From sequence record MN148435: a DNA stretch of 64,000 bases. One strand, 5' to 3'. The translations under genes were made by a program, and so were the position numbers. This DNA is from Shigella phage SGF2. Positions within the stretch are counted from its first letter, which is position 1, and each line of letters starts with the position of its first letter. Positions 1 through 64,000 of this stretch are shown here, piece by piece. The notes beneath the pieces were generated by a model. That model was not told the origin of the DNA, made no database searches, and worked only from the letters and a program-made list of their open reading frames with translations.

Positions 1-145
1 GCCAGTCTTTAAGAGGCTGATATTCCATCCTGCAAAAAGTGATAACAGGCAAGATTATCTGACCATCAAGTGTATTAAACATGATAGAGCTTCCACCAAC
101 AAAACAAGAAAAACCGTTAGATAATTTAACTTCTTTAATAGCCAT
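1..145 (-). CDS. hypothetical protein, partial (3' end beyond left window edge)
   Basis: ATG at 145..143 preceded by AGGAG; frame open to position 1; under 60 aa inside window so absent from ORF track. Confidence 0.3.
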   Translation of the reverse strand, partial: MAIKEVKLSNGFSCFVGGSSIMFNTLDGQIILPVITFCRMEYQPLKDW

Positions 146-170
146 TTTTACACTCCTGAAAATAGGTTAT

Positions 171-1043
171 TTACTTACTAGCCTTAATACAGTTGGCTAA
201 ATTAACGTGAACTGTATAAACAGCATTATCAGCGTTATTGTAAACAGTGGTGGCAAGTATTGATTCATTCATCTGACCATAACTCACCAGATTCGTGACA
301 GCTTTCGCATGGCTGTAACGTTGTACAGTACCAAAAGTGACTAGTTCGGGATCGTTATCACTACGCTTTAAGACTAAATCTTCATTGCCCTGATTATCCA
401 GTGTTTTAGTACTAACAACCAGACCACTGCGGGAAACGTTACTGAATTTAACCTTTAAAACTACTTGATTAGTATCACTATCCGCACCGTTGCAAATCAT
501 CCAACCTTTATTGATGGAACTAACAAAGACGTCAGCGGCATTAGTTGCAGGAGCAGGACTAGCGATAGCCTTATCAGAAAGAGATGTGACTAGTGCACTA
601 ACACCGATCGCTGCAACCAGTGCATAACTTGCCAGATTAATAGACTTCATAATCTTACTTGCAACAGTAGGCTTGATTGGTTGCTTCTTGTTTTTCTTAT
701 TCCATGCTTCAACCATGACAGACAAGCGGGATAATTCAGCTTTAGCATCACGGCAGGATTCAGGCCAACTGTTCTGATTCCAGCTATCTAGATTTGCCTG
801 AATGTAACAGTTTATAGCGTCCTGCATATCAGTAAAGCCGTTATCTTTGAACGTGCTTTCATCTTCACACTGTAAAGCGTTCGCAGTAGAATTGATGATC
901 AAGCAAGCCAACATGATTGAGTTTTTGAATCCTTTACGTGCGCTTTCGTTTTCCATCCACGCATCAGAACTACCAATGGTTAAGCCTAAAGAGGAAAGAC
1001 TTTCGTTTGCTTTGTTCAAGTGGTTAATTGCTACTTTAGACAT
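171..1043 (-). CDS. hypothetical membrane-anchored protein
   Basis: 290-aa ORF; central hydrophobic segment SINLASYALVAAIGVSALVTSL; no recognisable catalytic motif. Confidence 0.5.
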   Translation of the reverse strand: MSKVAINHLNKANESLSSLGLTIGSSDAWMENESARKGFKNSIMLACLIINSTANALQCEDESTFKDNGFTDMQDAINCYIQANLDSWNQNSWPESCRDAKAELSRLSVMVEAWNKKNKKQPIKPTVASKIMKSINLASYALVAAIGVSALVTSLSDKAIASPAPATNAADVFVSSINKGWMICNGADSDTNQVVLKVKFSNVSRSGLVVSTKTLDNQGNEDLVLKRSDNDPELVTFGTVQRYSHAKAVTNLVSYGQMNESILATTVYNNADNAVYTVHVNLANCIKASK

Positions 1044-1230
1044 TTGATAATCCTTCTGGTTAATGGAAATTACAAACTACAATCGCAACTATATAATAAA
1101 GGAAAAGGCTGTCAACCATTTATTTTCTAACTTTCTTACAACTTACTGAAAACTAAAGGAATTTAATTTACTAAACTTTCCACACTCAGAGAATCAGCTT
1201 ACTATCTATTGTTACTTTATAACACTAATC

Positions 1231-1664
1231 CTACGGGTGTTACGCTGGTGCTACGGGTAGCAGACCAACATACCAGGACAAACGGGGAACACACATCCGC
1301 AGAACAGACCACGGGGAAACATGCAAGATAGTGCGGTAATAATATACCACTTAAATAATCATCAACTCATAAAAGAAAAAGACCAACAGAACGCTGAAAA
1401 AGGAAAAGAGTAAAAGAAATACAATCATCCACTTAATTAATACATACATCATTATTGCACTCATAATCATTACTATTGAAACTATTTACATTCAAACTAT
1501 GGGGGATGTGGGCTATTACTTATGGGTATTATTAGCTCTCTTATGGTTGTGCCTATACAGTGCTAGCCTTTCTCTCACTCTTTAAAGGGGAACTAAATAA
1601 ACGGGTAGGTAATGTATTGGGTAGTATACACGGGGAAAGAATAACGGGGAGTAGGCACGGGGAA
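1231..1664. repeat. short direct repeats in non-coding leader (CTACGGGT x2; ACGGGGA(A) x5)
   Basis: CTACGGGT at 1231 and 1251; ACGGGGAA at 1282, 1311, 1630, 1657 and ACGGGGA at 1645; no convincing ORF. Confidence 0.5.
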
Positions 1665-2062
1665 ACGCTGGAACGTGGGAGGAGGTGTAAAGGCATTGCC
1701 AATAACCCTTTTTTAAATGAGGACTCCCCCCTTTTAGGAAACGCGCGGCGAACGCCTAGCCCCACTCGGTCAAATCAGAATTTTAAACTCTTATATATAA
1801 GGTTGAAAGAGAACTTATGTGGAAAATTAAGTTAATCATTAAGCAATTCAAATGCAATCATGAGTACTATCGGATACGCAAAGCTTACGGGGATGAAAGA
1901 GTTCACACCCTTTATAAGTCCACTTGGAGATGTAGTGAATGTGGTAAGCTTAAGCACAGCACATGGATGGATAGGCCTTAATGGAAATAATCTTTTGGTT
2001 AGTAATAGTCTTCTGTTTATTCATCTGCTTCTCTATAGCAAGATGTATCAAGTATGACTAAT

Positions 2063-2188
2063 GACATGGCCTTTATGAAGTCCCCTTTATGACATGCCCT
2101 TTACTTCAGCGTACACGGGTTGTTGGTATGAGGTAGTCATCAAAGATGACGTGGCCTTTACGGGTTGGATATGACTAGCCCTTTATAC
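2063..2188. repeat. cluster of GAC(A/G/T)NG(G/C)CCTTTA-like direct repeats
   Basis: gacatggccttta 2063, cccctttatgacatgcccttta 2082-2103, gacgtggccttta 2148, gactagcccttta 2173; upstream of first + strand gene. Confidence 0.5.
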
Positions 2189-2342
2189 TTTTATTCAGAG
2201 GATAGAATATGAGGTTTTTAAAAGAACTACACTCCTTGATTTATAAGGACATAGTGTACTCAGTATCCCGCAATGCATGGTTCTACCAAAAAGGTGGCAA
2301 CGGTGAATGGGTAGATTGAATCTTATTCAGAGGAGAAGAATT

Positions 2343-2597
2343 ATGAATTTAGTATTAGACTTTTTATCAGAGATGGTGCCTCGGTTTAGAACGGAGACAT
2401 ACGCTTTCGTAATCAACAGTGACTCTGAAGATGGGATGGAAGCTACGTGCCTAGGGCGTCTTGTTGATTTAGATGATGAAACAGATTTCGATATTACAAT
2501 TGATGTGAGTAGCTTAGGTTGGCTCTTCTTCAGAGCATTCCGCACTTACAAAGTAGAAACATATAAAGATTACAGCAAGGGAGAGACAGATGAATAA
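2343..2597 (+). CDS. hypothetical protein
   Basis: track ORF 2307..2597; ATG 2343 preferred because AGGAG lies 8 nt upstream. Confidence 0.4.
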   Translation: MNLVLDFLSEMVPRFRTETYAFVINSDSEDGMEATCLGRLVDLDDETDFDITIDVSSLGWLFFRAFRTYKVETYKDYSKGETDE

Positions 2598-3159
2598 TTT
2601 AATCAAAGCGATGGACCTTAACGAGTATAATTCACAGCTGTGTCGCTCTGGCTGTAGTTTACAGCATTTAGAAACTATGGGAAACATCTCAGGACTAGCT
2701 GTACAAGATTTGTATAGTGGAAGTATTCTTAAACCAAATATTACGGAGAACAAAAACATGTTAGATTTGATTCATACTACTCGCCCTGATTCTAAAACTA
2801 AAACACAACCATCTACTCTGGAAGTAGTTGAATATGAATCTACTAAACATGATCACCTCCCTGACTATGCTCGTGCAATGATTGAGATGATCGAAGAAGC
2901 TGAATATGAAATGCTCCATGATTACATTACCTCCAAAGATGAATGGCATCGTGATGTTCGCATCGAAGAGGATGGTACAGAAACAATTACGTGGATTCAC
3001 AAGAGTGAGTTAGTAGACGACGCACTGCGAGACTACGAAAAATTTTTGGTCGATGGCTCTATTCTTTTAGAGGAAGAGAAGGGTGTAGAACTTCCGTGGG
3101 AGGGTGAGATAGTTACTTTAGGTAAGATGTTTAACCTGTCCGTTAGTAATTGTAAGTAA
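2590..3159 (+). CDS. hypothetical protein
   Basis: 189-aa ORF with GGAGAG upstream of ATG; no motif recognised. Confidence 0.5.
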   Translation: MNNLIKAMDLNEYNSQLCRSGCSLQHLETMGNISGLAVQDLYSGSILKPNITENKNMLDLIHTTRPDSKTKTQPSTLEVVEYESTKHDHLPDYARAMIEMIEEAEYEMLHDYITSKDEWHRDVRIEEDGTETITWIHKSELVDDALRDYEKFLVDGSILLEEEKGVELPWEGEIVTLGKMFNLSVSNCK

Positions 3160-3164
3160 TGTTT

Positions 3165-3187
3165 GCCTCCCTTGGGAGGCTTTTTGT
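3165..3187 (+). terminator. intrinsic terminator hairpin
   Basis: gcctcc-cttg-ggaggc stem-loop followed by TTTTT. Confidence 0.5.
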
Positions 3188-3195
3188 GTTATTGA

Positions 3196-3204
3196 TAATG
3201 TAGA
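3196..3204 (+). promoter_or_regulatory. TAATGTAGA, one-mismatch variant of recurring TAATGTATA motif
   Basis: located 12 nt upstream of ATG 3216; close to RBS so weak. Confidence 0.2.
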
Positions 3205-3215
3205 AGGAGTATAAA

Positions 3216-3689
3216 ATGTTTGGAGAAAACGGAGAACTCACACCTGCACAGGTAGCTGAGATTACAGGAAGATTACCCGGAGTAACGGAAGAACTTGAAG
3301 TCCGTGGTATGAACCCAAGCAATGGGAAGTTTCAAAAGGGAAATAAATTCGGACGACCCAGAGGTAGTAGAGGTAAACTGACACAATTAATGTTGGACCG
3401 TGTTGCTGCAAGTCATTTGTCTCCTGATGAAGTGTTAATTCAAATTTACGAAGATCCTAATATTCCACCTGATCTTAGATTCAAGGCTGCATCAAAAGTT
3501 GCAGATCTGGTATATCCTAAGGCGGCCTCTGTTGAAGTTAAGATTGAGGAAGAGAATGTAATCAACGAAGAATCATTGAATGCACAAATCAAGGACTTCT
3601 TGACTGGAGCACTTGGTATCGACGTTATGCCTCCAGAAGAAGACAACTCTGAGGACGCTGAAAAGGGGGAGGAAGCGGACGAGAGTTAA
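3216..3689 (+). CDS. putative terminase small subunit
   Basis: 157-aa basic N-terminus and acidic C-terminus ORF immediately upstream of large terminase; positional inference only. Confidence 0.35.
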   Translation: MFGENGELTPAQVAEITGRLPGVTEELEVRGMNPSNGKFQKGNKFGRPRGSRGKLTQLMLDRVAASHLSPDEVLIQIYEDPNIPPDLRFKAASKVADLVYPKAASVEVKIEEENVINEESLNAQIKDFLTGALGIDVMPPEEDNSEDAEKGEEADES

Positions 3690-3758
3690 GTAAAGGAAAG
3701 AAGGGGAGGTTCTTTGACGAAGGGACTTTCCCTTTTCTATTTTTAAACTGGAGGAAGT

Positions 3759-5300
3759 ATGTCATTAGATAAACAAATTTATGAAGCTCTAACTGGTAAC
3801 AACCTTAGTGTAGACGAAAAGAAAGCACTATTGAATATGTTGAAAGAGCGTGACCAATGGAGGAAGTATAATAGGATTTTGTCTTTCAAGGCATATGACT
3901 TCCAAAAGAAATTTTATGCAGCAGGATTGAAGCATCGCTTTAGATTCTTGTGTGCAGCGAACCGTGTTGGTAAATCTTATAGCGAGGCATACGAGTTTGC
4001 TTGTCATGTCACAGGTCGCTACCCAACTTGGTGGACAGGTTATAAATTTAAAAGACCTATCTTAGCATGGGCAGTTGGTATTACAGGGGATTCCACAAGG
4101 AAGGTATTGCAAAAGGAATTGTTTGGTACACCTATCGGAAAGGATACAAATTTATTAGGGACAGGTGTCATTCCTCGTGATGCTATCGTCATTGATACGA
4201 TAGAACGAGATGGTAACAAACTTCAAATCGTACAAATCAAACATCAAAATGAGAGAGGAGAGTTTGACGGTTTAAGTACATTAGAATTCCGTTCAACCCA
4301 ACAGGGTGAACACACATTGATGGGTGCAACAGTTGACTACATTTGGTTAGACGAAGAAGATCCATACGAGTCTATGGCTATATTCGCACAGTGCGTCACA
4401 CGTACACTCACAACTAAAGGTCTAGTTACAATTACAGCTACACCAGAGAACGGTTTAACTGAACTGGTAGATAAATTTATGAAAGGTGAAGGGGATGAGA
4501 GCACAGGTTCTCTATATTTCCAGAATGCTTCTTGGTGGGATGCTCATGCAGACCTAGGTGGACACATCACTGACCAAGATATAAAAGATATGACTGAAGG
4601 TATTCCAGCATGGCAGTTAGAGATGCGTTCAAAAGGTATGCCATTGTTAGGAAGTGGTTTGATATATGATGTATCGGATGACACAATTAAATGTGAACCA
4701 TTCGAAATTCCTGATACGTGGAAACGTGTCTGTGCAATTGATATTGGTATTGATCACCCAACTGCTGCTGTTTGGACAGCTTACGACGCAAACACGGATA
4801 CTATCTATGTTTACGACTCATATAAAGAAGGTGGCTTTACTCCAGTGTATCATGCTCCAGCTATTAATGGTCGTGGTCAGTGGATTCCTGTCATCCTACC
4901 GCATGATGCGGACAATACTGAGAAAGGTAGTGGTTCATCTGTTGCTCAATTCTATAAGAATGCAGGAGTTAACGTACAGAGTGAGACCTTCTACAACAAA
5001 ATTGGAATGGATGGTAAAAAGAACTTCTTTGTAGAACCGGGAATCACAGATATCCGAGAAAGAATGATGAGTGGACGCTTTAAAGTCTTTAACACAGCCG
5101 CTAACGCTAAGCTATTCGAAGAGAAAGCTAGATATCACCGTAAGGTTGGTAAGATTATTAAAGAACATGATGACTTAATGGATGCAATGCGCTATTCAGC
5201 GTGCTCTGTTACACATCGTGGTCGCTCTAAGCATGATGTTAGCTACGGAAGCGCTTCTTTGTATGAGGCAAACGTAAGCAGATGGAATCAGAGCTACTAA
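3759..5300 (+). CDS. terL: terminase large subunit
   Basis: 513 aa; Walker A-like CAANRVGKSY, Walker B-like YIWLDEED, C-terminal nuclease-like region with DIGIDHP; GGAGG RBS. Confidence 0.8.
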   Translation: MSLDKQIYEALTGNNLSVDEKKALLNMLKERDQWRKYNRILSFKAYDFQKKFYAAGLKHRFRFLCAANRVGKSYSEAYEFACHVTGRYPTWWTGYKFKRPILAWAVGITGDSTRKVLQKELFGTPIGKDTNLLGTGVIPRDAIVIDTIERDGNKLQIVQIKHQNERGEFDGLSTLEFRSTQQGEHTLMGATVDYIWLDEEDPYESMAIFAQCVTRTLTTKGLVTITATPENGLTELVDKFMKGEGDESTGSLYFQNASWWDAHADLGGHITDQDIKDMTEGIPAWQLEMRSKGMPLLGSGLIYDVSDDTIKCEPFEIPDTWKRVCAIDIGIDHPTAAVWTAYDANTDTIYVYDSYKEGGFTPVYHAPAINGRGQWIPVILPHDADNTEKGSGSSVAQFYKNAGVNVQSETFYNKIGMDGKKNFFVEPGITDIRERMMSGRFKVFNTAANAKLFEEKARYHRKVGKIIKEHDDLMDAMRYSACSVTHRGRSKHDVSYGSASLYEANVSRWNQSY

Positions 5301-5302
5301 AG

Positions 5303-5335
5303 TAAGGGGAGGTTTGTCCTCCCTTCTTTTATTTA
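5303..5335 (+). terminator. intrinsic terminator hairpin
   Basis: aaggggagg-tttgt-cctccctt followed by cttttattt. Confidence 0.45.
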
Positions 5336-5360
5336 AGCTATCAACCGAGGGAGAGAATAG

Positions 5361-7604
5361 ATGGCTAAGCAAAAATATAGTGAAGAGGTGTTGGACGAGT
5401 TACGTGTTGACCTTCAACGTCGTTTTAATTACGCTCAAGGTTACGTTGACATGGCTGTTAAGGGCTATGCTCGTGAAGCTTGGGAATATTTCTATGGTAA
5501 CTTACCTGCACCAGTAACTGCTGGCAGCTCTAGTTGGGTAGATCGTACTGTTTGGGAATCTGTTAACGGTACACTGCAAGATATTATTAACGTATTCTGT
5601 TCTGGTGACGAAGCAGTTACCTTCGTAGCTGATAACCAACAGGACTCTGATGCTGCTGATGTAGCAACTAAACTAGTTAACCAAATTCTTCTGCGTGACA
5701 ATCCGGGATACAATATTATCTCCTCTGCTGCACAAGAATGTCTGGTTACTCGTAACTCTTTTATCAAATATTATTGGGATGAGCACACTTCTACTCAAAC
5801 TGAAGAAGCTGAAGGTGTACCACCGGAAGCATTAGCTGCATATGTTCAGGGATTAGAAGCTGGTGGACTTAAGAATCTGGAAATCTTCACTGAAGAAAAT
5901 GAAGATGGTACAGTAGATGTTAAAGTTACTTATGAACAAACTGTTAAACGTGTGAAAGTTGAATACGTTCCTTCAGAGCAAATCTTTGTTGATGAACATG
6001 CTACCTCTTTTGCAGATGCACAATACTTCTGTCATCGTGTACGTCGTTCTAAAGAAGATCTGGTTGCTATGGGCTTCCCTAAAGATGAGATTGAAGCATT
6101 CAACGACTGGACAGACACGATGGATACCACTCAATCTACAGTTGCTTGGTCTCGTACTGACTGGCGTCAGGACATTGATGCTGATATTGGTACAGATACT
6201 GAAGATATCGCTACTATGGTTTGGGTTTATGAGCACTACATCCGTACTGGTGTTCTAGACAAGAATAAAGAGTCTAAACTCTATCAGGTTATTCAAGCTG
6301 GTGAGCATATCCTTCACACTGAAGAAGTAACTCACATTCCGTTTGTAACCTTCTGTCCGTATCCGATTCCGGGTTCCTTCTATGGTCAGTCAGTCTATGA
6401 CATTACGAAAGATATTCAGGATTTACGCACCGCGTTAGTTCGTGGTTATATTGATAACGTCAACAATGCTAACTATGGTCGATACAAAGCACTAGTTGGT
6501 GCATACGATCGTCGCTCTCTGCTTGATAACCGTCCCGGTGGAGTGGTTGAAATGGAACGTCAGGACGCTATTGACCTGTTCCCATACCATAACCTACCTC
6601 AAGGTATCGACGGCCTCCTAGGTATGTCTGAGGAGCTTAAAGAGACACGTACCGGTGTAACTAAACTTGGCATGGGTATCAACCCTGATGTGTTTAAGAA
6701 TGATAACGCTTATGCAACCGTAGGCTTGATGATGAATGCCGCACAGAACCGTCTCCGTATGGTATGTCGTAACATTGCTCACAATGGTATGGTTGAATTG
6801 ATGCGTGGTATTTACAGCCTTATCAGAGAAAACGGTGAAGTTCCTATTGAGGTACAAACCCCTCGTGGTATGGTTCAGGTTAATCCGAAACAATTACCAG
6901 CTCGTCACAATCTTCAAGTTGTTGTAGCTATCTCTCCTAATGAGAAAGCAGAACGTGCACAGAAACTGATTAGTTTGAAACAGCTGATTGCAGCAGATGC
7001 ACAGTTAGCACCTCTCTTTGGTTTGGAGCAAGACCGCTACATGACTGCACAGATCTTTGAGTTGATGGGTATTAAGGACACTCACAAATACCTACTGCCT
7101 CTGGAACAGTATCAGCCTCCTGAGCCGTCTCCGATGGAAATCCTCCAGCTCGAGATGACTAAAGCACAGGTTGAGAACGTACAGGCTTCTTCTCAGAAGA
7201 TGATTGCTGATGCATTCGACCAACGTGAACGTACTACATTCGAACAGCAGAAAGCTGCGGATGAATTAAGTCTGCGTCAGGAAGAGTTGCAGTTCAAGCA
7301 AGAAAATGCAGCAGATGCTATGACTCTGGAAAACCGTAAAGAAGATAACAATGCAACTCTGGAACAAGCTAAGCACAAGTTAGCTCTTATGCAACAGCAG
7401 GTCCGTCAGTATGAGTCTGTACTGAAAGAATTGCAGATGGTTATGGAGCATCAGGTAGACCAAGAGAAGATTGTTCAGCAATCTCGTGTTCAGGATAAGA
7501 CTTTGGAACTCCAGAAGAAAGAAGCAAATGTAACTAAGAAAGAGCAACAAGCTTCTCTCAAAGATTCACGGATTCCAGGCAAACGTCTTGGAAGTAAAAA
7601 GTAA
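5361..7604 (+). CDS. portal protein
   Basis: 747-aa ORF directly downstream of terL with long C-terminal coiled-coil-like region; size and position. Confidence 0.6.
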   Translation: MAKQKYSEEVLDELRVDLQRRFNYAQGYVDMAVKGYAREAWEYFYGNLPAPVTAGSSSWVDRTVWESVNGTLQDIINVFCSGDEAVTFVADNQQDSDAADVATKLVNQILLRDNPGYNIISSAAQECLVTRNSFIKYYWDEHTSTQTEEAEGVPPEALAAYVQGLEAGGLKNLEIFTEENEDGTVDVKVTYEQTVKRVKVEYVPSEQIFVDEHATSFADAQYFCHRVRRSKEDLVAMGFPKDEIEAFNDWTDTMDTTQSTVAWSRTDWRQDIDADIGTDTEDIATMVWVYEHYIRTGVLDKNKESKLYQVIQAGEHILHTEEVTHIPFVTFCPYPIPGSFYGQSVYDITKDIQDLRTALVRGYIDNVNNANYGRYKALVGAYDRRSLLDNRPGGVVEMERQDAIDLFPYHNLPQGIDGLLGMSEELKETRTGVTKLGMGINPDVFKNDNAYATVGLMMNAAQNRLRMVCRNIAHNGMVELMRGIYSLIRENGEVPIEVQTPRGMVQVNPKQLPARHNLQVVVAISPNEKAERAQKLISLKQLIAADAQLAPLFGLEQDRYMTAQIFELMGIKDTHKYLLPLEQYQPPEPSPMEILQLEMTKAQVENVQASSQKMIADAFDQRERTTFEQQKAADELSLRQEELQFKQENAADAMTLENRKEDNNATLEQAKHKLALMQQQVRQYESVLKELQMVMEHQVDQEKIVQQSRVQDKTLELQKKEANVTKKEQQASLKDSRIPGKRLGSKK

Positions 7605-7613
7605 GGACGTCGA

Positions 7614-7850
7614 ATGAACATTAGGCATCAATTCAATAAAGAGCACGCCGCCGCTTTGGCGGCTCTCAATCTTAACGGCAGTCTTGACGCAGCATTAGAG
7701 GCATTGAAAGAAAGACTCATGACAGAGATAGTTCAAACTGAACCTCATGAGAATAAGAAACGCGAAGATTGTTATCAAAAGTATAAAATGGTGGGTAGCT
7801 TAAAAGAGGTCATAAAAGCTGCTATCAATAGTGCAGGAGATGTTTCATAA
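7614..7850 (+). CDS. hypothetical protein
   Basis: 78-aa ORF; stop overlaps next start (TAATG). Confidence 0.4.
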   Translation: MNIRHQFNKEHAAALAALNLNGSLDAALEALKERLMTEIVQTEPHENKKREDCYQKYKMVGSLKEVIKAAINSAGDVS

Positions 7851-8935
7851 TGCCACAAGATAATTATATTGACCCGAACGATTTTAAATCTTTCCTCCAA
7901 CTGGATGACCTGAAAGGTTCTTTTAAAGAAGAGCTTGGTCGATTAGAATCTGAACAAGAACCAGAAGTGGACATTGACGATGAGTTCCCGGAAGATACCG
8001 GTGACAACTTCGACTTTGATACCGACCTTCTCGGTGAAAGCGATGAGCTTAAGTTCGAAGATGAAGATGGTTGGGAAGATCATGATGAGGAAGGCGAAGT
8101 CGAAGAAGATGGGGATGACTCTGATGAAGGTGATGAAAACACTGAAGCAGAAGAGGAAGACTCAAGCGATGCAGGATATGAAGATGATTCTGCTGACGGT
8201 GATGGTGAAGTCTTTGATGTAGACTACGAAACCGTTATCACCCTTCCTGATGGACGTGAGATGACTATTGAAGAACTCTCCAATGGCTATCTTACTGGTG
8301 CTGACATGACTGAACGAGAATCAACTCTTCAGCGTCACATGGAAGCATTTGAGGAACGTGTAGTAGGTTTGAAGGATGTATTAGAATTAGCGTCTTTAGA
8401 AGCAGACCGAGTAATTGAAGATTACAATGGTTTTGATTGGGACAAGCTTGCAGTAGAAGATCCTCAAGCATATGTTGAAAACAAACGTTTCCTAGAGAAG
8501 TACACAGCTCGTCGTAACCAGCTTGAACAGGCTCAGATGCGTGTTAAGCAGGAAGCAGCAGCTAAAGAGCAGGAAGCTTTCCAAGCCAAGAGTGTTGAGT
8601 GCGTTAATATTCTGAAACGTGAGATTCCAAATTGGGATGAAAACTTATATCAAAACTTAATGCAATATGCAATTGACTTAGGTGCTACTGAAGAAGAAGT
8701 ATTGAAGGAAAACCGTCCGTCTATTTTCCTAGCTCTCCACAAAGCATACCAATTTGATAAAGGTAAGCAGCAGGTGATGGCTAAGATTAAACGTCCCGGT
8801 GCTCCACGCAAGGTTGTGAAGTCTGATGCTGCAAAGTCTCGTACTTCCAATAAGCCAGACAACGCTAAGGTTGCCAAGGCATTCGCAGAGGGTCGCGTTA
8901 GTCACGAAGACGCATTCAAATTCCTCGTAGATTAA
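7850..8935 (+). CDS. scaffolding protein
   Basis: 361 aa between portal and capsid; highly acidic D/E-rich N-terminal half, helical C-terminal half. Confidence 0.5.
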   Translation: MPQDNYIDPNDFKSFLQLDDLKGSFKEELGRLESEQEPEVDIDDEFPEDTGDNFDFDTDLLGESDELKFEDEDGWEDHDEEGEVEEDGDDSDEGDENTEAEEEDSSDAGYEDDSADGDGEVFDVDYETVITLPDGREMTIEELSNGYLTGADMTERESTLQRHMEAFEERVVGLKDVLELASLEADRVIEDYNGFDWDKLAVEDPQAYVENKRFLEKYTARRNQLEQAQMRVKQEAAAKEQEAFQAKSVECVNILKREIPNWDENLYQNLMQYAIDLGATEEEVLKENRPSIFLALHKAYQFDKGKQQVMAKIKRPGAPRKVVKSDAAKSRTSNKPDNAKVAKAFAEGRVSHEDAFKFLVD

Positions 8936-8976
8936 TCGACAAATTAATTATTTAATAGTATAGGAGCTAACATAAC

Positions 8977-10038
8977 ATGGCTAATCCAACTTTATTTGTA
9001 TCGTATGACCAGAATGGTAAAAAACTTTCTTTTGCTAACTGGATTTCTGTTCTGTCCCCTCAGGATACTCCGTTCGTATCTATGACCGGTAAAGAGTCTA
9101 TCAACCAGACTATCTTTAGCTGGCAGACCGATGCACTGGCAAGCGTTGATGGTAATAACGCACACGTCGAAGGCTCTCGTGCTGAAGACGGCGAAATGAA
9201 ACCGACCGTTATCAAGTCTAACGTTACTCAGATTCTGCGTAAGGTTGTTCGTGTTTCTGACACTGCTAACACCACCGCTAACTACGGTCGTGGTCGTGAA
9301 CTGATGTATCAGCTGGAGAAGAAAGGTAAAGAGATCAAGCGTGACCTCGAGAAAATCCTTCTGTCCGGTCAGGCTCGTACCGACGTTCTGGCTGACCAGT
9401 ACCTGACTAACTCTGCAACTGATCCTGCTGTTGTTGGTCTGAATGACACCCATGCAGCTCGTAAGACTGGTGCATTCCAGTTCCTGTGTGCTCACGGCGG
9501 TCTGGCTGGTGGCGTTGTTGACAAAACCAAGAACGGTCCTGCTGACCCGGATACTGGTGCAGTAACTGTTAAAGTTGCACAGAACGCTTCTAACCCGACC
9601 ACTAACATCGGTTTTGACGAAGCTGATATCTTTGATATGACTCTGCAACTGTACACCGCTGGTTCTGAAGCAGATATCATCATGATTAACCCGGCTCATG
9701 CTAAGATCTTCGCTGGCCTGCAAGAAAACACTCAGGGTTCACGTAAGCGTATCTTTGAGAACACCAAGCAGTTCATCTACGAAGTTAACAGCATCACTGA
9801 CCCGCTGGGCCAGAGCTACAAAATCATCGTTAACCGTTGGATGCCTACTGATGCAGTTTACTTCTTCCGTAGCGCTGACTGGACCCAGATGGTTCTGCGT
9901 GCTCCGAAACGTACTGAACTGGCGAAAGATGGTTCTTACGAGAAGTGGATGATTGAAATGGAAGTTGGTCTGCGTCACCGCAACCCGTATGCTTCCGGCG
10001 TTCTGTTCACTGCTGCGGGAAAGGTAGCGGCGGCGTAA
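8977..10038 (+). CDS. major capsid protein (short form)
   Basis: 353-aa ORF after scaffold with strong codon regularity; ends ...TAAGKVAAA-TAA. Confidence 0.65.
   Translation: MANPTLFVSYDQNGKKLSFANWISVLSPQDTPFVSMTGKESINQTIFSWQTDALASVDGNNAHVEGSRAEDGEMKPTVIKSNVTQILRKVVRVSDTANTTANYGRGRELMYQLEKKGKEIKRDLEKILLSGQARTDVLADQYLTNSATDPAVVGLNDTHAARKTGAFQFLCAHGGLAGGVVDKTKNGPADPDTGAVTVKVAQNASNPTTNIGFDEADIFDMTLQLYTAGSEADIIMINPAHAKIFAGLQENTQGSRKRIFENTKQFIYEVNSITDPLGQSYKIIVNRWMPTDAVYFFRSADWTQMVLRAPKRTELAKDGSYEKWMIEMEVGLRHRNPYASGVLFTAAGKVAAA
10017..10023 (+). other. candidate -1 programmed ribosomal frameshift slippery heptamer G_GGA_AAG
   Basis: X_XXY_YYZ pattern in capsid frame, 5 codons before the capsid stop; -1 frame is open from 9957 to 11078. 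Confidence 0.5.
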
Positions 10039-11078
10039 CAGTAGATACCGTAACTGTTAGCCCTTCGTCGGTTGCAAGTCTTCCGACGGGGGCTACTCAG
10101 CAGTTTACAGCTACAGCAGAAATGAGCGACGGCTCCACTAGCACAACTGGATTTGATTGGTCCGTTGAAGGCGGTGGGGCTGTTTCTGTTTCTGGGCTAT
10201 ATACTGCACCGAGTGCGTCGCAAGAAACCCCAGCAACTATTACGGCTACTAAAGGCGGTAAAACAGGTACTGCTATAGTTCAATCTATTTACAAACCAGC
10301 TACTATCGAAGCTAAAGCTAACATCACAGGCAAAGTAGGCGGAAGCACTACTGCTTTTTCTACAATGTTCACAGCAACTGATTCCTCAGCAGGAGATTAT
10401 TCTTTCGTAGTCACCCCTTCTTCTGCGGGAACAGTCAGTGCATCAGGCGTTTTGACTTTAAGTAATAACGCAACTGGCACAGTTACTGTCAAGGCTACCC
10501 ATAAGACCCAATCTGGGGTAGAGGCTACTGTAACGTTCACAGGCGTAGTCGCTAAAGCAGGCATTACAGGTAAGTCTGTTACCGGTAAGATTGGTGGAGA
10601 TACTGTTGCATTTGATGATTTGTTTACAGTAACCAACTCCACTGCATCTAACTACAGCTTTGTATCGAGCCCTTCTGGTATGACGACCTCTATCAACACA
10701 AATACTGGTCTTGTTACTTTGTCAGCTAATGCTACAGGGGATGTTATTATTACTGCTACTCATAAAACACAGACTGGTGTGACGGCTACTGGCACAATTA
10801 GTTCAGTAACTCCTAAAGCTACCATCACAGCTAAGACTGTAGAGGCTAAAGTCGGTGGTGATATAGTGTCTTTTGCTGAAATGTTTACGAGCAACAATGC
10901 TGCAACCGCCTTTAACTATGTAGTAACTCCGACTGCTGCGGGTACAGTGGATAGCTCTGGTAGTCTCACTCTTGCAGACGACCCGGGTGCTGAAACTGTC
11001 ACAGTTAAGGCAACACATAAATCTCAGATTATAGTTACAGCTACTTGTTCTATCCCTGCTACCCCTAAAGTAGTATAA
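10017..11078 (+). CDS. capsid C-terminal extension with four Ig-like (BIG2-type) domains, reached by -1 frameshift from capsid frame
   Basis: -1 frame open from 9957, i.e. before capsid stop; repeated ~90-aa units each ending TVKATHKTQ / IITATHKTQ / TVKATHKSQ. Confidence 0.55.
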   Translation, partial: GKGSGGVTVDTVTVSPSSVASLPTGATQQFTATAEMSDGSTSTTGFDWSVEGGGAVSVSGLYTAPSASQETPATITATKGGKTGTAIVQSIYKPATIEAKANITGKVGGSTTAFSTMFTATDSSAGDYSFVVTPSSAGTVSASGVLTLSNNATGTVTVKATHKTQSGVEATVTFTGVVAKAGITGKSVTGKIGGDTVAFDDLFTVTNSTASNYSFVSSPSGMTTSINTNTGLVTLSANATGDVIITATHKTQTGVTATGTISSVTPKATITAKTVEAKVGGDIVSFAEMFTSNNAATAFNYVVTPTAAGTVDSSGSLTLADDPGAETVTVKATHKSQIIVTATCSIPATPKVV

Positions 11079-11114
11079 TGCACAGTAACTAGTAAAGAGG
11101 TTATATAAGAATAA

Positions 11115-11143
11115 AGCCGCCTTCGGGTGGCTTTTCTTGTTTT
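11115..11143 (+). terminator. intrinsic terminator (UUCG-loop hairpin)
   Basis: agccgcc-ttcg-ggtggct followed by tttcttgtttt. Confidence 0.55.
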
Positions 11144-11165
11144 AAGACCTATACAAGCTAGTGTG

Positions 11166-11174
11166 TAATGTATA
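11166..11174 (+). promoter_or_regulatory. TAATGTATA promoter-like motif
   Basis: exact 9-mer 34 nt upstream of ATG 11208, downstream of terminator. Confidence 0.45.
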
Positions 11175-11207
11175 TTCTTTGTCTACATATAACAAGGAGG
11201 ACAACCT

Positions 11208-11960
11208 ATGGCAATGCCAGATGTTCAATACCCCATCAATACCTATGGGTGGCTAAAGAAGGCCGTGGCCCTCTGGGCAGATAGGGACGATGACGAATTT
11301 GTTAATCAAATTCCAAACTTTATTAACTTTGCAGAGAAAGAGATTTATCGTAATTTACGTATTCCTCCTCTGGAAAAAGAAGTATATTTAGATATTAAAG
11401 ATGGAGTAGCTTACATTCCTCCTGATTACTTAGAAGCTCAATGGATGATGAGAGCCAGAGATGGTACAATCTTCCAAGTAACATCTCCTGAAGAGATTAG
11501 CTATCGTAGGCAGCATGGAACAATTAACCCATCTCATTGGAATAACCAACCTGTTAACTTTGCTCGTTTCGGTAGTCGTTTCATTTTCTACCCTAGCATT
11601 GAAGCAGATACTCCTGTTTATCCTGATGATGGAAGTCCTTTGATTCCAGCAGAAAACTCAGTAATTCTTAGTTATTATGCAGACCCACCGGAATTCCATG
11701 AAGATACAGATACCAGTGCTATCCTTACTATTGCACCAGAACTTCTTCTGTACTTCACCCTACGTCATGCTTGTCTCTTTGTTCAAGATGATAATGGTGT
11801 TCAGAAATGGTCAGCATTAGGAAAAGCTATCCTTGATGAAATGGTAGAGCAGAATAAGAAACAAGAGTACTCAGGTTCACCTATCGCAATTCCGAATAAC
11901 ATGACTCGGCTTCAGAGCAGCTTGCCTGATATTTATGGTATTCGTACTTCTCGTGTATAA
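11208..11960 (+). CDS. hypothetical virion protein
   Basis: 250-aa ORF in structural module; AGGAGG RBS. Confidence 0.45.
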   Translation: MAMPDVQYPINTYGWLKKAVALWADRDDDEFVNQIPNFINFAEKEIYRNLRIPPLEKEVYLDIKDGVAYIPPDYLEAQWMMRARDGTIFQVTSPEEISYRRQHGTINPSHWNNQPVNFARFGSRFIFYPSIEADTPVYPDDGSPLIPAENSVILSYYADPPEFHEDTDTSAILTIAPELLLYFTLRHACLFVQDDNGVQKWSALGKAILDEMVEQNKKQEYSGSPIAIPNNMTRLQSSLPDIYGIRTSRV

Positions 11961-11969
11961 GGAGATAAT

Positions 11970-14804
11970 ATGATCGTTTATAATAACCAAGCACCTGATG
12001 CAGTGAATAACGTTGGGCAGTTTGGTGCTACTGAAGGCTCTATCGGAGCTTACAAGCAAGCAGCAGAATATGCAGCTGACTCCAAATATTGGGCACTGCT
12101 AGCGGAGTCTAAGTTCGGTACGATTGATGATTTGATCGCTGAAGTAGAACGTCTGTATCAACAAGGTATTCTGATGAAGCAGGATATCGAAGATCTTAAG
12201 CAGGATTTTATAGATCAAGATGCTCGTCTGATGAGCTTGATTGCTCAAACTAACGCAGCAGTCTCTGATGCTAACAATGCTGTTGCTCTCATTAATCAGA
12301 AACTTATTGAAGTTCAGAATCAGCTTGATATTCTGTTAGGAATGTCCGTTGACGTAACTACACTTCCTCCGGGAACTCCGGCTACTGGTTCTTTTAATCC
12401 GACCACTGGTGTAATCTCTTTAGGTATTCCAGAAGGTGATCCCGGAAAGGATGGTTCTGTTAAGGATTTAGATACAGCACCTACCGGTGTTCCAGAGTTA
12501 GGCGACTTAGGTTTCTATGTTGACAAAGATGACAATACTGTCCACAAAACCACTCTAGAGAACATTGCTAACTTAATCCCATCTGTTCGTTCTGTTTCTG
12601 TTAATGGAGGTCCAGCTCTTGATGGAGAAGTTGCTCTAACGTTTAACAAAGAGACAGTAGGTTTAGGGAATGTTCTGAACGTTGCTCAATACAGCCGTCA
12701 AGAGATTAATGACAAGTTTGACAAAACTACCAAGACATACCAATCAAAAGCAGAAGCTGATGCTGATGCTCAGTACCGTCAAGTTGGAGAGCAGGTCTTA
12801 GTTTGGGAAGCTACTAAGTATGAATTCTATACAGTTGCTGCTAACAAAACACTAACTCCTGTTAAAACTGAAGGTAGAATCCTTACCGTTAACTCCCGTT
12901 CTCCAGACTCTAGTGGTAACATTGACATTACCATTCCAACAGGAAACCCATCTCTGTATCTTGGTGAGATGGTAATGTTTCCTTATGACCCAACGAAGAA
13001 TATCTCATATCCGGGGGTTCTTCCTGCCGATGGTCGTTTGGTGTCAAAAGAGTCTGCTCTAGACTTAGGCCCATCTCTAGTCAGTGGTCAGCTTCCTGTG
13101 GTCTCTGAAACAGAATGGCAGGGTGGTGCTCGTCAGTATTTCTCTTGGGGTAAGTTAGCAGATGGGGTCACTGATGCGGATTCTACTAACTTCACTAGTA
13201 TCCGACTTCCTGATTGGACTGGCGGTGAGGCTATTAGATCTCCTGATTCAAATAAAGATGCTAATTACAAAGGTCGTGTTCAATCTCAGATCCCTTACAT
13301 TGTAACCGTAAACGGAAAAGCTCCTGATGATACTAATGGTAACGTAGTCCTCACAGCTGCTAATGTTGGGGCCTTTAGTATATCTAATAACTTGTCTGAG
13401 ATTACGAACACAAGTCAAGCTATCAAGAACATAGGACTTGCTGATCATGGTATAGCAACCGCCTCCTTGGTTAAGTTAAGCTCTTTTGATTGGCAGACGT
13501 TCGTTTTTACTAACTCAGCCAGATATTATGTGGACTACTCTGCCATGACTAACCGGCCAGAAGGATTGACCTACTCTTCTGATACAGGTCTTTTTATTGA
13601 AGTTATAGGGGTTGCTGGTTCAGCTTTAGAGGTTCGAATTGTCCCATTTACTAACACAAACGCAAAGTACATTACTTACGCTGTTAGGGCAAGTGGCGCC
13701 ATAGGTAGTCGCACATTTATAGTACGAGAAGAGCTGTCTTCCGCACTCCCTGTGACTGTTTCTCAGGGCGGAACTGGAGCAACCACTGCTGATGATGCTC
13801 GATTGGCACTTATTGCAGCTAAAAGTGGGGATAACTATGATATCACATCCCTCCACAATCTCACTACAGCACTATCAATGGAACAGGGTGGCACAGGAGC
13901 TACTTCAGAAACAGCAGCTCGTGTTAATTTGAAAGTTGATAAACTTGTTCAGAGTTCAACTGATACTAAGCTCTTAGATGGCTCAGGGGATCATACGTTC
14001 TTTATTACAGACACTGATTGGGGGTATTTCAGTAATTCAGATTCTTCTCGAATTGCTCTACCGATAATAAGCGGGGGTACGGGAGGGAAGACTCCAGCAG
14101 AAGCTTCTGAAAAACTAGCAGCAATGCACTATCAGTATGATTCCTCAGTCTACTACGGTGGTGATGATTTACCAACTGGTATTGGATTCTACAGCGGGGA
14201 CACGTCACCCTTTCCGGGAGGTAATGGGGCACCCTTCACATATGCAGAGATAATGACTATTTCTGAAGGTGGTCGTGGAGGTAACTGGTCCCAAATAGGG
14301 TTCTCTACTATCACGTATGAAGCCCCTCGCTACAGACAAAGGACTAGTAACCCTTCTTTAATCACAAACTGGCGTGAGTTCTTAATAAGGGATTTGAACA
14401 CTACCGTAGATGTTAATGGTTTTGTTAAGATTGCATCGCCTATAGTCAAACTAAAATCTGATGGTTCTTCTGAAGTTAATGACCAAGCCCAAGGAGTAAC
14501 AACCGAAAGATTAGATGTTGGTGTTTACAAGATATCTGGGACTTTAGGGTTTAACTCGGATGCATCTTGGGGCGGTATCGAAGGTGGTTTTTCTATTCCA
14601 CAAAACTCCAATGGGTTACCTCTTCTTTGGGTTGATTATGAAGTTGATGAAGAAGGTGATATTACTCTGAAAACTTACCATCGAACTCATGAGGGAGTTC
14701 CTTCTTTTGCCAGTAATGTAATAGAGGGTGTGACAGATGGAGAACCTATCGATATTCCTGTTGGAAGATGGATTGACCTACGTGTTGAAATGCCTTCTAA
14801 ATGA
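11970..14804 (+). CDS. tail fibre / tail-associated structural protein
   Basis: 944 aa; N-terminal coiled-coil-like region, G/S/T-rich beta-type C-terminal region. Confidence 0.45.
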   Translation: MIVYNNQAPDAVNNVGQFGATEGSIGAYKQAAEYAADSKYWALLAESKFGTIDDLIAEVERLYQQGILMKQDIEDLKQDFIDQDARLMSLIAQTNAAVSDANNAVALINQKLIEVQNQLDILLGMSVDVTTLPPGTPATGSFNPTTGVISLGIPEGDPGKDGSVKDLDTAPTGVPELGDLGFYVDKDDNTVHKTTLENIANLIPSVRSVSVNGGPALDGEVALTFNKETVGLGNVLNVAQYSRQEINDKFDKTTKTYQSKAEADADAQYRQVGEQVLVWEATKYEFYTVAANKTLTPVKTEGRILTVNSRSPDSSGNIDITIPTGNPSLYLGEMVMFPYDPTKNISYPGVLPADGRLVSKESALDLGPSLVSGQLPVVSETEWQGGARQYFSWGKLADGVTDADSTNFTSIRLPDWTGGEAIRSPDSNKDANYKGRVQSQIPYIVTVNGKAPDDTNGNVVLTAANVGAFSISNNLSEITNTSQAIKNIGLADHGIATASLVKLSSFDWQTFVFTNSARYYVDYSAMTNRPEGLTYSSDTGLFIEVIGVAGSALEVRIVPFTNTNAKYITYAVRASGAIGSRTFIVREELSSALPVTVSQGGTGATTADDARLALIAAKSGDNYDITSLHNLTTALSMEQGGTGATSETAARVNLKVDKLVQSSTDTKLLDGSGDHTFFITDTDWGYFSNSDSSRIALPIISGGTGGKTPAEASEKLAAMHYQYDSSVYYGGDDLPTGIGFYSGDTSPFPGGNGAPFTYAEIMTISEGGRGGNWSQIGFSTITYEAPRYRQRTSNPSLITNWREFLIRDLNTTVDVNGFVKIASPIVKLKSDGSSEVNDQAQGVTTERLDVGVYKISGTLGFNSDASWGGIEGGFSIPQNSNGLPLLWVDYEVDEEGDITLKTYHRTHEGVPSFASNVIEGVTDGEPIDIPVGRWIDLRVEMPSK

Positions 14805-14813
14805 AACAAGAAT

Positions 14814-14833
14814 GCTCCCTTCGGGGAGCTTTA
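14814..14833 (+). terminator. UUCG-loop hairpin, weak U-tract
   Basis: gctccc-ttcg-gggagc then ttta. Confidence 0.3.
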
Positions 14834-14844
14834 AGGAGAAATAA

Positions 14845-17037
14845 ATGTCTAGAGAATTAATGCCCAAATCTGGCATAATGATGCCCCACGTAGTTGTAAC
14901 CAGAGATGCGGCTGTTGTTGGTGTTTCTACTGTAGATGGACAGGCCGGGGCTATTGACCTCACTGGAAAGTATTTACAGAAAACCGATGCAGCTGCTACA
15001 TATCAGACTAAAGTGGAAGGTGCGTCTAAAGATTTTGTACTGGATTCAATTCAACCTATTATGTCTGGTGCCCTATTCAGGGAAGACCCTTGGGTTGTGA
15101 ATGATACACCTTTCCGTTCTACTGGAGCTAATGGTGTAGAGTCAGTAGATATGATGAAAGTTACTACTGATAACTCAATTAAGATTGGCAGTTATGCTTC
15201 TTCTGTTCAGGGGGTAGAGATTCACTCTGCTGGTCGTCTTCAAGTAGTAGACCAGAATGACTCTGGAGTAGAAACTAAGTATCCAGTTTATTCTAAACGG
15301 TATCGTCCAGAGATTGAGGATTTGCCTTTTGCTGCAATTGGTTCTTATGTCAAAGATTCCAAAGGCCGCACTATTGGGGTTAATCGTACAGGTATTAACT
15401 CTGATATCAAACAACTTACTCAGAAGGTAACGTTTACTCAGCCAGTAACTGTTGCTGATGCTGTTGGTGATTATGATGCAGTCACTTTGAGGCAGCTTCG
15501 AAACAGTGGTGGTGGTTCTGGTGGTCCTACAATGAGTGGCATTTCTAACTTTGGGATTGGGGATTTTCACCTACGGGATAGTCGAGCTTTCATTCCAGCT
15601 TTTGAAGTGACATCTGATGGTCAGCTTCTTAATCGTGCTGACTACCCAGACCTTTGGGCATACGCTCAACTACTATCCCCAATTGAAGACTCTCTTTGGT
15701 TGTCTAATATCTATCAGAGAGGTAGATACTCTACAGGTGATGGCACCACCACTTTCCGTGTCCCTGACCGAAATGGTATTCAGCCTAACTCTCTTTCAGC
15801 TCTTTATGGACGAGGTGATGGGGGTGCTTCCGCAGCTAACGGTCAAGTGTTTGACTCTGCGGCCCCAGACATTATAGGCTCTGTTGCAGCATACTCTGCT
15901 GGAACTTATGCCCAGGTTTTTGGGTTAGCTACTAATGCCTTTGAGTCTAACAATGCCCTCTTTCCTGAGGGTTCAGGTGATACAATACCTCCGGGGTCTG
16001 GGCCAGTTACTGGTCGAAACAACACCCTTGAGTTCAAAGCTTCCAGATATAATGGAATTTATGGTCGTAGTAATACAGAGATTATGGGTCGTAACTTTGT
16101 TGGTGTTTGGACTATTCGTGCTAATGGTGGGTTTGTCGCTGCTAATACTTCTTGGAGTGTCATTAACAGTGATAGCGCAGCTCCGGCTTTAAATACTTCT
16201 GTGGTTGGTGGTAAGGTAGAATCTAAATATACTAACCCAACCTCTTCCCAATATGCTCGTATGTATATTTCCTCTTCTTGGGGAAGTGTTTGCTCTGCCG
16301 TGATCGAAGCACAGGGTGCAAGTACTCACGCTTATAAGTTTTATGAGGATGGCACTGTTGATTTTAGGCAGTCTGGTAAGACAAACCCATTCCGCATGTA
16401 CACACCAACTGGAACTTGGACTGGACTGACGGATGCGGGGTCAAACAATTTAACCACCAATGGAATGGATAGGGTGGCGATTTCTAGTGGCTCTGACACA
16501 GTGGTGCGTGGGTACTCTATTGGAGGATCTAAACCTAATGGTTATCCAACCAAGGTTGGGTATCATATGTATTTGCCGGGAAGTAACGCCTTTGGTATCG
16601 CCTGTACAACTATTGGAGGAGACAACGGAAAGTTCTGTCGATATTTTTACGACATAGACGGGCAGATGTATGGCTCAACTGATTATGGAAACTTTAGCTA
16701 TACAAAGAGTGGTGTCTCGGATGAAAACCTGAAACATAACATTGTTGATATTGATGCAGAAAGAGCTATTGAAGTAATAAAAGGACTGAAGTTCAAATCC
16801 TTTGTTTACAACGATGATGAGAGGAATCGATCTCGTCGTGGTATCATTGCACAGCAGGCAGAGACGGTAGAACCTCTGTATGTCAAGACTCGCAAATACC
16901 CAGGAATGGAGAAAGGCTCTCCAGAAATTGAGCAGAAAGAGCTAGATACTACTCCAATGCTCCTTGACACTATGCAAGTAGTTCAAGATCTTCTGAAGCG
17001 TATTGAGATTCTAGAATCAAAACTAGCAGAGAAGTAA
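14845..17037 (+). CDS. tail fibre/spike with C-terminal intramolecular chaperone (peptidase S74-type) domain
   Basis: 730 aa; C-terminal GVSDENLKHNIVDI...GLKFKSFVYN matches the SD(E)xLKxNI auto-cleaving chaperone signature. Confidence 0.7.
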   Translation: MSRELMPKSGIMMPHVVVTRDAAVVGVSTVDGQAGAIDLTGKYLQKTDAAATYQTKVEGASKDFVLDSIQPIMSGALFREDPWVVNDTPFRSTGANGVESVDMMKVTTDNSIKIGSYASSVQGVEIHSAGRLQVVDQNDSGVETKYPVYSKRYRPEIEDLPFAAIGSYVKDSKGRTIGVNRTGINSDIKQLTQKVTFTQPVTVADAVGDYDAVTLRQLRNSGGGSGGPTMSGISNFGIGDFHLRDSRAFIPAFEVTSDGQLLNRADYPDLWAYAQLLSPIEDSLWLSNIYQRGRYSTGDGTTTFRVPDRNGIQPNSLSALYGRGDGGASAANGQVFDSAAPDIIGSVAAYSAGTYAQVFGLATNAFESNNALFPEGSGDTIPPGSGPVTGRNNTLEFKASRYNGIYGRSNTEIMGRNFVGVWTIRANGGFVAANTSWSVINSDSAAPALNTSVVGGKVESKYTNPTSSQYARMYISSSWGSVCSAVIEAQGASTHAYKFYEDGTVDFRQSGKTNPFRMYTPTGTWTGLTDAGSNNLTTNGMDRVAISSGSDTVVRGYSIGGSKPNGYPTKVGYHMYLPGSNAFGIACTTIGGDNGKFCRYFYDIDGQMYGSTDYGNFSYTKSGVSDENLKHNIVDIDAERAIEVIKGLKFKSFVYNDDERNRSRRGIIAQQAETVEPLYVKTRKYPGMEKGSPEIEQKELDTTPMLLDTMQVVQDLLKRIEILESKLAEK

Positions 17038-17041
17038 TATA

Positions 17042-17060
17042 AGCCCCTTCGGGGGCTTTA
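17042..17060 (+). terminator. UUCG-loop hairpin, weak U-tract
   Basis: agcccc-ttcg-ggggct then tta. Confidence 0.3.
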
Positions 17061-17129
17061 GTAGTAAGTACCCTTAGTAAGTAATGAAACTAATATATCC
17101 CAAGAGGTTAATATATAGGAGACACTTAA

Positions 17130-17348
17130 ATGAAAATGATGAAACAAGCTGCATATGGTTTAATCTGTTTAGGCGCAGGTGTTGTGGTATCAACCGCAGT
17201 TCCTGTAAGCGCAGTTCATCCATTAGTAACTGTCCCTGCTCCAGTAGAGAAGCTTAGCTCTCAATGCAAGCAGAGAACAATTCAAAATAACCTAGTTGTT
17301 ATTTGTCCTGATGCTGAATCTAACGCTCTGAGAAAGATACTACCTTAA
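17130..17348 (+). CDS. small secreted or membrane protein
   Basis: 72 aa; N-terminal hydrophobic segment AAYGLICLGAGVVVSTAVPVSA. Confidence 0.35.
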   Translation: MKMMKQAAYGLICLGAGVVVSTAVPVSAVHPLVTVPAPVEKLSSQCKQRTIQNNLVVICPDAESNALRKILP

Positions 17349-17376
17349 TTTAAAGGGACCACAAAGGAGGTTAGAA

Positions 17377-17868
17377 ATGGATAACGCCGCATTGCCACCT
17401 GTACAACTAAACTTAAGCCCAGCTGGAATGGAATTCATCATGAAGCACGAGGGTATGAGAACCAAGGCTTATAAAGATTCCGCAGGTATCTGGACTATAT
17501 GTGTAGGGGCTACGCGCGATATGAATGGTTATCCGGTTAGACAAGGATTAACGTATTCTATAGAGGATTGTCTAGCTCTGCTAGATAGAGACACACAAGA
17601 CTCTGTTCGTGCTACTCAGAAGAACATAAAGATTCCTTTGCTAGTTCATGAGTTTGATGCACTCACTTCTTTCAACTTCAACGTTGGCAGTGGGGCTTTG
17701 AGCACATCTAAGTTAAGGAAGGTTATCAATGGAGAAGTGAAAGGGGATGTTTATTCCGAATTTCTTCGTTGGGATAAAATAACGGTCAGGGGAGAAAAGC
17801 AGAGAAGTCAGGGTCTTCATAACAGAAGGGTTGCAGAAGCTGATCTTTACACTGAAGGTAAATATTAA
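17377..17868 (+). CDS. lysozyme (GH24, T4 lysozyme-like)
   Basis: HEGMRTKAYKDSAGIWTICVGAT matches the E-x8-D-x5-T catalytic triad spacing of T4-type lysozymes. Confidence 0.75.
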   Translation: MDNAALPPVQLNLSPAGMEFIMKHEGMRTKAYKDSAGIWTICVGATRDMNGYPVRQGLTYSIEDCLALLDRDTQDSVRATQKNIKIPLLVHEFDALTSFNFNVGSGALSTSKLRKVINGEVKGDVYSEFLRWDKITVRGEKQRSQGLHNRRVAEADLYTEGKY

Positions 17869-17880
17869 TGGAGGTGCCTT

Positions 17881-18684
17881 TTGGCTATCGAAACTAATGC
17901 GGTAGTTGTTACCGATTTAAACCCACTCTATCCTAGAGATAGGGATTATATCTATGAAGGGGCGGCTCAAATCCGCCTCATTAAACAAACACTACAGAAC
18001 ACATTCCCCAATGTCACAGAACCAGTTGATATTGATTCTGACACTTTTAAGATTATGTCAGAGAAGCTCAAGTTTACTGGTGATGCAATGGATGTTGGTG
18101 GTCTGATGATTAAGAACGTCACTCCGGGGACTGGTGACAAAGATGTTGTTACTAAGGGTCAGATGGAAGCGTTCATGAAGAACTGGATGGAGAATAAACT
18201 CTATCGAATTGGCTCTTACTACATCACTGAAGAAGATATTAACCCCGGTGATTCTATCTCCTTAGGGTTTGGCTCTTGGGCTAAAGTGACTGGTGTTATC
18301 ATGGGTACTGGTGTTGTAAACCCTGATGGTTCTGTTCCTAATGCTCAGAGAGTTGAGTTCCAAGCAGGCGGTACAGGTGGTCGTGTCTTTAATACCATTC
18401 GTACAGAGAACGTACCTTTGATGACAGTTAATGGCTCCAGCTTCTCCTTATCCAGTAACACCCACAGTCACAACATGGTGTTTGGTCGTGGGGATGCTAG
18501 CGGTCATAACAGCTCACCTAACTGGTACAGTCCGGGTAGTGGTTATAGTCAGAGAACAGAGAATGACACACACTCTCATACAATCTCTGGTAGTGTGAGT
18601 CTTGGTCGTGATGACATTTCTCGTCAACCTATTAACACTTTGCCACCATTCAGAGCGGCTCACATTTGGAGACGTATTAGCTAA
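17881..18684 (+). CDS. tail fibre-like structural protein
   Basis: 267 aa, G/S/T-rich; position in tail module. Confidence 0.4.
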   Translation: MAIETNAVVVTDLNPLYPRDRDYIYEGAAQIRLIKQTLQNTFPNVTEPVDIDSDTFKIMSEKLKFTGDAMDVGGLMIKNVTPGTGDKDVVTKGQMEAFMKNWMENKLYRIGSYYITEEDINPGDSISLGFGSWAKVTGVIMGTGVVNPDGSVPNAQRVEFQAGGTGGRVFNTIRTENVPLMTVNGSSFSLSSNTHSHNMVFGRGDASGHNSSPNWYSPGSGYSQRTENDTHSHTISGSVSLGRDDISRQPINTLPPFRAAHIWRRIS

Positions 18685-18693
18685 GGAGGAATT

Positions 18694-21600
18694 ATGGCGC
18701 TGTATCCAATAAAGTCGTTAGGTGCTGTAGGCGTTATCGCTGATCAGGCTCCGACAGACTTAGCTCCTAATGCTTTCACTAATGCTATAAATGCTCGATT
18801 TGTTGAGCAGAGAGTATTTAAGACGGGGGGCAATGCCCCTCTTTCTTATGTAGATGAAGATAAGGATTTAACCCCTCTGTCTTTCGTTTCTATGCCTTTC
18901 GATTATTATAGCGCAGGTAATAGCTTTCTTGTTGTAGGTACGGATAAGAAGTTATATAAACTGACAGATGAAAGCTTGACTGATATTAGCCGTAAGGTTG
19001 CTACAGTCACTAAGAAGGCTTCTGCCTCAATTAAGATTTATCCAGTTGTTTCTCAGATCGTTCCTAAAGAATCAACTATCTCAATGAACTTCAATCAGAC
19101 CAAGAATCTAGAGGTTTCTCTTCTCCCTGCTGATGCTAACAATACTGATCTTATTTGGGAGGTTAGTAACTCGGCCTATGGAAGTGTTACGGTAGACCCT
19201 AGTGACTCTAAACTTGCTACTCTAACATCTTTTGAGAAAGAGGGTAATCTTGTAGTAACTATCTCTACTGCTAATGAATCAGTAGTGGCTCAGATTGCTG
19301 TTAATATCATCGATGGTGATTCAGGCATCTTCTTGAGTCAAGATACTGTTACAATTCGTAAAGGAGGGACTACTACTCTCACGGCTGTTACTGGCAAGAC
19401 TCCTGTAACTTGGTCCAGCAATAACGCTTCTATTGTATCTGTAACTCCTAACGCCAACTCTTTAACTGCTGTCATTACAGCGAATGGAGAAGGTAATGTA
19501 ACAATCACTGCTGATAACGGAACTAAGACTGCTTCTTGTGAGATTGTTTCCATTCCTCAGATTGATAGTATCTCTTTAAGCCAGTCAGATGTTATTGTGA
19601 GTAGGGGTTCTCAGTATATCTTAACTGCTACCCTTTCTCCTACTAATGCTCCTAATCAAAATATTACTTGGACCTCTTCTAATCCAAATATTGCAACAGT
19701 ATCAGGGACTAGCACACAAGGGACAGTAAATGCTCTACTTGCTGGTTTTACTGAGATTACAGCTACCACTGAAGAAGGTAACAGAGTTGCTGTCTGTACT
19801 GTACGTGTAGATTTAGCTGGAAGGACAATGAGAACAAGTGCTATGGCATTTGCTGCTCCTATGTCAGAGTCAGTAGAAACTCAAGAGGAAGAAGTAGTAA
19901 CTCCTCCTGAAAGCGAAGAGACGGTTTATTTTGCTGAGCCTACATCCGGTATTGATACGTCAGGGATGTATGAAGGTAACAACTTCTATGACTACTCTAA
20001 CGTGAATGACATTGAAGGTTTTGCAAGAGCTTCTTTACTGGCAACCCCTCTGTCATCTGTAACCTTAGATATTGTCAGCGCTTCTCTTGATGTTGGTGAA
20101 GAGATTGTCATTACAGCCACAGCTTCTCCAGAAGGTGAGTACTCTTATCAGTGGTCTGTTGATAAAACTGGTTATGTTTCTACAACTTCAGTCACTGGTA
20201 AATCTATCAAACTGGTTGCTCTTCGTAAAGGGGAGATTAACGTAACCTGTACTGTCAGTCAGATGACTCAGAAAGATTACGATGCTTTTGATGACTATCC
20301 TTGGTATCACGCTGTTATCTCTAACTGTGCAGTTGCTACAACTCACTATGAAATTCCTCAGGTAAAAGAATTCGAATCAGAATACTTTGTAGACCTTCCG
20401 GGGTGGGGTGAGCAAACAGTTGTTGATAACGATGGAAACCCTTCAGTCAAGAAGTTTAACTGGAAATGTGAAAGAGTAAGATCTTTTAACAACCGTCTTT
20501 TTGCTCTGAATATGAGAGAGGCTAATGCTTCTGGTGTTACCACTAACTATCCACTTCGTCTTCGTTGGTCTAACTTTGCCAATGAGAACAAAGCTCCTAC
20601 ACTGTGGGATGACTTTGCCTATGATCGAGTTGTGTCTTCGGACTTGGCTTCTAACATCGTAGGACAGACTCAGGCTTTAGAGAATGGGTATGCTGGTTAC
20701 ATTGACCTAGCGGATTCTAATGGTAGTTTGATTGATATCCTACCTCTTAAAGATTACTTGTTCGTTTATACAGAGTTTGAAACGTATATTGGCTCTCCTA
20801 CTAATAACACGTACCAACCTCTAATGTTCAAGAAGCTCTTTAACGACTCTGGTATCCTTGCTCCTGAGTGTGTGGTTGAAGTAGAAGGTAGTCACTTCGT
20901 AGTTACTCAGAACGATGTAATCTTACACAATGGTGCAACCAAGAAGTCAATTGCATCTAACCGTGTCAAGAACATGTTGATTAACGAGGTGTGTCTGGTT
21001 AACCCTCTAGCAACTCGAGTACACTTGCATCAGGATAAGAAAGAAGTTTGGGTTCTCTATGTAGGTCCGGGAGAGCCGAAAGAAAGCTTCGCTTGCACTA
21101 AAGCTGCTGTATGGAACTACGAGTTTGATACTTGGTCTTTCCGTACTATCCCTTATGCTCAGTGTATCGGTCTGGTTGATCCTCCTGTTTTAGAGAGAGG
21201 TCCAATCTGGTCTGACTTCCAAGAGATCACTTGGGATGATCCATCTATCAAAGAACTTGTTTGGAGAAAGGATGCAACAAACTTTAGACAGAGGGTTACA
21301 ATAGTAGGTTCATTCTTGAGGGGATTCTATCAAGTGGATGTTGGTGCTTTGGATTACTTCTATGATAGGCTTAATGATAAGGTTATAGAAAAACCACTGG
21401 AGATGAGGTTAGAAAGAACTGGTATGGATTTTGATAACATCACTAACGAATGGAATCAGAAACATATCAACAGGTTCCGACCTCAGACAACTGGCTCAGG
21501 CACTTATACATTTGAAGCTGGAGGTAGTCAATTCTCAAATGAATATGGACACCCACACACATCTAAGACTTATACAATCGGTGTTGACAGGCATGTCTCG

Positions 21601-21711
21601 GTGAGACTGAACCATCCATACCTTTTCTATAATGTTATAGATAATGATGTTAACAGTAATGCTGCTATCAATGGGTTAACGATAGAGTTTGCTGTTGGCG
21701 GACGGAGATAA
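18694..21711 (+). CDS. large structural protein with Ig-like repeats
   Basis: 1005 aa; N-terminal repeated T/S/V-rich beta-type segments. Confidence 0.5.
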   Translation: MALYPIKSLGAVGVIADQAPTDLAPNAFTNAINARFVEQRVFKTGGNAPLSYVDEDKDLTPLSFVSMPFDYYSAGNSFLVVGTDKKLYKLTDESLTDISRKVATVTKKASASIKIYPVVSQIVPKESTISMNFNQTKNLEVSLLPADANNTDLIWEVSNSAYGSVTVDPSDSKLATLTSFEKEGNLVVTISTANESVVAQIAVNIIDGDSGIFLSQDTVTIRKGGTTTLTAVTGKTPVTWSSNNASIVSVTPNANSLTAVITANGEGNVTITADNGTKTASCEIVSIPQIDSISLSQSDVIVSRGSQYILTATLSPTNAPNQNITWTSSNPNIATVSGTSTQGTVNALLAGFTEITATTEEGNRVAVCTVRVDLAGRTMRTSAMAFAAPMSESVETQEEEVVTPPESEETVYFAEPTSGIDTSGMYEGNNFYDYSNVNDIEGFARASLLATPLSSVTLDIVSASLDVGEEIVITATASPEGEYSYQWSVDKTGYVSTTSVTGKSIKLVALRKGEINVTCTVSQMTQKDYDAFDDYPWYHAVISNCAVATTHYEIPQVKEFESEYFVDLPGWGEQTVVDNDGNPSVKKFNWKCERVRSFNNRLFALNMREANASGVTTNYPLRLRWSNFANENKAPTLWDDFAYDRVVSSDLASNIVGQTQALENGYAGYIDLADSNGSLIDILPLKDYLFVYTEFETYIGSPTNNTYQPLMFKKLFNDSGILAPECVVEVEGSHFVVTQNDVILHNGATKKSIASNRVKNMLINEVCLVNPLATRVHLHQDKKEVWVLYVGPGEPKESFACTKAAVWNYEFDTWSFRTIPYAQCIGLVDPPVLERGPIWSDFQEITWDDPSIKELVWRKDATNFRQRVTIVGSFLRGFYQVDVGALDYFYDRLNDKVIEKPLEMRLERTGMDFDNITNEWNQKHINRFRPQTTGSGTYTFEAGGSQFSNEYGHPHTSKTYTIGVDRHVSVRLNHPYLFYNVIDNDVNSNAAINGLTIEFAVGGRR

Positions 21712-21716
21712 CAACA

Positions 21717-21743
21717 AGGGGCTTCGTGCCCCTTTTATTGTTT
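21717..21743 (+). terminator. intrinsic terminator
   Basis: ggggc-ttcgt-gcccc followed by ttttattgtttt. Confidence 0.5.
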
Positions 21744-21754
21744 TGGAGGAACTT

Positions 21755-22723
21755 ATGGGTGCAGGTGGTTTTCGTAAGAACACTGGTCGTAATAACACCA
21801 CACTCCCGTACAACGTTGGGTTTCTCAATAATGTACAGGACACAGAAACATATAACGTAGCCGTATATGACGAGCTACAGAAAGTCAGCACAGCTACTAA
21901 CCAAATGTTCCAAGCTATTGATGAGATTCACGATGAGATTGATGTTCGTATCAAAGCTCTTCACGCGATGAACTTACAATTTGATGAGCTTGAGAATAGG
22001 ATTACTACAGAGATAGAGACAGCTATTGCAGATATTCAAACACAGATGGGGAATCTTTCCACTGAAGATATTTGGGATAATTCTGTTCAACCTCCTGTAA
22101 AATTAGAAAGCACTGTATCTGGCTTTAAAACAAGTATTGAGGGTAACACAACTAAGATTCAAACGGTAGAAGGGATTGTTAATGACCAAGGTCAAGAGAT
22201 TGCTTTAGTTCAAACAGAGATTCAAAATATTAATGGAAGCCTCTCTCAGTATATGAAGCTTTCTGAGTATGAAGCTACGTGGGGTGTTAACTCTACAGTC
22301 AACGGAAGGTATGCTGGGGTCAAGTTAACTAACAACGGAACAAATAGCCAATTCCAAGTAACAGCTAACAAGTTTATTGTTGGTGATGGAAGCTCTGGTA
22401 ACACCCCTTTTGTATTTGAGGGCGGAAGGGCTAGGATGGAGTTCGCTGACATAAAGAACGTCAACATCACAACAGCTCAAATTGCCAATGCTAGAATCCA
22501 ATGGGCACAGATAGATAACGTATCTATTTCTAATGCTCAGATTCAGAATTTATCAGCGGATAAAATCACTGCTGGTTCTATGTGGGGTTCTAACTGGAGA
22601 CTTACTGTTGGTGGTGATTTTGTTATGGGTGGTACAGGTGGGGCACAGTTATGGATGAATGGAAACAGAATAGACTTCTACGATGGAAGTGGTGCTCTAA
22701 GAATTAGAATAGGGAGTTGGTAA
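21755..22723 (+). CDS. tail fibre-like protein
   Basis: track ORF starts 21689 inside terminator; ATG 21755 has GGAGG RBS; repeated motifs AQIANARIQWAQIDNVSISNAQIQN. Confidence 0.45.
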   Translation: MGAGGFRKNTGRNNTTLPYNVGFLNNVQDTETYNVAVYDELQKVSTATNQMFQAIDEIHDEIDVRIKALHAMNLQFDELENRITTEIETAIADIQTQMGNLSTEDIWDNSVQPPVKLESTVSGFKTSIEGNTTKIQTVEGIVNDQGQEIALVQTEIQNINGSLSQYMKLSEYEATWGVNSTVNGRYAGVKLTNNGTNSQFQVTANKFIVGDGSSGNTPFVFEGGRARMEFADIKNVNITTAQIANARIQWAQIDNVSISNAQIQNLSADKITAGSMWGSNWRLTVGGDFVMGGTGGAQLWMNGNRIDFYDGSGALRIRIGSW

Positions 22724-22724
22724 T

Positions 22725-23756
22725 ATGGCATATGGAATATGGACACAACCAGTAGGGCCGGGGCCAGCAACCCCCGCTCCCTTGTTTATTGATAGCGGAA
22801 GTACTTTCCCTCAGTTCAAGAACAGTATAAGAGGGAGCTTTAACTTTAATGGAGCTGGGAGATCTTTCCCTATTAGTGGATGGGATGGTAGTGGTCAGAT
22901 AGTTATTGTTCCCACTGGTTCTCTGTGCTGGCAATGGGAAGTCCCTCCTAACTTAGTCCCTGATGTTTATTGTGTAAATAACATCTATGTAGAAAATGCC
23001 TCATCTTTTAGGGTTACTCTGAACCAGAATCCCGGCGGCAATCCTTTATTTGACTGTGGATTCAACGTCTACCAGATTTGGCCTAGAGCTGATAGAAACT
23101 ATGGGATAACTTTCTCAAATACAGCAGACTACTTTTCCATATCAGATGCTGGGGTTGTTGGTCAATGCATTTGGGCTTGGCAGGGGGTCATAAACAATGC
23201 CCTTCAGATACCAAATATCGGTGGGTTCAATATGACCAATGCTGTTGTATTTGCTAATTGGTCTGATGGAGGACTCGGGCTGTCTTATACCTCTGATGAC
23301 AGAGTTATTCGTGTCTACCAGAACAGACCTTACGTAAACGGCAACACTAATGAGGGTGGTTCTGTGTTTGCTAGAATTGCAGTATTCTGCAATGGGGCAG
23401 GTGTTCCGGAACATAATGGAGGTTTAAATATCTACTCTCCGGGAACCACTCAATGTGTATTTTCTACTAACAGAACACCTTTCACTGTGGATACTTTTAT
23501 AGGCTCAGGAGGTGGTAACACTGGAATGGCGTACCCTATGATACCTCTTACTTCTGGAATAGGTGCAATAAAAGGCCAAGGTAGTGGGTGGAGATACCAG
23601 CAAATGAGATCTCACACAATGAGTGGCTCTAGTATAGGAACTGGTTATGGAAGGTACTTATTTCAGTGGAATCAAAATTACGATCTAGGGGCTGACACTG
23701 TTGTTAACTTATCAGTTCCTGTAATAAACGCAGCTAAGGTTTTTGCTGGACTATAA
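22725..23756 (+). CDS. structural protein
   Basis: 343-aa ORF, G/N/S-rich beta-type composition. Confidence 0.4.
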   Translation: MAYGIWTQPVGPGPATPAPLFIDSGSTFPQFKNSIRGSFNFNGAGRSFPISGWDGSGQIVIVPTGSLCWQWEVPPNLVPDVYCVNNIYVENASSFRVTLNQNPGGNPLFDCGFNVYQIWPRADRNYGITFSNTADYFSISDAGVVGQCIWAWQGVINNALQIPNIGGFNMTNAVVFANWSDGGLGLSYTSDDRVIRVYQNRPYVNGNTNEGGSVFARIAVFCNGAGVPEHNGGLNIYSPGTTQCVFSTNRTPFTVDTFIGSGGGNTGMAYPMIPLTSGIGAIKGQGSGWRYQQMRSHTMSGSSIGTGYGRYLFQWNQNYDLGADTVVNLSVPVINAAKVFAGL

Positions 23757-23768
23757 CAAGGAGATATT

Positions 23769-24551
23769 ATGGCAATTAAAATGGGTATTGAAGAACTAGA
23801 CCCAATGGTGCAACAGGCTTCAAAGAAGTATGGAATACCAGCTGCTTTGATTCATGCTGTAATCCAAAGAGAGTCTAGTGGACGTCCTAAAGTAGCCTCT
23901 GGAACTGGTCCTGTAGGTTTAATGCAGATCAGTAAAGGATTGGCTAAAGACTATGGATACAAACTAGAAGATAGACTGGACCCAGCAAAGAATATTGACA
24001 TGGGTGCTCGTTATATCAGAGATAACTTAAAAGCTTTTAATGGTGATGTTAAGAAAGCGATGGTTGGTTACTCTGAAGGGACAGGGGGTGCTAGGCAGAT
24101 GTTTGCTGGTAAGAAAGGGTTTACTCCTCAGGCGCTTGACTCAATGAACAACAAACATTTTCTCCCTTTCTATGGTGATGCTGCTTCTCAGATTGCTAAC
24201 CCTGTTGGAGCTTTGCAAGCTGTTCAACCAGTTAACCAATTTAGTCCGGATACCCTTGATAGGGAGAAGGCTGCTCAAGCTCCGACTCAGGCAGAAATTG
24301 CTGCTTCTAAGACTGGTGCTTTAGGTGGCAATCCAGTAGAGTTTTACTCTGATGAAGTTCAGGAAGGTGAGGACCAGAAGCCTCAACAGAACTTTGGTAA
24401 TGCAGTATTAGGGGTAGCTGCTATGCTTGCTGGTAAACCTCCTACTTCTCAAACAGTTCAGAGAGTGAGTACACCTCATGCAGCAGGTTCTCAGTACAGT
24501 CCACAAACACAAGCAGTGCTTAGACGTTTGGCTAGCATTGGTGTTAAGTAA
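23769..24551 (+). CDS. internal virion protein with lytic transglycosylase (SLT) domain
   Basis: ALIHAVIQRESSGRPKVASGTGPVGLMQI matches SLT ES...GLMQ catalytic signature. Confidence 0.65.
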   Translation: MAIKMGIEELDPMVQQASKKYGIPAALIHAVIQRESSGRPKVASGTGPVGLMQISKGLAKDYGYKLEDRLDPAKNIDMGARYIRDNLKAFNGDVKKAMVGYSEGTGGARQMFAGKKGFTPQALDSMNNKHFLPFYGDAASQIANPVGALQAVQPVNQFSPDTLDREKAAQAPTQAEIAASKTGALGGNPVEFYSDEVQEGEDQKPQQNFGNAVLGVAAMLAGKPPTSQTVQRVSTPHAAGSQYSPQTQAVLRRLASIGVK

Positions 24552-24570
24552 TAATCGTTAAGGAGGACTT

Positions 24571-25623
24571 ATGTCTTTATTTGGAAAATCAGCTTCTAGC
24601 AAAACCACAGTGGCTCCTTCCTCTCAGGTTGATGCCCTGCTGAAGCAGATTGTTGCTAATGCTCAGAATATGCAGAACAACGATCAGGGATTTATTTCCC
24701 AACAGCTGGCTGGGTTTAACGGCAACCAACAAGGTGCTCTGAATAACTTAGCAGCTTCTACTACTCAAAAGCAATTGGCTAATATGTACACACCTCGTAC
24801 ACAGCAAGGTTTGGACCAACTGAACTCCCTTGCTCAACAGTATCAGAATATTGTTAATGGTGGTGGTTTAACTGCTGATGGTGTTAACAACTTCAGTAAA
24901 GGGTTAAACAACTCGGCTCTTGCTCAGGCTACTAGTAAGGCAGCTTCTAATGTATCTCTTGGAAATGGTTCTGATTCAGGTTCCCTCCGTAGAGCTGCTG
25001 CTCAAGGTGCTGCTCTGAATGGCGCTAATACAAATCTATCTCGTACCATCAACGGTAAGAACATGGGAATCAGTGCTCTTCAACAAGACCAGAACTTCCA
25101 GAGAGGTTTGCTTGGTGCTCAGTCTGGTTTAGCTGGACAGAACCTCAACCTTGGTGCACAAGGTGTTCAGGCAACTCAGCAAGCTATCCAGAATCAACTC
25201 ATGGCTGGTAATCTACAACAGCAACAAGCTCAAGCTCAAGCAGATATCAATTGGCAGAATGCTATTGGCTCTCAGCAGTATGGATGGAATCAGCTTAACA
25301 ACCAGCTTAATGTATTAAACAGTGTAAGCCCTATGGCTGGATACACGATTAAGAATGCTGCTCCGGGAGTTAATACTGGACAACAGCTCCTAGGTGCTGG
25401 TATCACTGGCTTGGGTATTGCAGGTCGTATGGGTGCTTTCTCTCCTAACCAACAGACTCAGAATGCTTGGAGTTCCTATAACAACTCAGGTGGGCAGTCT
25501 GGTATGGCTGGTCCTATGATTGGAGGTTCTAATCTTTCTCAACAGAAAGGTCAGTCTAACTGGTTATCCACAACGGGTAATAATATCTTAGGCGGTGTCT
25601 TAGGGGCATTCGGAGCAAACTAA
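24571..25623 (+). CDS. Q/N/G-rich internal virion protein
   Basis: 350 aa, low-complexity Q/N/A/G-rich. Confidence 0.4.
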   Translation: MSLFGKSASSKTTVAPSSQVDALLKQIVANAQNMQNNDQGFISQQLAGFNGNQQGALNNLAASTTQKQLANMYTPRTQQGLDQLNSLAQQYQNIVNGGGLTADGVNNFSKGLNNSALAQATSKAASNVSLGNGSDSGSLRRAAAQGAALNGANTNLSRTINGKNMGISALQQDQNFQRGLLGAQSGLAGQNLNLGAQGVQATQQAIQNQLMAGNLQQQQAQAQADINWQNAIGSQQYGWNQLNNQLNVLNSVSPMAGYTIKNAAPGVNTGQQLLGAGITGLGIAGRMGAFSPNQQTQNAWSSYNNSGGQSGMAGPMIGGSNLSQQKGQSNWLSTTGNNILGGVLGAFGAN

Positions 25624-25635
25624 AGGAGATTTGAT

Positions 25636-26604
25636 ATGGCTTTATTTGGAGGAGGGAATAGTAAAACTACTTCCCAAATGATTCGCCCTGAATACATTCA
25701 ACAGTATATTGACCAGCTTAACCAACAGATTGGTAATACTAGTTCAGGGGATTATGTTTATCGTGACAATGTAGGGTTTAATAACAACCAGACAGAAGCT
25801 CTTAACAACTTGGCACAGTCTGGTGCTCTAGGGACTCTCTCGCAGCAATACATGGATGCAGCAGGTCAAGGGTTAGGTTATCTGGATAATGCCTATAAAG
25901 GCTACCAGAGCCTCTCTGGACAAGGTGGTATTACTGGAGAACAGATTGGTGCTCTCGCTGGTCAGCTGTATGATGACGATGTTGTGCAAGCAGCCATTAC
26001 AGCTAATAATGAACAAGTTCAACAGAACCTAGCACGTAATGCTTTGCCTCAGTTAGCTCAACAGTATGCTGGTCAACAGGGTTCAGGTGCTCGTATGGCT
26101 AAGTCCTTTGCCCAAGGTGATGCTCTGAATCAGATGCAAGGCCAAGCAACAGATATTACCAATAGCGCCTATAACTCAGCTATTAGTCAAGCTGAAAGCA
26201 TCCTATCTGGTAACAGACAGAATCAGGCAGCTGCTCTCTCAGGTCTTTCTACTATCGGTTCTAACCTTTCTAACTTAGGTCAGCAAGGTGCTAATTTGTC
26301 TCAGCAGCAAATAATGAATCAATGGAATGCAGGGTTGCAGCAACAACAGCAACAACAGAATGAATATGATAATGCCTACCAGAATGCTCAGAACGCAGCT
26401 AATTGGGGATGGCAAGATATCAACAACCAACTCGGTGCAGCAGGTGTACTTAACGGCGCTCTCGGACAAACTACAACTACTAAAACATCTGGTGGCAAAG
26501 GTGGTTTCCTTGGTGGAGCTATGAGTGGTGCAGCAGCAGGTTCTTCCTTTGGGCCTTGGGGTGCATTGGCTGGAGGTGTAATCGGTGGGTTGGCTAGTAC
26601 TTAA
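25636..26604 (+). CDS. Q/N/G-rich internal virion protein
   Basis: 322 aa; poly-Q run QQQQQQQN; glycine-rich C-terminus. Confidence 0.4.
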   Translation: MALFGGGNSKTTSQMIRPEYIQQYIDQLNQQIGNTSSGDYVYRDNVGFNNNQTEALNNLAQSGALGTLSQQYMDAAGQGLGYLDNAYKGYQSLSGQGGITGEQIGALAGQLYDDDVVQAAITANNEQVQQNLARNALPQLAQQYAGQQGSGARMAKSFAQGDALNQMQGQATDITNSAYNSAISQAESILSGNRQNQAAALSGLSTIGSNLSNLGQQGANLSQQQIMNQWNAGLQQQQQQQNEYDNAYQNAQNAANWGWQDINNQLGAAGVLNGALGQTTTTKTSGGKGGFLGGAMSGAAAGSSFGPWGALAGGVIGGLAST

Positions 26605-26617
26605 TTAGGAGACAAAT

Positions 26618-28273
26618 ATGCAACAGACAACTTACGCTCAGGTCAGAAGTCGTGATCCGAGAAATACTTTTTATGGTGTTAATCCGGGAGCGGCTTCGGC
26701 CTCTCCTTATATGGCTAGACCTACTCAGACAGCTGATGTTTCTATGTACCAACGTCCTGCTGTACCTTCATCTCTCGCAGGTCTTGTCTCTCAGGCAGAA
26801 GAAGATCAGAATGCTATGGTGAATCCGGGATTCCAGCAACGTCTTATGGAACAACAGAATCAAGGAACTCCAACAAGCCTTCAGGGTATTAATATTGGAG
26901 AGCCAGCTCCTGTAGCAGCTAATCCTAATTTATCCACTGATCAAGGTTTGCAGGATGCTGGACTTATGCCTAGTGACCCTCTTCCGGTAACACCTCCTAC
27001 TAAACCACTAGAAGCTGGTCCTATGGAGTTTACTCCTTCTCAGGTGGAACAGGCACAAGGTGTGATTAACACTCTTGCTCAAGGACAAGACACCGGTGAC
27101 GGAATGACTGCTGCTACTCGCACTAAAGATCAAGAGCGTGTTAACAATGATATCATGCAGGTTGCTAAAGCTAAAGACCCTTCAGAAGCTTGGAATAAAC
27201 TACAGAAAGAACCTTTCTATCAGAACTCCAGTTTCTATACAGGTTTGATGGGTGTAGGTCTTTCTATCATGTCAGGTAAGTCTCCTATCGAAGCGTTTCA
27301 GATTGGTCAGGGAATGGCTAATCAAGATGAGACTAAGAAGCAACTGGAAGCTAACCGTGATGCATTAGTTGAACAGGGTTTCTCTCAAGACTCTATTGCT
27401 GCTGCTATTGCAAGTGGTGATCCTTCTCTTCTGAAGATGAGAGCTAAAAATCCTCTTCAACAGGAAGCTCTGTATGCTGCTCGTGAAGAACGTCAGAATG
27501 CTGAGTGGGATAGACGTCAACAGATTCAAGAGCAGTCTATGCGTGAACGTGCTGAGGAAACTCGTCGTGCTGCTGAAAAGAGAACTGACATGAACTTTGA
27601 ACGTCAGAAAGAGTTGATTGGCTATCGTGATAAGGTTAAGGCTGAACGTGCTGAACAAGCTGCTCAGAGTTTTAACTTTAACCCGAAAGAAGTTCGTCTT
27701 GCTCAGAACACAGCTGAAGGTACAGTTGCTAAGCAGTGGGCGGAGAAAGGTGGTCTGTTTAACCAGTCCAACAAAGACTTGGATTTGGCTGACAAAGCAG
27801 TTAAAGATAAAGACTACCAGACAGCTCGTTCTGCTTACATGCAGGCTATCATGAACTCCGCAAGGGCTGAAATCGGTGCTACCCGTTCTCTTACTGAAGA
27901 AGACTTGGGACACTTCGCAGAAGACCCATCAATCTTCGTTCGTGTTGGCAACAAGTTTGCACTGAAATCTGGATGGCGTCCTACTGATGCTGCTCTTTCT
28001 TATGCTCGTAAGCAGGCTAATGTTGGTCACACCTCTGCAATGAAGGGTGTTGCTGATGCTAAGAAGGCTACTATCGAAGCATACATCGGTTCTGGTATGG
28101 ATAAGAAGAGAGCTACTGCATTGGTTAACCGTGCAATCCCTTCTGGTGGTTTCTATGACCCTCTAGGTGTTTTCTCTGAACAAGCAGAAGAAGCAGTTGG
28201 TGGTGCAGCAACCAATCCTAAGCTTAATGGTGCTTTATCAGCTGTCGAAGACACTAGCTGGTTTACTCAATAA
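26618..28273 (+). CDS. internal virion protein
   Basis: 551-aa ORF in ejection-protein block. Confidence 0.4.
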   Translation: MQQTTYAQVRSRDPRNTFYGVNPGAASASPYMARPTQTADVSMYQRPAVPSSLAGLVSQAEEDQNAMVNPGFQQRLMEQQNQGTPTSLQGINIGEPAPVAANPNLSTDQGLQDAGLMPSDPLPVTPPTKPLEAGPMEFTPSQVEQAQGVINTLAQGQDTGDGMTAATRTKDQERVNNDIMQVAKAKDPSEAWNKLQKEPFYQNSSFYTGLMGVGLSIMSGKSPIEAFQIGQGMANQDETKKQLEANRDALVEQGFSQDSIAAAIASGDPSLLKMRAKNPLQQEALYAAREERQNAEWDRRQQIQEQSMRERAEETRRAAEKRTDMNFERQKELIGYRDKVKAERAEQAAQSFNFNPKEVRLAQNTAEGTVAKQWAEKGGLFNQSNKDLDLADKAVKDKDYQTARSAYMQAIMNSARAEIGATRSLTEEDLGHFAEDPSIFVRVGNKFALKSGWRPTDAALSYARKQANVGHTSAMKGVADAKKATIEAYIGSGMDKKRATALVNRAIPSGGFYDPLGVFSEQAEEAVGGAATNPKLNGALSAVEDTSWFTQ

Positions 28274-28293
28274 GACCTAAGTCCTGCCTTCTA

Positions 28294-28302
28294 TAATGTA
28301 TA
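28294..28302 (+). promoter_or_regulatory. TAATGTATA promoter-like motif
   Basis: exact 9-mer 38 nt upstream of ATG 28341, which has AAGGAG RBS. Confidence 0.45.
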
Positions 28303-28340
28303 TAGGGGGTAGGACATTTTTATTTATAAAAGGAGACGTT

Positions 28341-31300
28341 ATGGCTAACATTAAACCGTGGGAAGAAGCTTCCAAAGCTCCTGCGTATCTGAATGCCTCT
28401 CCGGAGCAACAAGCTCAAATGAGAGAACAATATAAGGCAGCAGGTGGCTCTATTCCTGAGGAACAACCAGTAGCACAACCACAACAAGAAGAACGTGGTG
28501 CTATAGGTGAGTTTGCTCAAGGTGTGTCAAATGCTCTTCAATCTGGTGGTGCAAATATTGCAGCTAGTGCTGCTAAAGGTATTGGTGGTTTAGTTGAGAT
28601 TGGTGAGAATCTAGCTGGAGCACAAACTAGTTATGGTAAGCGTATACAAGAGAACTCTCAGAACCTTCTGAAAGAACGTATGGATAAGATTGAGGATGGG
28701 ATTGGTAAAACTGTCGGTCAGTATGCTGGTGTTGCTGGTGATATCGGTTTGACAGTTGCTAACCCATTGGCTGCTGCTGCTATCATCGCAGGTCGTGAGA
28801 CAGGTCGTGCATATGCAGACCAAACCCCTGAAGAGGGAGAAGATAAGTCTATTCTAGATGCAGCCTTAGTTGGTGGTGCTAACTATGCGGCTCAGAGAAT
28901 CCTTCCGGGTGCTGTCGGTACAGCTGAATCCACACTTGGACGTATTGGTCAGAACGTTGCTAGTAACGCAGTGGCTGGTGCTAAAGGTGGTGCTCTTGTG
29001 GGTGCTGCTGAAGCTCAGAATAAGCACGGAGATGACACAACCTTTGCTAATGTATTAGAAGGTGCTATCGAAGAAGGTGCTATGGGTGCTGCATTTGGTG
29101 GTGCAGTTGGTGGGGTTCATGGTTTGATTAGCCGTCCGGGTTCTGCTGTCTTCAAGAATACTCCAGAGTATGCGAAGACTGATATTGCTGCTGATGATGA
29201 ACTAATTCGTAGTGCTAAGAACATTGATGAACTGAAAGAAGCTTACTCTAAAGCTGAAACTGCTAACGCTGCTTCTGCTCTGAATCTTCTGGATGAGAAT
29301 GGATTCCGTATTACAGATGCTGTTGCTGTGGATTCTCCTGCCGCTCAGCGTATTCTTAATACAGACCAAGCCCGTGCTGAGAAAGCTGCTTCTGTTCAGA
29401 AAGAACATTCTAACATTCCGGGCCTTAACCCTTTGGCTTCTCCTGCTAAAGTTCGTGGTAAAGCATTCGCTGATAATGAGCACAACCAGAAGCAAGCTGT
29501 CGCTATGAAAGACGCAATGGCTGATTACACAAAGGATAACACTAAAGCTCTTACAGATGTTCTGGATAATCTTGATCGTGAGTTAGTCTCTCTCCGAGCT
29601 TCTGGTGACTTTACTGGCAGTCCGATTGATATTAAGAATCGCACACAAGCTGACCGTGATTTCATTGATGCTTACAAGACTTTCTATAATGAAGCAAATC
29701 GATTCAAAGCTCGTGATGGTGAAGACTTTAACAACTTCGTAGAGAAAGCTACTGAACTACAGAAGATGGCTGATAATGTTTCTCCAGAGATGAAACAAGC
29801 TATTGGTGGGTTGAAGAAACTGAAAGGTATGCCTGAAGGTTTTAATCCTATTCAAGATGCTTATACTCTGAACAATACAGCTAAGTTCATGAGCAACCAA
29901 GACCGTGGTTGGACTTCCCTGACTGATGATGGCTTCCGTGAGGCTTCTTCTCCTAGTCTGGTTATGAATACACTTGGTGCTGCTAAGTATGCTCTGAATC
30001 GCTTCTCTTCTCAGCGTGCTCGCTCTCAACGTGTTAAACAACAAGAATCCAACAGTGAAGCTATCCGCTCTCTAGCTCGTGGTGATTTGGAAGTTGCTCG
30101 TGCTAAATCTACTGCTGATGAAGCTCGTGCTAAAATGGAAGAAGAACCAGTTGTTGATGACATTAAATTTAAGACGCAAAATGACGTGGAAACCGAACCG
30201 GTTCGGGAGCCTTCTTCTAGTACTGTGACGGAAGAAAATCTTCCTTCTTCTGCTCCTCAAGAAACTCCTCTTACAGCTCGAGATTTAGTTGCGCAAAGAC
30301 GCGCTATCCGTCAGGCTGAACAGCGTCGCGCTGAAGAAGAGGCATTGGCTGCTCAAGAAGCTCCGGTCGAACAAACTCCACAGGCTGAACCTCTCCCTGC
30401 TCGTAACCCTCTAGAGGAGCGTCGTGCAATGGAACAGCAACGTGCTCAAGAAGAGGCCGCACAGGCTCCAGAACCAACCGTAGAGGAACCAACAGTCAAA
30501 GCTGAGCCATTACCTGCCCGTGCTCCTAAAGCTCCTAAGGAAGCTGTACAGGACGTTAAACCGGCAAGTGGTGTAGAACGTTTAGCTGCTATGTCCAGTG
30601 CTGCTCGTCAGGCTACTAAAGATCGTGCAGAACGTTTTGCTCGTTCTCTGTATTCCAAGGCTGCTAAGGCTAAAGCTACTGCTGAAAACTTCTTGGCTTA
30701 CAAGGGTGATCCTAAAGAGTTGATGCGTCGTATTCGTCAGGAAGATAATGCTATCAACACTGAACGTCATGAAGAGATGGCTCGTAATCAGCTAGCTTCT
30801 CAGCAAGGTATTGCTACTGCTAAGAACAACACTGTACGAACTAATTTTGCTGAATGGGTTAAGGAACGTGGTCTGCCAGAAGACATTGCTACTAAGGCAT
30901 TACGTGCTGAAGAAAAAGGTTTAGGTGGGAACGTTACTAACTTGGATAGTCTGAAACGTCGTGCTGAAAGATTGTATCAGAAGCAGCGTGAGGATGAGTT
31001 TGATAGGTTGTATCAACAAGCTCTAGAAGAGAACAAAGCTTTCGATAAGAAGGATGCTCCTAAACTGGTTGACCAGAAGAAAGAGCTTCAGTCTGAGATT
31101 GATACTTTGATTGATTCAGAACCTTTACGTCCTGCTCAGAAAGATGCTATGCGTAAGCTGATGAATGATTATGTAGATGGGAAGTTTAAATCTTCAGAGA
31201 AGGCTGGTAGGGAAGAGGCTTTGGAAGTGGGTCAGATGAAGGATATTTGGGATGGGTTTATTAACACCTATAACAGAGAAGTGAATGCCTTCAACAAAGC

Positions 31301-32762
31301 TAACAAGAACTCTCAATACGAAGCTGCTGCTAAACACTTGCAGGCTCGTGAAGAACGTCTTGCTACTCTGAGAAATAAAGCTCAGGCTCGTTCAGATGCT
31401 AAGGCTGCTGTTGAGAATGAACGTAAAACTCTAGAGGCTATTGCAGCTCAGAAGAGTGAGATTGAGAAGATGATGGAAGGCTTACCTAAGTCTGTTCGTG
31501 AAGCTCAGGAATCTCGTACATTGAAACAGTTGGCTGCTCACCATGATAAGAACTCTCCAGTTCCTCCAGAGAAGTTCCGTAGCTATATCGAACGTATCCA
31601 TAACGCCGAGTCAGATTACCTTGATCGTCAGCGTCGTTTAACTGATGCAGAGGAAGATGCTCGTCAGGCTAAATGGAACAGGATGTATGAGCAAGCGGAA
31701 GAGATGGACCGTAAGTTTGATATAGACAAAAAGGTTAAGCGTAGTGAAGCGCTTAAAGAGGCCCAAAAGCGTGAGAATGACCTTATGGCAGTACAACGTC
31801 AACGTGACGACATTCATCGTCGACTGATGCACACTTTGGAAGATAAGGGCATATCTAGAGAGGATGCTGAAGCATTTGCTGGTTCCTACATGGATAACCG
31901 TTATGCACTTCTTGATAAGCCTATGACTCCTACTGAACATCAGAATGCTCGTTCTCGTATTGAGGCTGATGTTGAGAAGTTTGCTAAGAAGTACGAATCA
32001 ATGACTCCTATCGAGAAAGAGATTGTTAAGGTTACTGGAGATACTGAAGGTAAGCTTGATAACTTGGATGCGGATACTAGGAAGGCTGTTGAGGAGGCTC
32101 AGAAGGTTGACTCTGATATTAAGAAACTGCAAGAGGAAGAGTTGGAGATGGAGAAGGTTCGTTCTGCTCTGCCTGACGATGAAAGATCTCAAGCAAGTTC
32201 TGATATCTTGGAAAGTATCAAACAGCAGGAAGAAGCCTTTGCTGATAAAGCAGAGAAAGCTTTCTTGAATGGGAAGAGCTTGGATGAGTTAGCTAGTGTG
32301 GCTGAAGTTTTAGACAGGGTTCATGGTGCAGATAAGGCTGGTAACAACCGTCGCTTTGTACGTGCATTGCAGACTGCTGCTGAAAACAAGAAGAAGTATG
32401 GTGATAATCCGGTAGCTTGGTTTAGTGCTGATGATTATTCTGCCATTGCTAAACTTGGTGCTTCTTCCGCAGGTGGTAACAAATCCAGAGCACTGGAGAA
32501 GATCTTTGGTTCTACAGCTGAACAAGCTAAGAGTAAGTTGCTTGGCAGGGATGATGTAGCGAAGATGAGACGTGTAATTGAAGAGAACCCTGATATTAAG
32601 ATTCCTTCTTACAAGACAACGAATCGTACTGAGTACTTGCAGTTCTTGGAGAAGTTTAATGACGAAGGGAAGCCGAAGATTAAACGTGGCTCATTGTCAG
32701 AGAAGCTTGAACGCAGTAAGCGTCAATCGAGACTCCGTGTAAGAGTTCGACCTAAGGAGTGA
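28341..32762 (+). CDS. large internal virion / ejection-type protein
   Basis: track ORF from ATG 28296 overlaps promoter motif; ATG 28341 has AAGGAG RBS; 1474 aa, helical, with AEPLPAR repeats. Confidence 0.5.
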   Translation: MANIKPWEEASKAPAYLNASPEQQAQMREQYKAAGGSIPEEQPVAQPQQEERGAIGEFAQGVSNALQSGGANIAASAAKGIGGLVEIGENLAGAQTSYGKRIQENSQNLLKERMDKIEDGIGKTVGQYAGVAGDIGLTVANPLAAAAIIAGRETGRAYADQTPEEGEDKSILDAALVGGANYAAQRILPGAVGTAESTLGRIGQNVASNAVAGAKGGALVGAAEAQNKHGDDTTFANVLEGAIEEGAMGAAFGGAVGGVHGLISRPGSAVFKNTPEYAKTDIAADDELIRSAKNIDELKEAYSKAETANAASALNLLDENGFRITDAVAVDSPAAQRILNTDQARAEKAASVQKEHSNIPGLNPLASPAKVRGKAFADNEHNQKQAVAMKDAMADYTKDNTKALTDVLDNLDRELVSLRASGDFTGSPIDIKNRTQADRDFIDAYKTFYNEANRFKARDGEDFNNFVEKATELQKMADNVSPEMKQAIGGLKKLKGMPEGFNPIQDAYTLNNTAKFMSNQDRGWTSLTDDGFREASSPSLVMNTLGAAKYALNRFSSQRARSQRVKQQESNSEAIRSLARGDLEVARAKSTADEARAKMEEEPVVDDIKFKTQNDVETEPVREPSSSTVTEENLPSSAPQETPLTARDLVAQRRAIRQAEQRRAEEEALAAQEAPVEQTPQAEPLPARNPLEERRAMEQQRAQEEAAQAPEPTVEEPTVKAEPLPARAPKAPKEAVQDVKPASGVERLAAMSSAARQATKDRAERFARSLYSKAAKAKATAENFLAYKGDPKELMRRIRQEDNAINTERHEEMARNQLASQQGIATAKNNTVRTNFAEWVKERGLPEDIATKALRAEEKGLGGNVTNLDSLKRRAERLYQKQREDEFDRLYQQALEENKAFDKKDAPKLVDQKKELQSEIDTLIDSEPLRPAQKDAMRKLMNDYVDGKFKSSEKAGREEALEVGQMKDIWDGFINTYNREVNAFNKANKNSQYEAAAKHLQAREERLATLRNKAQARSDAKAAVENERKTLEAIAAQKSEIEKMMEGLPKSVREAQESRTLKQLAAHHDKNSPVPPEKFRSYIERIHNAESDYLDRQRRLTDAEEDARQAKWNRMYEQAEEMDRKFDIDKKVKRSEALKEAQKRENDLMAVQRQRDDIHRRLMHTLEDKGISREDAEAFAGSYMDNRYALLDKPMTPTEHQNARSRIEADVEKFAKKYESMTPIEKEIVKVTGDTEGKLDNLDADTRKAVEEAQKVDSDIKKLQEEELEMEKVRSALPDDERSQASSDILESIKQQEEAFADKAEKAFLNGKSLDELASVAEVLDRVHGADKAGNNRRFVRALQTAAENKKKYGDNPVAWFSADDYSAIAKLGASSAGGNKSRALEKIFGSTAEQAKSKLLGRDDVAKMRRVIEENPDIKIPSYKTTNRTEYLQFLEKFNDEGKPKIKRGSLSEKLERSKRQSRLRVRVRPKE

Positions 32763-32771
32763 TAAAAGAAA

Positions 32772-32809
32772 AGCCCTCAAGGAGAAATCCAAGAGGGCTT
32801 TATTTGTTT
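32772..32809. terminator. hairpin at convergence point of + and - transcription units
   Basis: agccctc-(14 nt loop)-gagggct followed by ttatttgttt. Confidence 0.35.
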
Positions 32810-32955
32810 CTAAGTTTTAAAAACCATCAAATTCGTCATACATCCCAATTCTCTTCAGAAGTCTGGATGTTCATCTTCAAAGCATCCTGAGATGCCTCCA
32901 TAGAACCAATCTGATTTACTGCCAAGGATAACAACTTCTTCATTCATATACCCTC

Positions 32956-33183
32956 CTAGATTAAATCGTAATACTGAATAATGTCAGAGAGTTTGAACTC
33001 TCGAATCTCATCTTTCTCTACATCTATCGCTGTCATAATCCAACAAGGTTTGCCACCGTTATGAAAACGGGAGCTAGCAACGGAGGTTCGGAGTGGAATA
33101 ACGGACCGGTCAGCAACCTCGCCTCTCCAATTGCGATAGCGAAAGCGAAGCACTTGTTGCGTAGATTTTTGATCATCACTCAT
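32956..33183 (-). CDS. hypothetical small protein
   Basis: track ORF 32956..33324 overlaps HNH gene; ATG 33183 overlaps HNH stop in coupling arrangement. Confidence 0.3.
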   Translation of the reverse strand: MSDDQKSTQQVLRFRYRNWRGEVADRSVIPLRTSVASSRFHNGGKPCWIMTAIDVEKDEIREFKLSDIIQYYDLI

Positions 33184-33577
33184 TTCCTTTTTTGAATTGT
33201 TTTCTTGCATCATTCTCTTCTTTTGTTTTAATCTTATGACAAGGGTCTTTACATAGAACCTGAAAACCTTCTTTCTCACACAGAGCACGAGAGATGATTT
33301 CATCCCAAGTTGCTTCATGGTCAAGAGGAACTATAGGCTCTATGTGGTCAATAGCCATATCCTTTACAGGGTGGTCAGAGCCACACATGGCACACTTAAA
33401 GTGCATTGCCAGTCTACCTGTCTTTGGATTAATCTTCTGCTCTGTCTTGGCGTCTGCTAGTGCATCGAACATGGGCTTCCACTTTCTAGTCAGAGAACGA
33501 ATCCCTGACTTGATGAAAGAGTTATAACGAGCTTCAGTCCACATGCCGGAGCATCTAGTCTTCTCAGACTTCGCCAT
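33176..33577 (-). CDS. HNH endonuclease
   Basis: CAMCGSDHPVKDMAIDHIEPI...LCKDPCHKIKT: Cys pairs flanking DH...H motif. Confidence 0.6.
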   Translation of the reverse strand: MAKSEKTRCSGMWTEARYNSFIKSGIRSLTRKWKPMFDALADAKTEQKINPKTGRLAMHFKCAMCGSDHPVKDMAIDHIEPIVPLDHEATWDEIISRALCEKEGFQVLCKDPCHKIKTKEENDARKQFKKGNE

Positions 33578-33743
33578 AATCAGCTTCTTCCCATACGCGC
33601 TTACCTACTCGATGTGATACTTTTTCACGCTTTTCTTTAATATAGCGATTGCCTAATTCATGACTATATTTAATACGCTGCTCTTTACGAGATTCACGAT
33701 TGGAGGAGTTTTCATCATATGAACGATAATCAAATTTACCCAT
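33564..33743 (-). CDS. small basic protein
   Basis: 59-aa ORF (MGKFDYRSYDENSS...) with AAGGA RBS; stop overlaps next start; below track size cutoff. Confidence 0.3.
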   Translation of the reverse strand: MGKFDYRSYDENSSNRESRKEQRIKYSHELGNRYIKEKREKVSHRVGKRVWEEADYGEV

Positions 33744-33756
33744 TATAATATCCTTA

Positions 33757-34584
33757 TTACCAAGATTTATCTAACCATGTCCAGTCGAACAGGTCTTCCG
33801 GAGTCTGACCAACAAAGAGCAGCCGAGCATTCTCAAGCATTTTCTCTTCATCTTCAGTATCGAACTTCTTATAATATTCCATTCGTACTATATGATACAT
33901 GGTCCACTTGTCTGTAACACCAGCCAACAACTTAGCTGCTGCTTTCTTCCCTATTCCTTGACGTCGAAGCTGGAGCTTGCCACCCCACATAACTTCTTTA
34001 CGTTCTCCACATCCGGGGATATTATCTGTACCATCTCCAATCAACATCTGATAGAAGAAGTTTTGCCATGAAACTAAATCAGATACATAGTGAGGAGGAA
34101 CCTCTTTCTGCCTTTCTCCACAAGCCCAACGGTAATGCCATCCGGGGGTTATCAACAAATCCTTGTCTCTAGTACAGATGATAGTGTTCTTATCCCTACG
34201 TTGCCTTTCAGCTAGTGCATCATCAGCCTCTCTCCCAAATACATCTATGTATTCATACTTACCTTTAATGTAATCACCAACGTTTTGCCAGTGAAAAGGT
34301 CTTTCTCCGGGAGGCCTGTTTGCTTTGTAGTCTTGCTGCTTAGCAACATCAAAACGGAAGTTACCACCTTCGCTGAAGTAGAACACAACCTTGCTGCAAC
34401 CCGATCGAGCTATGATTGTATCAATCTTATATTGAAGTCGTTCAATCATAAAGTTGTAGTCAACTGGAACACGTCCTGTGTCAAGGAATGGATGCTCTTG
34501 AGTAAGAGCACCTACTTCATATCGAAGAACGTCAGCGTCCACTATAGCTACTTCAGGGAGCTTAACTTCTTCCATAAATATCAT
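33757..34584 (-). CDS. 5'-3' exonuclease (FEN / T7 gene 6-like)
   Basis: VAIVDADVL, GREADDALA, TRDKDLLI, LIGDGTDNIPG acidic clusters typical of PIN/FEN nucleases. Confidence 0.6.
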   Translation of the reverse strand: MIFMEEVKLPEVAIVDADVLRYEVGALTQEHPFLDTGRVPVDYNFMIERLQYKIDTIIARSGCSKVVFYFSEGGNFRFDVAKQQDYKANRPPGERPFHWQNVGDYIKGKYEYIDVFGREADDALAERQRRDKNTIICTRDKDLLITPGWHYRWACGERQKEVPPHYVSDLVSWQNFFYQMLIGDGTDNIPGCGERKEVMWGGKLQLRRQGIGKKAAAKLLAGVTDKWTMYHIVRMEYYKKFDTEDEEKMLENARLLFVGQTPEDLFDWTWLDKSW

Positions 34585-35163
34585 CCTGAGCTTGAGCGAT
34601 AATCCAATCTAGATCTAACACTGCTGATTCAATAGTTGAGTCGTTAAACAGCAGATATGTTTTTCTCTGCTCCCCTTCAATGTATGAACGAGAATCTCCA
34701 TTAAAAGAGCAACCATCTCTAAGCACTTGGACAACTTGGACATGGAAATTCTTTTCTAGTTCTCGTACCTCTGCATCAAAACCTCCGTCAGTAAAAACAA
34801 TAATGTCATCCTGACCTAACTCCTCTTGTTTGATACTCTTTACAGCGAGGTTCCCCATATGATTGTTGCCAAACATAGGTTTTAAGAAGTCTTCACTTGT
34901 AGAAATCATCAAATCTCTTACAGACTTCCCTCCCCACTCTGGTCTAGATTTTTCTTTCCATTCACGATCTTCATAGCGTGCTAGGAAGTTTTCTAGAGGC
35001 ATTCCTAGTGCAGCAGCAGCCACTCTATACATCGGCTCCTTGAAGGATTTGGTTAAATGATTGTGATGGTATGAATGTGCATTAACCCAAGCACTAGCTA
35101 TTGTATCTTTCCCACAACCCGGAGGTCCATTAAGAATTACTACTAAAGGTTTAGACTCACCAT

Positions 35164-35173
<10 letters not shown>
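34562..35173 (-). CDS. P-loop kinase, dNMP kinase-like
   Basis: Walker A VVILNGPPGCGKDT (GKDT as in T4-type dNMP kinase); 203 aa. Confidence 0.45.
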
Positions 35174-36659
<1,486 letters not shown>

Positions 36660-36660
<1 letters not shown>

Positions 36661-36920
36661 TACTCTATTCCACGCTCTTTCAGAGCTTCTAACAATCCAT
36701 TGTGATTAGCAGCACATTCTGTGTACTGATCCTGATACCACTCCAACGTAGTGGCTAGTGCCTTTCCTTGAGCACTCTCTAAAAGAGGTAGGTCAACCCT
36801 ACATTCAGCTTTTAGGTTTGTTGGTAAGGGCATTGATTGCCTGCTGTTGTCGCTCGTTGAACAAGCTGACATACTCATCACTAGCGCAGACATTATAAAA
36901 AACTGGTTTAGTTTTCTCAT
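36660..36920 (-). CDS. o-spanin-like lipoprotein
   Basis: MRKLNQFFIMSALVMSMSAC signal with Cys, Pro-rich mature part; gene overlaps 3' end of i-spanin in another frame. Confidence 0.45.
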
Positions 36921-37155
36921 AATGCATCTCTTTATAAACGGTTTCCGTGTTCTTCTTCCAGCTAGATAAACCGGTAAGAACTCTCTGGGCAACTTCATCA
37001 GCTGCCTTGCTTCTTTCAATCTCTAACTCTTGCTGGTGCTTCTCTTTGTCCAGATTACTACTGTCTGTTTGATATTCGTTAAACTTCATACCACCAAAGA
37101 ATACAAGAGCCGAGAAAATGATAAACCCTAAGTTATCACTTAACGTGTTTTGCAT
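36805..37155 (-). CDS. i-spanin-like protein
   Basis: N-terminal TM LGFIIFSALVFFGG then coiled-coil; track start 37179 is GTG inside terminator, ATG 37155 preferred. Confidence 0.45.
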   Translation of the reverse strand: MQNTLSDNLGFIIFSALVFFGGMKFNEYQTDSSNLDKEKHQQELEIERSKAADEVAQRVLTGLSSWKKNTETVYKEMHYEKTKPVFYNVCASDEYVSLFNERQQQAINALTNKPKS

Positions 37156-37168
37156 GTTGTCTCCAACG

Positions 37169-37190
37169 AAAAAAGCCACCCGAAGGTGGC
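37169..37190 (-). terminator. intrinsic terminator (UUCG loop)
   Basis: on - strand gccacc-uucg-ggtggc followed by UUUUUU. Confidence 0.55.
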
Positions 37191-37212
37191 TAAGCTATAA
37201 CAAGGAGAGTTA

Positions 37213-37959
37213 TTAGAATGGGCTATCGTTGTCGTCTTCGTAAGTAGAAGCAGGCTCTTTATCAATCGTAGGGATTGAAGGAGTAGCTTCTTTCTGTTCT
37301 GTTTCAGAAGCACGAGTAATTTCACGACCAGCCAGAGGCATGTTCTTAGCGTCATTAGCTTGGGTAAGCAGGTTGCGCTGGAACGGGAACATCAGTTGAT
37401 AGGATGCTACGTTCTCATCGGTTTCCGCATACGGTTCGAAGAATACCAGAGGACTACGAGCTTCACCAACTGCTGCACGATATTTAGTTGGGATTGGAGA
37501 AATGGTCTTGATGGAGTTTTTAACTTCACCAGCTTTGTTAGTGTAAGAGTTAACCAGAATGTTAACAGGCTGACCTAACAGCACATCCTTAAACCAAGAC
37601 AGATCACCTTTCAGTGCTTGAATGCTTGGGTCAATCATCTTGCAGAGATCAAGGATACCAGAGTTCTTAGCTCGCGGGTTTACATCATAACTCTTGAACT
37701 GGCAAGCAGGACGTGGCTCTAATGCCTTACCATCGGAATCTTTACCAGTAGCATCAACACCAATTAGCTCGAAAGCCAAATCCATACGGAAAGCCGGATT
37801 CTTAGGGGTTACTGCTTTGGTCTTCGGGTCAATCCAAGGGTCACGATTGTGAACACCCAAACCTACTACACGAACGATACGTGCTTCGTATTCACCATCA
37901 GGGATTACATCGTAGTTGGATTTACGGGAAGCAGTTGCGATAGTTGGAATCATAGACAT
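37213..37959 (-). CDS. SSB-like single-stranded DNA-binding protein
   Basis: 248 aa with acidic C-terminal tail ending EDDNDSPF, like SSB DDDIPF tails. Confidence 0.4.
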   Translation of the reverse strand: MSMIPTIATASRKSNYDVIPDGEYEARIVRVVGLGVHNRDPWIDPKTKAVTPKNPAFRMDLAFELIGVDATGKDSDGKALEPRPACQFKSYDVNPRAKNSGILDLCKMIDPSIQALKGDLSWFKDVLLGQPVNILVNSYTNKAGEVKNSIKTISPIPTKYRAAVGEARSPLVFFEPYAETDENVASYQLMFPFQRNLLTQANDAKNMPLAGREITRASETEQKEATPSIPTIDKEPASTYEDDNDSPF

Positions 37960-38010
37960 ATTTTAACTTCCTTATTTAATTTGAAAGATTGTTGCTCTCT
38001 TTGAGCGGTT

Positions 38011-38027
38011 ATGTATAGTATACATTA
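38011..38027. promoter_or_regulatory. palindrome ATGTATAGTATACAT carrying TAATGTATA on - strand
   Basis: - strand 9-mer at 38027..38019, ~60 nt upstream of SSB-like gene start; + strand reads TTATGTATA. Confidence 0.4.
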
Positions 38028-38090
38028 CGCTTATACCGATAAGAGTACTATATAATATAAGTATCTTTGGTAGTAGATATAACACACTAG

Positions 38091-38099
38091 TAATGTATA
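38091..38099 (+). promoter_or_regulatory. TAATGTATA motif on + strand inside - strand gene block
   Basis: exact 9-mer; followed by ~280 nt lacking ATG-initiated ORFs. Confidence 0.3.
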
Positions 38100-38376
38100 T
38101 ATTGTATAGCTGATAAAGCTATTGCAGGCTTGTATATTGGGCAATTCACAGAATCCCTTGCAAGTACCGAAGGGCAGGAGCCACCTGCGAGATAAAAATA
38201 GAGAATTAAGGAATCCTTGATTTAGGTTGTAGGGACTCCTAGGGACTTTGATTCTCTATTTAAAAAGAATATTAATTACTTACTACCTAAATAATTAACT
38301 AACTTACTTAAACCAAATTCAATAAGAATAGATAAAAAGATTATTCCTAAGAAAGCTAAAAAGTATAGAATATAAG

Positions 38377-38559
38377 TTACCATTCAAGTAAACCTTTAAA
38401 GTTAGATTTTTCTACTATTCGCTGATAGTGAAGATTAGAATCAGCTTGTTTCTTTAACATCTCATTATGTTGATCTCTGATATAATCCCTATAAACCATA
38501 CGTTCTTTGAGTAACGAAATTTTCTTTCTTTCAGAGCTTAAATAGTACATCCTAGACAT
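38377..38559 (-). CDS. hypothetical small protein
   Basis: 60-aa ORF. Confidence 0.3.
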   Translation of the reverse strand: MSRMYYLSSERKKISLLKERMVYRDYIRDQHNEMLKKQADSNLHYQRIVEKSNFKGLLEW

Positions 38560-38732
38560 TCAAAGTCTCCACTGAGAGATTCCTGTAACAAATGACTCTG
38601 TTCATCAGAGACTAATTGATTCACTACTTTCTGTAATTCTAATAAATCATCAAAATCGATCATCATACCTTCATCGAGTTTATCTGTATCAACCGACCAG
38701 AAAGGGTTATCTCCTAGCATTTTACTAATCAT
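38538..38732 (-). CDS. hypothetical small protein
   Basis: 64-aa acidic ORF. Confidence 0.35.
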   Translation of the reverse strand: MISKMLGDNPFWSVDTDKLDEGMMIDFDDLLELQKVVNQLVSDEQSHLLQESLSGDFECLGCTI

Positions 38733-38950
38733 TCTACATCTCCTTGTTTATTGTTAATAACATCCAGTGCTGTATAAGCTTTACCTGTTCCTAGATATTC
38801 TAGAACTGGAGGATTCTTCTTTTCTTCAGCGACTACATAAGGTGTGATCTTCCCTTTCAGTACAGCCTGAGATGCCTTAGCACTGGCTTCAGACGTGTGA
38901 ACAGTAGTAAGCCCTTTCTTTCCTATTCTATAAGTGTGAATCCAAATCAT
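38729..38950 (-). CDS. hypothetical small protein
   Basis: track ORF 38729..38971; ATG 38950 gives ATGA overlap with upstream stop. Confidence 0.35.
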   Translation of the reverse strand: MIWIHTYRIGKKGLTTVHTSEASAKASQAVLKGKITPYVVAEEKKNPPVLEYLGTGKAYTALDVINNKQGDVE

Positions 38951-39114
38951 GCTTCTTCCTCGTATTCCCAATTTCTTTCATAATATCCAGAGTTATAGTT
39001 TAGGGCGCACTTCTCGGCCTCTTCTATATCGTCAGTGTTTAGGATATTAACCCATCCACCAACTTCATCAAAACCTTCTTCTACCTCGTTAAACCATACA
39101 CTATACTTTTTCAT
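38947..39114 (-). CDS. hypothetical small acidic protein
   Basis: track ORF 38947..39147; ATG 39114 (MKKYSVWF) gives ATGA overlap with upstream stop. Confidence 0.35.
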   Translation of the reverse strand: MKKYSVWFNEVEEGFDEVGGWVNILNTDDIEEAEKCALNYNSGYYERNWEYEEEA

Positions 39115-39287
39115 CGAGAAGTTCTTCCCCAATCTTTTACATAGCATCGACCATTAACCCACTTTGTCTCTGATTTAAATTCCTGAGACATTCGTACTTC
39201 GCAGTCTTCTCTACTGGCATCTCCTCCGATATCAATCAGATACAGGAATAGAGCTATACCTAAAGCCCAAAGAATTATCTTCTTCAT
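39111..39287 (-). CDS. small membrane protein
   Basis: 58-aa ORF MKKIILWALGIALFLYLIDIGG... with N-terminal TM; ATGA overlaps at both ends. Confidence 0.35.
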   Translation of the reverse strand: MKKIILWALGIALFLYLIDIGGDASREDCEVRMSQEFKSETKWVNGRCYVKDWGRTSR

Positions 39288-39676
39288 CGAATCACCAGAG
39301 GCTCTTCAGAGTACACAGGAGCGGCTATTTCTACAGGAGGTGCTGCCCTAAGGTCGTTAAGTCTTACGCCCTTCAGCATCCCATCTAGGTGGTCCTTTTT
39401 GGGGATTCCAACAGGGAAGTCGTCAATCCAGATATCTACAAAGAAACCTAGTTGTCGACATACATCATCCTTCTGAACGCCATTGCAAAAGATGATAGGA
39501 ATCTGCAAACACTCTGCATCAATCTTAATGTCGTGGTTATCGTACCCGTTAGGCTCGGCAAAGCGATAAGTTACAAAACGTACATCATAACCCTTCGCTT
39601 GCATTAATGTCACCACAGACCGCCACAGCTCCTTATCTGAGGTGTAAGTATCATCATAATCTAAACCAATATTCAT
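39284..39676 (-). CDS. HAD-like phosphatase (candidate)
   Basis: track start 39694 is TTG; ATG 39676 with AAAGGA RBS gives N-terminal MNIGLDYDDTYT (DxDxT motif I). Confidence 0.35.
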   Translation of the reverse strand: MNIGLDYDDTYTSDKELWRSVVTLMQAKGYDVRFVTYRFAEPNGYDNHDIKIDAECLQIPIIFCNGVQKDDVCRQLGFFVDIWIDDFPVGIPKKDHLDGMLKGVRLNDLRAAPPVEIAAPVYSEEPLVIR

Positions 39677-39693
39677 GTCAAATCCTTTAGACA

Positions 39694-39715
39694 AGAAAAG
39701 CCGCCCGAAGGCAGC
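39694..39715 (-). terminator. intrinsic terminator (UUCG loop)
   Basis: - strand gcugcc-uucg-ggcggc followed by UUUUCUU. Confidence 0.45.
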
Positions 39716-39726
39716 TTCTTATTTAA

Positions 39727-39906
39727 CCGTTCACTTTAGCTTCAAGTGTTTCATTTTCAATACTCAAGTCAATCACTACACCAGTAAGCTCAACGACTGC
39801 TTGGCGAAGGGCATCTTTACCCATAGAGTGTACTTGAGATAAGAAGAAAGCTTTACCTTCTTCAGTGGATAGGGTTTCTTTTAATTCAGAAGCAGTCATT
39901 GATATT
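39727..39906 (-). CDS. hypothetical small protein
   Basis: 59-aa ORF MTASELKETLSTEEGKAFFLSQ...; below track cutoff. Confidence 0.3.
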
Positions 39907-39908
39907 CC

Positions 39909-40103
39909 TTATGTTATGTTATAAATTCGCATGATTGTACCACCATTGGCTTCAATAGCAGCAACCATTTGGTTTCGTTCTTCATCCGTGTAAACTAACA
40001 CACTTCTAAATTCACCTGTTGCATCAGTATAAAGGATGTTGTATTTCGGAGGTGGCTTACGGTAAATACCTTCCATCACTCTTTCTCCTCTCGTTCTTTC
40101 CAC
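39909..40103 (-). CDS. hypothetical small protein
   Basis: 64-aa ORF. Confidence 0.35.
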   Translation of the reverse strand: MERTRGERVMEGIYRKPPPKYNILYTDATGEFRSVLVYTDEERNQMVAAIEANGGTIMRIYNIT

Positions 40104-40259
40104 AGTTCGGCTAGCTCTAGATAGAACTCAGCCTCATCAGGACGACCTTGTTCATTACAGATGGCGCTCTGACGATAACACCAATCCGATGGCATCTCTT
40201 CCACTTCAATCTCCTTATTACGAACTAATCAATAAGAATAGTTCATTCGTCTTATTTAT

Positions 40260-40451
40260 TCACTCTACCAATGCAGGTACTTCTATCCGTTTAACTGTGA
40301 ATGTCTTGTTTGGAAACTTTCGAACTAGCTCTGCTGATTTGGTTATTGCTAAGTTCTCTGTCTCAAAGATACACAATTGACCATTTAATGCTATGAGGGT
40401 AGAGCCACCGCTGAAGATGGCCCAAGATTCATAATAGCCTTTAACACTCAT
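40260..40451 (-). CDS. hypothetical small protein
   Basis: 63-aa ORF, TAATG overlap with next gene. Confidence 0.35.
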   Translation of the reverse strand: MSVKGYYESWAIFSGGSTLIALNGQLCIFETENLAITKSAELVRKFPNKTFTVKRIEVPALVE

Positions 40452-40813
40452 TATTTAACCTCAATATTATATCTACTTTTCAGTGTATCTCTTACCCAAG
40501 CTACACGTTTTGGGTTTTTATGATGAGATCTAGTGTAACTATCCATGTGATACCGATCACACCCAAAAGGGTAAACCGGATCTTCAAAGTCAGTAAACAT
40601 ATTCTTTATATCATCTGCATCTAAATGCTTAGTGAAGTAATAGTGAGATTTATAACAACGAAAATTAAAACACAAACCACGGCCTTCATCAAACCAAGGA
40701 GGGCACTCCTCTGTTTGAGTTATGTGATAATACTGTAGGAGGAAATCTTCCATCCCCCTCTCCTTGAATAAACACCTAAGTGTTCTATAAACTATATTAG
40801 TTTCTTTCATCAC
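40451..40813 (-). CDS. Cys/His-rich hypothetical protein
   Basis: 120 aa with multiple Cys and His. Confidence 0.4.
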   Translation of the reverse strand: MMKETNIVYRTLRCLFKERGMEDFLLQYYHITQTEECPPWFDEGRGLCFNFRCYKSHYYFTKHLDADDIKNMFTDFEDPVYPFGCDRYHMDSYTRSHHKNPKRVAWVRDTLKSRYNIEVK

Positions 40814-40818
40814 CTACC

Positions 40819-42663
40819 TCAATGGGTATGCATCCAGTTAAGTCCAATCTGACAATCAGAAGCCAGAGGACATTCCATGTTCAAATATTCACCAGCCTTC
40901 TTAACACAAAGCTCGGTGTGTTCTTTGAGTTTCTGTACATCATTACGGTTCACTGAGAACTGGCCCTCATCGTGCATATCAATTACCTTAGCACAACGAA
41001 CCTTATCTTTCTCAATCCACTTGTTAAGGAACATCATAGCATATTTCATAACAACAGCACCAGCACATTGAAGGAGAGTATTAAGAGCTTTATGAACCAT
41101 AACTTTACCAGTGGCATCTCGTCTCATTGTAATCTTACGACCATCAACACCAATCAAGTATCCTTGAGCAGCTTTCTCTGTCATACGATCAATGAGGATT
41201 GCAATACATGGATTCTCTGCCAAGAAACGTGCTCGCATCACTGAACCTTCGTCAGCCCCACCACCTACAATTGAACCAAGCTTAGCATCACCAGCACCAT
41301 AGTTGAATGCGTAGATAAACGTCTTAGCGTTGTCACGAGTAGGAAGACCAGCAAGTTTCTGGTTGTGGGAGTGGATATCACCTTCAAGGAGAATATCACG
41401 ATACATAATAGCAGAAGCTAAACCACGCTCTGCCAGAGCTTTCTTAGCTGGATTATTCTCTTCGATTGCTTCAGCAAGCATATCCCTACACTCTTTAATG
41501 AGGTAGTGTGCGAGCATACGCAATTCTAATCCAGAACCATCATACCCTAAGAATACTTCTTTACCAGCGGGTATGTAATATTTGTAAGCACCTACAGGTT
41601 TATCTTTCTTCCCCGGCTTACCTTTCTCATAAATTACGTTAGTACCTTTTCGTATATAACAACCATCAGGAACAACGTTAGTAATAATGAAAGGACGAGA
41701 GTGATCATCATCTGAGTTATAGTCAGACTCAAACAAACCGCGACACTCATGACCAAACAAACCACGGGAGGGAATATTAACCACGATACGATGTTTGAAT
41801 CGAAAAGTCGGCGTAGCGCAGCTGTTAGCTTCTGCCGAAAGTTTACCATCTTCGCGTTCCTTTGCTATGAGTCCACTGATAAGACCTAGCCTGTGAGCCG
41901 CTACAACGCGTCTCTTAAGCAAACTTCCGACACTCCCTAGCTCACCCCCTAACCCTTCTTCAAGAGTCTCCTCGAGGTTTGTAGGAGCTGTAGGCCACTT
42001 GTTTGAGGTAGCTAGTGCTATCTTAATCTCATCAAAAGTGATAGGTCTACGTCGGTTAGGATTTAAACCTAAACCAAACACATAAGCCTTCATATAGTTC
42101 TTAGTTTTAAACCGAAAATGCTTCTCTAAGAACTTTCTAATATCAGCGTCAACCATCTCGGCTGTCTGCTTCTGTTTAGCATTACCTCGCATCCAAGCTG
42201 AATACCACGCTTGGTATGTTCCATACTTTCGCATATCTTTCTTGATTTCAAAAGTATTCCAAGGTTTCTTTGATACGTTAAACTCTGGAGGAAGAAAGCC
42301 CTCATCCATAAGGGCTTCTTTAACTCGTGCATCTTTCGATGGGTCAAAGTCTACATATTCAACACAGGTGAATGCTCCACCAATGTCTTCTCTCTTAAGA
42401 CCAACTCTATCACAATAGGCTTGAGGCCACTTCTGTAAAGCTCCAGACTTCTTAAATGGCTTCATATAAGTAGAGCCATCTAGTCTCATCTTAGGTAAGA
42501 GAGGAATCAATTCTTTATCAATATTAACAATAATCTCTTTAAGGAGGTGAACATACCACCGAGCATTTCTTCGGTTGAAACTCACTCCGTGCTTCGCTTG
42601 CTTAGAGATTATATCAGCGACAGTCATCTCTGTCAAAAATGGGAGAGCGTCCGGGTTGCTCAC
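40819..42663 (-). CDS. DNA polymerase, family A (polymerase domain only)
   Basis: motif A LGYDGSGLELR, motif B RDNAKTFIYAFNYG, motif C VIDMHDE; no DEDD exonuclease motifs in this 614-aa protein. Confidence 0.8.
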   Translation of the reverse strand: MSNPDALPFLTEMTVADIISKQAKHGVSFNRRNARWYVHLLKEIIVNIDKELIPLLPKMRLDGSTYMKPFKKSGALQKWPQAYCDRVGLKREDIGGAFTCVEYVDFDPSKDARVKEALMDEGFLPPEFNVSKKPWNTFEIKKDMRKYGTYQAWYSAWMRGNAKQKQTAEMVDADIRKFLEKHFRFKTKNYMKAYVFGLGLNPNRRRPITFDEIKIALATSNKWPTAPTNLEETLEEGLGGELGSVGSLLKRRVVAAHRLGLISGLIAKEREDGKLSAEANSCATPTFRFKHRIVVNIPSRGLFGHECRGLFESDYNSDDDHSRPFIITNVVPDGCYIRKGTNVIYEKGKPGKKDKPVGAYKYYIPAGKEVFLGYDGSGLELRMLAHYLIKECRDMLAEAIEENNPAKKALAERGLASAIMYRDILLEGDIHSHNQKLAGLPTRDNAKTFIYAFNYGAGDAKLGSIVGGGADEGSVMRARFLAENPCIAILIDRMTEKAAQGYLIGVDGRKITMRRDATGKVMVHKALNTLLQCAGAVVMKYAMMFLNKWIEKDKVRCAKVIDMHDEGQFSVNRNDVQKLKEHTELCVKKAGEYLNMECPLASDCQIGLNWMHTH

Positions 42664-42679
42664 TTTATACTCCTTTAAA

Positions 42680-43102
42680 TTATCGGTAAAGTAAATCTGT
42701 GAATGCTTGGTTATCTTCTACTACATCTAGCATGGTAGCTTCATCACTGTAAGCCCTAACCGTCCCGTTGACAACTGTCCAAGGAGGTGGTGGAGGTGGT
42801 GCATGGTTAGCCCTAGCTTCACGAGGTTGCTCTCGTACTAAATGAGCCACAACCCTTTGGTTAGCGACTTCTTCTCTTTCTCGGATAGCTCTCTGAATGT
42901 AAGCCAACTTCATACCCCAAGCTTCTTCAAACTCTTGAGGGTGCTTATCACTGATAACCACATACTGACGTTCAGGGATACCAGAGCGAATCTCTGACAG
43001 TAGTTCATGGAACAAATCAAGTTCATGTTCAGTGAGATTCATTTCGATATCATCCCACTTAAGAACTAAGAAACGGTTTTGGTGTCTAGCTGGTAATGGC
43101 AT
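42680..43102 (-). CDS. hypothetical protein
   Basis: 140 aa; contains PPPPPPW. Confidence 0.4.
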   Translation of the reverse strand: MPLPARHQNRFLVLKWDDIEMNLTEHELDLFHELLSEIRSGIPERQYVVISDKHPQEFEEAWGMKLAYIQRAIREREEVANQRVVAHLVREQPREARANHAPPPPPPWTVVNGTVRAYSDEATMLDVVEDNQAFTDLLYR

Positions 43103-43103
43103 T

Positions 43104-43262
43104 CTACTCCACCTCTACTTCAATGTAAGTTCTCTCGCCAACGTCATCTTTTAAGACCCATGCCTTGGCATCTTCTTCAGACTTAAAAGCTTTCACAACG
43201 CTGTACCCACCTTCCCATTCATCACCGAACCACCGCTGACCAACGTAAATATACTCTTTCAT
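43104..43262 (-). CDS. hypothetical small protein
   Basis: about 52-aa ORF MKEYIYVGQRWFGDEWEGG... filling gap between flanking genes. Confidence 0.25.
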   Translation of the reverse strand: MKEYIYVGQRWFGDEWEGGYSVVKAFKSEEDAKAWVLKDDVGERTYIEVEVE

Positions 43263-43265
43263 AGC

Positions 43266-43550
43266 TTAACCTTTTGGGAACGGCATTAAAAATTCCATAG
43301 CAGATTTAATTTCGTTATTGATTCGTGCATCGCGATAAGAGATAAATTTACCTTTGCTATCTCGTAACATCACATGAGTTCTGGCTGTTTTGTGAGGAAG
43401 CAAAGTAATACTGGTTGGGATAGTATCAATCCCCACAGAGAACGAATTAATAGTCTTACTCTCAACTAGCAGGTAAGACCAAGTACGTGGTTTCTGCTCT
43501 GGGCGATTAGGGTATGTGTCTCGAATCTGAACCATAGCTAACTTATTCAT
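43266..43550 (-). CDS. small protein, paralog of 43552..43806
   Basis: shares KTARThVmLRdskGKFISY...FLmPFPKG with neighbour. Confidence 0.45.
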   Translation of the reverse strand: MNKLAMVQIRDTYPNRPEQKPRTWSYLLVESKTINSFSVGIDTIPTSITLLPHKTARTHVMLRDSKGKFISYRDARINNEIKSAMEFLMPFPKG

Positions 43551-43551
43551 T

Positions 43552-43806
43552 TTAAACTCCTTTAGGGAAAGGGATGAGATTTTCTACTGCAACACGGAAA
43601 GATTTTTCTACGTTCTTATTCTTATAAGAGATAAATTTTCCATCAGCTCCGCGAAGGAGTACGTTAGTGCGAGCTGTTTTTGGGTTAATCTCAATCATCC
43701 GTTCGATGATCTTGTTTGATTTGTTGTGGTGGTTAGCGAAAGCCCACTTAACAACCTTGCCATCTCTGGTTACATCAAAAATATTTACGATTTTTACAAT
43801 AGACAT
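43552..43806 (-). CDS. small protein, paralog of 43266..43550
   Basis: shares KTARTnVlLRgadGKFISY...NLIPFPKG with neighbour. Confidence 0.45.
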   Translation of the reverse strand: MSIVKIVNIFDVTRDGKVVKWAFANHHNKSNKIIERMIEINPKTARTNVLLRGADGKFISYKNKNVEKSFRVAVENLIPFPKGV

Positions 43807-43840
43807 ATTTATTACCTAAGAAGTTTATTTTGGTTTATAT

Positions 43841-43869
43841 AAAAGAAAAGGCCACCCATTTGGGTAGCC
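43841..43869 (-). terminator. intrinsic terminator
   Basis: - strand ggcuaccc-aaau-ggguggcc followed by UUUUCUUUU, just downstream of HNH gene. Confidence 0.45.
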
Positions 43870-43885
43870 TCATATTACGATGAGC

Positions 43886-44377
43886 TTAAAGCTCCTTTAA
43901 AGCATGGAGTATAGCTGTATGGCTCACGCCAAACAACTTACCAAGACCTCTAGAGCCAAAATCCCTAGAACCCTTCACATACATCTGTTTAATCTTTACA
44001 ACATCTCCAGAGGATAATTTGGTCATTCCGTTATTGTCACGAGTATGCCCTTTATTCAACCCTGTATCAAAGGAATGTTGTATGTTTTCAGAAGCGGATA
44101 CCCATTCAAGATTCTCCAGTCGATTATCGTCTTTTATCCCATTGATGTGGTTGACTTCTGGATAATTGTTAGGGTTTGGTATAAAGTGCGTAGCTATAAG
44201 TCGGTGCGCTCTCCATCGTCTTCCTTGGAAATACACACCGATATAGCCTTTCGATATCATACATCCAGCTATCTTTCCGGGGTGGCTTTTGTTCCACATC
44301 ACTCCTTTGCTAGGAGATTTTGTGTAATATAGGTTACCTGTGACCGCATCGTAAGATAAGGTGTCATCAAGAACCAC
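43886..44377 (-). CDS. HNH homing endonuclease
   Basis: EVNHINGIKDDNRLENLEWVSASEN HNH signature plus C-terminal helix-turn-helix-like LGKLFGVSHTAILHALKEL. Confidence 0.65.
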   Translation of the reverse strand: MVLDDTLSYDAVTGNLYYTKSPSKGVMWNKSHPGKIAGCMISKGYIGVYFQGRRWRAHRLIATHFIPNPNNYPEVNHINGIKDDNRLENLEWVSASENIQHSFDTGLNKGHTRDNNGMTKLSSGDVVKIKQMYVKGSRDFGSRGLGKLFGVSHTAILHALKEL

Positions 44378-44684
44378 TCAACGCCCCCTTCCTAGCTCCG
44401 TTTGCTTTTCCAGCTCGATCACCACTTTTGCCGCCGTTTGAACGGTTTGAGCTGACTGATTCAACACGTAAGTTGCTTGACGCATTAGAGCCTCCAGACT
44501 TGACAGCTCGTTTGTGTCCAACATCTTTACCTCTGACAGCAGCTTTTCCATCGCGCTTTTCAACGATGCGACGTGCACGGTGGCGCTGAGCATCTCCGCT
44601 CTTGCTCCCAATGCCTGTCTCACCACGGGCAATTGCGGTACGTCTTTCTTGTGCATAATCTCTCTTTCCTACATGATCTGCCAT
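44367..44684 (-). CDS. basic K/R/G/S-rich low-complexity protein
   Basis: ATG 44684 with AAGGAG RBS downstream of TAATGTATA; 105 aa; an alternative 92-aa ORF (44378..44656) fully overlaps in another frame. Confidence 0.4.
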   Translation of the reverse strand: MADHVGKRDYAQERRTAIARGETGIGSKSGDAQRHRARRIVEKRDGKAAVRGKDVGHKRAVKSGGSNASSNLRVESVSSNRSNGGKSGDRAGKANGARKGALSGS

Positions 44685-44720
44685 TTAGAACTCCTTAATA
44701 TATCAGTGTACACTAAGGAG

Positions 44721-44729
44721 TATACATTA
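44721..44729 (-). promoter_or_regulatory. TAATGTATA promoter-like motif
   Basis: - strand 9-mer 36 nt upstream of ATG 44684. Confidence 0.45.
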
Positions 44730-44740
44730 TAAGTTACTGT

Positions 44741-45478
44741 TTAAGCTTTCTTTTCCATTGCTTTAACAATCGCCTTACAGAAACCAGAACGAACAATATC
44801 ATCTGATTCACCATCTACAATCTCAGCAAACTCATACAGATCGTGTTCATCAATAAAGTTAGTAGCCCAAGTTAGACCACTCTCACGACCACGCATGTCA
44901 TGCTGGTTTGTATCACCCATGCAGAACAGCTGAGAGGTTTCCCCCAATCGAGTCATGATGGAGAAGGCTTCATCTTTAGTTGTGTTCTGGAACTCATCAA
45001 CAATAACAATAGCATCATTGAAAGAACGACCACGGAGATATTCCAGAGGTACGAACTCAATGTTACTATTACCGAGCTGGCATTCATAGAACCCCTTACC
45101 GTACCGCTGAGTAATAACATCAATGATAGGCATCAGGTAAGGTTCAAACTTCTCACGCATTCCTCCCGGAAGCAACCCAAGAGAGTTGCCCATTCCAACT
45201 GAAGGACGACTCAGGATAATCTTCTGAATCTTACCACTCTTCAATGCATCAATAACTGTGGAAGTGATTACAAAGGTCTTACCACAGCCCGCAGGAGCGT
45301 CTGTGAACACAACTTGCTTAGTCTTGATAGCGTTGAGTAGCTCAGACTGAAACTGGTTCTGAGGGACTACAGGCTTTGCTAAAACCACCTCTTCAAACTC
45401 TCGCTTACCCTTACGAGTGACAAGTGCTTCCCGACGAAGGTCTTTCCGTGATTCTTTCCGTGATTGACGACGACTCAT
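44741..45478 (-). CDS. phoH: PhoH-like ATPase
   Basis: Walker A DAPAGCGKTFV, Walker B IVIVDEFQN; 245 aa. Confidence 0.65.
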   Translation of the reverse strand: MSRRQSRKESRKDLRREALVTRKGKREFEEVVLAKPVVPQNQFQSELLNAIKTKQVVFTDAPAGCGKTFVITSTVIDALKSGKIQKIILSRPSVGMGNSLGLLPGGMREKFEPYLMPIIDVITQRYGKGFYECQLGNSNIEFVPLEYLRGRSFNDAIVIVDEFQNTTKDEAFSIMTRLGETSQLFCMGDTNQHDMRGRESGLTWATNFIDEHDLYEFAEIVDGESDDIVRSGFCKAIVKAMEKKA

Positions 45479-45660
45479 TTACGCTCTCCAATTTCTTCGT
45501 AATGACATTCAGTAGTTAAACAATCTTTACAGATTGCTGTATAAACCCTGACGTTAGTAAATCGTTTGTTCTTCCCTTTGGTTGGAGAGCCTTTGGCAAG
45601 CTCTCTGATAACCTTGTTACTTAAGTGAAGGTTTGTTCCTTCACATTTAGAGCACTTCAT
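45475..45660 (-). CDS. zinc-ribbon small protein
   Basis: CSKCEG...CKDCLTTEC. Confidence 0.4.
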   Translation of the reverse strand: MKCSKCEGTNLHLSNKVIRELAKGSPTKGKNKRFTNVRVYTAICKDCLTTECHYEEIGERK

Positions 45661-45976
45661 GGTTCATATCTTTATGAATCCTGTAAACAACTGTCGCCAT
45701 ACAAGCAACAGCCTCATTGTGTGGGAGATGCATCCCTGTAGAACCGTCCCAATCTTTGAACTCATTATCAAAGACTCCGGTAGGTTCTGGATAGAGGGCT
45801 TGCAACTCAACCAAATCGTTAGCAACTTGTTGCCATTTATCATCAGACCAGATAGGGTCATCCAACCAGTAATACAAATAGGAATGGATGATCAATTGCC
45901 TTCTATGCCGATTGATTACTTCAGCGGGACTTATCTCACTTCCATTTGAAGTCCTAAATGTATTACTGTCAATCAT
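45647..45976 (-). CDS. hypothetical protein, NAD-ligase domain Ia-like (weak)
   Basis: RHRRQLIIHSYLYYWLDDPIWSDDKWQQVANDLVELQALYPEP resembles LigA N-terminal HxxYLYxxDxPxIxDxxYDxLxxEL pattern. Confidence 0.3.
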   Translation of the reverse strand: MIDSNTFRTSNGSEISPAEVINRHRRQLIIHSYLYYWLDDPIWSDDKWQQVANDLVELQALYPEPTGVFDNEFKDWDGSTGMHLPHNEAVACMATVVYRIHKDMNHEVL

Positions 45977-46176
45977 TTCACAACCTTAAATTTGAATGTT
46001 GTTGGGTGATAATAATGCAACCTGTTGATGGTGTGCTTGATTTCAAGGTATGTCCTACAGGAGTGGCACATAACATGAGACAAACCAGTAACAGGATTGG
46101 TCTTAAAATTGATGATAGGCTTCTCTTTCTTACAGAAGCTACAGACTTTCTTTTCCATCTTTTCTCCAGTGGTCAA
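45973..46176 (-). CDS. zinc-finger small protein
   Basis: CSFCKK...CHSC. Confidence 0.4.
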   Translation of the reverse strand: MTTGEKMEKKVCSFCKKEKPIINFKTNPVTGLSHVMCHSCRTYLEIKHTINRLHYYHPTTFKFKVVK

Positions 46177-46372
46177 CGAATTGCTGAAACACTATATGGT
46201 CGAATGTGAAACCGCGAGCAATCCCACACTCTACGAAAGTAGAAGGCATATAATCTACATCACCTTCAGATGTATGACCATAGACTTGAATAAGCTTCTT
46301 AATCTTATCCTTCTCTCTTTGAGGAAGCATTCTAAATGCCTCCTGAATATCTGTAATATGTTTTATCTTCAT
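46139..46372 (-). CDS. hypothetical small protein
   Basis: 77-aa ORF. Confidence 0.35.
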   Translation of the reverse strand: MKIKHITDIQEAFRMLPQREKDKIKKLIQVYGHTSEGDVDYMPSTFVECGIARGFTFDHIVFQQFVDHWRKDGKESL

Positions 46373-46384
46373 CAGAAATTCCTG

Positions 46385-46519
46385 CTAATCCTCTGAGTTG
46401 TGGGAACAGCAATATTCACATACTCCGCAACAAGGGCAAATTTCTACACTTGGGTCATATGCATCATCAACTGTCATCCCACACTTGGTGCAGAACACAT
46501 CGTCATCTTCTTCCAACAT
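46385..46519 (-). CDS. Cys-rich small protein
   Basis: about 44-aa ORF MLEEDDDVFCTKCG...CPCCGVCEYCC; TAATG overlap with upstream gene. Confidence 0.25.
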   Translation of the reverse strand: MLEEDDDVFCTKCGMTVDDAYDPSVEICPCCGVCEYCCSHNSED

Positions 46520-46803
46520 TAACTCTCCAAACAAGAATCATTCATCAGTAGTTCCAAACTATCAAGTGTGTAATAATAACCAAAGAATGGGGCTGTTGAC
46601 TTGGAAACCTTTTTATCAAAAAGAGATTGAGAAAGATTTATTTCCACTCCAGCGTCTTCAAGCTGTTGCTTTGTTGGGTATGTAACGAAAGAGCAAAGCA
46701 CTTCTGTGTACTCCCCTCTATCCGTCTCTTCAACACGACTCAGAATCCAAATACTTTTACTAGCCATTTTTAACTCTCCAAAGTTTTCTTCAGAGCTGCC
46801 CAC
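46519..46803 (-). CDS. hypothetical protein
   Basis: 94-aa ORF. Confidence 0.4.
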   Translation of the reverse strand: MGSSEENFGELKMASKSIWILSRVEETDRGEYTEVLCSFVTYPTKQQLEDAGVEINLSQSLFDKKVSKSTAPFFGYYYTLDSLELLMNDSCLES

Positions 46804-47426
46804 GAGATTGGGTAGAGTTTAGCCATCTCTTCATCCAGAGATTGAGCAAACACTCGAACTTCATATTGAGCGTGAGAGGAGAGTCGCTGACGACACAACT
46901 CAAACCAGCCATACAAAGAACCGGTCCACACCCACTCAGTGATCATCCCCTGAGGAAGAACAAATCGAGCTTGCTCTGGTGCAATAAACTCAATCAACTT
47001 GTCATATGCTGCTAGAGAAGCTTCATATGAATCGTTAATCAGCATTAATGCTTCAGCTCGCTCTCCGTCGATGAGTTGAACCCCTGAACCTGCATGGAGG
47101 TCCGAAGGTCTCGCAAAAATCTCTTTAGGGATGAAGACTTCAACTGCTCCATCTTTATACCGCCGGGACATTTCGTTCCACGAGAATCCAACCTGATGCT
47201 TGCCCAACTGTCTCGCAATTGCAATAGGTGCTTTGCATCGGAAACTGACTTGCGGGTGTCGGAATGGGGTAACATGCTTCTCTCTTGCGAGAAAGTTGAT
47301 GAGACGTTCATCGCGTTCATTTAAATCACCTTCACGGGTTACGCCAAAGGAAACTCGAGCTGCGTTTACTACGCTACGATCACTTCCCATAGCTTCAATT
47401 AATGTTGCTTGTAGTTGTTCATTCAT
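46770..47426 (-). CDS. thyX: flavin-dependent thymidylate synthase ThyX
   Basis: VVNAARVSFG near N-terminus and RHPQVSF...MSRRY resembling ThyX RHR-x7-S signature. Confidence 0.6.
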   Translation of the reverse strand: MNEQLQATLIEAMGSDRSVVNAARVSFGVTREGDLNERDERLINFLAREKHVTPFRHPQVSFRCKAPIAIARQLGKHQVGFSWNEMSRRYKDGAVEVFIPKEIFARPSDLHAGSGVQLIDGERAEALMLINDSYEASLAAYDKLIEFIAPEQARFVLPQGMITEWVWTGSLYGWFELCRQRLSSHAQYEVRVFAQSLDEEMAKLYPISWAALKKTLES

Positions 47427-47441
47427 CCGTGAATATCCTTA

Positions 47442-47717
47442 TTACTTATTTCTCAGGGCTGTGTCCAAAAATGCTTTCAGGTTTGCTTCAGTCTGCATAC
47501 CGGAGAGGCTGTAGTGTGCACCACTGTTACGGTCAGGCACAACGAAAGCAGGGATACTTCGTACACCATACTTAACAGCTTGTTCACGACCACCACCTTC
47601 AAGGATGTTAATCTCTTCCACTTCTACATCAAACTCCTTAACAACCTTCTCAAAGGTAGGAGCCATTGCTTTACATGGAGCACACTGATCACTATAAAAC
47701 TTAATTACTTTAGACAT
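47442..47717 (-). CDS. thioredoxin-like protein
   Basis: CAPC active-site motif near N-terminus; 91 aa. Confidence 0.5.
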   Translation of the reverse strand: MSKVIKFYSDQCAPCKAMAPTFEKVVKEFDVEVEEINILEGGGREQAVKYGVRSIPAFVVPDRNSGAHYSLSGMQTEANLKAFLDTALRNK

Positions 47718-47725
47718 GTAAATCC

Positions 47726-47905
47726 TTATGCAGTCAGGAGGTGAAGCAGGAATGGGATAACAACAGCTACGATAACCATGATAGTTGATGCTGTTTGAAT
47801 CTCACCTTTCTTATCAGGAGTTTCTTCAATAAGCTTACCAGAAGCCCAATAAATACCACCACCAATAAAGATAGCCCAAATACCCCATACGATTGCTGAT
47901 AACAT
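47726..47905 (-). CDS. small membrane protein (two hydrophobic segments)
   Basis: 59-aa ORF MLSAIVWGIWAIFIGGGIYW...IMVIVAVVIPFLLHLL; below track cutoff. Confidence 0.35.
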   Translation of the reverse strand: MLSAIVWGIWAIFIGGGIYWASGKLIEETPDKKGEIQTASTIMVIVAVVIPFLLHLLTA

Positions 47906-47967
47906 ATATCTATATCCTTATAAATAAGTTCGCCCCACCTCGGGTTAGGAGACAGGGCGGAGGTTTT

Positions 47968-48531
47968 TTAGTAAGACACGTCACCACTTGAATGGGACAT
48001 GTTGCTCTTGACGAAGTAGCAATACTTGCCAAGACCTTCATTAATTTCTTGAAGCATACTCTGATCGACAGGGTAGGTGGCTAAATCACCATCAAACTCA
48101 TCCATCTTCTCAATAATACACATCAAGGTCATGCACATATCAGAGAGCATACCGTCCATGTCTAGATCAGCATTACCCTCTGAGAACCAAGCATGAGAGA
48201 GGTAGTTAGCTGCTGTAGCATCCACTTTAACACAGTGGTAACGCATACGTTCAGCAATACGATCTCCTACCTGTCGTGCGTAATCTTCCAGCTCATCAAA
48301 CATACCATGAACACCCTGAAATCCTGCACCAGAGACGTTCCAGTGGTAGTTTTTAGCTTTGATATGCAAGAGTTCCATGTTAGCTTGTAAGCAGCTTAGG
48401 ATGTGTTCTAGGCTGTTTCCACTAATCATACCCTGCATTGTTTCAAGGCGAGAGATTGAAAGCTCAGACCGGTCTAACATATTATAGTCGACACGACCAA
48501 TCTCAGGTAAATCAAAGACATTCTTATGCAT
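47968..48531 (-). CDS. Dps/ferritin-like protein
   Basis: KNYHWNVSGAGFQGVHGMFDELEDYARQVGDRIAERM matches Dps ferroxidase-site pattern; track start 48579 is TTG, ATG 48531 preferred. Confidence 0.55.
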   Translation of the reverse strand: MHKNVFDLPEIGRVDYNMLDRSELSISRLETMQGMISGNSLEHILSCLQANMELLHIKAKNYHWNVSGAGFQGVHGMFDELEDYARQVGDRIAERMRYHCVKVDATAANYLSHAWFSEGNADLDMDGMLSDMCMTLMCIIEKMDEFDGDLATYPVDQSMLQEINEGLGKYCYFVKSNMSHSSGDVSY

Positions 48532-56781: not shown

Positions 56782-58812
56782 TTAACCTCTATTCAATGAA
56801 CATTTAGGAGAATTACAATAAACTTGATTCATAGAACCAAGCGTACAACTTTCAGCATCGCGCCACGGAATCTGCTTAAAACACTCTGAGCAGTAGCCGA
56901 GGGTTGACCACATGGCTTTGGTGAAGTCAGTGCTTCGGTTTCCGTCGAAGCTGACAACAGTTTTGCGGAGAGCTGTTCGTGATTCAGGAAACACACCTGC
57001 TTTCTCAGCAGGTTCCTCCTTTTTTGGCTTAGTTGAGATTGCAAAAATACTGTTGCTACGTTTCTCAACATAAGCATCAACAACATCCTCCAGAGTGATG
57101 CCTGTCTGTTTCGCTGAGGAAGGTAATACAGTCATACGACCAATCATATCTTCAGTTACACGTAAAGCAAATTCAGGACGACGGGCGTTTGTTGTATCTG
57201 TTGCTTTAATCCAGACATAACCATCTTTGATCGTAGCATTAGATACTTTCTTCTTTACATCTACAGCGCAGACTTTACAGATATCTTCACCACGAAGACG
57301 ACTAAGTTCATCATCGAACTCGTTCTCTGTTTTAACTTCACCGCAGATTTCACAAACACCAATAGGAGTTTCCTCCTCTTCTTCATCTTTAGGTTTAGTC
57401 AAACCTTCCAGACATTCAGGGTGCCAGTAGCACTGATATGCGAAGACTGCTTTAGGTGCATCCTTCCAATCAATGTGTTTGTCACAACCACCGCAATCAC
57501 CATGAGAGTGTGCTTCCCAGAATTTACGAGTGATAGTAACGCCATTCTTATTGACGAAACTATCATTCATGTCAAAAGGGATATCATCATCGAAGTCAGC
57601 GGTAGTAGACTCAGGCTCCTTTTTCTCCAGAGATGGGTCAACAAAACGACCTGCTGTGATCACTAAACGAACCATAGCATTAACTTCGGAGATGCAGGAT
57701 ACTGTCCCACGGTAAACAATTTTAGGGTCTTTCAGGGCATCCTGATAAGCCTTAATGTCTACGTTATGAACATCACCTTCGATATACTCTTGAGACTTCT
57801 CATCGTAGATATAACCAATCATCTTACCACGAGAAGGAACAGCACCAGCTGTTGCATAAGGAACAAACTCATGTGGTGTGATTTCCACAGTCATATCGCG
57901 GCGAATGTCAATGTTTCGATCGCTTGCGATTTTGTTTTGACTTACCACTGCGTTTCTTCGACGAACGTCTGCCGCTGTCACTCCCGGCTTCGTGTCGTAA
58001 GGATTGCTTGTACTGCTTTTTGAGGAACTTTGATAATTGCTTTGGCTGTAGTTGTTCGAGTAGTAATTGCCCCAACGATTGATTACCGTAAAAACCGGAA
58101 GCTCGTGGGCGACCTCTTCAACTAGAGTCATACTGTTGTTTGACATGTCAAAGATATACTCTGTACCAACTTTACATTCAAAGTGCTCATCAATACGGTT
58201 CTTGTGAGACTTAGAACGCTTCAGAATCCACATCAACATGTCTTCTTCAGAAGCACCAAACCAATCTCTGTTACAACGTGCGAGATGGAATGGACGCTCT
58301 TCGTTACGGATGATATGAAGACGGTTGTCAGAAGCATCATGCCAGATTAAGGTGAAAGCACCATCCAGCTTTTGAATAGTCTCTGCTGCACCAATAGTGT
58401 TAATAGAGTGGCAGATGTTCTCACTGTCTACCTCGAAGTTTTTGCTGTCAGGTAACAGATCTTGGTCCATCAAGGTTCCGTTATGAACCAGAGTGATGTT
58501 ACCATGTTGGAAAGGATGGGCGTTCTTGGCGTTAACTGCACCTTTCGTTGCATGACGGCTATGACCAACAATCCATGAAGGTGCTACAGTGTAAGCTGTT
58601 TCACCAGTGGTGTGCTTCTTGTACTCATCTTGAAGGATGAATGCGAAAGAAGGAAGGGCTTCTTTATAGGTGAAGACTTCCTTAGTGCTCTTACGCTGAC
58701 CAAAGATACCAGAGGAATGTTGTCCTCGGAACACTCCAGCATAAAAGAGTTGGTTGAATACGTCTAAATCAGTGCTTGACAGATTACCGCCAGCTAATAC
58801 GATGCCACAAAT
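56782..58812 (-). CDS. class-II (Ntn) glutamine amidotransferase domain protein with C-terminal Cys-rich zinc-ribbon region
   Basis: reading frame between stops begins K-I-CGIVLAGG...RGQHSSGIF...GHSRHATKGAVNAKNAHPF...HNG; track start is internal GTG 58734; only ATT 58812..58810 (AGGTGG 8 nt upstream) can place Cys at position 2. Confidence 0.55.
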   Translation of the reverse strand: MCGIVLAGGNLSSTDLDVFNQLFYAGVFRGQHSSGIFGQRKSTKEVFTYKEALPSFAFILQDEYKKHTTGETAYTVAPSWIVGHSRHATKGAVNAKNAHPFQHGNITLVHNGTLMDQDLLPDSKNFEVDSENICHSINTIGAAETIQKLDGAFTLIWHDASDNRLHIIRNEERPFHLARCNRDWFGASEEDMLMWILKRSKSHKNRIDEHFECKVGTEYIFDMSNNSMTLVEEVAHELPVFTVINRWGNYYSNNYSQSNYQSSSKSSTSNPYDTKPGVTAADVRRRNAVVSQNKIASDRNIDIRRDMTVEITPHEFVPYATAGAVPSRGKMIGYIYDEKSQEYIEGDVHNVDIKAYQDALKDPKIVYRGTVSCISEVNAMVRLVITAGRFVDPSLEKKEPESTTADFDDDIPFDMNDSFVNKNGVTITRKFWEAHSHGDCGGCDKHIDWKDAPKAVFAYQCYWHPECLEGLTKPKDEEEEETPIGVCEICGEVKTENEFDDELSRLRGEDICKVCAVDVKKKVSNATIKDGYVWIKATDTTNARRPEFALRVTEDMIGRMTVLPSSAKQTGITLEDVVDAYVEKRSNSIFAISTKPKKEEPAEKAGVFPESRTALRKTVVSFDGNRSTDFTKAMWSTLGYCSECFKQIPWRDAESCTLGSMNQVYCNSPKCSLNRG

Positions 58813-58891
58813 TTTCTAATCCACCTGAAGGGTAAACCCTTTCATCTAATTAACCTTTAAATTGTGCCCCTTTATCAGAGGCACCCATTGA

Positions 58892-59995
58892 TTACAGCGC
58901 TTGCTCTAACTGATTTTCCAGATGATCTGGAATGTACCCTGTGATATTGCTATCACTGTGACCTGACTCACGCAGTAAGTCAAAAATAGCACGGATACGT
59001 TGCTCTGGTGCAGATCGTACAGTAGATAGATCAGTTGTACGAAGCATAACCAGAATCTCTTGGTACAAGTTGTTAGCGTTCCCTCGGACATATCCAAGGA
59101 ATCCGTAGAAGTCTGAGATATGACGTAGATCAACAAGAACTTCTCCGTTGGAGTTGGTTCGACGTAAACGAATACGACCAGACTGTTCTACTTCATGAGA
59201 ACGACAATACAAAACATCACGGGCCATACAATAACCTGAATGCAAATCCGATTCATCCAGATTGTAATCCAGAGGAAGGTAAGGAAGCATTGGGGCAAAT
59301 CGTACAGTATTTAAATGCTCAATAAACTGATCATTGCTCATCTCTGCGTTATCTAAAGCCAGCTTCTTCAACATCAAGAAGCGGTTAACCAGATTGAGAA
59401 GTTGACCACGTTTCCACTTAGGCTCACTGATACGGAACTCGATCGAACCGTATTGGGCAAGTGGCAGAAGATTCAGGGATGTATACTTATCCCATGAACG
59501 AACCAGACGGTTGAAGAATTCTTCATCGTCGTAGTTAAATGCGTCAGAGGCATTCATTACCTGTGCTTGTACCACTGCGAAAGCAGGGCAGAAGTTGCTA
59601 CGGTAACGATGATAGCCTGAACACTTGAACAACATCTTTTCATAGAAGGTCCAAGCGAGAATGGTTTTCTTGAGGATATTACTATCAGCATCCCTCATAT
59701 CCATATGAACGTGAGTAGAGCAACGCCAAGTCCCCTCGGCGTGCGATTCAGCTACTGCTTCACTCAGGTTGTTGATAGCGTCTAACAACTCCTGTCCGTT
59801 GTAAGGTCGTGAACATACCATTTCACAGCCATTACGCAGGGAACCATCCTCTGTACAATCCCACATATCTGCTTCGATATGGTCGGAGCCTTCGAGTTCT
59901 AGTTCGATACCGACACCGCACTGAAGTGCAATTGAACTATGCGCCTCAGTTAAACGACCTTCTCGATATCCAAAAGTTTGCGCTACAGTTGTCAT
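58892..59995 (-). CDS. amidoligase (GCS2/glutamine synthetase-like carboxylate-amine ligase) candidate
   Basis: GVGIELELEG near N-terminus and CSTHVHMDM resemble GxExE and HxH motifs of GCS2-type ligases; 367 aa. Confidence 0.45.
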   Translation of the reverse strand: MTTVAQTFGYREGRLTEAHSSIALQCGVGIELELEGSDHIEADMWDCTEDGSLRNGCEMVCSRPYNGQELLDAINNLSEAVAESHAEGTWRCSTHVHMDMRDADSNILKKTILAWTFYEKMLFKCSGYHRYRSNFCPAFAVVQAQVMNASDAFNYDDEEFFNRLVRSWDKYTSLNLLPLAQYGSIEFRISEPKWKRGQLLNLVNRFLMLKKLALDNAEMSNDQFIEHLNTVRFAPMLPYLPLDYNLDESDLHSGYCMARDVLYCRSHEVEQSGRIRLRRTNSNGEVLVDLRHISDFYGFLGYVRGNANNLYQEILVMLRTTDLSTVRSAPEQRIRAIFDLLRESGHSDSNITGYIPDHLENQLEQAL

Positions 59996-60609
59996 AACGA
60001 ATCCACCAACGTAATATTATAATTGCTAAGGTTTTCAGAAATGTGATGAAAGTGTTCCAGAAGTCGCATCGGTTGCTGACCATAAGAGTCACGAGGCGCT
60101 TCCAGATCTACTTGCCCTACCAGTGCACCTTTATAATGCACCTTACCATCCGTAGGGTTGATGTAAATATAACGAGTGACCAATCCATCAAACTCTGGAT
60201 TGAATAGACTGTAAACCATCTCCCCAGAGATAGAACGACCAATCCCAGGAGCATTTCGAATCTTGTTACCCATCAAACCCTTTGCTCTCTGACGAACAGG
60301 GTTAATGTGAGTCCAGCTTACAGTGTTACCGTTATGGAACAGATAACCAACATCAGGTGATTCAAGAATCAAGGTTGGGTCGAACACTGGAATATTCATC
60401 GTAGTGTTTCGAAGGTGCCCTTGCTCATTCTTGTACCACTGCTCTACAACAAAATACAGAGCCTGTTCTGCTTCGTGAGAGAAGTCATCGCTGCGGAAGT
60501 TACCGCTCTGCTCGACACCAATCACAAAACATGGAAGGTTGATATTACCTGCTCGTTTAGCAATCCATGTACCATTATAGTAATGAGAAAAATCAGCTAC
60601 TAAGCTCAC
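59992..60609 (-). CDS. hypothetical protein
   Basis: 205-aa ORF; ATGA overlap with downstream gene. Confidence 0.45.
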   Translation of the reverse strand: MSLVADFSHYYNGTWIAKRAGNINLPCFVIGVEQSGNFRSDDFSHEAEQALYFVVEQWYKNEQGHLRNTTMNIPVFDPTLILESPDVGYLFHNGNTVSWTHINPVRQRAKGLMGNKIRNAPGIGRSISGEMVYSLFNPEFDGLVTRYIYINPTDGKVHYKGALVGQVDLEAPRDSYGQQPMRLLEHFHHISENLSNYNITLVDSL

Positions 60610-60618
60610 GATAACCTC

Positions 60619-61425
60619 TTATGCTACCTGAAGGAGTTTGATCTGCTGGTCCGCTTCTTTAACGTTGTTGCCGTTAATGATTTCATGAAGCTTCTCAATC
60701 GGAAGGCGAGAGTGTAATGCCATCAGAGTGGACATATCACACTGCTGAACAACTTTGTCAACCTGATCGTAAACAAACTTACGGTTTTCACGATCGCTAA
60801 TCCAGAAGTTAGACAGTGAACGGTATTCGATACCATAGTCTTTATAACGGATTGCAGACGCTTTACCGTAGAGTTCTTTACGGCGAGTATCTTTATCCAT
60901 AATAACTGCTGGGAGGGACAGGAAGTAGTCACACAGCACACCCAACATCATCTGAGTTTGCAGGGTGATATCCAAAGCACCAACTACGCCGAGATGTACG
61001 TGACCACCGGCAGTACGAAGCCCTTTATTCTGAGAAGTCGGGGATGGATTCTTCTGACCAGTGAAAGCGTTGAAATCAGGAGTACATCCGAAGATGAACG
61101 CTGATTCATTGAAAGTCTTCATCTCTTCTTCAGTGAAGATGTGAGAGCTAACACCCGGAGCTGTTTCCATGTCCAGTTTGTTCAGGACATTGTTGGTGAG
61201 ATCGATACCACGTTGCATGTTATCGTTAAACGCTTCAAAGCCGCTCTGTGGGTCAATATCAAACTCAGCCAGTACGTTGTCCTCTTGAAGACGAACATCC
61301 TTAGCCAGAGTGATCTTATCGTCCTTAGAACAACCTAACAGACCAGCTACAGAGGTGATAATACCATTGCTGGTACGAACAAACATTTCAGGGTCAGAGC
61401 CGATAAGGAATTTGCGCTTAGTCAT
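60619..61425 (-). CDS. second amidoligase-like protein (weak)
   Basis: LIGSDPEMFV and AGGHVHLGV echo the GxExE / HVH pattern of neighbour 58892..59995. Confidence 0.35.
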   Translation of the reverse strand: MTKRKFLIGSDPEMFVRTSNGIITSVAGLLGCSKDDKITLAKDVRLQEDNVLAEFDIDPQSGFEAFNDNMQRGIDLTNNVLNKLDMETAPGVSSHIFTEEEMKTFNESAFIFGCTPDFNAFTGQKNPSPTSQNKGLRTAGGHVHLGVVGALDITLQTQMMLGVLCDYFLSLPAVIMDKDTRRKELYGKASAIRYKDYGIEYRSLSNFWISDRENRKFVYDQVDKVVQQCDMSTLMALHSRLPIEKLHEIINGNNVKEADQQIKLLQVA

Positions 61426-62389
61426 TGTAATACTCCACTAGTTCAGAAAAGAGAGATGAGATTGTGTTACCAACTTCTTCAGTAGTAAGGCCAGAGCTTG
61501 GACCAGTACGCTGAATTAGTCGGGCTGTAAAGTTTTGTACTGTAATGTTTCCCAACTTGTCGTCTATTGATTCACGTTTGTGACCATAACAGTTGGACCA
61601 GAGTCTTAACCACTCTGACATTGTTTCATACTCGTCCGGGTCTTGATCTTTAGCACGAGCAAATCTTCGTAAGGCATCTTGGTTATGGTTACGAACATAA
61701 CCGTCCTTGTTGTCACCAACACCGAAGGGGTTTTGCACCCATACTTGTTTCGTGTATTCATCAGAGTCTACAACCAAAGGAAGGAATGCTGCTGCTGACA
61801 TATTGTTATTAACAACAATAGAGGTGCTCTCGCTACTCCCATTGGCTCTTCCTCGTTGAGACCATCCACCGAAGAAGTCACGACCCAACCCAGCTAACAC
61901 TAGAGCGATGCCGATGCGCTTACGCTTCAGCCACTCTTCCCTGTCTTCAATTCCTTCTGCTAGGAAATCCATTCCACGATACTGCCCTTCCAGAATGCTA
62001 CGGAAGAGCATAAGTCCTGTGAAGATTTGATCTGCTGGATGCTCACGGAGGTTGACAGCAACACTATTCGCTGAAGTGATCGTAAATATACCACGATAGC
62101 AAGACATAGAGTTCATAATGTCTGCTGTTTCAACCAAGTTCTTTTCAATGTCAGATGCAGCGAGACCATGAAAAGAGTGAGTCCAGTAATTCAACATCTC
62201 CAATTGCAAGTTAATGTCACGGTTGAAGCGTTTATGACGCCCTTCTTCCATGACACATTCGTCATTAACATCATATACGACTTGACCTTGCATGTAGTTG
62301 TGAATACCGAAGCACCCACGACCTAAGAACTTCTGTTCCCCTAAATCCTGTTGAAGATTAAGAGGTACGATCGTTGTGGAGATTGCCAT
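61418..62389 (-). CDS. hypothetical protein
   Basis: 323-aa ORF. Confidence 0.45.
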   Translation of the reverse strand: MAISTTIVPLNLQQDLGEQKFLGRGCFGIHNYMQGQVVYDVNDECVMEEGRHKRFNRDINLQLEMLNYWTHSFHGLAASDIEKNLVETADIMNSMSCYRGIFTITSANSVAVNLREHPADQIFTGLMLFRSILEGQYRGMDFLAEGIEDREEWLKRKRIGIALVLAGLGRDFFGGWSQRGRANGSSESTSIVVNNNMSAAAFLPLVVDSDEYTKQVWVQNPFGVGDNKDGYVRNHNQDALRRFARAKDQDPDEYETMSEWLRLWSNCYGHKRESIDDKLGNITVQNFTARLIQRTGPSSGLTTEEVGNTISSLFSELVEYYND

Positions 62390-62399
62390 AACTAACCTT

Positions 62400-63596
62400 T
62401 TATTTTCCTAAAAATAATCCGCTCATAATACCATCCCATTCAGAGGATGGAAACACCGAATACTCTGAACTTTGGTCCAGAGTTCCGCTACTGAATCGCT
62501 GAACAATATTATAAATATTGAACATATCTTTAGTCTCAGCGCGATAAGCGTAGACTAATCTGTCAGCTGTTCTTTCATCTTTAGATACCCGACGAGCAAA
62601 GGTAACCAGAAGGTTGTCACCTTTGAGTATTTCTGACTCATCTTTTACTAGATCAGGGTGCATAACCGGCAAGAACATCGAGTTATTAACTCGTAATTCT
62701 GCTGTTTCATCATTCTCATAATGAATCCACTTAAAGTCTTCATCACGGAAGTGACCGCATCCATCTCTGTACGACTGCTGACGCCAAGGCACTTTAAACG
62801 CTTCAGTATACTTATCAGCCATACCAACTGTAAATAGCGACGCTGGGAAGATACAAGCATCCCAATCATTACCGACCAGAGTTGCTTTCGTTTCACCCAA
62901 GAGGTTAGTGTAAGTGCTAACCATTCGTGAGTAAACGTAAGCCTGAAGAATTGTCCAGCCTTCAACCAACCATTTATGAAGGAAGGTTTCAACTTGACTC
63001 TCTTCATCTTCACAATAGAAGGTTCGATCTAACATCAAATAGAACAGACAACGATCAGCAGGAACATTCTCAGTTGCTACCCCCATAAAACCTTTCTCGT
63101 GCCAGCGTAAACAGGAGGGACGATCTTTGTCCACAAATGCTTCCATAGCTTCCAGTACAGCACGAGGTGTGGTTTGATGTTCAGGATTTTTATTATTCCA
63201 ACGATCAATGTTATTCTTAGGAGGTGTGTCTTCATCTTCATACGAACACCAACTTAAAGCTTCAGCTACGTGCTTTTCATCACGCCAGCGTCTAAAACCT
63301 AACATCTTCATGTGAGTTCCGGAGTTCCAGATATGCTTGATTTTACACATATCCATCTCTCGGCTTAACAGGAACTCTTCCCCATCAGCACTACGAACGT
63401 TAGCTTCTTCATGCCACACTCGAACGTGCATATTCCACCCATGAGTTGCCTCATACATGTTAGGGTCGAAGTATTCATCTTCGTCATCGTCTTCATCAAC
63501 GCCACCGTTATAGTTGCGAAGCTGAAGGAACCCATAACAAGGAGGGTTGACCGTTAAAACATTACCTTCAGTATCTTCTAATGTTACTGGAAACAT
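62400..63596 (-). CDS. hypothetical protein
   Basis: 398-aa ORF with acidic stretch DEDDDEDE. Confidence 0.45.
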   Translation of the reverse strand: MFPVTLEDTEGNVLTVNPPCYGFLQLRNYNGGVDEDDDEDEYFDPNMYEATHGWNMHVRVWHEEANVRSADGEEFLLSREMDMCKIKHIWNSGTHMKMLGFRRWRDEKHVAEALSWCSYEDEDTPPKNNIDRWNNKNPEHQTTPRAVLEAMEAFVDKDRPSCLRWHEKGFMGVATENVPADRCLFYLMLDRTFYCEDEESQVETFLHKWLVEGWTILQAYVYSRMVSTYTNLLGETKATLVGNDWDACIFPASLFTVGMADKYTEAFKVPWRQQSYRDGCGHFRDEDFKWIHYENDETAELRVNNSMFLPVMHPDLVKDESEILKGDNLLVTFARRVSKDERTADRLVYAYRAETKDMFNIYNIVQRFSSGTLDQSSEYSVFPSSEWDGIMSGLFLGK

Positions 63597-63607
63597 TATA
63601 CCAACCT

Positions 63608-63970
63608 CTATTGGTTTTTAATCAACTCGATCGACTTACGGATATAAAGAATATCTCGGAAGTTTCGATAGTTGTTCATAAATTGGTGCTTCTGGAAAGT
63701 AGCTTCTTCCAGAGATTTCTTTGCTTCTGCGTAGTTTTTACGGGCAAGATGTACAACCCGCTCTGGTAACACATTTGCACGACGGATGATATACTTGTGA
63801 GCCTTCATGTTGCTTTGCTCACGAGCAATCTTACCTTTAGCAACTTTGATACCATTTGCAATCCAAGCAAGTTCTTGCTCAAGCTCATCGTTGGACATTC
63901 CACCGAGATTTGATGCAACCTTGTTCAGAGTTTCAATATTAACGTTGCCCTTAATGGGACGTGTATTCAT
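63608..63970 (-). CDS. hypothetical protein
   Basis: 120-aa basic helical ORF. Confidence 0.4.
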   Translation of the reverse strand: MNTRPIKGNVNIETLNKVASNLGGMSNDELEQELAWIANGIKVAKGKIAREQSNMKAHKYIIRRANVLPERVVHLARKNYAEAKKSLEEATFQKHQFMNNYRNFRDILYIRKSIELIKNQ

Positions 63971-64000
63971 ACTTACTCCTGTTGTTTACACTCGTCAATA

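Follow-up and report, generated by a model that had tools for sequence, protein, structure and literature searches.

Genes and promoters at the locus

SGF2 is a phiEco32-like (Kuravirus) E. coli podophage. In the window, by which we mean the whole 64-kb stretch of its DNA that was analysed, the original prediction had taken the 1.26 kb rightward of position 1043 for a single long non-coding leader of the adjacent terminase, with no convincing ORF and with short repeats. The features that we assign to this region are collected in Table 1. The leftward ORF at its edge is the counterpart of phi32_128 (75944-76816 of phiEco32) and of the last CDS of YF01. The early promoter beside this ORF has the same sequence as the published SU10/phiEco32 early promoter; in SU10, an early promoter is listed upstream of CDS125 and is said to resemble that of phiEco32 (PMC4281155, Table S2). 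It is the only place where the sigma-70 geometry (-35 and -10 hexamers with a 16-18-bp spacer) occurs. The putative weak promoter in the left-end leader was not picked up by the consensus promoter scan. The SU10 stretch homologous to this leader is listed as holding a potential sigma-70 promoter (PMC4281155, Table S2), and the mean identity across ~1765-1804 is 0.92-0.98.

The region also holds small genes. The gene 1 ORF is intact in 20/20 genomes, 19 of them found by motif search and the diverged Bas87 copy taken from its annotated CDS, and it comes in two protein alleles. Its product has a C-x-H...C-x-x-C pattern with a zinc-ribbon-like look, and the variable columns fall 27/20/44 of 54 on the three codon positions. 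By this conservation and its family match, 1817-1981 is a conserved gene, which overturns the view that no ORF here is convincing, and the first rightward gene starts at 1817 and not at about 2343. The ORF at 2209-2319 follows a good ribosome-binding site, is annotated as a CDS in two relatives, DE5 and rybdy3, and gave no family match in protein-family searches; it probably is a small gene that only some relatives have. Between these two lies the hydrophobic candidate ORF, which is poorly conserved and indel-rich (identity 0.35-0.46). The truly non-coding parts are 1044-1816 and ~2062-2208.

Table 1. Features at the SGF2 junction (window positions; DTR, direct terminal repeat; values with + or - relative to the DTR)
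Feature	Position	Strand	Remarks
Leftward ORF	171..1043	-	phrog_36409 match, E 4e-179
Sigma-70 early promoter, TTGACA-16-TATAGT	1088..1115	-	drives the leftward early (right-end) operon; scan score 11/12
Family A upstream cluster, ACGGG(T/G)	1233, 1253, 1282, 1311 (1233..1316)	+	spacings 20, 29, 29
Two highly conserved non-coding blocks	~1290-1360 and 1390-1504		from identity across 20 genomes
Left DTR boundary core, CT|AGCC	1563..1568	+	reads ...cagtgCT|AGCCTTTC in most of 20 genomes
DTR, 193 bp	1565..1757	+	homology to phiEco32 and YF01 DTRs; predicted left end 1565, right end 1757
Family A inside DTR	ACGGGT 1601; ACGGGG 1630, 1644, 1657 (1601..1662)	+	DTR +37, +66, +80, +93
Internal DTR repeat, CCCTTTTTTA, 10 nt, CCCCCCTTTTA	1706..1736	+	encloses the ATGAGGACTCCC core (1716-1727)
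Right DTR boundary core, CT|AGCC	1756..1761	+	near-invariant AGCCCCACTCGGTCAAATCAGAATTTTAAAC directly after
Left-end leader	1758..1816	+	putative weak sigma-70 promoter (~1769-1801) and gene 1 ribosome-binding site
Gene 1 homologue, 54 aa, early gene	1817..1981	+	phrog_7696 match, E 1.6e-16
Hydrophobic ORF, 26 aa, candidate coding	1981..2061	+	TAATG stop-start overlaps with neighbours; read from sequence
Family B array, five units	2061, 2075, 2089, 2146, 2171 (2061..2185)	+	spacings 14, 14, 57, 25; ~+497 to +621
Family A downstream copies, ACGGGT	2115, 2160 (+551, +596)	+	interleaved with family B; one fused as CCTTTACGGGT
36-aa ORF	2209..2319	+	ribosome-binding context TTATTCAGAGGA identical to that of the next gene
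Early gene, 84 aa	2343..2597	+	phrog_12698 match, E 7e-51; annotated in all relatives

Genome-end junction and terminal repeat

Positions 1565-1757 align without gaps to all 193 columns of the annotated DTR of YF01, and to all 193 positions of the phiEco32 terminus with a few small gaps. In the records of both these phages the first 193 bp are identical to the last 193 bp, and the ends of both genomes have been physically mapped (PMC9965538), while those of SU10 are visible as read drop-offs (PMC4281155). Several GenBank records start at what corresponds to window position 1565-1566, and those of phiEco32, YF01 and SU10 end at ~1757, so the termini of related phages coincide with the two boundaries. 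Since 1565-1757 aligns with a mapped DTR, the 1.26-kb region is, by homology, a collapsed genome-end junction made of right-end unique DNA, a single DTR copy and left-end unique DNA. The DTR occurs once in the window because the assembly was circularly collapsed and the two genome ends were joined. A genome terminus or terminal repeat, one of several candidates in the original prediction, is what the homology bears out, and the supposed leader gives way to two joined ends with small genes. The DTR is already known from phiEco32-like phages and is identified here by homology; the physical ends of SGF2 itself most likely lie at 1565 and 1757. The repeat is flanked by the phi32_128 homologue on the left and by the homologues of gene 1, the small terminase and the large terminase on the right, with the terminase genes 1.5-2 kb right of the junction.

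SGF2 shares the DTR sequence family, the 193-bp length and the boundaries with phiEco32, SU10, YF01 and Paul (Kuravirus, Gordonclarkvirinae), and it shares the internal CCCTTTTTTA repeat, the flanking genes and the early promoter with phiEco32-like phages. Its junction DNA is mosaic, with ~75-88% identity to relatives, yet its large terminase is 100% identical to that of NJ01. Compared with these relatives, SGF2 has an extra (fourth) upstream ACGGG copy, and five CCTTTA units where they have 3-4. In addition, the ends of phiEco32, YF01 and SU10 are measured, whereas those of SGF2 are placed by sequence homology.

The boundary core CT|AGCC is found at both DTR edges in most of 20 genomes. In 29/30 genomes the right core keeps a fixed distance of +38 to +40 from the invariant ATGAGGACTCCC, and the left core precedes the right one by 193 bp in 17/30 and by 192-194 bp in 19/30. 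ATGAGGACTCCC is the most conserved core of the DTR, present in all 30 genomes examined and single-copy in the window. The arrangement around it, CCCTTTTTTA-10 nt-CCCTTTTTTA with a varying T-run length, has been described by the SU10 authors (PMC4281155). CTAGCC occurs 16 times in the genome against 22 expected; it is not rare, and therefore cannot by itself specify cutting.

The two conserved blocks upstream of the DTR have a mean identity of 0.9-0.98 among 20 genomes, and that at 1390-1504 is AT-rich and A-skewed (local GC 0.30, AT skew +0.34). We rejected a structured RNA or DNA reading of the region: Rfam (at gathering thresholds, then with E up to 1) and ARAGORN matched no known RNA or tRNA, and the folds are no more stable than those of shuffled sequences (z +2.7 for the DTR, -1.5 for the family B array and +1.3 for the conserved block). 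A search of IMG/VR added only five loci, most of which duplicate GenBank phages.

Two families of one-strand repeats

Three repeat families had been predicted, but the first two are one family, ACGGG(G/T) (family A), with a common strand and spacing series. Both copies of CTACGGGT, at 1231 and 1251, are confirmed and are the only two in 64 kb. The five predicted ACGGGGA copies are found at 1282, 1311, 1630 and 1657 as given and, for the fourth, at 1644 instead of 1645; a sixth, at 1887, had been missed. These six are all the ACGGGGA copies in the window on either strand, against 2.7 expected, and 7 of 100 shuffles reach at least six, which makes the count unremarkable. What is remarkable about ACGGGGA is its clustering and strand bias. 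Because the ACGGGG at 1887 is inside coding sequence (codons Y-G-D), it should not be counted, and the region has ten non-coding family A copies, all on the plus strand: the upstream cluster, four in the DTR and two downstream. Within the window, 11 of the 16 plus-strand matches to ACGGG[GT] fall in this region, which makes up 2% of it (binomial P ~7e-16), as against none of the four minus-strand matches.

The repeats are conserved in relatives, and both families are present in 20/20 close genomes, in the same places and on one strand only. The upstream cluster lies at -331 to -253 relative to the DTR, in right-end unique DNA. At this site 18/20 genomes have 2-4 copies of ACGGG[GT] at 27-30-bp spacing, and Bas92 and Bas93 have ACGGGA. 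The copy number varies among genomes, with a 20-bp duplication in SGF2, and minus-strand copies number zero. Inside the DTR, ACGGG[GT] is found at +37, +66, +80 and +93 in 16/20 genomes. In Bas92 and Bas93 it survives at +37 and +66 alone, with ACGGGA in its place at +80 and +93, while in Bas89 the copies stand at +37, +67, +95 and +126, the motif persisting where flanks and spacing diverge. Bas87 has ACGGGT at +37 and ATGGGT at +66, +94 and +109. It has ATGGGT at the upstream, DTR and downstream locations alike (10 copies, none on the minus strand), and such a switch at all three is expected if a single factor reads every copy. This suggests one shared reader for all copies of family A. Between -750 and +900 relative to the DTR, all 20 genomes are free of minus-strand copies, and A(C/T)GGG is strictly one-stranded in five distant metagenomic relatives as well. 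The spacings cluster at 13-14 and 27-30 bp, although these statistics repeat one ancestral arrangement because close relatives are not independent samples.

Family B, RTGA-N5-CCTTTA, is a 15-16-nt unit with five matches against 0.37 expected, a number that 0/100 shuffles reached. The five CCCTTTA-centred repeats of the original prediction are real units, but their proposed form, GACNNG[GC]CCTTTA, fits four of them and not the one at 2075. Defining the sites by CCTTTA, we find units here in 20/20 genomes, always on the plus strand and 81 altogether, and the RTGA 5 nt upstream is near-invariant (T 77/81, G 77/81, A 70/81). The units could also be read as coupled mini-ORFs (M-T-W-P-L-stop and the like, with ATGA/TAATG overlaps). 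We rejected this, since the peptide reading is lost in relatives: Bas91, for example, has TGG in place of TGA in a unit. The DNA motif is kept among relatives; the peptide reading is not.

Possible functions of the repeats

With moderate confidence, we read the locus as a concatemer junction with a T7-style DTR, in which the short repeats would be strand-specific cis sites read by phage protein(s) in maturation or packaging. From left to right, the junction holds the early sigma-70 promoter of the right-end operon, ~450 bp of right-end unique DNA, the DTR, and left-end DNA with small early genes, and the DTR would be cut on each side within the common CT|AGCC core. Family A occupies the right-end flank together with the left half of the DTR, and family B the left-end flank. 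That the repeats are protein-binding sites we infer, and phage-encoded protein(s) would read the arrays during concatemer maturation and packaging. By docking or orienting the terminase complex, the arrays could place its cuts at the two boundaries, which are separated by 193 bp. Primary recognition would most likely fall to the invariant ATGAGGACTCCC core, 39 bp left of the right cut, and the arrays would serve as accessory sites that possibly wrap DNA. Concatemer maturation or packaging is the most likely function of the arrays, and their position and their likeness to T7 make such a role, which the original prediction had listed as a pac site, plausible.

A more specific form of this model, which we regard as doubtful, is a bipartite signal that gives maturation its direction. 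In it, the right-end side would be marked by one-strand ACGGG(G/T) arrays and the left-end side by RTGA-N5-CCTTTA arrays, each with a period of ~14 bp, and the phage protein(s) would set the two CT|AGCC cuts 193 bp apart. If true, this would explain concatemer processing in DTR phages without their own RNA polymerase and, by extension, offer a role for the long-unexplained heptamer arrays of T7. On this model, natural variation in the specificity of the reader would lie behind the ACGGG-to-ATGGG switches seen in some lineages. One candidate reader of family A was the small terminase. In close relatives, ATGGG accompanies E33 and ACGGG accompanies N33, Bas87 has the private substitutions N33E, N36T and Q40T, and the E and N states are interleaved on the small-terminase similarity matrix. 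In a semi-blind test on metagenomic contigs, residues 33-40 failed to co-vary with whether the motif has C or T: L037 and L034 share this small-terminase segment, yet L037 carries ATGGG, and L038 (D33) carries ACGGG. We therefore rejected the small terminase as the reader, as these two contigs break the E33/N33 rule, and the association is most simply linkage.

A replication origin, also among the original candidates, seems unlikely. Under this reading a phage initiator would use the ACGGG copies as iterons and the AT-rich block 1390-1504 as an unwinding element, and replication would start beside the terminal repeat. The direct repeats at 27-30-bp spacing do adjoin this highly conserved stretch of GC 0.30, the cumulative GC skew has its minimum at ~1500, and secondary structure on the DTR strand is unusually scarce (z +2.7). 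However, the repeat core of 5-7 nt is far below the 17-22 bp of typical iterons, no initiator gene is adjacent, and the copies run into the DTR and past it as far as the left-end DNA, an extent that an origin would not need. Gene orientation changes, and the genome ends are joined, at the very place where the skew switches, so that the switch is uninformative on an origin. T7 shares the repeat layout, but its primary replication origin lies elsewhere in the genome than its terminal-repeat arrays.

Rather less likely still is control of transcription, in which the repeats would be operator or activator sites, or promoter parts for host RNA polymerase or the phage sigma factor gp36, and would control the divergent early operons or transcription across the junction, in analogy to the T7 promoters phiOR and phiOL. 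The region does lie between divergent early transcription units, and family B falls within the left early operon, after gene 1 and before the genes that follow it. In addition, TATAATG(TA) comes after an upstream ACGGGT copy in Bas87, in Bas89 and in several of the distant relatives. Early promoters for host RNA polymerase, as had been predicted, do occur here, at 1088-1115 and putatively at ~1769-1801, but they are distinct from the repeats: no repeat unit has sigma-70 promoter geometry in the promoter scan, and we rejected the repeats as sigma-70 promoters on this ground. Family A lies 120-230 bp from the promoter at 1088-1115, on both sides of the physical DNA end. As for gp36, whose element is tAATGTAtA, the +37 copy of family A is followed at 1610 by TAATGTAT, which fits the consensus, but this is not kept in about half of the relatives, reading TAATGAAT in phiEco32, YF01 and NJ01 among others. 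ACGGG as an upstream element of gp36 promoters was likewise rejected, since it precedes none of those known in the window.

Very unlikely, finally, is a role in genome entry or end protection, in which the arrays close to the two termini would be bound by a host factor or by a protein that is ejected or made early, so that DNA enters in controlled steps or the ends are protected from RecBCD. The arrays do lie within ~650 bp of each physical end, between it and the first inward-facing promoter, much as the T7 array lies between the terminal repeat and promoter A1, but the motif is ACGGG or ATGGG in phages of the same host, which argues against a host factor. By the Chi orientation rule, the Chi-like GCTGGTGC at 1243 faces the way that would act on RecBCD coming in from the right end, but it differs from Chi at one position, and most relatives lack the 20-bp stretch around it or align poorly there (identity 0.18).

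Significance and comparison with known systems

How phages with short DTRs recognise and duplicate their terminal repeat is poorly understood, and phiEco32-like phages cannot use the mechanism of T7, which relies on a phage RNA polymerase, according to the SU10 authors (PMC4281155). For maturation or packaging as the preferred reading, the locus offers targets for mutagenesis and binding experiments: conserved one-strand arrays with natural C/T variants of the motif, an invariant core 39 bp from the right cut, and CT|AGCC at both cuts. The same features could aid the design of packaging signals for engineered Kuravirus therapeutic phages. For annotation, the record is a circularly permuted assembly, and its apparent leader is the DTR with small early genes and not one untranslated region. 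The arrays appear to be undescribed but of a known kind, around a DTR that was already known; our literature search found no description of them, and the original phiEco32 papers may mention them.

Two further phages were compared. LUZ24 is a more distant DTR phage whose large terminase is related, and it has no comparable array. In phage 7-11 a different array, of ATCAGTGTA, precedes the small-terminase gene; as independent lineages, both are uninformative.

T7 gives the closest likeness. All 13 copies of its heptamer CCTAAAG are on the plus strand, and the minus strand has none; they stand at -106 and -77, at +17, +41 and +60 inside the terminal repeat, and at +175 to +332. The arrays around the terminal repetition were reportedly named SRL and SRR by Dunn and Studier in 1983. 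Both T7 and SGF2 thus have a 6-7-nt one-strand motif upstream of, within the first part of, and downstream of the terminal repeat (160 bp in T7, 193 bp in SGF2). The downstream array has a 13-bp period in T7 and the array just downstream in SGF2 one of ~13-14 bp. In addition, both phages have similar sequences at the two repeat boundaries, and arrays between the terminus and the first early promoters. SGF2 has two motif families where T7 has one, and CCTAAAG is unrelated to ACGGG(G/T) and CCTTTA, so the likeness is architectural only. Unlike T7, SGF2 lacks a phage RNA polymerase, and hence has no phiOL/phiOR promoters and no polymerase pause at the junction, and its terminase genes are near the opposite genome end relative to T7. 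To our knowledge, the function of the T7 heptamer arrays is unproven, and the analogy therefore carries architecture, not mechanism.

Terminases that recognise several sites are known from other phages, with the R-sites of lambda cosB, the hexamers of P1 pac and the pacL/pacR boxes of SPP1. The exact DTR ends of SGF2 contrast with the cohesive or headful ends of these systems. Like them, however, it has several short oriented repeats beside the predicted cut site and near the terminase genes, and its repeat spacing is off the helical period, which would be compatible with DNA wrapping on a small-terminase ring.

Results

The region spans the joined genome ends

About 98 GenBank phage records match the first 6 kb of the window at 80-99% identity, nearly all of them from phiEco32-group phages of Escherichia (Kuravirus, Gordonclarkvirinae). 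No tRNA or Rfam families were found in the window. With region 1044-2343 as the query, positions 1-714 matched phiEco32, and the match broke off precisely where the phiEco32 record ends on its right side. The YF01 and SU10 matches stop at the record end in the same way, the matched end of YF01 carries a direct terminal repeat (DTR) annotation, and query position 522-523 is the start of several other GenBank records. A genome terminus or terminal repeat was among the candidates of the original prediction, and the comparison with related termini upholds it: the record ends of phiEco32, YF01 and SU10 fall here, and window 1565-1757 is homologous to the mapped phiEco32/YF01 DTR. In both the phiEco32 and YF01 records the first 193 bp equal the last 193 bp; the window segment aligns with the YF01 DTR in all 193 columns with zero gaps, and end to end with that of phiEco32. 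The phiEco32 ends were mapped experimentally, its 193-bp DTR by restriction profiling, primer walking and subcloning; a 193-bp DTR was obtained for YF01 from full-length nanopore reads and is also given for Paul (PMC9965538). The SU10 repeat is also 193 bp long, and its reads drop off sharply, indicating blunt ends (PMC4281155).

The window holds a single DTR copy, which lies between the last right-end gene on the left and the left-end genes on the right. Therefore, the window is a circularly collapsed assembly of joined genome ends. From the homology, we infer that the physical ends of this phage would lie at 1565 (left) and 1757 (right). The DTR plus strand is G-rich (GC skew +0.38), has three GGGG runs and one GGG inside ~50 nt, and folds worse than 200/200 shuffles (z +2.7). 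The genome-end region shows sharp mosaicism: the large terminase protein matches its NJ01 counterpart at 100% identity, and the junction DNA (1044-2343), only 1.5 kb from the terminase gene, is ~75% identical to that of NJ01.

Features of the junction region and its neighbours (window coordinates)
Feature	Position	Strand	Remarks
Last right-end gene	171-1043	minus	phi32_128 homologue; left of DTR
Sigma-70 promoter	1088-1115	minus	TTGACA-16-TATAGT
Left boundary core CT/AGCC	1563-1568		...cagtgCT/AGCCTTTC
Right boundary core CT/AGCC	1756-1761		...GCGxCT/AGCCCCACTC
54-aa gene	1817-1981		C-x-H...C-x-x-C pattern; intact in 20/20 genomes, two protein alleles
26-aa hydrophobic ORF	1981-2061		TAATG overlaps with neighbours; poorly conserved
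Family B	2061, 2075, 2089, 2146, 2171		15-nt unit RTGA-N5-CCTTTA
ORF	2209-2319		ribosome-binding context as for next gene; annotated in DE5, rybdy3
Large terminase gene	3759-5300		downstream of junction region
Portal gene	5361-7604		downstream of junction region

One core, CT/AGCC, is common to both DTR edges. Relative to the invariant ATGAGGACTCCC, the right core keeps a fixed position, +38 to +40, in 29 of 30 genomes. Among the 30 examined, the left core precedes it by 193 bp in 17 and by 192-194 bp in 19; Bas89 and locus L008 have a distance of 205-206 bp, and Bas87 and ECBP2 one of 249 bp, which predicts longer DTRs of ~205 and ~249 bp, respectively. CTAGCC by itself is not rare across the genome, so further determinants must contribute to cutting, for which the invariant ATGAGGACTCCC core is an obvious candidate.

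Two repeat families flank and enter the DTR

Three repeat families had been described here. The repeats are real, including CTACGGGT at both 1231 and 1251, but the first two families share a core, ACGGG(G/T), with 11 of its 16 plus-strand copies clustered inside 2% of the window (P ~7e-16), and are therefore one (family A). ACGGGGA stands at 1282, 1311, 1630 and 1657 as predicted; the fourth copy is at 1644, not 1645, and a sixth, at 1887, falls within a gene, where it encodes Y-G-D, and is better left out of the count. All six copies in the 64 kb are on the plus strand, an unremarkable total (2.7 expected). The third family, described as CCCTTTA-centred, keeps its five units under a redefined consensus, RTGA-N5-CCTTTA (family B; 0.37 matches expected). 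This phage and rybdy3 owe their fourth upstream ACGGG copy to a 20-bp local duplication (1222-1258), a segment that also holds, at 1243, a Chi-like GCTGGTGC differing from Chi at one position.

The conservation on which the prediction depended was found for both families in 20/20 genomes, namely the window and 19 relatives including phiEco32, YF01, NJ01 and eight BASEL phages. Family A occupies the same three locations in every one: 2-4 copies upstream, spaced 27-30 bp apart between -420 and -250 relative to the DTR start (ACGGGA, not ACGGG(G/T), in Bas92 and Bas93); four inside the DTR, at +37, +66, +80 and +93 (ACGGG(G/T) in 16/20); and, as a rule, two in the downstream array. The minus strand from -750 to +900 has zero copies in all 20. 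Bas89 keeps the motif with drifted flanks and spacing (+37, +67, +95, +126). Bas87 has ATGGGT(A) instead: 10 copies, spread over all three locations (upstream, DTR and downstream) and absent from the minus strand, as expected if a single factor reads every copy. Across the 81 family B sites, defined by CCTTTA, the RTGA part 5 nt before hardly varies (T 77, G 77, A 70), in contrast to the bases between the two and to any peptide reading, and the constraint therefore acts at the nucleotide level.

Five distant metagenomic relatives, found via small-terminase homologues (67-86% identity), retain the layout, with strictly one-stranded A(C/T)GGG arrays and a larger gene-poor gap of ~3 kb in each. 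In loci L032-L038 this gap lies upstream of the small-terminase gene, and several upstream ACGGGT copies have TATAATG 4-6 nt behind them, possibly a rightward promoter in a position resembling that of T7 phiOR. Salmonella phage 7-11 carries a one-stranded array of a different motif, (A)TCAGTG(TA), with 4-6 copies (1357-1654) just upstream of the small-terminase homologue. A ~2.8 kb non-coding span runs across the ends of the 7-11 record.

Small genes and promoters

The claim that the leader has no convincing ORF fails on the conserved 54-aa gene and probably also on the ORF at 2209. Nineteen copies of the former came from a motif search and the diverged Bas87 copy from an annotated CDS. Its variable columns by codon position (27/20/44 of 54) show a third-position bias, unlike non-coding controls; it matches phrog_7696 (E 1.6e-16) and is the counterpart of SU10 CDS1. 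The phiEco32 copy lies at 253-417 (+253 to +417). GenBank places phi32_1 at 296-496 and draws phi32_2 and phi32_3 over the CCTTTA array; these three annotations look doubtful. A near-continuous stop-start overlap chain (TAATG, ATGA) at 1979-2212 links gene 1, the 26-aa ORF, mini-ORFs of the CCTTTA units and ORF 2209. The mini-ORFs (MTWPL-stop, MKSPL-stop, etc.) were rejected as peptides, their sequence not being kept in relatives.

Early promoters had also been proposed, and the sigma-70 promoter matches the published early promoter of SU10 and phiEco32. The near-invariant stretch right of the DTR is the counterpart of a potential SU10 sigma-70 promoter before CDS1. A second promoter-like site (1069-1097, plus strand, ATTACA-17-TATAAT, 10/12) faces the early promoter, directed toward the DTR, and may be a mere mirror of its AT-rich -10 region. 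Inside the DTR, the consensus TAATGTAT for gp36, the phage sigma factor, lies at 1610-1617, 3 nt past an ACGGGT copy, and is oriented to read rightward through the right cut site; it is present in about half of the relatives, the alternative form belonging to a linked haplotype. An AT-rich, A-skewed non-coding block at 1390-1504 is 90-98% identical over 20 genomes, above neighbouring genes, and includes a DnaA-box-like ATCATCCAC and an invariant AACTATGGGG.

Discussion

The best-supported reading of the arrays, by position and by analogy with T7, is that of putative cis-acting sites in the maturation and packaging of concatemers. A replication origin has some support, as the repeats adjoin the conserved AT-rich block; however, the repeat core is very short, family A copies cross the DTR, and the skew is uninformative. 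A transcriptional role is weakened: the repeat units lack sigma-70 promoter geometry, the gp36-consensus site of the DTR reads TAATGAAT in phiEco32, YF01 and NJ01, and known gp36 promoters in the window have no ACGGG upstream. Within the reach of the tools, a structured or known RNA is excluded, with no Rfam match and junction elements folding no better than shuffles.

The small terminase (3216-3689) was considered as the reader of family A. Conservation of its N-terminal segment, G-x-F-x-K-G-N-K-F-G-R-P-(K/R)-G-S-R-G-K, extends over 111 homologues, down to ~45% identity, and the segment resembles a basic DNA-binding arm; residues 33-40, which immediately precede it, are polymorphic (NPSNGKFQ, EPSTGKFT, NPNTGRFQ, others). 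Bas87 has three private substitutions (N33E, N36T, Q40T) just before the arm KGNKFGRPRGSRGK. ECBP2 (E33) carries ATGGGT and L008 (N33) ACGGGG, the E and N states being interleaved on the similarity matrix. This co-variation did not hold up in a semi-blind test on additional contigs: L037 and L034 share the segment, yet the L037 motif is ATGGG, and L038 (D33) has many ACGGG copies, which breaks the proposal. Therefore, the association of residue 33 with the motif among close relatives is most simply linkage.

Already published are the early promoter and the DTR with its internal CCCTTTTTTA repeat. We found no description of the ACGGG/CCTTTA arrays, the shared CT/AGCC core or the ACGGG/ATGGG variants in the literature covered, which excludes the two primary phiEco32 papers.

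By their architecture, the arrays appear to belong with T7-style repeat arrays around a terminal repeat. At the T7 ends, the heptamer CCTAAAG occurs 13 times on one strand only: at -106 and -77, at +17, +41 and +60 inside the 160-bp terminal repeat, and from +175 to +332 with a 13-bp period. Repeats thus lie upstream, inside and downstream of the terminal repeat in both phages. Spacings here cluster at 13-14 and 27-30 bp, although kin genomes repeat one ancestral arrangement. Unlike T7, phiEco32-like phages lack their own RNA polymerase, as the SU10 authors pointed out (PMC4281155). This phage has two motif families, and CCTAAAG is unrelated to either; the likeness to T7 is architectural only.

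Follow-up and report, generated by a model that had tools for sequence, protein, structure and literature searches.

A -1 frameshift at G_GGA_AAG very probably adds four Ig-like domains to a minority of major capsid protein subunits in Shigella phage SGF2

The analysed window, a stretch of 64,000 nucleotides from Shigella phage SGF2 (MN148435), represents the late structural module of a Kuravirus, that is, a phiEco32-like podophage of E. coli and Shigella (Table 1). The major capsid protein gene has an ATG with a Shine-Dalgarno (SD) duplex energy of -6.5 kcal/mol, and its product matches the Pfam family SU10_MCP (PF17236) over the full length of the profile (E=9.4e-77) and the PHROG major head protein family (E=5.6e-118). 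It also shares ~99% identity over 352 aa with the SU10 capsid protein of known structure (7z45; E=8.8e-236, residues 1-352). The capsid gene is overlapped and followed by a long open frame in the -1 register, from which the product of the first ATG has been deposited as a separate 318-aa protein of Shigella phage SGF2 (100% identical). An intrinsic terminator lies beyond this frame, and the record of phage Paul carries a terminator annotation at the equivalent position. Searches of the whole window with Rfam (gathering thresholds) and ARAGORN returned no match.

Table 1. Features of the capsid gene, the slip site and the Ig-like extension in the window
Feature	Position	Strand	Details
Major capsid protein gene, zero frame	8977..10038	+	ORF; 353 aa, 38.7 kDa, HK97 fold
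Slippery heptamer G_GGA_AAG	10017..10023	+	P-site GGA 10018-20, A-site AAG 10021-23; X_XXY_YYZ in zero-frame register
-1 frame extension	10023..11078	+	351 codons and TAA (11076-11078); would be translated by shifted ribosomes only
Ig-like domain 1 (Big_2)	10035..10286	+	Extension residues ~5-88; Pfam Big_2 28.6 bits; model strands in residues 7-86
Zero-frame stop TAA of the short (major) capsid form	10036..10038	+	Heptamer, then four sense codons, then TAA
Conserved extended RNA hairpin in the extension ORF	10050..10108	+	Core is the second hairpin of the preliminary description (10066-10088)
First ATG of the -1 frame	10122..10124	+	Start of the 318-aa 'bacterial Ig-like domain protein' according to gene callers; probably not real
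Ig-like repeat R1	10296..10553	+	Extension residues ~92-177, ...TVKATHKTQ...; repeat alignment; all-beta in model
Ig-like repeat R2	10557..10814	+	Extension residues ~179-264; 48% identical to R1; model
Ig-like repeat R3	10818..11066	+	Extension residues ~266-348; 39-40% identical to R1 and R2; model
Intrinsic terminator 3' of the extension ORF	11113..11144	+	9-bp GC-rich stem, T tract

The -1 frame is closed by a TGA codon at 9954-9956 and open from 9957 to 11078, extending 1040 nt past the capsid stop codon, and the ORFs and their translation thus bear out the limits of both frames given in the preliminary description. The same description had proposed G_GGA_AAG as a slippery site with AAG in the A site, and this register can be read directly from the sequence, the zero-frame codons 3' of the heptamer being GTA GCG GCG GCG TAA. 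The anticipated isoform of about 700 aa is likewise recovered on translation: the predicted fusion comprises 349 + 351 = 700 aa (72.9 kDa), with the junction ...TAAGK/GSGGVTVDTVTV..., for which TAAGKGSGGVTVDTVTVSPSSVASL is an example of a chymotryptic junction peptide. The first 76 extension residues are free of Lys and Arg, and trypsin would here release a ~7.5-kDa peptide of a size missed in standard runs. GGGAAAG occurs nine times in the window versus 7.3 expected occurrences, and the heptamer alone is therefore not above chance. Its combination in frame near a gene end with an open -1 frame of 351 codons is the sole such case on the + strand, and among 28 heptamers lying in frame within ORFs of 100 aa or more, counted on both strands, only one has a long -1 continuation. 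Even by itself, G_GGA_AAG ranks as highly shift-prone in E. coli (PMC5009743).

The extension scores 36.3 bits against Pfam Big_2 (PF02368), with domain 1 alone above the gathering cut-off of 22.8 bits, while R1 (21.1 bits, a full-length match) and R2 (16.6 bits) fall below it and R3 has no Pfam match. The extension as a whole matches the PHROG family 'Ig domain containing protein' (E=4.8e-86). An AlphaFold2 model of the extension (mean pLDDT 95.4) consists of four beta domains, and its Foldseek matches are tandem Ig arrays, including the Big_2 domains of LigA. As modelled, all four domains, R1-R3 included, fold as Ig-like beta sandwiches. Four Ig-like repeats of ~90 aa had been described previously; the number of Ig-like domains agrees with the model, but they comprise one Big_2 domain and three different repeats of ~86 aa (39-48% identical), and the TVKATHKTQ signature, while present, is confined to the latter and absent from domain 1. 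Tandem Repeats Finder identified no DNA-level array between positions 9900 and 11200, the divergence of the three repeats (39-48% amino acid identity) being too great, and the repeat structure is therefore demonstrated on the protein level.

No start codon (ATG, GTG or TTG) other than the ATG at 10122 occurs in the -1 frame between positions 9957 and 10200. For this codon, the SD duplex energy is +1.2 kcal/mol, compared with a median of -8.5 kcal/mol for 23 ORFs of the window, and it thus lacks an SD sequence. It is also not conserved: clades other than that of the window have AAA or CTA in its place, and it is absent from the phiEco32 and L023 clades. In the model, it corresponds to extension residue 34, where the third strand of domain 1 ends, so that initiation here would be expected to delete 33 residues and, with them, three of the beta strands of this domain. 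When the variable alignment columns between 10039 and 10121 are sorted by codon position of the -1 frame, 7/27, 4/28 and 20/28 are found at the first, second and third positions, respectively, a substitution pattern indicating that the 83 nt upstream of the ATG evolve as -1 frame coding sequence. The suggestion that ATG 10122 is not the true entry point is thus upheld by the missing SD sequence, the lack of conservation and the location within domain 1, and the search for an independent start driven by a ribosome binding site yielded only this one codon, which has no such site.

None of the 14 distinct Kuravirus junctions, drawn from isolates and metagenomes, deviates from the heptamer; two further metagenome pattern matches (L032 and L033) were unrelated chance matches and were dropped. 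Extension lengths among the Kuravirus relatives are 178, 179, 180, 264, 351, 372, 437, 443 and 545 aa. In more distant SU10_MCP lineages, Ig-like domains also lie in the -1 frame, preceded by G_GGA_AAG, G_GUA_AAG or C_CCA_AAA, and these functional equivalents of the heptamer occupy the same place as the slip site in the window. In the 7-11-like phages and the metagenomic proteins P0041 and P0042, a capsid paralogue is instead fused in frame to Big_2 or to the same repeat family. Within the SU10_MCP family, four different heptamers and gene duplication may be interchangeable ways of meeting the need for two isoforms, and Ig domain number, ranging from one to six, may represent a fast-evolving adhesion dial.

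Two potentially stimulatory hairpins had been proposed downstream of the heptamer, and both inverted repeats exist, aacagt/actgtt at 10037-42/10053-58 and cgtcgg/ccgacg at 10066-71/10083-88. The second forms the core of the conserved extended hairpin, which has a free energy of -27.7 kcal/mol (z -5.1) equalled by none of 200 shuffled sequences. The equivalent fold in phiEco32 has a z-score of -3.7, and RNAalifold recovers the hairpin with three pairs compensated on both sides, one pair appearing as G-C, U-A and A-U. The hairpin begins 26 nt 3' of the heptamer and 11 nt 3' of the zero-frame stop, however, outside the usual stimulator distance of 5-9 nt 3' of the heptamer that was applied here, and the stimulatory role ascribed to it is not borne out by this spacing. 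The hairpin formed by the first repeat (10037-10058) was rejected: the region 10024-10065 has a z-score of -0.9, with 34 of 200 shuffles equally good, all seven pairs are invariant and hence uninformative, and the 3' arm is taken up by the better extended hairpin. A stem-loop that has been published as surrounding the slip site (Mirzaei 2014, CTGCTGC...GCGGCGG) was likewise discarded; it has a z-score of -1.9 and no compensatory changes, two of its pairs are broken in 3-4 of the 14 sequences, and its 5' arm would lie inside the ribosome during slippage. With no significant structure found at 5-9 nt from the heptamer (10024-10065) and no SD-like element found upstream of it, the efficiency of the shift may be low.

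Taken together, these data indicate that a minority of the capsid subunits very probably gain four Ig-like domains through -1 ribosomal frameshifting at G_GGA_AAG. Most ribosomes would terminate at the TAA codon at 10036-10038, giving the capsid protein of 353 aa with its HK97 fold. A minority would slip back by one nucleotide on 10017-10023, with tRNA-Gly re-pairing from GGA to GGG and tRNA-Lys from AAG to AAA, and would read the -1 frame to 11078, producing a capsid protein of 700 aa (73 kDa) with a C-terminal Big_2 domain and three Big_2-like repeats. The central claim of the preliminary description, a -1 frameshift fusing the capsid protein to Ig-like domains, is thus sustained by the start codon, substitution and conservation evidence and by the fusions in relatives. 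The shift rate would be in the range of a few per cent if the site behaves as the same heptamer does in lambda G/GT, and applying the lambda value of ~4% to the 715 capsid subunits of SU10 would give roughly 30 long copies per capsid. The Ig array probably projects from the outer capsid surface and may confer weak adhesion to carbohydrate-rich surfaces, as is generally proposed for phage Ig-like domains.

The addition of Ig domains by a -1 frameshift in the capsid gene is already known and well documented in Kuravirus. Capsid forms of 38.5 and 55.4 kDa, the latter fused, were identified by mass spectrometry in SU10 (PMC4281155), and the minor capsid protein of Privateer is present in virions (PMC7881722). 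A passage of the latter paper cites reports of both products for phiEco32 and SU10, and the GenBank note of phage Paul also reports two phiEco32 forms. The Paul record itself contains a joined CDS with the note 'Frameshift at GGGAAAG', and the frameshift has been described likewise for YF01 and 'other group phages' (PMC9965538). By analogy with these close relatives, from whose literature this is taken, the fused protein of the window would be made and be present in virions.

Gene callers and several GenBank records instead treat the Ig-like ORF as an independent gene (318 aa in SGF2, gp12 in phiEco32 and a hypothetical protein in Ptacy1479), and in the SU10 cryo-EM study, too, gp10 is discussed as a predicted Ig-like protein in its own right (PMC9509320). 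Translation from ATG 10122 would then supply a free decoration protein of 318 aa (31 kDa), bound to the capsid non-covalently. This is very unlikely given that the ATG lacks an SD sequence, has no alternative in the frame and is missing in the phiEco32 and L023 clades, that the start would sacrifice three strands of domain 1 and leave the -1 frame coding evolution of the 83 nt upstream unaccounted for, and that relatives contain in-frame capsid-Ig fusions and SU10 the fused mass (PMC4281155). Termination-reinitiation was rejected because the -1 frame holds no ATG, GTG or TTG between 9957 and 10122, and stop codon readthrough because its product would remain in the wrong frame. Slippage of RNA polymerase on GGGAAA, which would yield an mRNA lacking one base or carrying two extra ones without involvement of the ribosome, would result in a nearly identical protein, and transcriptional slippage does serve certain phage and IS genes, but the homopolymer runs at this site span just three bases and much longer runs of A or T are needed at known sites of this kind (PMC5009743). 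The heptamer is furthermore an exact, in-register tandem-slippage site, and the same heptamer has been proven to act on the ribosome in lambda (PMC3296357), making transcriptional slippage the least probable of the explanations considered, with hardly any weight.

The long form might also be made without being a functional virion component in this phage, representing a dispensable or decaying accessory as has been proposed for SU10. The 10B protein of T7 is dispensable, which was counted in favour of such an explanation. The later cryo-EM reconstruction of SU10 revealed neither extra density on the capsid nor a long band (PMC9509320), a lack which has been ascribed to a reported premature stop codon in the -1 frame of that phage (PMC9965538). 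In the window, however, the -1 frame is intact over its 351 codons and its domains are conserved, under coding constraint and modelled with a pLDDT of 95. The heptamer is invariant in the examined relatives, and independent lineages retain this organization or have a duplicated paralogue that bears the fusion. A long form without a function in the virion is given only a very slight chance, equal to that of the independent gene.

A broader and more speculative reading, which is considered rather improbable, is that the Kuravirus cassette includes a previously unreported regulatory RNA, the conserved, covarying hairpin of 59 nt (10050-10108); the family-wide interchangeable routes to two isoforms and the variable dial of Ig domain number are a separate part of this reading. 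At its non-canonical distance of 26 nt from the slip site, the hairpin would lie just in front of a ribosome that has paused on the zero-frame stop codon, and it could tune the ratio of the capsid forms or shield the sparsely translated mRNA of the extension. In practical terms, the annotation calls for a correction, with the 318-aa 'bacterial Ig-like domain protein' and the capsid gene combined into a 700-aa -1 frameshift product. The long isoform is likely a surface-adhesion module in a group of phages that are employed against pathogenic E. coli and Shigella. Otherwise near-identical phages vary sharply in how many Ig domains they carry, and this could affect binding to the host surface or to mucus. 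The existing understanding of phage recoding is unchanged by the cassette in the window.

The closest counterparts are phiEco32 gp11/gp11-12, SU10 gp9/gp9+10, Paul CPT_Paul_009/010 and YF01 gp8, with which the window shares 93-100% capsid protein identity, the identical GGGAAAG at the same codons and the -1 direction (PMC4281155, PMC9965538), as well as a homologous first Big_2 domain, a common repeat family and a terminator after the extension. The extension length alone differs, with 351 aa (Big_2 and three repeats) in the window, 178 aa (Big_2 and one repeat) in phiEco32 and 545 aa (Big_2, four repeats and an extra C-terminal domain) in Paul. The E. coli podophages T7 and T3 likewise produce a minor, C-terminally extended capsid form (10A/10B) by a -1 shift near the end of the capsid gene, with slippage quoted at about 10% (PMC9965538) and an extension that is Ig-like in T3 but not in T7 (PMC5009743); their capsid family is, however, unrelated by sequence, the slip site is different and the extension is much shorter. 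The G/GT genes of lambda contain the identical G_GGA_AAG with a zero-frame stop shortly downstream, at which about 4% of the ribosomes shift in a tRNA-Lys(UUU)-dependent manner (PMC3296357), but here two segments of a tail-assembly chaperone are joined and the product is absent from the virion. Recoding also appends a C-terminal Ig-like domain to the major head protein of Lactobacillus phage A2 and the capsid and tail proteins of Listeria phages A118, A500 and PSA, on the same principle that a fraction of a major structural protein is extended (PMC5009743, citing Fraser et al. 2006), although the hosts, capsid families and slip sites are others, there is usually one domain and the shift in PSA is +1. 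Salmonella phage SE131 (7-11-like), Cronobacter phage GAP52 and P0041/P0042 also possess an SU10_MCP capsid protein in two isoforms, with paralogues bearing C-terminal Big_2 or 'ITGKVGG...KATHK' domains as in the window, but they encode them in two separate genes without a slip site, the isoform ratio thus being set by gene expression rather than recoding. Tandem Ig-like domains are also displayed on the capsid by T4 Hoc and other free decoration proteins, for which weak adhesion to glycans or mucus has been proposed. While Hoc is a separate polypeptide on the finished T4 capsid, the Ig-like domains in the window would form a covalent part of the capsid subunit.

The major capsid protein of the phage is, on its sequence matches, the 353-aa ORF preceding the extension; it matches Pfam SU10_MCP (E=9.4e-77) and the PHROG major head protein family (E=5.6e-118) and shares ~99% identity over 352 residues with the solved SU10 capsid protein 7z45. 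DNA similarity places the phage in the genus Kuravirus (phiEco32-like), with Escherichia phage Ptacy1479 as top match (93%), and the gene lies within a podophage late module on the + strand, listed below with the distant capsid relatives. An intrinsic terminator occurs 3' of the extension at about 11113-11134, and one is likewise annotated in phage Paul. Neither tRNA genes nor, at gathering thresholds, Rfam families were found across window positions 1-64000, the frameshift region included.

Late-module genes of the window and putative -1 frameshift arrangements in distant capsid relatives
Feature	Position	Strand	Signal	Predicted -1 product	Remark
Portal gene	5361-7604	+			name from annotated relatives
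Small ORF	between portal and scaffolding genes	+			
Scaffolding gene	7850-8935	+			name from annotated relatives
Major capsid protein, 353 aa	8977-10038	+			
Adaptor or gatekeeper gene	11208-11960	+			name from annotated relatives
Tail-fibre genes	downstream of adaptor/gatekeeper gene	+			names from annotated relatives
Privateervirus (L015, L016)			G_GGA_AAG immediately 5' of TAA	I-set + Big_2	
Three IMG/VR genomes (L009-L011; L009:4412-4520)			G_GUA_AAG	two Big_2 domains	82-90 kb
Lahexavirus (L012, L019)			G_GUA_AAG at capsid C-terminus	one I-set domain	
Escherichia phage PJNS034	L021:3385-3789		C_CCA_AAA	I-set-type domain, 132 aa	

Tandem slippage on the heptamer G_GGA_AAG at the end of the capsid gene, constituting a -1 programmed ribosomal frameshift, would very probably yield a minor form of the capsid protein, 700 aa long and ending in four tandem Ig-like domains. 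The sequence analysis supplies the slip signal, the reading frames, a -1 frame that has no usable start of its own, evidence of coding constraint, conservation among relatives and the predicted fold. The preliminary description had proposed such a fusion, and codons and stops bear out its reading of the frames: the -1 frame is closed by TGA at 9954-9956 and then open from 9957 to TAA at 11076-11078, while GGGAAAG at 10017-10023 falls in the canonical X_XXY_YYZ register (capsid-frame codons GCG GGA AAG GTA GCG GCG GCG TAA), with the stop four sense codons downstream. The first codon after a -1 slip is GGT at 10023, giving the junction ...FTAAGK-GSGGVTVDTVTV..., to which the junction predicted earlier (...TAAGK-GSGGVTVDTVTV...) corresponds exactly. 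The fusion comprises 349 + 351 = 700 aa (72.9 kDa), the short form having a mass of 38.7 kDa.

The heptamer alone is not enriched in the window (nine GGGAAAG observed, 7.3 expected). Of the 28 in-frame sites that fit X_XXY_YYZ (Y = A or T) and lie in ORFs no shorter than 100 aa, only the capsid site has a long open -1 frame on the + strand, continuing for 351 codons and 1040 nt past the zero-frame stop. No Shine-Dalgarno (SD)-like element was found 5' of the heptamer. G_GGA_AAG is rated highly shift-prone in E. coli (PMC5009743), and the same heptamer supports ~4% shifting in lambda G/GT (PMC3296357). By analogy, the shift rate may be a few per cent; at lambda's ~4%, the 715 subunits counted for SU10 (PMC9509320) would include ~30 long copies per capsid. 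On the minus strand, a 119-aa ORF (62648-63007) contains T_TTA_AAG in frame, 49 codons short of its stop, and its -1 frame is open for 130 codons; this probably reflects mere overlap with the reading frame of the next gene.

The 318-aa product of the ORF starting at ATG 10122 has a 100% identical counterpart deposited as 'bacterial Ig-like domain protein [Shigella phage SGF2]'; that ATG is the only start codon (ATG, GTG and TTG considered) contained in the -1 frame from 9957 to 10200. That this ATG opens an independent gene is nevertheless very unlikely, and the earlier view that it is not the real entry point is upheld. Anti-SD pairing 5' of it is +1.2 kcal/mol, as against -6.5 for the capsid gene and a median of -8.5 kcal/mol for the 23 same-strand ORFs that reach 100 aa. 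In its place the phiEco32 and KBNP1711 clades have AAA and the metagenomic locus L023 has CTA, and the ATG encodes extension residue 34, inside the first Big_2 domain (residues 7-83) and preceded by three strands in the predicted structure. Between the capsid stop and the ATG (10039-10121), variable columns number 7/27, 4/28 and 20/28 at -1-frame codon positions 1, 2 and 3, a protein-coding signature indicating that ribosomes read the -1 frame ahead of the first ATG; judging from the sequence, only those arriving from the capsid gene could do so. A vestigial, unexpressed ORF is similarly improbable. Transcriptional slippage, which would place the shift in the mRNA itself, is given as little weight. 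Two further + strand ORFs, 28296-32762 (1488 aa) and 18055-18684 (209 aa), also lack an SD match at their first ATGs (-0.8 and -0.2 against the median of -8.5 kcal/mol); their true starts may lie elsewhere, or they may be translationally coupled to the gene before them.

Two hairpins had been put forward as possible stimulators of the frameshift. The stretch 10024-10065, which holds the first (10037-10058), folds no better than shuffled sequences (z -0.9), and the seven pairs of this hairpin are invariant among the junctions and hence comparatively uninformative. The second (10066-10088, z -3.6) is real and sits at the core of an extended hairpin spanning 10050-10108 (+ strand, inside the extension ORF; dG -27.7 kcal/mol, z -5.1) that is also returned by RNAalifold and has an equivalent in phiEco32 (z -3.7). 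Across Kuravirus clades its pairing is kept despite two-sided changes in three pairs, one of which is seen as G-C, U-A and A-U; in the author's reading of the alignment, a Ser codon at this pair changes synonymously at its third position in step with a non-synonymous change in a Pro/Gln/Glu/Leu codon. The hairpin starts 26 nt 3' of the heptamer and 11 nt 3' of the zero-frame stop, beyond the usual stimulator spacing of 5-9 nt, making a classical stimulator role doubtful. It is not mentioned in the cited Kuravirus papers, where a different stem enclosing the heptamer is proposed (PMC4281155); that stem was rejected, as it lacks compensatory changes and 3-4 of the 14 sequences break its pairing.

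The extension as a whole matches Pfam Big_2 (E=5.5e-9). Domain 1 alone scores 28.6 bits, above the gathering score, while the repeats R1 and R2 that follow it give full-length yet sub-threshold matches (21.1 and 16.6 bits) and the third, R3, gave no match in the Pfam Big_2 search. These three repeats of ~86 aa share 39-48% pairwise identity and the motif ...ITGKVGG...F..MFT...KATHKTQ..., and are too diverged to be detected by a DNA tandem-repeat finder. An AlphaFold2 model built with 35 homologues (mean pLDDT 95.4) has four all-beta domains, which Foldseek matches to tandem Ig-domain arrays in the PDB (e.g. gp210, hemolin, Sidekick and Dscam) and to Big_2 domains in LigA of Leptospira (two domains superposed with rmsd 4.4-4.7 Å at 23-24% identity). 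The four Ig-like domains described earlier thus stand as folds, but comprise one Big_2 domain and three copies of a related repeat. The array may be displayed outward and serve in weak adhesion.

GGGAAAG is kept in all 14 distinct Kuravirus junctions from isolates, IMG/VR and metagenomes, three or four codons ahead of the capsid stop. The extensions measure 178, 179, 180, 264, 351 (the window), 372, 437, 443 and 545 aa, reflecting a Big_2 domain with one to four repeat copies; in L023 a further segment of ~90 residues separates the Big_2 domain from the repeats, and the Paul-type extension has an additional C-terminal domain. Repeat number varies among otherwise near-identical phages (L001-L008 and L022-L031 compared with 10023-11078), and the repeats occur in differing combinations, the last in the window being nearly identical to the last of Ptacy1479 and L025, which suggests recombination between repeats.

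Distant capsid relatives (42-66% identity) share the design with other signals. In L009-L011 a very stable structure (-49 kcal/mol and z -5.9 in L009) begins 6 nt 3' of the heptamer, with two compensatory pairs across the three genomes. The frameshift appears unannotated in Aeromonas phage LAh_9 (L019:3412-3690), recorded only as a separate 74-aa I-set CDS, and the PJNS034 record (capsid 42% identical, heptamer one codon ahead of the stop) has a separate hypothetical protein. In L014 (4421-4555), A_AAA_AAG one codon ahead of the capsid stop precedes a Pro/Val/Lys-rich -1 extension of 42 aa with no recognisable domain. The slip site is absent in the 7-11-like Salmonella phage SE131 (L018:1485-4261) and Cronobacter phage GAP52 (L020:2492-4629), where the second of two tandem capsid paralogues is fused in frame to Big_2 domains; L013 groups with them in lacking the site and having tandem paralogues, the second fused in frame. 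In the metagenomic proteins P0041 and P0042, a capsid paralogue is in frame with the window's own repeat family ('ITGKVGG...KATHK'). Such natural fusions are independent evidence that the Ig domains work as covalent C-terminal appendages of the capsid subunit. Duplication of the capsid gene and frameshifting look like two different ways of arriving at a pair of capsid isoforms.

The frameshift is a known feature that was correctly recognised, and the practical value of the finding is an annotation correction for the SGF2 genome. In GenBank, the two ORFs of phage Paul are joined, with a note that gives 'Frameshift at GGGAAAG' and cites the same for the PhiEco32 major capsid protein (PMID: 18294652). 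In SU10, with the same heptamer, head protein forms of 38.5 and 55.4 kDa were identified by mass spectrometry (Mirzaei et al. 2014; PMC4281155), a minor capsid protein is reported in Privateer virions (PMC7881722), and two isoforms, with a size range for the extension, are described for 'YF01 and other group phages' (PMC9965538). By analogy with these relatives, the fused protein would be made and present in SGF2 virions. Minor capsid density was not seen by cryo-EM of SU10 (PMC9509320), which has been attributed to a premature stop in the -1 frame (PMC9965538). Ig-like domains are added to structural proteins by frameshifting in T3 gene 10, Lactobacillus phage A2 and Listeria phages (PMC5009743), which are textbook examples.

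Follow-up and report, generated by a model that had tools for sequence, protein, structure and literature searches.

A candidate P68-type promoter back to back with P40, and the structured non-coding RNA it may specify, in phiEco32-like phages

The DNA analysed here is a stretch of 64 kb (the window) from Shigella phage SGF2 (MN148435), a phiEco32-like coliphage (Kuravirus) with ~95% identity to phiEco32 and its relatives. Its minus strand carries the homologue of gp40 (37213-37959), a protein of 248 aa with a disordered acidic C-terminal tail (...YEDDNDSPF), whose gene is driven by the promoter P40. The first-pass annotation described this gene as SSB-like, which holds at the fold level, given the predicted OB fold and the acidic C-terminal tail; the name 'replication initiation protein', attached to gp40 by a weak NCBIfam match, is a weak 2007 annotation and was set aside, the predicted fold being SSB-like. 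Just 3' of gp40 lies a terminator-like hairpin, AGCCACCTTCGGGTGGCT followed by TTTTTT (37174-37191, minus strand; −12.7 kcal/mol), the sole convincing match of a terminator consensus scan. Because P40 and this intrinsic-terminator-like hairpin bracket gp40, the gene is likely a one-gene transcription unit. On the other side of P40, also on the minus strand, lies the homologue of gp41 (38276-38383), a hydrophobic peptide of 35 residues (MVTYILYFLAFLGIIFLSILIEFGLSKLVNYLGSK; phrog_24970) that is annotated in phiEco32; in relatives lacking gp41, a phosphoesterase gene takes its place. The gap upstream of gp40 had been put at 417 bp, which is correct only if the 35-codon gp41 frame is ignored; with gp41 counted, it measures 316 bp and is still the longest in the minus-strand block.

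The consensus of promoters dependent on the phage sigma factor gp36 is tAATGTAtA, and six such promoters have been published, namely P6, P13, P26, P40, P58, and P68 (PMC4331800; Table S3, PMC8948821). The published recognition element, TAATGTATA, occurs in five exact copies in the window, those of P13, P26, P40, and P58 and one on the plus strand at 38091, whereas P6 and P68 are one-mismatch copies. It should be noted that the 9-mer as such is not enriched in the 64-kb window, where 19 copies with at most one mismatch were observed vs 18.6 expected, and that a scan with the sigma-70 promoter consensus gave promoter-like matches below the chance number. The first-pass annotation reported a minus-strand copy, which is exact and lies at 38019-38027, and missed that TAATGTATA is the gp36 consensus and that this copy is the known middle promoter P40. 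The P40 element is invariant in 15 phages (alignment A1). Published numbering, 7 nt past the motif, places the P40 start at 38012, predicting a transcript leader of 53 nt (37960-38012, minus strand), which contains the ribosome-binding site AAGGAAG at 37967-37973 as well as a conserved sequence, CCGCTCAAAGAGAGCAACAATCTT (alignment A1).

P40 overlaps an inverted repeat, ATGTATA-G-TATACAT (38011-38025, both strands), within whose region a one-mismatch copy of the element, TTATGTATA, is found on the plus strand (38009-38017). Both had been noticed before and are present in the sequence, and had been read together as a palindromic promoter pair. A back-to-back promoter pair is supported, but neither the palindrome nor the plus-strand near-copy is conserved in relatives. 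The palindrome is lost in SU7, ECBP2, Bas88, TH43, and NC-B (alignment A1), and Suseptimavirus relatives have GGTATACTATATACATTA at the site, retaining the minus-strand promoter alone. Because it is absent in these relatives, the palindrome is probably incidental to P40. The divergent partner of P40 is the predicted plus-strand promoter at 38067-38099, not the near-copy within the palindrome. The DNA between the two promoters (38028-38066), which includes the P40 -35 region (38038-38051), is variable and accommodates a ~140-nt insertion in some relatives (alignment A1, columns 101-250).

The plus-strand site consists of a second exact TAATGTATA, confirmed at 38091-38099 (positions -15 to -7), and of a 14-nt word, TTGGTAGTAGATAT, at 38067-38080 (positions -39 to -26), which is identical to the -35 region of P68. 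The latter promoter, at the head of a middle-gene operon on the minus strand, reads TTGGTAGTAGATAT, 10 nt, then AAATGTATA (48893-48925). Two exact copies of the word exist in 64 kb, the plus-strand one (38067-38080) and that of P68 (48912-48925, minus strand), both lying exactly 10 nt ahead of a gp36 motif copy. In the P68 open complex, as seen by cryo-EM, the C-terminal domain of gp36 contacts -37G and the T opposite -34A, and mutating the -37G and -34A contacts abolishes P68 transcription (PMC12276001). The word spans both positions. The two promoters are thus alike in the 14-nt -35 word, the 10-nt spacing and the type of -10 element, in the bases at the predicted start (A), at -37 (G), and at -34 (A), and in the conservation of the -35 word across genera, that of P68 being kept in ECBP2, EcK-vB, KBNP1711, and NC-B. 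They differ in that the plus-strand one is a predicted promoter in the opposite orientation, reading into ORF-free DNA, with no middle or late protein-coding gene downstream of the kind that gp36 promoters serve.

Kuravirus, Suseptimavirus, and Nieuwekanaalvirus contribute 28 distinct versions of the plus-strand promoter, among which 9/9 positions of the -10 element and 10/14 of the -35 word do not vary. The spacer between them, in contrast, is represented by 12 sequences with 0/10 positions invariant and a constant length of 10 nt, and none of the 11 positions directly 5' of the -35 word is invariant. The TGGTAGT core of the word is present in every version found. In more distant relatives, the -10 element becomes GAATGTATT, TAATGTATT, or TAATGAATA; the last of these is found in one subclade (L061-L063) with 1 nt less between the -10 element and the -35 word, which counts against the assignment. 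Overall, the plus-strand site looks like a complete gp36-type promoter. It is absent from the six promoters listed in PMC4331800 and PMC8948821, and is a candidate seventh member of the phiEco32 set with complete P68-type architecture. In addition, the late promoters P13 and P26 have TAAGACCTA in common, which suggests promoter sub-classes, with P68 and the plus-strand promoter (TTGGTAGTAGATAT) forming one and P13 and P26 another.

Downstream of this promoter, the plus strand holds no ATG between 38100 and 38400, in agreement with the ATG-free stretch remarked on earlier. No coding potential was detected there, with stops in every frame and frame-shifting indels among relatives; given these features and the missing ATG, a small-ORF reading was rejected. 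Very probably, the downstream DNA specifies a non-coding RNA. The first-pass annotation had raised this possibility, and it gains from the promoter architecture, the conservation across genera, and the covarying hairpins described below.

Numbering as at P68 (PMC12276001) predicts that transcription starts at A 38106, and this position is indirectly supported because a covarying 5'-terminal hairpin, H1 (AUAGCU-GAUAA-AGCUAU, 38106-38122), begins exactly there in all of its 11 distinct versions. Among these versions, covariation is seen at four of the six pairs (pairs 2-5, all of them), and the G-U and U-G wobbles are compatible with a plus-strand RNA only. The phiEco32 version likewise folds on the plus strand only (−2.9 kcal/mol, vs 0.0 on the minus strand). 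H1 is followed by an invariant UGCA (38123-38126), which makes up the invariant word TTGCA with U 38122 of H1, and then by an exchangeable cassette extending to 38165, here of type A (alignments A3 and A4). In the minimum-energy fold, the type A cassette forms a helix, CUUGUA/UGCAAG, between 38129-38134 and 38159-38164. In relatives, this slot is filled by unrelated cassettes of type B or type C, and each of the three types has its own hairpin. Compensatory changes affect all of them: G-C becomes A-U in the type A helix of L060, U-A becomes C-G in the type B hairpin of ECBP2, and in the type C hairpin two pairs change in a compensatory way. Two single changes, U to C in Bas88 and a C.A in ECBP2, would pair on the minus strand only and speak against the plus strand.

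The remainder of the predicted RNA is a near-invariant core of 97 nt (38166-38262), with 82/97 columns invariant, in which ACCGAAGGG, the hairpin H3, an A-rich linker (GAGAUAAAAAU), the long hairpin H4, and UUUAAAA follow one another. H3 (GCAGG-AGCCA-CCUGC, 38174-38188) shows a compensatory change to GCUGG/CCAGC in L058. A long-range stem of UUGCAGG with CCUGCGA, predicted for type A, was rejected since L058 compensates inside the local H3 instead. H4 (38197-38260) reaches 15-16 pairs on the plus strand by using G-U, and is there longer and more stable than on the minus strand (−23.5 vs −18.2 kcal/mol). It contains a tandem AGGGACU repeat (38231-38237 and 38241-38247), which had been spotted in the DNA as AGGGACT and both copies of which change together to AGGACU in one group of relatives. 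The fold energy is −48.2 kcal/mol on the plus strand (z −2.55) vs −39.5 on the minus strand (z −2.23).

The conserved zone runs from the -35 word to H4 (~38262), whatever genes flank it (alignment A1), and the unit is kept across three genera and in more distant metagenomic relatives, so that a lack of conservation in related phages, named at the outset as grounds for giving up the idea, was not what was found. Between the same phage pairs, the core differs by 1-3 substitutions in ~95 nt, vs 81-83% identity in gp40 and 61-65% at its third codon positions. Most of the core is too uniform for a covariation test of H4, and conservation of this kind would also fit a DNA-level site.

H4 probably terminates transcription in both directions and marks where the RNA ends. 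The gp41 gene converges on it, the stop codon lying 13 nt from H4. The terminator consensus scan did not call H4, whose loop is far larger than those of canonical terminators. The U-tract is better on the minus strand (UAUUUUUAU, invariant) than on the plus strand (UAUUUAAAA), and in L061 and L062 the plus strand has UUUUAAAA after H4. Because the plus-strand U-tract is the poorer one, read-through past H4 is possible, so the length of the RNA is uncertain and it may read on into sequence antisense to gp41 and gp42.

The predicted RNA of ~155 nt was found neither in the searchable literature nor in Rfam. The structure search for known families that had been proposed was made with Rfam 15 as permissive covariance scans, whose queries were a 2.5-kb stretch, the 191-nt element, and one type B version, and brought no family near its gathering threshold; the best match, at 17.7 bits vs a threshold of 90, was mir-3045, a generic hairpin match. 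No tRNA or tmRNA was detected within the window, and a search for host similarity in 5,426 E. coli genomes gave no match. A pattern scan of IMG/VR for the core returned phiEco32-like contigs only, plus three chance matches. Further away, phage 7-11 has a 103-nt spacer with P48 and no divergent element, and the distant relatives L007-L009 have a different conserved block. As for targets in trans, a short BLAST search of the window with the RNA as query yielded matches of ≤12 nt, at chance level, and duplex energies against 216 translation-initiation regions reached −41.9 kcal/mol at best, within the shuffled range of −38.6 ± 3.7. A role as a CsrA sponge was discarded, the 157 nt holding 4 GGA motifs vs ~3 expected from composition.

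Taken together, we consider it probable that 38067-38262 is a self-contained plus-strand unit, back to back with P40, that makes a non-coding RNA of ~155-160 nt. In this unit, host RNA polymerase with gp36 would read a P68-type promoter (TTGGTAGTAGATAT, 10-nt spacer, TAATGTATA), predictably in the middle phase of infection and possibly boosted by gp79 as at P68. Transcription from A 38106 would yield, in order, H1, the invariant UUGCA, the cassette, the GCAGG/CCUGC hairpin, the A-rich linker, and the long invariant 3' hairpin. With H1 formed from the very first base, the RNA should be shielded against 5'-end-dependent decay, and H4 probably also halts converging gp42-gp41 (or phosphoesterase) transcripts, acting in both directions. 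The preferred reading of the product is a stable regulatory RNA, in which the cassette could serve as a specificity domain. Any minus-strand transcript that runs on from the upstream operon into gp40 would be complementary to the predicted RNA over its full length. That the promoter fires, where exactly the 5' and 3' ends lie, and what the RNA does are matters that we infer from sequence comparison.

The main alternative, which we regard as unlikely, is that the element is a T7-type replication origin activated by transcription, an origin having been suggested in the first-pass annotation as well. The transcript, or an R-loop formed by it, would prime or open the duplex for a T7-like replisome, and the RNA would count as a primer or activator, not as a regulator. 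In T7 itself, the primary origin has two phage promoters (1.1A/1.1B) with an AT-rich stretch after them. The resemblance lies in a phage-specific promoter reading into non-coding and then AT-rich DNA, with a G+C content of 22-30% downstream of H4 (38262 to 38500), and in a gp4-like primase/helicase, a thioredoxin-associated polymerase, and a gp2.5-like SSB. The element sits inside the replication module, adjoining the SSB-like gp40, with the DNA polymerase gp53, the exonuclease subunit gp74, the gp4-like primase/helicase gp75, thioredoxin, and ligase nearby. Moreover, no recognisable initiator protein is annotated, the plus-strand promoter has no gene to serve, and the conservation of the core exceeds what a simple small RNA would normally require. 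However, the AT-rich stretch past H4 is unconserved in sequence and is gp41 coding sequence in many phages, no iterons occur beyond one two-copy repeat, and cumulative GC skew, which is dominated by the coding strand and hence not informative here, gives nothing at 38.1 kb, its maximum at 32797 marking only the coding-strand switch. Nor does the initiation-protein name of gp40 help, for the reason given above. A covarying hairpin at the first transcribed base speaks for a stable RNA and against a short-lived primer. T7 also differs in having its own single-subunit RNA polymerase and origin transcripts that need no conserved structure, whereas in the phiEco32-like phages the candidate promoter is followed by ~155 nt of structured, highly conserved sequence.

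Less probable still, the block may be mainly a minus-strand terminator, at which the gp42-gp41 (or phosphoesterase) operon has its 3' end and which keeps that operon insulated from P40, with the plus-strand promoter merely supplying converging polymerases that reinforce the barrier and the RNA a functionless product. An A-tract, a stem, and a U-tract make up the classic anatomy of a two-way terminator, and H4 is found 13-36 nt past the stop codon of whichever minus-strand gene lies upstream, with the invariant UAUUUUUAU next to it. A terminator, however, needs no 97 invariant bases including a 44-nt interior, and it is on the plus strand that the H4 stem is longer and stabler. On the minus strand, a terminator at H4 would leave H1, the cassette hairpins, and H3 to be transcribed by read-through only, yet they covary, with wobbles that fit the plus strand.

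In the par (Fst/RNA II) locus of pAD1, the gene for a small hydrophobic peptide and a small RNA converge on a shared two-way terminator hairpin. By analogy, the phage RNA might be the antitoxin of a type I toxin-antitoxin-like pair, with gp41, a short peptide that has the appearance of a single membrane-spanning helix and whose gene converges with the RNA on one hairpin, as the toxin controlled through that hairpin; this is very improbable, as the RNA element is fully conserved without gp41 in at least six relatives (ECBP2, Paul, Bas88, TH43, NC-B, and XT18), cassette type is independent of gp41 presence, an RNA ending at H4 has no overlap with the gp41 coding sequence, and no repeat-based complementarity to the gp41 5' region was seen.

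A further comparison is with the OOP RNA of lambda, a transcript of 77 nt made by sigma-70 RNA polymerase, which overlaps the cII coding sequence at the latter's 3' end. OOP was once a suspected primer of replication, before it proved to act as an antisense regulator. Like OOP, the predicted phage RNA would be short and structured, come from its own promoter, run against the surrounding operon in a replication region, and end in a hairpin. It would differ from OOP in being about twice as long, in its dependence on the phage sigma factor, and in having an internal cassette that is exchangeable; an end at H4 would also leave 13 nt between it and the converging coding sequence.

A bolder proposal, for which we claim limited likelihood, takes one of two forms on an equal footing. 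In the first, the RNA would serve phiEco32-like phages as their origin transcript, the orphan structured RNA of a gp36 promoter priming or opening a primary origin for a T7-like replisome without a dedicated initiator. In the second, it would be a modular small RNA whose targeting is set by the cassette. In the modular form, types A, B, and C would retarget the RNA, and specificity would be swapped by recombination at the invariant UUGCA and ACCGAAGGG joints.

phiEco32 serves as a reference system for a phage-encoded sigma factor that redirects host RNA polymerase, and the 14-nt word shared by P68 and the plus-strand site offers comparative support for the -35 contacts seen by cryo-EM. Near the replication genes of this phage group, which is now widely isolated for therapy, no other non-coding sequence is as conserved as the RNA element. 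A seventh promoter with no gene downstream would, if true, extend the gp36 regulatory programme by a non-coding output.

About 97 phage records match the 1-kb stretch around the finding at 80–99% identity, all of them from phiEco32-like coliphages of the subfamily Gordonclarkvirinae, and in the coordinates of phiEco32 itself (95% identity) the finding maps to the interval that has gene 40 on one side and genes 41/42 on the other. In these phages the 9-mer TAATGTATA, which the first-pass annotation had called promoter-like, is more than that: it is the published recognition element (tAATGTAtA) of the phage-encoded sigma factor gp36, for which six promoters have been reported, before genes 6, 13, 26, 40, 58, and 68 (PMC4331800; PMC8948821, Table S3). 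At a tolerance of one mismatch, the motif shows no enrichment in the window (19 vs. 18.6 expected matches). Its exact copies number five, namely the promoters P13, P26, P40, and P58 plus a plus-strand copy at 38091–38099, and P6 and P68 are published one-mismatch variants. The sequence features named by the first-pass annotation were all found in place; its palindromic promoter pair, ATGTATAgTATACAT, is lineage-specific, and the minus-strand member is the already known P40. Because Suseptimavirus relatives have GGTATACTATATACATTA instead, which retains just the minus-strand promoter, the pairing is probably incidental. The gap itself, put at 417 bp, shortens to 316 bp once the 35-codon gp41 ORF is counted (38276–38383, minus strand; annotated in phiEco32 and matching phrog_24970), but remains the longest in the minus-strand block, where the second-longest stretch without an ORF measures 149 nt (58743–58891).

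The plus-strand copy matches the −10 element exactly, and 10 nt upstream of it lies a 14-mer −35 word, TTGGTAGTAGATAT (38067–38080, plus strand), with a single other exact copy in the 64 kb, at 48925–48912, where it likewise precedes the P68 element AAATGTATA by exactly 10 nt. In the cryo-EM open complex of gp36 on P68, the motif is numbered −14A, −13A, −12T, −11G, and the C-terminal domain of gp36 contacts −37G and the T opposite −34A, contacts whose mutation abolishes transcription from P68 (PMC12276001). On this numbering, the 14-mer runs from −39 to −26 and its TTG(−37)GTA(−34) matches the gp36 contacts exactly; because the 14-mer covers them, neither of the two recognition elements known from a structurally characterized gp36 promoter is missing at the plus-strand site. 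On our reading, A is found at −34 in seven of seven gp36 sites and G at −37 is common to P6, P68, and the plus-strand site; four diverse phages likewise keep the TTGGTAGTAGATAT word at P68. Across about 45 loci, which yielded 28 distinct versions, all nine positions of the −10 element and 10 of 14 in the −35 word are invariant, vs. none of the 11 nt upstream and none of the 10-nt spacer, which occurs in 12 versions of constant length. Variation distributed in this way marks a promoter under selection, here the predicted gp36 promoter at 38067–38099. The late promoters P13 and P26 (11143–11151 and 28271–28279, plus strand) both have TAAGACCTA, placed exactly at −38 to −30, a word that differs from the TTGGTAGTAGATAT of P68 and the plus-strand promoter, a hint that gp36 promoters may have class-specific −35 regions. 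In three metagenomic relatives (L061, L062, and L063; gp40 about 70% identical), the plus-strand promoter reads TAATGAATA, with TGGTAGT 1 nt closer, and P40 retains TAATGTATT; the change may mean that the promoter is weaker or that sigma specificity has drifted.

In related phages, the unit is conserved from the −35 word to the end of the terminal hairpin H4, with either gp41/gp42 or a phosphoesterase gene next. The block is non-coding, since it has no ATG, stop codons in all frames, and 1- and 2-nt indels among relatives; a known ncRNA family, which the annotation had proposed to seek, was not recovered, as the block matches none in Rfam, and E. coli genomes gave no match either. The predicted start is A 38106, 7 nt past the motif, whose equivalent in every version is the first base of the 5′ hairpin H1 (AUAGCU-GAUAA-AGCUAU in the window). 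Among the 20 distinct sequences compared first, two H1 pairs covary and seven sequences have a G-U wobble, the covariation score being 0.063 vs. 0.028 in shuffles, none of 500 of which reach 0.063. With more distant copies added from Logan and ENA contigs (L058 and L060–L063; gp40 70–82% identical), H1 has 11 distinct versions and pairs 2–5 all covary (UA/GC/CG/UG, AU/CG, GC/GU/UA, and CG/UA/AU). The wobble pairs are possible in the plus-strand sense only, and for the H1 of phiEco32 a fold is predicted in the plus-strand sequence (−2.9 kcal/mol) but none in its minus-strand counterpart (0.0).

Downstream of H1 are, in this order, the invariant UUGCA, a cassette, hairpin H3, the linker GAGAUAAAAAU, H4 (38197–38260), and UUUAAAA. 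H3 is GCAGG-N5-CCUGC, with a compensatory change to GCUGG/CCAGC in L058. The cassette exists in three unrelated types: type A, that of the window, forms a helix CUUGUA/UGCAAG (G-C to A-U in L060), type B has its own hairpins (U-A to C-G in ECBP2), and in the type C hairpin two pairs differ in a compensatory way between L058 and L061. The unit is modular, as MN05 and SR02 share an H1 version and carry different cassettes. GAUAA recurs in the H1 loop (38112–38116), the linker before H4 (38192–38196), and the type B and type C loops (GAUAAG), a recurrence that may reflect either a common recognition motif or chance. The 97-nt core (38166–38262) has 82 invariant columns and just 1–3 substitutions relative to ECBP2, KBNP1711, SU7, and Bas88, in which the adjoining gp40 is 81–83% identical, and 61–65% at third codon positions.

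Folding energy is −48.2 kcal/mol for the plus strand (z −2.55) vs. −39.5 for the minus strand (z −2.23), and H4 has 15–16 pairs on the plus strand by way of G-U vs. 11 on the minus (−23.5 vs. −18.2 kcal/mol). Read on the minus strand, H4 comes 13–36 nt after the stop codon of the gene upstream, with an invariant UAUUUUUAU behind it, and probably serves as terminator of the converging operon as well. The U-tract on the plus strand is the shorter of the two (UAUUUAAAA in the window, UUUUAAAA in L061/L062). H4 is read as a two-way terminator that would end an RNA of about 155–160 nt, the 3′ end being its weakest point. A minus-strand transcript would reach H1, the cassette, and H3 only after passing this putative terminator, so it is difficult to account for their covariation other than by a plus-strand RNA.

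The gp40 product (37213–37959, minus strand) has no Pfam match, and its homologs are annotated as hypothetical throughout. All 28 homologs match NCBIfam NF046043 below threshold (best E-value 2.7e-11), a family named "phage replication initiation protein, NGO0469 family" after a weak 2007 similarity argument. The AlphaFold model (mean pLDDT 81.5) combines a core rich in beta strands with a disordered tail whose last residues are DDNDSPF, so the earlier label "SSB-like" is upheld at the fold level; since the prediction is an acidic-tailed single-strand binder with an OB fold, the family name could mislead. A strong terminator-like hairpin (37191–37174) directly after gp40 suggests that P40, gp40, and the hairpin together form a unit of a single gene. 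The predicted P40 leader (37960–38012, minus strand) contains a cross-genus invariant stretch, CCGCTCAAAGAGAGCAACAATCTT, with a small GCUC/GAGC hairpin, which could be a translational operator of the SSB-like gene. An insertion of about 140 nt separates P40 from the plus-strand promoter in EcK-vB (L013, ~741–880), ES17 (L050), L003, and L031–L036; it carries a CTACC-GAAA-GGTAG hairpin and, in ES17, an annotated 47-codon CDS, and both flanking promoters are intact. In three 82–90 kb contigs of more distant relatives (L007, L008, and L009; gp40 67–70% identical), the spacer upstream of the gp40 homolog is just about 145 nt and contains, at ~2370–2440, a block of another kind that hardly differs among the three, ATAATGGATAAAGCATATAGCTTAGCTTAGCTTTGATATGCTAGCTTTGCTAGATGCTTCC.

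The preferred reading is a stable middle-phase regulatory RNA with a swappable domain, which, as predicted from sequence, would be complementary to read-through transcripts entering gp40; screens for trans targets of the RNA were negative. The main rival, a T7-style transcription-primed replication origin, agrees with the T7-like replisome genes that surround the element and with the lack of an annotated initiator, and GC skew is uninformative as an origin marker; we consider it unlikely. The gp41 peptide, 35 residues, hydrophobic, and resembling a single membrane-spanning helix, is encoded by a gene converging on the 3′ hairpin of the predicted RNA, a layout resembling a type I toxin. A type I toxin–antitoxin system with gp41 as the toxin fails on co-occurrence, gp41 being absent from at least six relatives that retain the RNA element.

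Neither P40 nor the motif is new, and phage-encoded RNAs, small or antisense, that have a promoter of their own are likewise a known kind. Undescribed in the searchable literature (Pavlova 2012 lying outside its scope) are the predicted promoter on the plus strand, the identity of its −35 word to that of P68, and the RNA that it would make. What the finding chiefly adds is this plus-strand promoter, for the specialist in phage transcription a concrete, immediately testable gap in a well-studied system.

Follow-up and report, generated by a model that had tools for sequence, protein, structure and literature searches.

We analyzed a stretch of 64,000 nucleotides from Shigella phage SGF2 (sequence record MN148435), hereafter the window, which belongs to a Kuravirus (i.e., a phiEco32-like phage). 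The locus studied here, on the minus strand of the window, holds two overlapping same-strand open reading frames (ORFs) of 105 and 92 aa, each opening with ATG, as an earlier sequence-only reading had reported (Table 1). A ribosome-binding site, AAGGAG, stands 6 nt 5' of the ATG of the longer ORF, where that reading had placed it, and the local rise in GC content that had been judged by eye is real (0.51 in the gene vs. 0.425 in the window). Downstream, a free-standing HNH homing-endonuclease gene—found in some relatives only—sits between the 105-aa gene and an intrinsic terminator and shares 11 nt with the end of the former. In phiEco32, a terminator with the same sequence as that of SGF2 directly follows gene 58. 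The promoter P58, the 105-aa gene, the inserted homing-endonuclease gene (in SGF2), and the terminator would together make up one small transcription unit.

Table 1. Features of the locus and their positions in the SGF2 window
Feature	Coordinates	Strand	Remarks
105-aa gene	44367..44684	-	ATG start; orthologue of phi32_58 / SU10 gp56; putatively HNH-like, cysteine-less; pI 11.5
92-aa ORF	44378..44656	-	ATG start; +1 frame relative to the 105-aa gene
Promoter element P58, TAATGTATA	44721..44729	-	Exact match to the published phi32_gp36 consensus
Predicted P58 transcription start (+/-1 nt)	44714	-	Placed by two published start-site rules
Leader hairpin, 5' arm	44709..44721	-	Holds anti-Shine–Dalgarno CUCCUUA (44720..44714); nearly all upstream of the predicted start
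Leader hairpin, 3' arm	44690..44702	-	Holds Shine–Dalgarno AAGGAG (44696..44691)
Putative HNH-like core, residues 52–82	44439..44531	-	Predicted beta-beta-alpha; H57 44516..44514, N71 44474..44472, N80 44447..44445
Invariant 44-nt block, codons K28–E42	44560..44603	-	100% identity in 97/97 records
Free-standing HNH homing-endonuclease gene	43886..44377	-	Pfam HNH_3, E = 3e-10
Intrinsic terminator ending the P58 transcription unit	43848..43871	-	10-pair stem, then T-run

Which of the two frames encodes a protein? The sequence-only reading had offered dual coding or one spurious ORF, and the evidence favors the latter option. Purifying selection acts in the 105-aa frame only, with a pN/pS of 0.16 compared with 1.65 in the +1 frame (that of the 92-aa ORF) and 3.3 in the +2 frame; peptide evidence exists for the 105-aa frame only, from SU10 gp56; and homologues beyond the clade are likewise confined to it. 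The variable sites are distributed 17/7/40 over codon positions 1, 2, and 3 of the main frame, and the codon log-odds of the gene (0.54) is typical of the real genes of the window (0.55 ± 0.20). The 105-aa protein matches phrog_4590 (E = 2e-40), and its homologues were found by tblastn in 273 phage records, including phages of Pseudomonas, Vibrio, Aeromonas, Proteus, Salmonella, and Synechococcus.

The closest counterparts are phi32_58 of phiEco32 and SU10 gp56, orthologues with 96–99% protein identity to the SGF2 protein that have P58 and the leader in common with it and likewise lie between phoH and the gene for DNA polymerase. They differ in that SGF2 has the homing-endonuclease gene inserted before the terminator, and in the last residues, which are GALSGS in SGF2 and GALSSS in the other two. 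The gene phi32_58 is among those common to the phiEco32 and 7-11 groups (i.e., a core gene). SU10 gp56, a main-frame product of 10.83 kDa, was seen by mass spectrometry (two peptides, 18.3% coverage) in a sample that was PEG-concentrated without CsCl purification, and the SU10 authors place it with the middle-gene products, together with DNA polymerase and PhoH. Both orthologues are called hypothetical proteins, and the literature and records that we examined give them no function.

Why, then, is a second frame open over most of the gene? For a stop to appear in the +1 frame, the gene must have an NTA or NTG codon (Leu, Ile, Val, or Met) directly before a purine. Because a protein rich in Lys, Arg, Gly, Ser, and Ala has few such codons, the +1 frame is open by default; nine codons of the gene are at risk of giving a +1 stop. 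Given the protein and its codon usage, the probability of an open +1 frame is 0.12 (0.07 when an ATG is required too), and the probability that none of the 13 observed transversions would introduce a new +1 stop is 0.24. Chance suffices for the frame to have stayed open, with its start codon, across the relatives (20/20 genomes examined in detail, with tblastn coverage in 97/97). The 92-aa ORF almost certainly owes its existence to the amino-acid composition of the 105-aa protein and most likely is not translated into a functional protein. The result is mostly one of clean-up, in that a tempting dual-coding pair becomes one real gene and a compositional shadow ORF. The wrong frame is annotated in at least one GenBank record (YW01), and other records name the 105-aa gene by unrelated names. 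The translation of the 92-aa ORF includes the peptides DVPQLPVVR, AEMLSATVHVASLK, MLDTNELSSLEALMR, and QATYVLNQSAQTVQTAAK.

We also asked whether anything besides the 105-aa protein constrains this DNA. The 44-nt block is identical in all 97 relatives, compared with longest invariant runs, over the same 20 genomes examined in detail, of 11 nt in PhoH and 14 nt in the DNA polymerase gene; for 14 fully invariant codons in a row, the permutation P is 1e-5. Synonymous divergence of the gene as a whole is about 60% of that of neighboring genes, and the between-clade difference at fourfold sites is 0.26, vs. 0.46–0.47 in the PhoH and DNA polymerase genes (binomial P = 0.004). This depression is patchy and mostly due to the block, the synonymous sites just upstream varying freely. 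Because synonymous divergence is low and the block is invariant, some second constraint overlies the coding sequence. That constraint could come from translation of the +1 frame, among other sources. A second function may be overlaid on the gene, marked by the block and the low synonymous change; its boldest form, a translated clade-specific +1 protein with the block as its core, is in our judgment very improbable.

Several other sources were considered. RNA structure was judged unsupported, with z = −0.08 for the whole mRNA, z = −1.1 and +0.6 for the block taken with its flanks, and an RNAalifold covariation term of only −1.85 with 2/57 compensatory pairs. As a known RNA family, the block had no match apart from a spurious one to mir-62 below threshold; it has no repeat or long-range complement of at least 11 nt elsewhere in the window; and a search of 5,426 E. 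coli genomes for a host sequence that it might mimic was negative. It is unlikely to be a homing-endonuclease target, being identical in endonuclease-positive and endonuclease-negative genomes; the presence of the endonuclease gene goes together with sequence differences in the final ~30 nt of the 105-aa gene only. A replication origin was also rejected, as GC skew merely tracks the direction of transcription. The block is a sharply bounded, ultraconserved element within coding sequence, and it offers a direct target for mutagenesis.

Overprinted genes are known from phages—lambda Rz/Rz1 and the overlapping genes of phiX174 are examples—and the SGF2 locus resembles them in that a long same-strand second ORF lies wholly within a gene and is open throughout the clade. 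In true overprinting, the 92-aa ORF would be a functional, clade-restricted protein and the invariant block (ARAEMLSATVHVASL) its constrained core. An ORF and ATG intact in 97/97 relatives, the lowered main-frame synonymous rate, and the block itself all speak for this reading, as do a codon log-odds (−0.03) above that of ordinary +1 frames (−0.37 ± 0.11), a mild shortage of +1 stops in the family at large (91 seen, 122 expected), and the annotation in YW01. However, the +1 frame has a pN/pS of 1.65, and its amino-acid identity simply follows that of the stop-filled +2 frame. Its replacements are not more conservative than chance (BLOSUM test, P = 0.11), and outside the block they are often radical. 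Its codon log-odds stays below the value given above for real genes, its GC3 is 0.61 vs. 0.36 in real genes, and it has no Shine–Dalgarno sequence at a usable distance, the nearest AGGA lying 10 nt from the ATG and not being kept in the other clade. Many distant homologues have four to seven stops in this frame, and a tblastn search with it returned the 97 close relatives only and none beyond Gordonclarkvirinae. The chance probabilities for openness and retention weigh in the same direction; a test for stop-codon avoidance in the +1 frame, which has no power, gave no signal. Unlike the lambda and phiX174 cases, the second frame of SGF2 thus combines no purifying selection, no ribosome-binding site, atypical codons, and an openness explained by composition. 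We hold true overprinting to be very unlikely. The evidence favors the 105-aa frame as the only protein-coding frame of the pair, with dual coding kept partly alive by the depressed synonymous change and the invariant block.

What might the 105-aa protein do? It is as basic as the sequence-only reading had proposed (pI 11.5, with Gly, Arg, Ala, Ser, and Lys making up 69/105 residues). The description as low complexity applies to the C-terminal ~20 residues only, a disordered, basic tail of Gly, Lys, Ala, and Ser, and fails for residues 8–85, which have conserved motifs and a predicted fold. On sequence grounds, the protein is assigned to an uncharacterised family of ~100-aa, cysteine-less, HNH-like (beta-beta-alpha-metal) nuclease-like proteins, whose members form 868 or more clusters at 50% identity. 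The pattern typical of the HNH superfamily (a catalytic His closing the first strand, a structural Asn, and a last metal-binding Asn or His in the helix) is present in the SGF2 protein as H57, N71, and N80, and these residues are kept in 197, 193, and 192 of 198 family members, respectively. In HNH nucleases, the Asp just before the catalytic His is a metal ligand, as in D839-H840 of Cas9. The residue at this position is Asp in 160/198 family members and Gly in 24/198; SGF2 and every Gordonclarkvirinae member examined have Gly56, and in SGF2 Asp54 stands two residues earlier. LUZ24 gp26 and the tf homologue have the Asp. Because Gly stands in place of the Asp adjoining the catalytic His, catalytic competence in this clade is uncertain.

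The SGF2 protein itself has no Pfam HNH or NCBIfam match; homologues match Pfam HNH or HNH_3 below the gathering score only (best E = 2e-5), the NCBIfam matches are weak and to IscB (HNH-domain) only, and a sequence-profile search of the PDB gave no match. The best structural matches are HNH nucleases, among them the Geobacter Gme HNH nicking endonuclease (PDB 4H9D). Like 4H9D and other stand-alone HNH nucleases of ~100 aa, the SGF2 protein combines this size with a His...Asn...Asn arrangement that has GG in between and with a core predicted as beta-beta-alpha. Unlike these nucleases, the SGF2 family has no zinc-binding cysteines, and its helical N-terminal part, which is strongly conserved (R8, E13, R34, A37, and R38), falls outside the Pfam HNH models; the Gly-for-Asp replacement in the SGF2 clade and the sub-gathering scores of all Pfam matches are further differences. 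The most distant family members adjoin a large terminase gene, which recalls the HNH proteins associated with the terminase in cos phages, such as HK97 gp74, whereas the SGF2 gene lies in the replication module and not in the packaging module. In many phages, members mostly lie within the modules for replication and nucleotide metabolism, next to genes for a DnaB-like helicase, a family A polymerase, ThyX, and DNA ligase. The 105-aa protein would likely bind DNA, and possibly nick or cut it, in replication or recombination. A gene at the core of phiEco32-like, 7-11-like, LUZ24-like, and numerous other phages, labeled hypothetical in most of the records examined, can now be assigned to a distinct, putatively HNH-like family without cysteines.

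The sequence-only reading had instead suggested a DNA-condensing or internal protein, an idea that is not supported, the protein being HNH-nuclease-like and its SU10 orthologue listed with middle-gene products. The high pI, the disordered tail, and detection in the PEG-concentrated SU10 preparation would suit a virion component. However, that preparation had gone through no CsCl purification, and its authors group the protein with the products of middle genes; the gene belongs to the replication module, apart from the structural genes, and the conserved core is HNH-like. A role of the basic protein in DNA condensation or inside the virion therefore seems to us extremely unlikely. A separate, tentative lead concerns the family as a whole. 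Its members also occur in the Pseudomonas phage tf and in LUZ24-like Pseudomonas phages; the DNA of these phages bears site-specific nicks, and the literature examined names no nicking enzyme for them. The family might be their nickase. The motif at which tf and LUZ24 are nicked, TACTRTGMC, showed no enrichment (41 matches allowing one mismatch vs. 47.5 expected; one exact), and strand-biased 8- to 10-mers gave no strong case with more than nine copies.

How is the gene expressed? The promoter motif TAATGTATA, singled out in the sequence-only reading, proved to be the published phi32_gp36 promoter P58. The phi32_gp36 consensus, tAATGTAtA, is a single element without a −35 (PMC8948821), and TAATGTATA matches it exactly. 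P58 and its equivalents in NJ01, ECBP2, KBNP1711, SU10, and 172-1 appear in Suppl. Table S3 of PMC8948821, and the phiEco32 sequence is identical to that of SGF2 at P58. The window contains five exact copies of TAATGTATA against 0.55 expected, a number reached in 0/100 shuffles. The element is unchanged in 18/20 relatives; FH3 and Bas86 are relatives that have neither the promoter nor the hairpin described below. Transcription from gp36 promoters starts 6–8 bp downstream of the element (PMC8948821), and AATGTA is centered at −11.5 (PMC12276001). By these rules, the P58 transcript would begin at ~44714, the last base of the anti-Shine–Dalgarno heptamer; its dependence on gp36 is likewise taken from the literature.

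The inverted repeat noted in the sequence-only reading, CUCCUUA with UAAGGAG (44697..44691), is the core of a 13-bp stem. As a 48-nt RNA, the hairpin folds at −14.7 kcal/mol (z = −3.6), and 0/200 shuffles were as stable. It is kept in 18/20 relatives and is invariant, hence without covariation, save for a single U–A to U–G change among the relatives. The fold that was thought to occlude the Shine–Dalgarno sequence exists, but the leader had been delimited wrongly, as transcription would start at the 3' end of the anti-Shine–Dalgarno arm. The P58 element ends at 44721, the first base of the 5' arm. RNA from 44722 folds at −14.7 kcal/mol with the Shine–Dalgarno sequence fully paired, whereas a transcript beginning at 44714 reaches only −1.3 kcal/mol and leaves that sequence unpaired. 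Given a start at ~44714, P58 RNA would lack the hairpin and leave the Shine–Dalgarno sequence free, and the hairpin would form in read-through RNA only. On the minus strand between phoH and the leader, a convincing terminator was not found.

A comparable arrangement is known from T4 genes e, soc, 49, and I-TevI (and Aeh1 mobE), in which a late promoter lies within the DNA for the 5' strand of a hairpin that sequesters the Shine–Dalgarno sequence (PMC3014915). P58 would similarly be embedded in the DNA coding for the 5' arm. Read-through RNA from phoH and upstream would carry both arms and hide the Shine–Dalgarno sequence, while P58-initiated RNA would be without the 5' arm and freely translated, so that synthesis of the nuclease-like protein would be tied to the gp36-dependent phase of infection. 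We infer from the published start-site rule and from folding that the leader acts like those of T4 e, 49, and I-TevI. In both settings the Shine–Dalgarno sequence is paired in the long read-through RNA and the promoter's own transcript is without the 5' arm (in SGF2, with the start placed by the literature rule), and T4 gene 49, I-TevI, and Aeh1 mobE share with SGF2 that the gated gene encodes a nuclease-type protein. The SGF2 case differs in that its promoter is a single element read by the phage sigma factor gp36 and in that the gating is predicted from sequence and folding. With its different sigma factor, the leader at P58 has the look of another, independent case of the T4 trick, in which the ribosome-binding site of a nuclease gene would be hidden on early read-through RNA. 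To the account as a whole—a single P58 unit, the 105-aa frame as sole coding frame and its product as HNH-nuclease-like, a +1 shadow ORF, and T4-like gating by the leader—we assign a probability of roughly 0.75.

Two other roles for the hairpin have to be weighed against T4-like gating. The transcript from TAATGTATA might hold both arms, as the sequence-only reading had it, and the hairpin would then brake its own mRNA, constitutively or until relieved by a factor. The stability of the fold, unusual among shuffled sequences, and its conservation are in keeping with such a brake, and the P58 start in SGF2 rests on a published rule rather than on mapping. Both gp36 start rules, however, put the first base at ~44714, from which the RNA is nearly structure-free, and the SU10 protein was abundant enough for mass spectrometry; we regard a brake on the gene's own message as quite unlikely. 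The hairpin could also have another job than translational gating, either stabilizing or processing the 3' end of the phoH message or acting as a DNA-level feature of the promoter, which we consider unlikely. It does lie 20 nt beyond the phoH stop codon and is conserved jointly with the promoter. No run of U follows the stem, though, which rules out an intrinsic terminator; with 13 bp, the stem is on the short side for RNase III; and the complementarity is exactly to the Shine–Dalgarno sequence. A promoter requirement is further contradicted by the sequence immediately 3' of the element, which varies among the other gp36 promoters of the window. Some of these promoters also lie in or beside inverted repeats, a point in favor of a role other than gating: ATGTATA-c-TATACAT at 38019 and an anti-Shine–Dalgarno/Shine–Dalgarno pair at 11175–11199.

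Which of the two overlapping ORFs is coding? Both are present as a sequence-only reading had described them, the 92-aa ORF in the +1 frame of the 105-aa ORF (here, the main frame); an AAGGAG ribosome binding site lies 6 nt ahead of ATG 44684, the 105-aa product is indeed basic (pI 11.5), and GC content is locally raised (0.51 for the gene versus 0.425 for the window). That reading left a choice between dual coding and one spurious ORF, which substitutions, homologues, peptides, and codon usage resolve in favor of one spurious ORF and against dual coding. We gathered the locus from 20 diverse relatives and took the substitution pattern over 261 indel-free bases, where codon positions 1, 2, and 3 of the main frame hold 17, 7, and 40 variable sites, respectively. 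Pooled pN/pS rises from 0.16 in the main frame to 1.65 in +1 and 3.3 in +2. Amino acid identity drops as fast for the +1 translation as for the stop-filled +2 frame (73% and 72% against phage 4E8, where the main frame still retains 95%). The 105-aa protein matched 273 phage records by tblastn, including Pseudomonas LUZ24-like and tf-like, Vibrio ICP2, Aeromonas, Proteus, Salmonella 7-11, Cronobacter, and Synechococcus phages, while matches of the 92-aa sequence were limited to the 97 close relatives. Mass spectrometry of phage SU10 detected CDS 56, the orthologue, at 10.8 kDa (2 peptides, 18.3% coverage; PMC4281155, Table 2); the main frame corresponds to the annotated SU10 gp056 (10.83 kDa), and the SU10 +1 product would weigh 10.14 kDa. 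Codon log2-odds per codon are 0.54 for the main frame (mean for real window genes, 0.55 ± 0.20) and −0.03 for the +1 frame (GC3 0.61 versus 0.36).

Why, then, does the +1 frame stay open? A +1 stop arises only where NTA or NTG in the main frame precedes a purine, which restricts it to Leu, Ile, Val, and Met codons; the 105-aa protein has nine such at-risk codons in the overlap. Ordinary window genes carry ~4.9 +1 stops per 100 codons. When the protein was recoded with window codon usage, the +1 frame was stop-free in 12% of trials and both open and furnished with the ATG in 7%; the +2 frame was open in none. The +1 ORF is intact in 20/20 genomes and covered in 97/97 relatives (tblastn), which is unsurprising because few synonymous changes make a +1 stop: 21 of the 204 possible synonymous transversions do so and no transition does, and with 13 transversions observed, the probability that none created a stop is 0.24. 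More distant homologues, 40 in all, have 0 to 7 stops each in this frame (91 in total versus 122 expected), with several lineages holding 4 to 7. The +1 replacements resulting from main-frame synonymous changes, many of them radical, were not more conservative than random (P = 0.11), and no Shine-Dalgarno (SD) sequence was found at a useful distance from the alternative ATG (44656). The shadow ORF evidently misleads gene callers, as the record of phage YW01 (PV018828.1; locus L056, 3105-3389, L-numbered loci having coordinates of their own) annotates it (XQW40834.1) and omits the conserved gene. Elsewhere, the real gene is labeled "PhoH-like" (XT18, VTCCBPA_211) or "Cas8 protein" (Ptacy phages), the adjoining 84-aa gene "autotransporter adhesin," and the EK010 homing endonuclease "baseplate subunit."

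Synonymous sites change less in the 105-aa gene (gp58) than in neighboring genes of the same genomes. Between-clade difference at fourfold sites is 0.26 for gp58, 0.47 for PhoH, and 0.45 for the DNA polymerase (binomial P = 0.004 for the deficit), and pooled pS is 0.32, 0.45, and 0.47, respectively. Much of this deficit is accounted for by a single 44-nt block, AAGAGCGGAGATGCTCAGCGCCACCGTGCACGTCGCATCGTTGA, spanning codons 28 to 42, which is identical in 20/20 genomes, while third positions immediately upstream of it are free to vary, and has 100% identity in 97/97 records. The longest invariant runs are 11 nt in PhoH and 14 nt in DNA polymerase; by permutation, 14 fully invariant codons in a row have P = 1e-5. 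In LUZ24-like relatives, the codons of the block do vary synonymously. We found no RNA structure signal for the constraint, no Rfam match, no host match, and no second copy or complement of the block within the window. The block is the sole evidence that could favor dual coding, and a cis-acting DNA or RNA site would fit it equally well; it is a small, real, unexplained feature.

What is the 105-aa protein? Its phiEco32 counterpart is phi32_58, and genes common to the phiEco32 and 7-11 groups include it (PMC8948821, Table S2); the gene was already known as a hypothetical core gene, and the HNH-like family assignment is made here. Homologues are about 90 to 110 aa long, and when 1.84 billion cluster representatives were searched with a profile, 868 clusters were recovered at E ≤ 1e-3, most of them stand-alone proteins of 80 to 110 aa. 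Near-invariant among 198 members are R8, Y10, E13, R34, A37, R38, H57, G64, G65, N71, and N80, with the signature V-(D/G)-H-x6-GG-x5-N-L-R-x6-N, which we read as a putative HNH (beta-beta-alpha-metal) motif lacking zinc-binding cysteines. No curated model reached threshold; among 36 homologues, 14 matched Pfam HNH and 12 HNH_3, all below the gathering score (best E 2e-5). The AlphaFold2 model (mean pLDDT 70; 79 to 87 for residues 31 to 80; disordered tail from residue 85) has two strands and a helix at the motif, and its Foldseek matches are almost all HNH nucleases, yet at E > 1. Nuclease activity may be reduced or lost in this clade because Gly stands in place of Asp before the catalytic His (family-wide, Asp in 160/198 and Gly in 24/198).

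Homologues elsewhere lie in replication or nucleotide-metabolism modules. In tf and LUZ24-like phages, the neighbors are a DnaB-like helicase and a polymerase exonuclease subunit; in others, they are family A polymerase, ThyX, or DNA ligase. Unlike these, the most distant members (46% identity) sit directly upstream of a large terminase gene (L044, 2965-4796; also L041, L043, L045, and L046), the typical position of terminase-associated HNH proteins. We infer that the 105-aa protein binds DNA, and possibly nicks it, in replication or recombination; for the earlier proposal of a DNA-condensing or internal protein, there is nothing except basic charge. The tf and LUZ24-like Pseudomonas phages, whose genomes have site-specific nicks at TACT/RTGMC (PMC3517423, PMC11780129, neither of which names an enzyme), encode homologues (LUZ24 gp26, tf locus L019). 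A small HNH protein is an obvious candidate for a nickase, but that the homologue is their nicking enzyme is speculation and rather improbable; the nick motif is not enriched in the window, where no other strand-specific motif stood out. In Privateer-type Proteus phages (L031, 2383-3339; L033), the homologue apparently lacks a normal 5′ end, and just upstream is a 192-aa ORF, without Pfam match, that opens with the family N terminus (MPSSPGYVR) and then diverges into CxxC-containing sequence, suggesting that the 5′ end of the gene received an insertion.

How is the gene expressed? The promoter motif noted ahead of it, TAATGTATA, is already published as P58, one of six catalogued promoters of the phage sigma factor gp36, whose consensus it matches; P58 is conserved in NJ01, ECBP2, KBNP1711, SU10, and 172-1, and the exact nonamer occurs five times in the window (0.55 expected). 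The proposed SD-sequestering inverted repeat is borne out in that CUCCUUA/UAAGGAG forms the core of a 13-bp stem, and the 48-nt leader RNA folds more stably than 200/200 shuffles (z = −3.6), but the RNA of P58 itself would leave the SD unpaired. Published gp36 start sites lie 6 to 8 bp downstream of the element, with AATGTA centered at −11.5, and both rules would place +1 at A44714, the final base of CUCCUUA. RNA from 44714 folds at −1.3 kcal/mol, weaker than 199/200 shuffles, with the SD unpaired; with eight further bases, it folds at −14.7 kcal/mol, with the SD fully paired. Read-through RNA should exist because no convincing terminator was found between phoH and the leader. The leader is unchanged in 18/20 relatives, and one U-A to U-G change keeps pairing; no covariation supporting the hairpin was found. 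In T4 e, soc, 49, and I-TevI and Aeh1 mobE, a late promoter lies within the DNA for the 5′ strand of an SD-sequestering helix, and owing to this position, the late transcript alone is translated (PMC3014915). The P58 leader shares this arrangement, and several of those genes likewise encode nucleases; it is probably a new instance of this known phage regulatory design.

Features of the 105-aa gene locus and of other gp36-type promoters in the window
Feature	Coordinates	Strand	Remark
PhoH	44741-45478	-	First in local gene order
P58 element	44729..44721	-	Ahead of 105-aa ORF
105-aa ORF	44367-44684	-	Next after PhoH
+1 (92-aa) ORF	44378-44656	-	
44-nt block	44603..44560	-	Inside 105-aa ORF
HNH homing-endonuclease gene	43886-44377	-	After 105-aa ORF, overlapping its stop codon
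Terminator	43871-43848	-	After homing-endonuclease gene
Several small genes		-	Between terminator and DNA polymerase gene
Family A DNA polymerase	40819-42663	-	Uninterrupted ORF
Second promoter and leader	11166-11215	+	
Exact element, plus	38091-38099	+	Outside the six catalogued promoters
Exact element, minus	38019-38027	-	Catalogued P40 position

The region has matches in ~97 phages of Escherichia and Shigella, all in the subfamily Gordonclarkvirinae (78 to 99% identity; genera Kuravirus [phiEco32-like], Nieuwekanaalvirus, and Suseptimavirus). In phiEco32, promoter, phi32_58, and terminator directly adjoin one another. Homing-endonuclease insertions flank the 105-aa gene at alternative sides, depending on the phage. 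The downstream HNH gene overlapping the stop codon occurs in this phage, 4E8, EC.W2-6, Bas89, YW01, and EK010, and the final ~30 nt of the 105-aa gene (GALSGS or GALSQ versus GALSSS) covary with it. In FH3 (L052) and Bas86 (L053), both P58 and the hairpin are missing, replaced by an upstream insertion of an HNH endonuclease gene (around 2616-2996). In Bas89 (L047, 4560-6355) and Bas93 (L050, 4130-6354), the annotation joins the DNA polymerase gene from two pieces, with an endonuclease gene within, which suggests an intron or homing element.

Directly after the second gp36-type promoter comes UUCUUUGU, which could pair with a downstream ACAAGGAG SD region, a weaker P58-like design with a statistically ordinary fold (z = −0.8). 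Two exact TAATGTATA elements diverge 63 nt apart; the minus-strand copy lies within the inverted repeat ATGTATA-c-TATACAT, and RNA from the plus-strand copy would be antisense to small minus-strand genes at 38276-39287. Across the whole window, the 10-mer TGCTCTGAAT has six copies on the plus strand and none on the minus strand (0.21 expected), and its near-complement CTTCAGAGCA has five.

Follow-up and report, generated by a model that had tools for sequence, protein, structure and literature searches.

The window analysed here, a 64,000-nucleotide stretch of Shigella phage SGF2 (MN148435), comes from a phiEco32-like coliphage (Kuravirus). Its minus strand carries, at 56782..58812, a coding sequence of 676 codons from an ATT codon plus a stop, whose predicted product, of roughly 76 kDa, is a class-II (Ntn) glutamine amidotransferase (GATase) of the phiEco32 gp83 type, an assignment that draws on the translation, on Pfam and phrog_4736 matches, and on the phiEco32 coding sequence phi32_83 of the same extent. 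The gene neighbourhood is a cluster of phage amidoligase, COOH-NH2 ligase and ATP-grasp genes. The Ntn domain occupies approximately residues 1-240, with Pfam matches to GATase_6 (1e-14, 55 bits against a cut-off of 27) and GATase_7 (27.4 bits against a cut-off of 25). Beyond it lies a long C-terminal part, rich in Cys and of roughly 430 residues, in which no Pfam match was found. The phrog_4736 match (3e-202) was aligned from profile position 2, and three PHROG profiles were each aligned from their own position 2.

Upstream of this gene, and in its frame, the minus strand encodes a nine-codon leader ORF (58816..58845; MKGFTLQVD), composed of ATG (58845..58843), AAA GGG TTT ACC CTT CAG GTG GAT, and the stop codon TAG (58818..58816). 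This stop is followed by AAA (58815..58813), ATT (58812..58810), TGT (58809..58807) and GGC ATC GTA, and the leader ORF ends 3 nt before the ATT. A second in-frame TAG (58848..58846) lies upstream of the leader ORF, and a weak Shine-Dalgarno (SD) sequence, AAGG (58857..58854), stands 8 nt ahead of its ATG. Within the leader ORF are an SD-like AGGTGG (58821..58826, minus strand), 8 nt upstream of the ATT, and a hairpin, AAGGG-UUUA-CCCUU (58828..58841, minus strand), whose 3' end lies 1 nt from the SD and 16 nt ahead of the start. The letters, coordinates, mini-ORF and AGGTGG spacing given in an earlier sequence-only reading of this DNA were all correct when re-read, as was its statement that the ORF 56782..58734 begins with GTG, which is a mechanical ORF start (58732..58734, minus strand; Val27 of the protein). 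The same reading had noted that ATG, GTG and TTG are absent between the TAG and the Cys codon; as that gap consists of AAA and ATT only, a canonical start within it is impossible. A -1 frameshift on A_AAU_UUG was rejected after reading of the frames, in which the slip misses the GATase frame. Farther upstream, right after the amidoligase stop codon, a stem-loop (58864..58884, minus strand) shows compensatory changes between genera (GUGCC..GGCAC vs GCGC..GCGC, with variable loops) and is possibly a terminator or a processing hairpin. As a separate observation on annotation, the record of phage WFI101126 has a 'terminator' feature in the region of this stem-loop.

The position of the catalytic residue was examined by the homologue alignment that the sequence-only reading had proposed as a check, and this identified the Cys as Cys1 of mature E. 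coli GlmS. The invariant columns of the alignment (A1) were C2-G3, R29-G30, GH-R, HNG and VDS, and its profile matched 1xff, the glutaminase domain of GlmS, beginning at residue 1 (Cys), with an E of 3e-12; PurF was also matched. The Cys codon aligned with the M-C of 4amv, and the invariant GH-R-AT, HNG and VDS columns aligned to GlmS R73, N98-G99 and D123. The TGT at 58809..58807 (minus strand) is in the register of Cys1 in GlmS and PurF, and is predicted to encode the nucleophile exposed by loss of the initiator Met. The features expected of a class-II GATase were all found: a Cys codon directly after the presumed initiator, the profile matches, and the conserved Arg, Asn-Gly and Asp. In SU10 proteomics, the protein was detected, with the N-terminal peptide not among the data.

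Comparison with relatives indicates that ATT (58810..58812, minus strand), read as AUU, is almost certainly the start codon of the GATase gene. Every more distant homologue inspected (31-65% identity) has ATG-TGY-GG at the same position, with an SD 7-10 nt upstream, and the ATT itself was invariant in all phiEco32-like sequences read, as well as in the two divergent loci BUCT695 and L118 described below. In the phiEco32 record EU330206, the phi32_83 CDS is annotated from this ATT, the sole ATT start among 128 CDS. An AUU start therefore occupies the start position of the homologues, has an SD at functional spacing, and is conserved among relatives, and the homologue ATG, the Cys1 alignment and the EU330206 annotation together favour the AUU initiation that the sequence-only reading had listed as one of its options. 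It is very unlikely that translation instead begins downstream, at GTG 58734 or at internal ATGs, to yield a non-catalytic GATase-like protein that lacks Cys1. Most GenBank records are annotated in that way, and gene callers ignore ATT, but the GTG is replaced by GTA, GTT or GTC in phiEco32, Paul, SU7, ECBP2, KBNP1711 and EP335, the internal starts differ between records and are non-homologous, and the catalytic residues are all kept. Moreover, the 26 codons from ATT to GTG, which encode the invariant CGIV...RG motif, have a strong excess of synonymous changes (10-13 synonymous vs 3-5 non-synonymous in five diverged GenBank relatives; 8 vs 5 in one metagenome contig). These 26 codons are translated and under protein-level selection.

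We used a 38-nt probe (58830..58793, minus strand) spanning the SD, TAG, ATT and Cys codons to follow this arrangement across phages. The probe matched 95 Escherichia and Shigella phage records, 67 of them at 100% and 28 with one mismatch, which was the synonymous GGC>GGT in every diverged-genus sequence read directly. The SD/TAG/ATT/Cys arrangement was also found in seven metagenome contigs and in IMG/VR genomes, and in total the leader is carried by 97 GenBank records and the 7 contigs. A search of IMG/VR and metagenomes for further leader variants returned phiEco32-like copies only, plus one chance match. Because the probe matches so many phage records, chance and error are excluded as explanations of the arrangement. 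The one point in favour of a sequencing or assembly error, raised by the sequence-only reading, or of a recent pseudogenising ATG>ATT mutation, is that ATT starts are rare a priori; the arrangement occurs in about 100 independent genomes, is identical in the 95 independently sequenced coliphage records, the contigs and the IMG/VR genomes, and is present in diverged genera, BUCT695 and L118, and we regard the probability of such an error as negligible.

Conservation extends beyond the probe to a 55-nt block (58805..58859, minus strand) that comprises the leader ORF, hairpin, SD, TAG, ATT and the first two codons. This block was invariant in Kuravirus, Suseptimavirus and Nieuwekanaalvirus, with flanks about 72-79% identical, and was the longest invariant run in a 3-kb alignment of eight sequences (the runner-up was 21 nt). 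In comparison with KBNP1711 it ranked about 14th-16th among genome-wide exact runs, is non-coding, and had flanks less identical (0.72) than those of any other run in the top 30. Since the SD, hairpin and start codon have no obvious need of absolute invariance over 55 nt, an extra constraint is likely, for example a site bound by protein, a signal in the DNA itself or a tract of gene conversion. The invariance also means that covariation is not assessable inside the phiEco32-like phages.

This surplus conservation could suggest that the block is kept mainly for a DNA-level or otherwise non-translational reason, with the ATT merely tolerated; it could be a promoter or an operator, the target of a homing endonuclease or a tract of co-conversion, or a place where RNA is processed. 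As DNA, the hairpins are palindromic, and the presence of the same leader in a different phage family beside a degenerate HTH_3 ORF (see below) hints at horizontal spread. However, scans of the leader found neither a sigma-70 promoter nor a terminator on the gene's strand, the leader does not contain the phi32 gp36 promoter consensus tAATGTAtA (PMC8948821), and the leader motif has no other copies within the window. Furthermore, the G.U pairs of the family's hairpins in the mRNA sense, and the tracking of start-codon type by hairpins across many lineages, point to translation. We therefore judge it unlikely that a non-translational function is the main reason for the block, and such conservation is in any case compatible with an AUU start.

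Two divergent loci retain the leader in altered form. Aeromonas phage BUCT695, which belongs to another family, has a leader 90% identical to that of the window and a GATase N-domain 54% identical. Its SD is AGGCGG, its hairpin is kept with the loop UUAA, its TAG is likewise 3 nt before the ATT, and its leader ORF is kept as MKGLTLQAD (F>L, V>A) without an SD of its own. This leader adjoins the degenerate HTH_3 ORF; an assignment of the upstream pseudogene as HNH, from an N-terminal motif resemblance, was rejected, as Pfam backs HTH_3 only. In L118, the SD is GGAGAGGA, the hairpin (AAGGGA-UUUA-UCCCUU) has gained one A-U pair, and the leader ATG is absent; instead, a real HTH_3 ORF of 73 codons or more reads in and ends with TAG TAA directly before the ATT. 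In all three leader variants, then, an ORF stops at TAG 0-1 codon before the ATT.

These variants bear on the proposal that the TAG is read through, giving a precursor MKGFTLQVD-X-KI-CGIV... from which a 12-residue propeptide is removed autocatalytically, as in B. subtilis PurF. The leader ORF does share its frame with the GATase, but the tandem stops in L118, the non-synonymous alteration of the leader peptide in BUCT695, and the use of TAG to terminate 14 of the 128 phiEco32 genes all argue against this. No suppressor tRNA was found (the window is without tRNA genes, and phiEco32 has a tRNA-Arg only), and a propeptide occurs in no homologue, all of which start M-C. Propeptide-bearing enzymes are typified by an unbroken reading frame that opens at a canonical start ahead of the Cys, whereas here the in-frame TAG interrupts it. 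Read-through, which the sequence-only reading had also listed, is in our estimation extremely unlikely.

Termination-reinitiation, a further option of that reading, fared better. The infC-like geometry and the ORF end before the ATT in three leader variants support it as a contribution additional to direct initiation, though not as the whole account. The stricter form would have the AUU reached solely by way of the nine-codon leader ORF, with negligible de novo 30S binding. Several observations speak for that form: stop, 3-nt gap and AUU are conserved in three variants, the leader ORF contains the SD and has an AAGG of its own 8 nt ahead of its ATG, and upstream translation brings a gain of about 2-fold at the infC junction. 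Against it, the BUCT695 leader ORF has no SD, L118 has no leader ATG, and most of the distant ATT/ATC leaders have a strong SD without any ORF ending adjacent to the start, which argues that AUU and AUC are used de novo elsewhere in the family and that coupling is not general. We consider exclusive reinitiation to be quite improbable.

The explanation that we find highly probable, and the best available, is that this gp83-type GATase is initiated at the AUU with the aid of the SD and hairpin, probably with some added reinitiation, and that Cys1 is exposed in the product. The AUU (58812..58810) would be decoded by initiator tRNA carrying fMet, after which deformylase and methionine aminopeptidase would uncover Cys1. 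The weak start codon is presumably served by the SD (AGGUGG in the mRNA) 8 nt upstream, and may be assisted by the small hairpin that abuts it. Ribosomes that translate the leader ORF and finish at the UAG, 3 nt before the AUU, probably add reinitiation to de novo initiation. The likely purpose would be to set or regulate a low enzyme level that is sensitive to initiation factors.

To place this locus in its family, we surveyed start codons at 139 non-redundant homologous loci, and found ATG at 95, ATT at 29, ATC at 9, GTG at 3 and TTG at 2. The 38 loci with ATT or ATC (27%) fall into at least eight separate clades in the tree of the first survey. When the rows listed by both surveys are taken together (44 ATT/ATC rows, overlapping before deduplication), 35 lack any canonical start codon in frame as far as the upstream stop. 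GGAG or GGAGGA stands 7-9 nt ahead of the start in other ATT/ATC members. A hairpin with 5 or more bp whose end falls 11-24 nt short of the start was present in 24 of 38 ATT/ATC leaders vs 5 of 95 ATG leaders (Fisher p 3.5e-12, a value that ignores kinship) and in 9.6% of shuffles. The stem sequences differ among family members. ATT/ATC leaders were also more structured than ATG leaders at equal GC content. ATT and ATC starts thus recur across the family and are linked to hairpins, and the hairpin at 58828..58841 is one instance of this family-wide feature.

The folding of the single leader was not better than that of shuffled sequences (z -0.2 to -1.5). Two structures from minimum free energy (MFE) folds, an outer helix (GGUUAAU/AUUAGCU, GAUG/CAUC) and an alternative hairpin that sequesters the SD, were rejected, as both are lost in BUCT695 and their z-scores are not significant. 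An Rfam 15 scan of the leader gave only sub-threshold, chance-level matches (16.7 bits against a gathering threshold of 44, and 14.2 against 70). More tentatively, the hairpin, SD and AUU/AUC may form a dedicated and previously undescribed translational control module of the phage amidotransferase family, a possibility that we hold to be somewhat doubtful. The SD-abutting stem-loop of such a module would make non-canonical initiation workable, and perhaps regulated, and could do so either through stacking on the SD/anti-SD helix or as the binding site of a factor. If this were true, synthesis of the enzyme during infection would depend on the condition of the host's initiation machinery (IF3, ppGpp), and no version of the module would be more elaborate than the invariant 55-nt phiEco32 leader and its infC-like leader ORF.

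The ATT start of gp83 is not by itself new, having been public since the 2008 phiEco32 GenBank record began the gene there. Most later records shorten the gene and drop the catalytic Cys, which lies inside the annotated gene in only 8 of the 56 annotated records that were sampled; in SR02, for example, a nearly identical phage, the GTG is annotated as the start of 'purF'. What appear to be new are the invariance of the 55-nt leader across three genera and its 90% identical copy in an Aeromonas phage; the infC-like stop/3-nt/AUU geometry, together with the third variant in which a long upstream ORF ends in TAG TAA; and the 27% of ATT/ATC starts in the family, with a covarying hairpin that abuts the SD. 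To our knowledge, AUU and AUC starts are extremely rare, with two known cases in E. coli. Gene callers that are blind to ATT and ATC will go on truncating this GATase family, which, with about 27% AUU/AUC starts and a hairpin by the SD, is a natural experiment on the use of non-canonical starts by bacteria-type ribosomes, and prompts one to ask why such a start would suit a phage for an Ntn enzyme.

With GlmS, PurF and AsnB, the phage protein shares its fold family, its catalytic residues and a Cys1 right after the initiator Met, but it differs from them in its C-terminal part. The cellular class-II GATases sampled, unlike the phage gene, use ATG (11 of 11 distant bacterial or archaeal matches). 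B. subtilis PurF has an 11-residue propeptide, whereas the phage GATase homologues have none. The phiEco32 gp83 gene (EU330206, ABY52884.1) is an orthologue with an identical leader and a CDS from the same ATT, and does not differ at the sequence level. The AUU of E. coli pcnB (poly(A) polymerase) is said, in work by Binns and Masters of 2002 that PMC3592434 cites, to limit expression, and by analogy the phage gene may likewise pair a non-canonical AUU with a low enzyme level; pcnB, however, is a chromosomal gene, and we know of no description of a conserved leader ORF or hairpin module there. In the coupling of M13 genes V and VII, ribosomes terminating within a few nucleotides gain access to the downstream start, which is IF3-sensitive (PMC2268962), but gene VII has an AUG without an SD, whereas the phage gene combines a good SD with a non-canonical codon. 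At E. coli thrS-infC, as here, an AUU follows an upstream stop exactly 3 nt away (UAA GGU AUU vs UAG AAA AUU), and the upstream ORF contains the SD. Expression from the infC AUU comes in about equal shares from de novo initiation and reinitiation, and is about 4-fold below that from AUG (PMC3592434). In contrast to infC, the upstream ORF in the phage is a nine-codon leader and not a full gene, the product is no initiation factor, so that IF3 autoregulation is inapplicable, a hairpin abuts the SD, and AUU and AUC recur across a phage gene family.

The window belongs to a phiEco32-like coliphage (Kuravirus), with 99.8% identity over the query to phage SR02 and about 97.7% to phiEco32. The class-II glutamine amidotransferase (GATase) gene on its minus strand (56782..58812), homologous to phiEco32 gp83 (phi32_83), has as neighbors genes for an Amidoligase_2 protein, a "phage phiEco32-like COOH.NH2 ligase" and an ATP-grasp enzyme, which we take to be the phage peptide-ligase cluster of Iyer et al. 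2009. A small minus-strand ORF between the GATase and ATP-grasp genes (56546..56779) matched Pfam DUF7195 (4.7e-17) and contained 46 nt (56674..56719) shared exactly with phage KBNP1711, between flanks 75% identical. Upstream of the GATase leader lies the amidoligase gene (58892..59995, minus strand), whose stop codon is directly followed by a stem-loop (58884..58864, minus strand) whose paired arms differ between genera by compensatory substitutions (GUGCC/GGCAC versus GCGC/GCGC); its loops vary and a clear U-tract is lacking. Termination, or RNA processing or stability, may be its role. The leader itself, on the same strand, consists of AAGG (58857..58854), a nine-codon ORF (ATG 58845 to TAG 58818..58816), a hairpin (58841..58828) and the SD sequence AGGTGG (58826..58821), 8 nt before an ATT (58812..58810) that is followed by TGT (58809..58807) and GGC ATC GTA. 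Re-reading of the minus strand bore out every coordinate, codon, SD, mini-ORF and GTG described in the sequence-only reading.

That reading had proposed AUU initiation as one explanation for a TAG so close to the Cys codon, and six lines of evidence support this interpretation, making AUU the predicted initiation codon of the GATase. Firstly, all of the more distant homologs inspected (Proteus P59, GAP52, A24, ECO319P1, Vibrio SJSY21, SE131, LAh_9, PJNS034, Bjorn, LUZ24 and two IMG/VR phages, 64-65% identical) read ATG-TGY-GG with a preceding SD at the aligned position, so that the ATT occupies the exact site of its relatives' ATG. Secondly, only AAA stands between the in-frame TAG and the ATT. 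Thirdly, although the GTG at 58734 (minus strand) is the start of the mechanically called ORF and the annotated start in SR02, the 26 codons from TGT to this GTG showed 10-13 synonymous versus 3-5 non-synonymous codon differences from five diverged GenBank relatives (8 versus 5 in one metagenome contig), and the GTG is GTA, GTT or GTC in phiEco32, Paul, SU7, ECBP2, KBNP1711 and EP335. We therefore consider this stretch translated, with the GTG encoding Val27, and rejected the downstream start. Fourthly, TAG is an ordinary stop, terminating 14 of 128 phiEco32 genes; no tRNA genes were found in the window, and tRNA-Arg is the only one in phiEco32. Read-through of the TAG, also suggested earlier, is excluded because the stops are in tandem (TAG TAA) in L118, a phage contig within a Herbiconiux assembly that carries a third variant of the leader. 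Fifthly, a 38-nt probe over SD, TAG, ATT and Cys matched 95 independent records of Escherichia/Shigella phages (67 of them at 100%, the other 28 with a single mismatch, which in all sequences read from diverged genera was the synonymous change GGC>GGT), and the arrangement recurred on seven metagenome contigs, which led us to dismiss the sequencing error that had been offered as another explanation. Finally, the 2008 phiEco32 GenBank record annotates phi32_83 from ATT, the only ATT start among 128 CDS; the AUU start of this single gene is thus already public.

Translated from the ATT, the protein matched Pfam GATase_6 and GATase_7, both above cut-offs. An alignment of 16 phage homologs (31-84% identity) was invariant at Cys2-Gly3, Arg29-Gly30, GH-R-AT, HNG and VDS, and its profile matched the E. 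coli GlmS glutaminase domain from residue 1 (Cys; E 3e-12) as well as PurF, while three PHROG profiles aligned from their own position 2 to the Cys-first protein. From this register, the Cys following the ATT is the predicted catalytic Cys1, as originally claimed. Of 56 annotated records sampled, only 8 covered the ATT-start/Cys region; most public records cut the GATase short and leave out the catalytic Cys, using differing internal starts (GTG in SR02; ATGs elsewhere in SU7/ECBP2, KBNP1711, EP335, Paul and BUCT695).

Two IMG/VR surveys and GenBank extras, deduplicated at 90% nucleotide identity, yielded 139 loci, in which the codon before the invariant Cys was ATG (95), ATT (29), ATC (9), GTG (3), TTG (2) or, in one odd case, TGC. 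ATT/ATC occurred in at least eight clades with ATG sisters (neighbor-joining tree, first survey), and ATG was used in 11 of 11 distant cellular matches aligned from residue 1. The SD of ATT/ATC leaders was GGAG or GGAGGA, 7-9 nt upstream, and 35 of 44 ATT/ATC rows from the two surveys (a pre-deduplication listing in which the surveys overlap) offered no canonical start in frame between the upstream stop and the ATT/ATC. The phiEco32 leader hairpin is one case of a wider pattern: a hairpin (at least 5 bp, at least two G:C pairs, 3' end 11-24 nt upstream of the start codon), usually right beside the SD, was present in 24/38 ATT/ATC leaders, compared with 5/95 ATG leaders (Fisher p 3.5e-12, loci counted without phylogenetic correction) and 9.6% of shuffled ATT/ATC leaders. 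Stem sequences were all different (e.g., GAACCU/AGGUUC, GAGGUC/GACCUC, GUAGCC/GGCUAC, AAGGG/CCCUU), several with G.U pairs in the mRNA sense, and loops were frequently GUU. At equal GC, ATT/ATC leaders were also more structured (z -1.0 versus 0.03, p 0.002, again uncorrected for phylogeny). Being phylogeny-uncorrected, the association of hairpin and start codon is a strong lead rather than proof.

Within 3 kb, positions 58859..58805 formed a 55-nt invariant run in an eight-sequence alignment of three genera, the next longest being 21 nt. Against the aligned KBNP1711 genome (79% mean identity) it ranked about 14th-16th among exact runs; it is non-coding, and its flanks, at 0.72 identity, were the least alike of any in the top 30. 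The longest exact match in that comparison, 178 nt at 7743..7920 (flanks 82% identical), overlaps ORFs of at least 90 aa over only about 40% of its length, and may represent a further conserved non-coding element. Aeromonas phage BUCT695, a member of the Grimontviridae, shares the leader at 90% identity (TAG ATG AAA GGG TTA ACC CTT CAG GCG GAT TAG AAA ATT TGT), with a GATase N-domain only 54% identical. Its nearest relatives by GATase, in Crifsvirus (about 65% identity), carry a short leader of the ATG type, AATGTAAATAGATGAAAGGATTTTTGT-ATG. The L118 leader (CTG GAA AGG GAT TTA TCC CTT GGA GAG GAT TAG TAA ATT TGC) lacks the leader ATG and has one additional A-U pair in the hairpin; the leader is spanned by an HTH_3 ORF, at least 73 codons long, that ends at TAG TAA directly before the ATT. 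An ORF ends 0-1 codon before the ATT in all three variants. The Xre-type HTH_3 ORF adjoining the leader upstream is intact in L118 (1..222) and frameshifted and degenerate in BUCT695 (2305..2510), and this position suggests an inserted gene whose 3' end gave rise to the leader or spread along with it. In Grimontviridae and related contigs (L009, L021-L023, L026, L150-L152), a motif TTTAAATGTAA(A/T), loosely like the phiEco32 gp36 promoter element tAATGTAtA, recurs some 20-40 nt ahead of the GATase start; the phiEco32-type leader reads TTTAAAGGTTAAT there. Distant ATT-type leaders (L200, L195, L203, L204, L051/L059/L065) have GGAGGAT(T)AG in common immediately ahead of the start, and GGAGGATTAGAAA ATT TGTGG of L200 is nearly identical to phiEco32 GGTGGATTAGAAA ATT TGTGG, their proteins being distant; the likeness could be convergent or inherited from a common ancestral leader.

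As far as we could find, neither the invariant infC-like leader and its occurrence across phage families nor a recurrent hairpin-SD-AUU/AUC module has been described. It is plausible that GATase translation is coupled to the leader ORF, and de novo AUU initiation would then be mixed with such coupling, giving a low, factor-sensitive output, with normal fMet removal exposing Cys1. The thrS-infC junction of E. coli (UAA GGU AUU) has a like arrangement: there, as here, a stop and 3 nt precede the AUU and the SD lies within the upstream ORF. At infC, the AUU start yields about one quarter of what AUG gives, with about equal shares of re-initiation and de novo initiation (PMC3592434); re-initiation is sensitive to IF3 (PMC2268962), and AUU mRNAs are poor competitors under nutrient limitation and ppGpp (PMC5499595).
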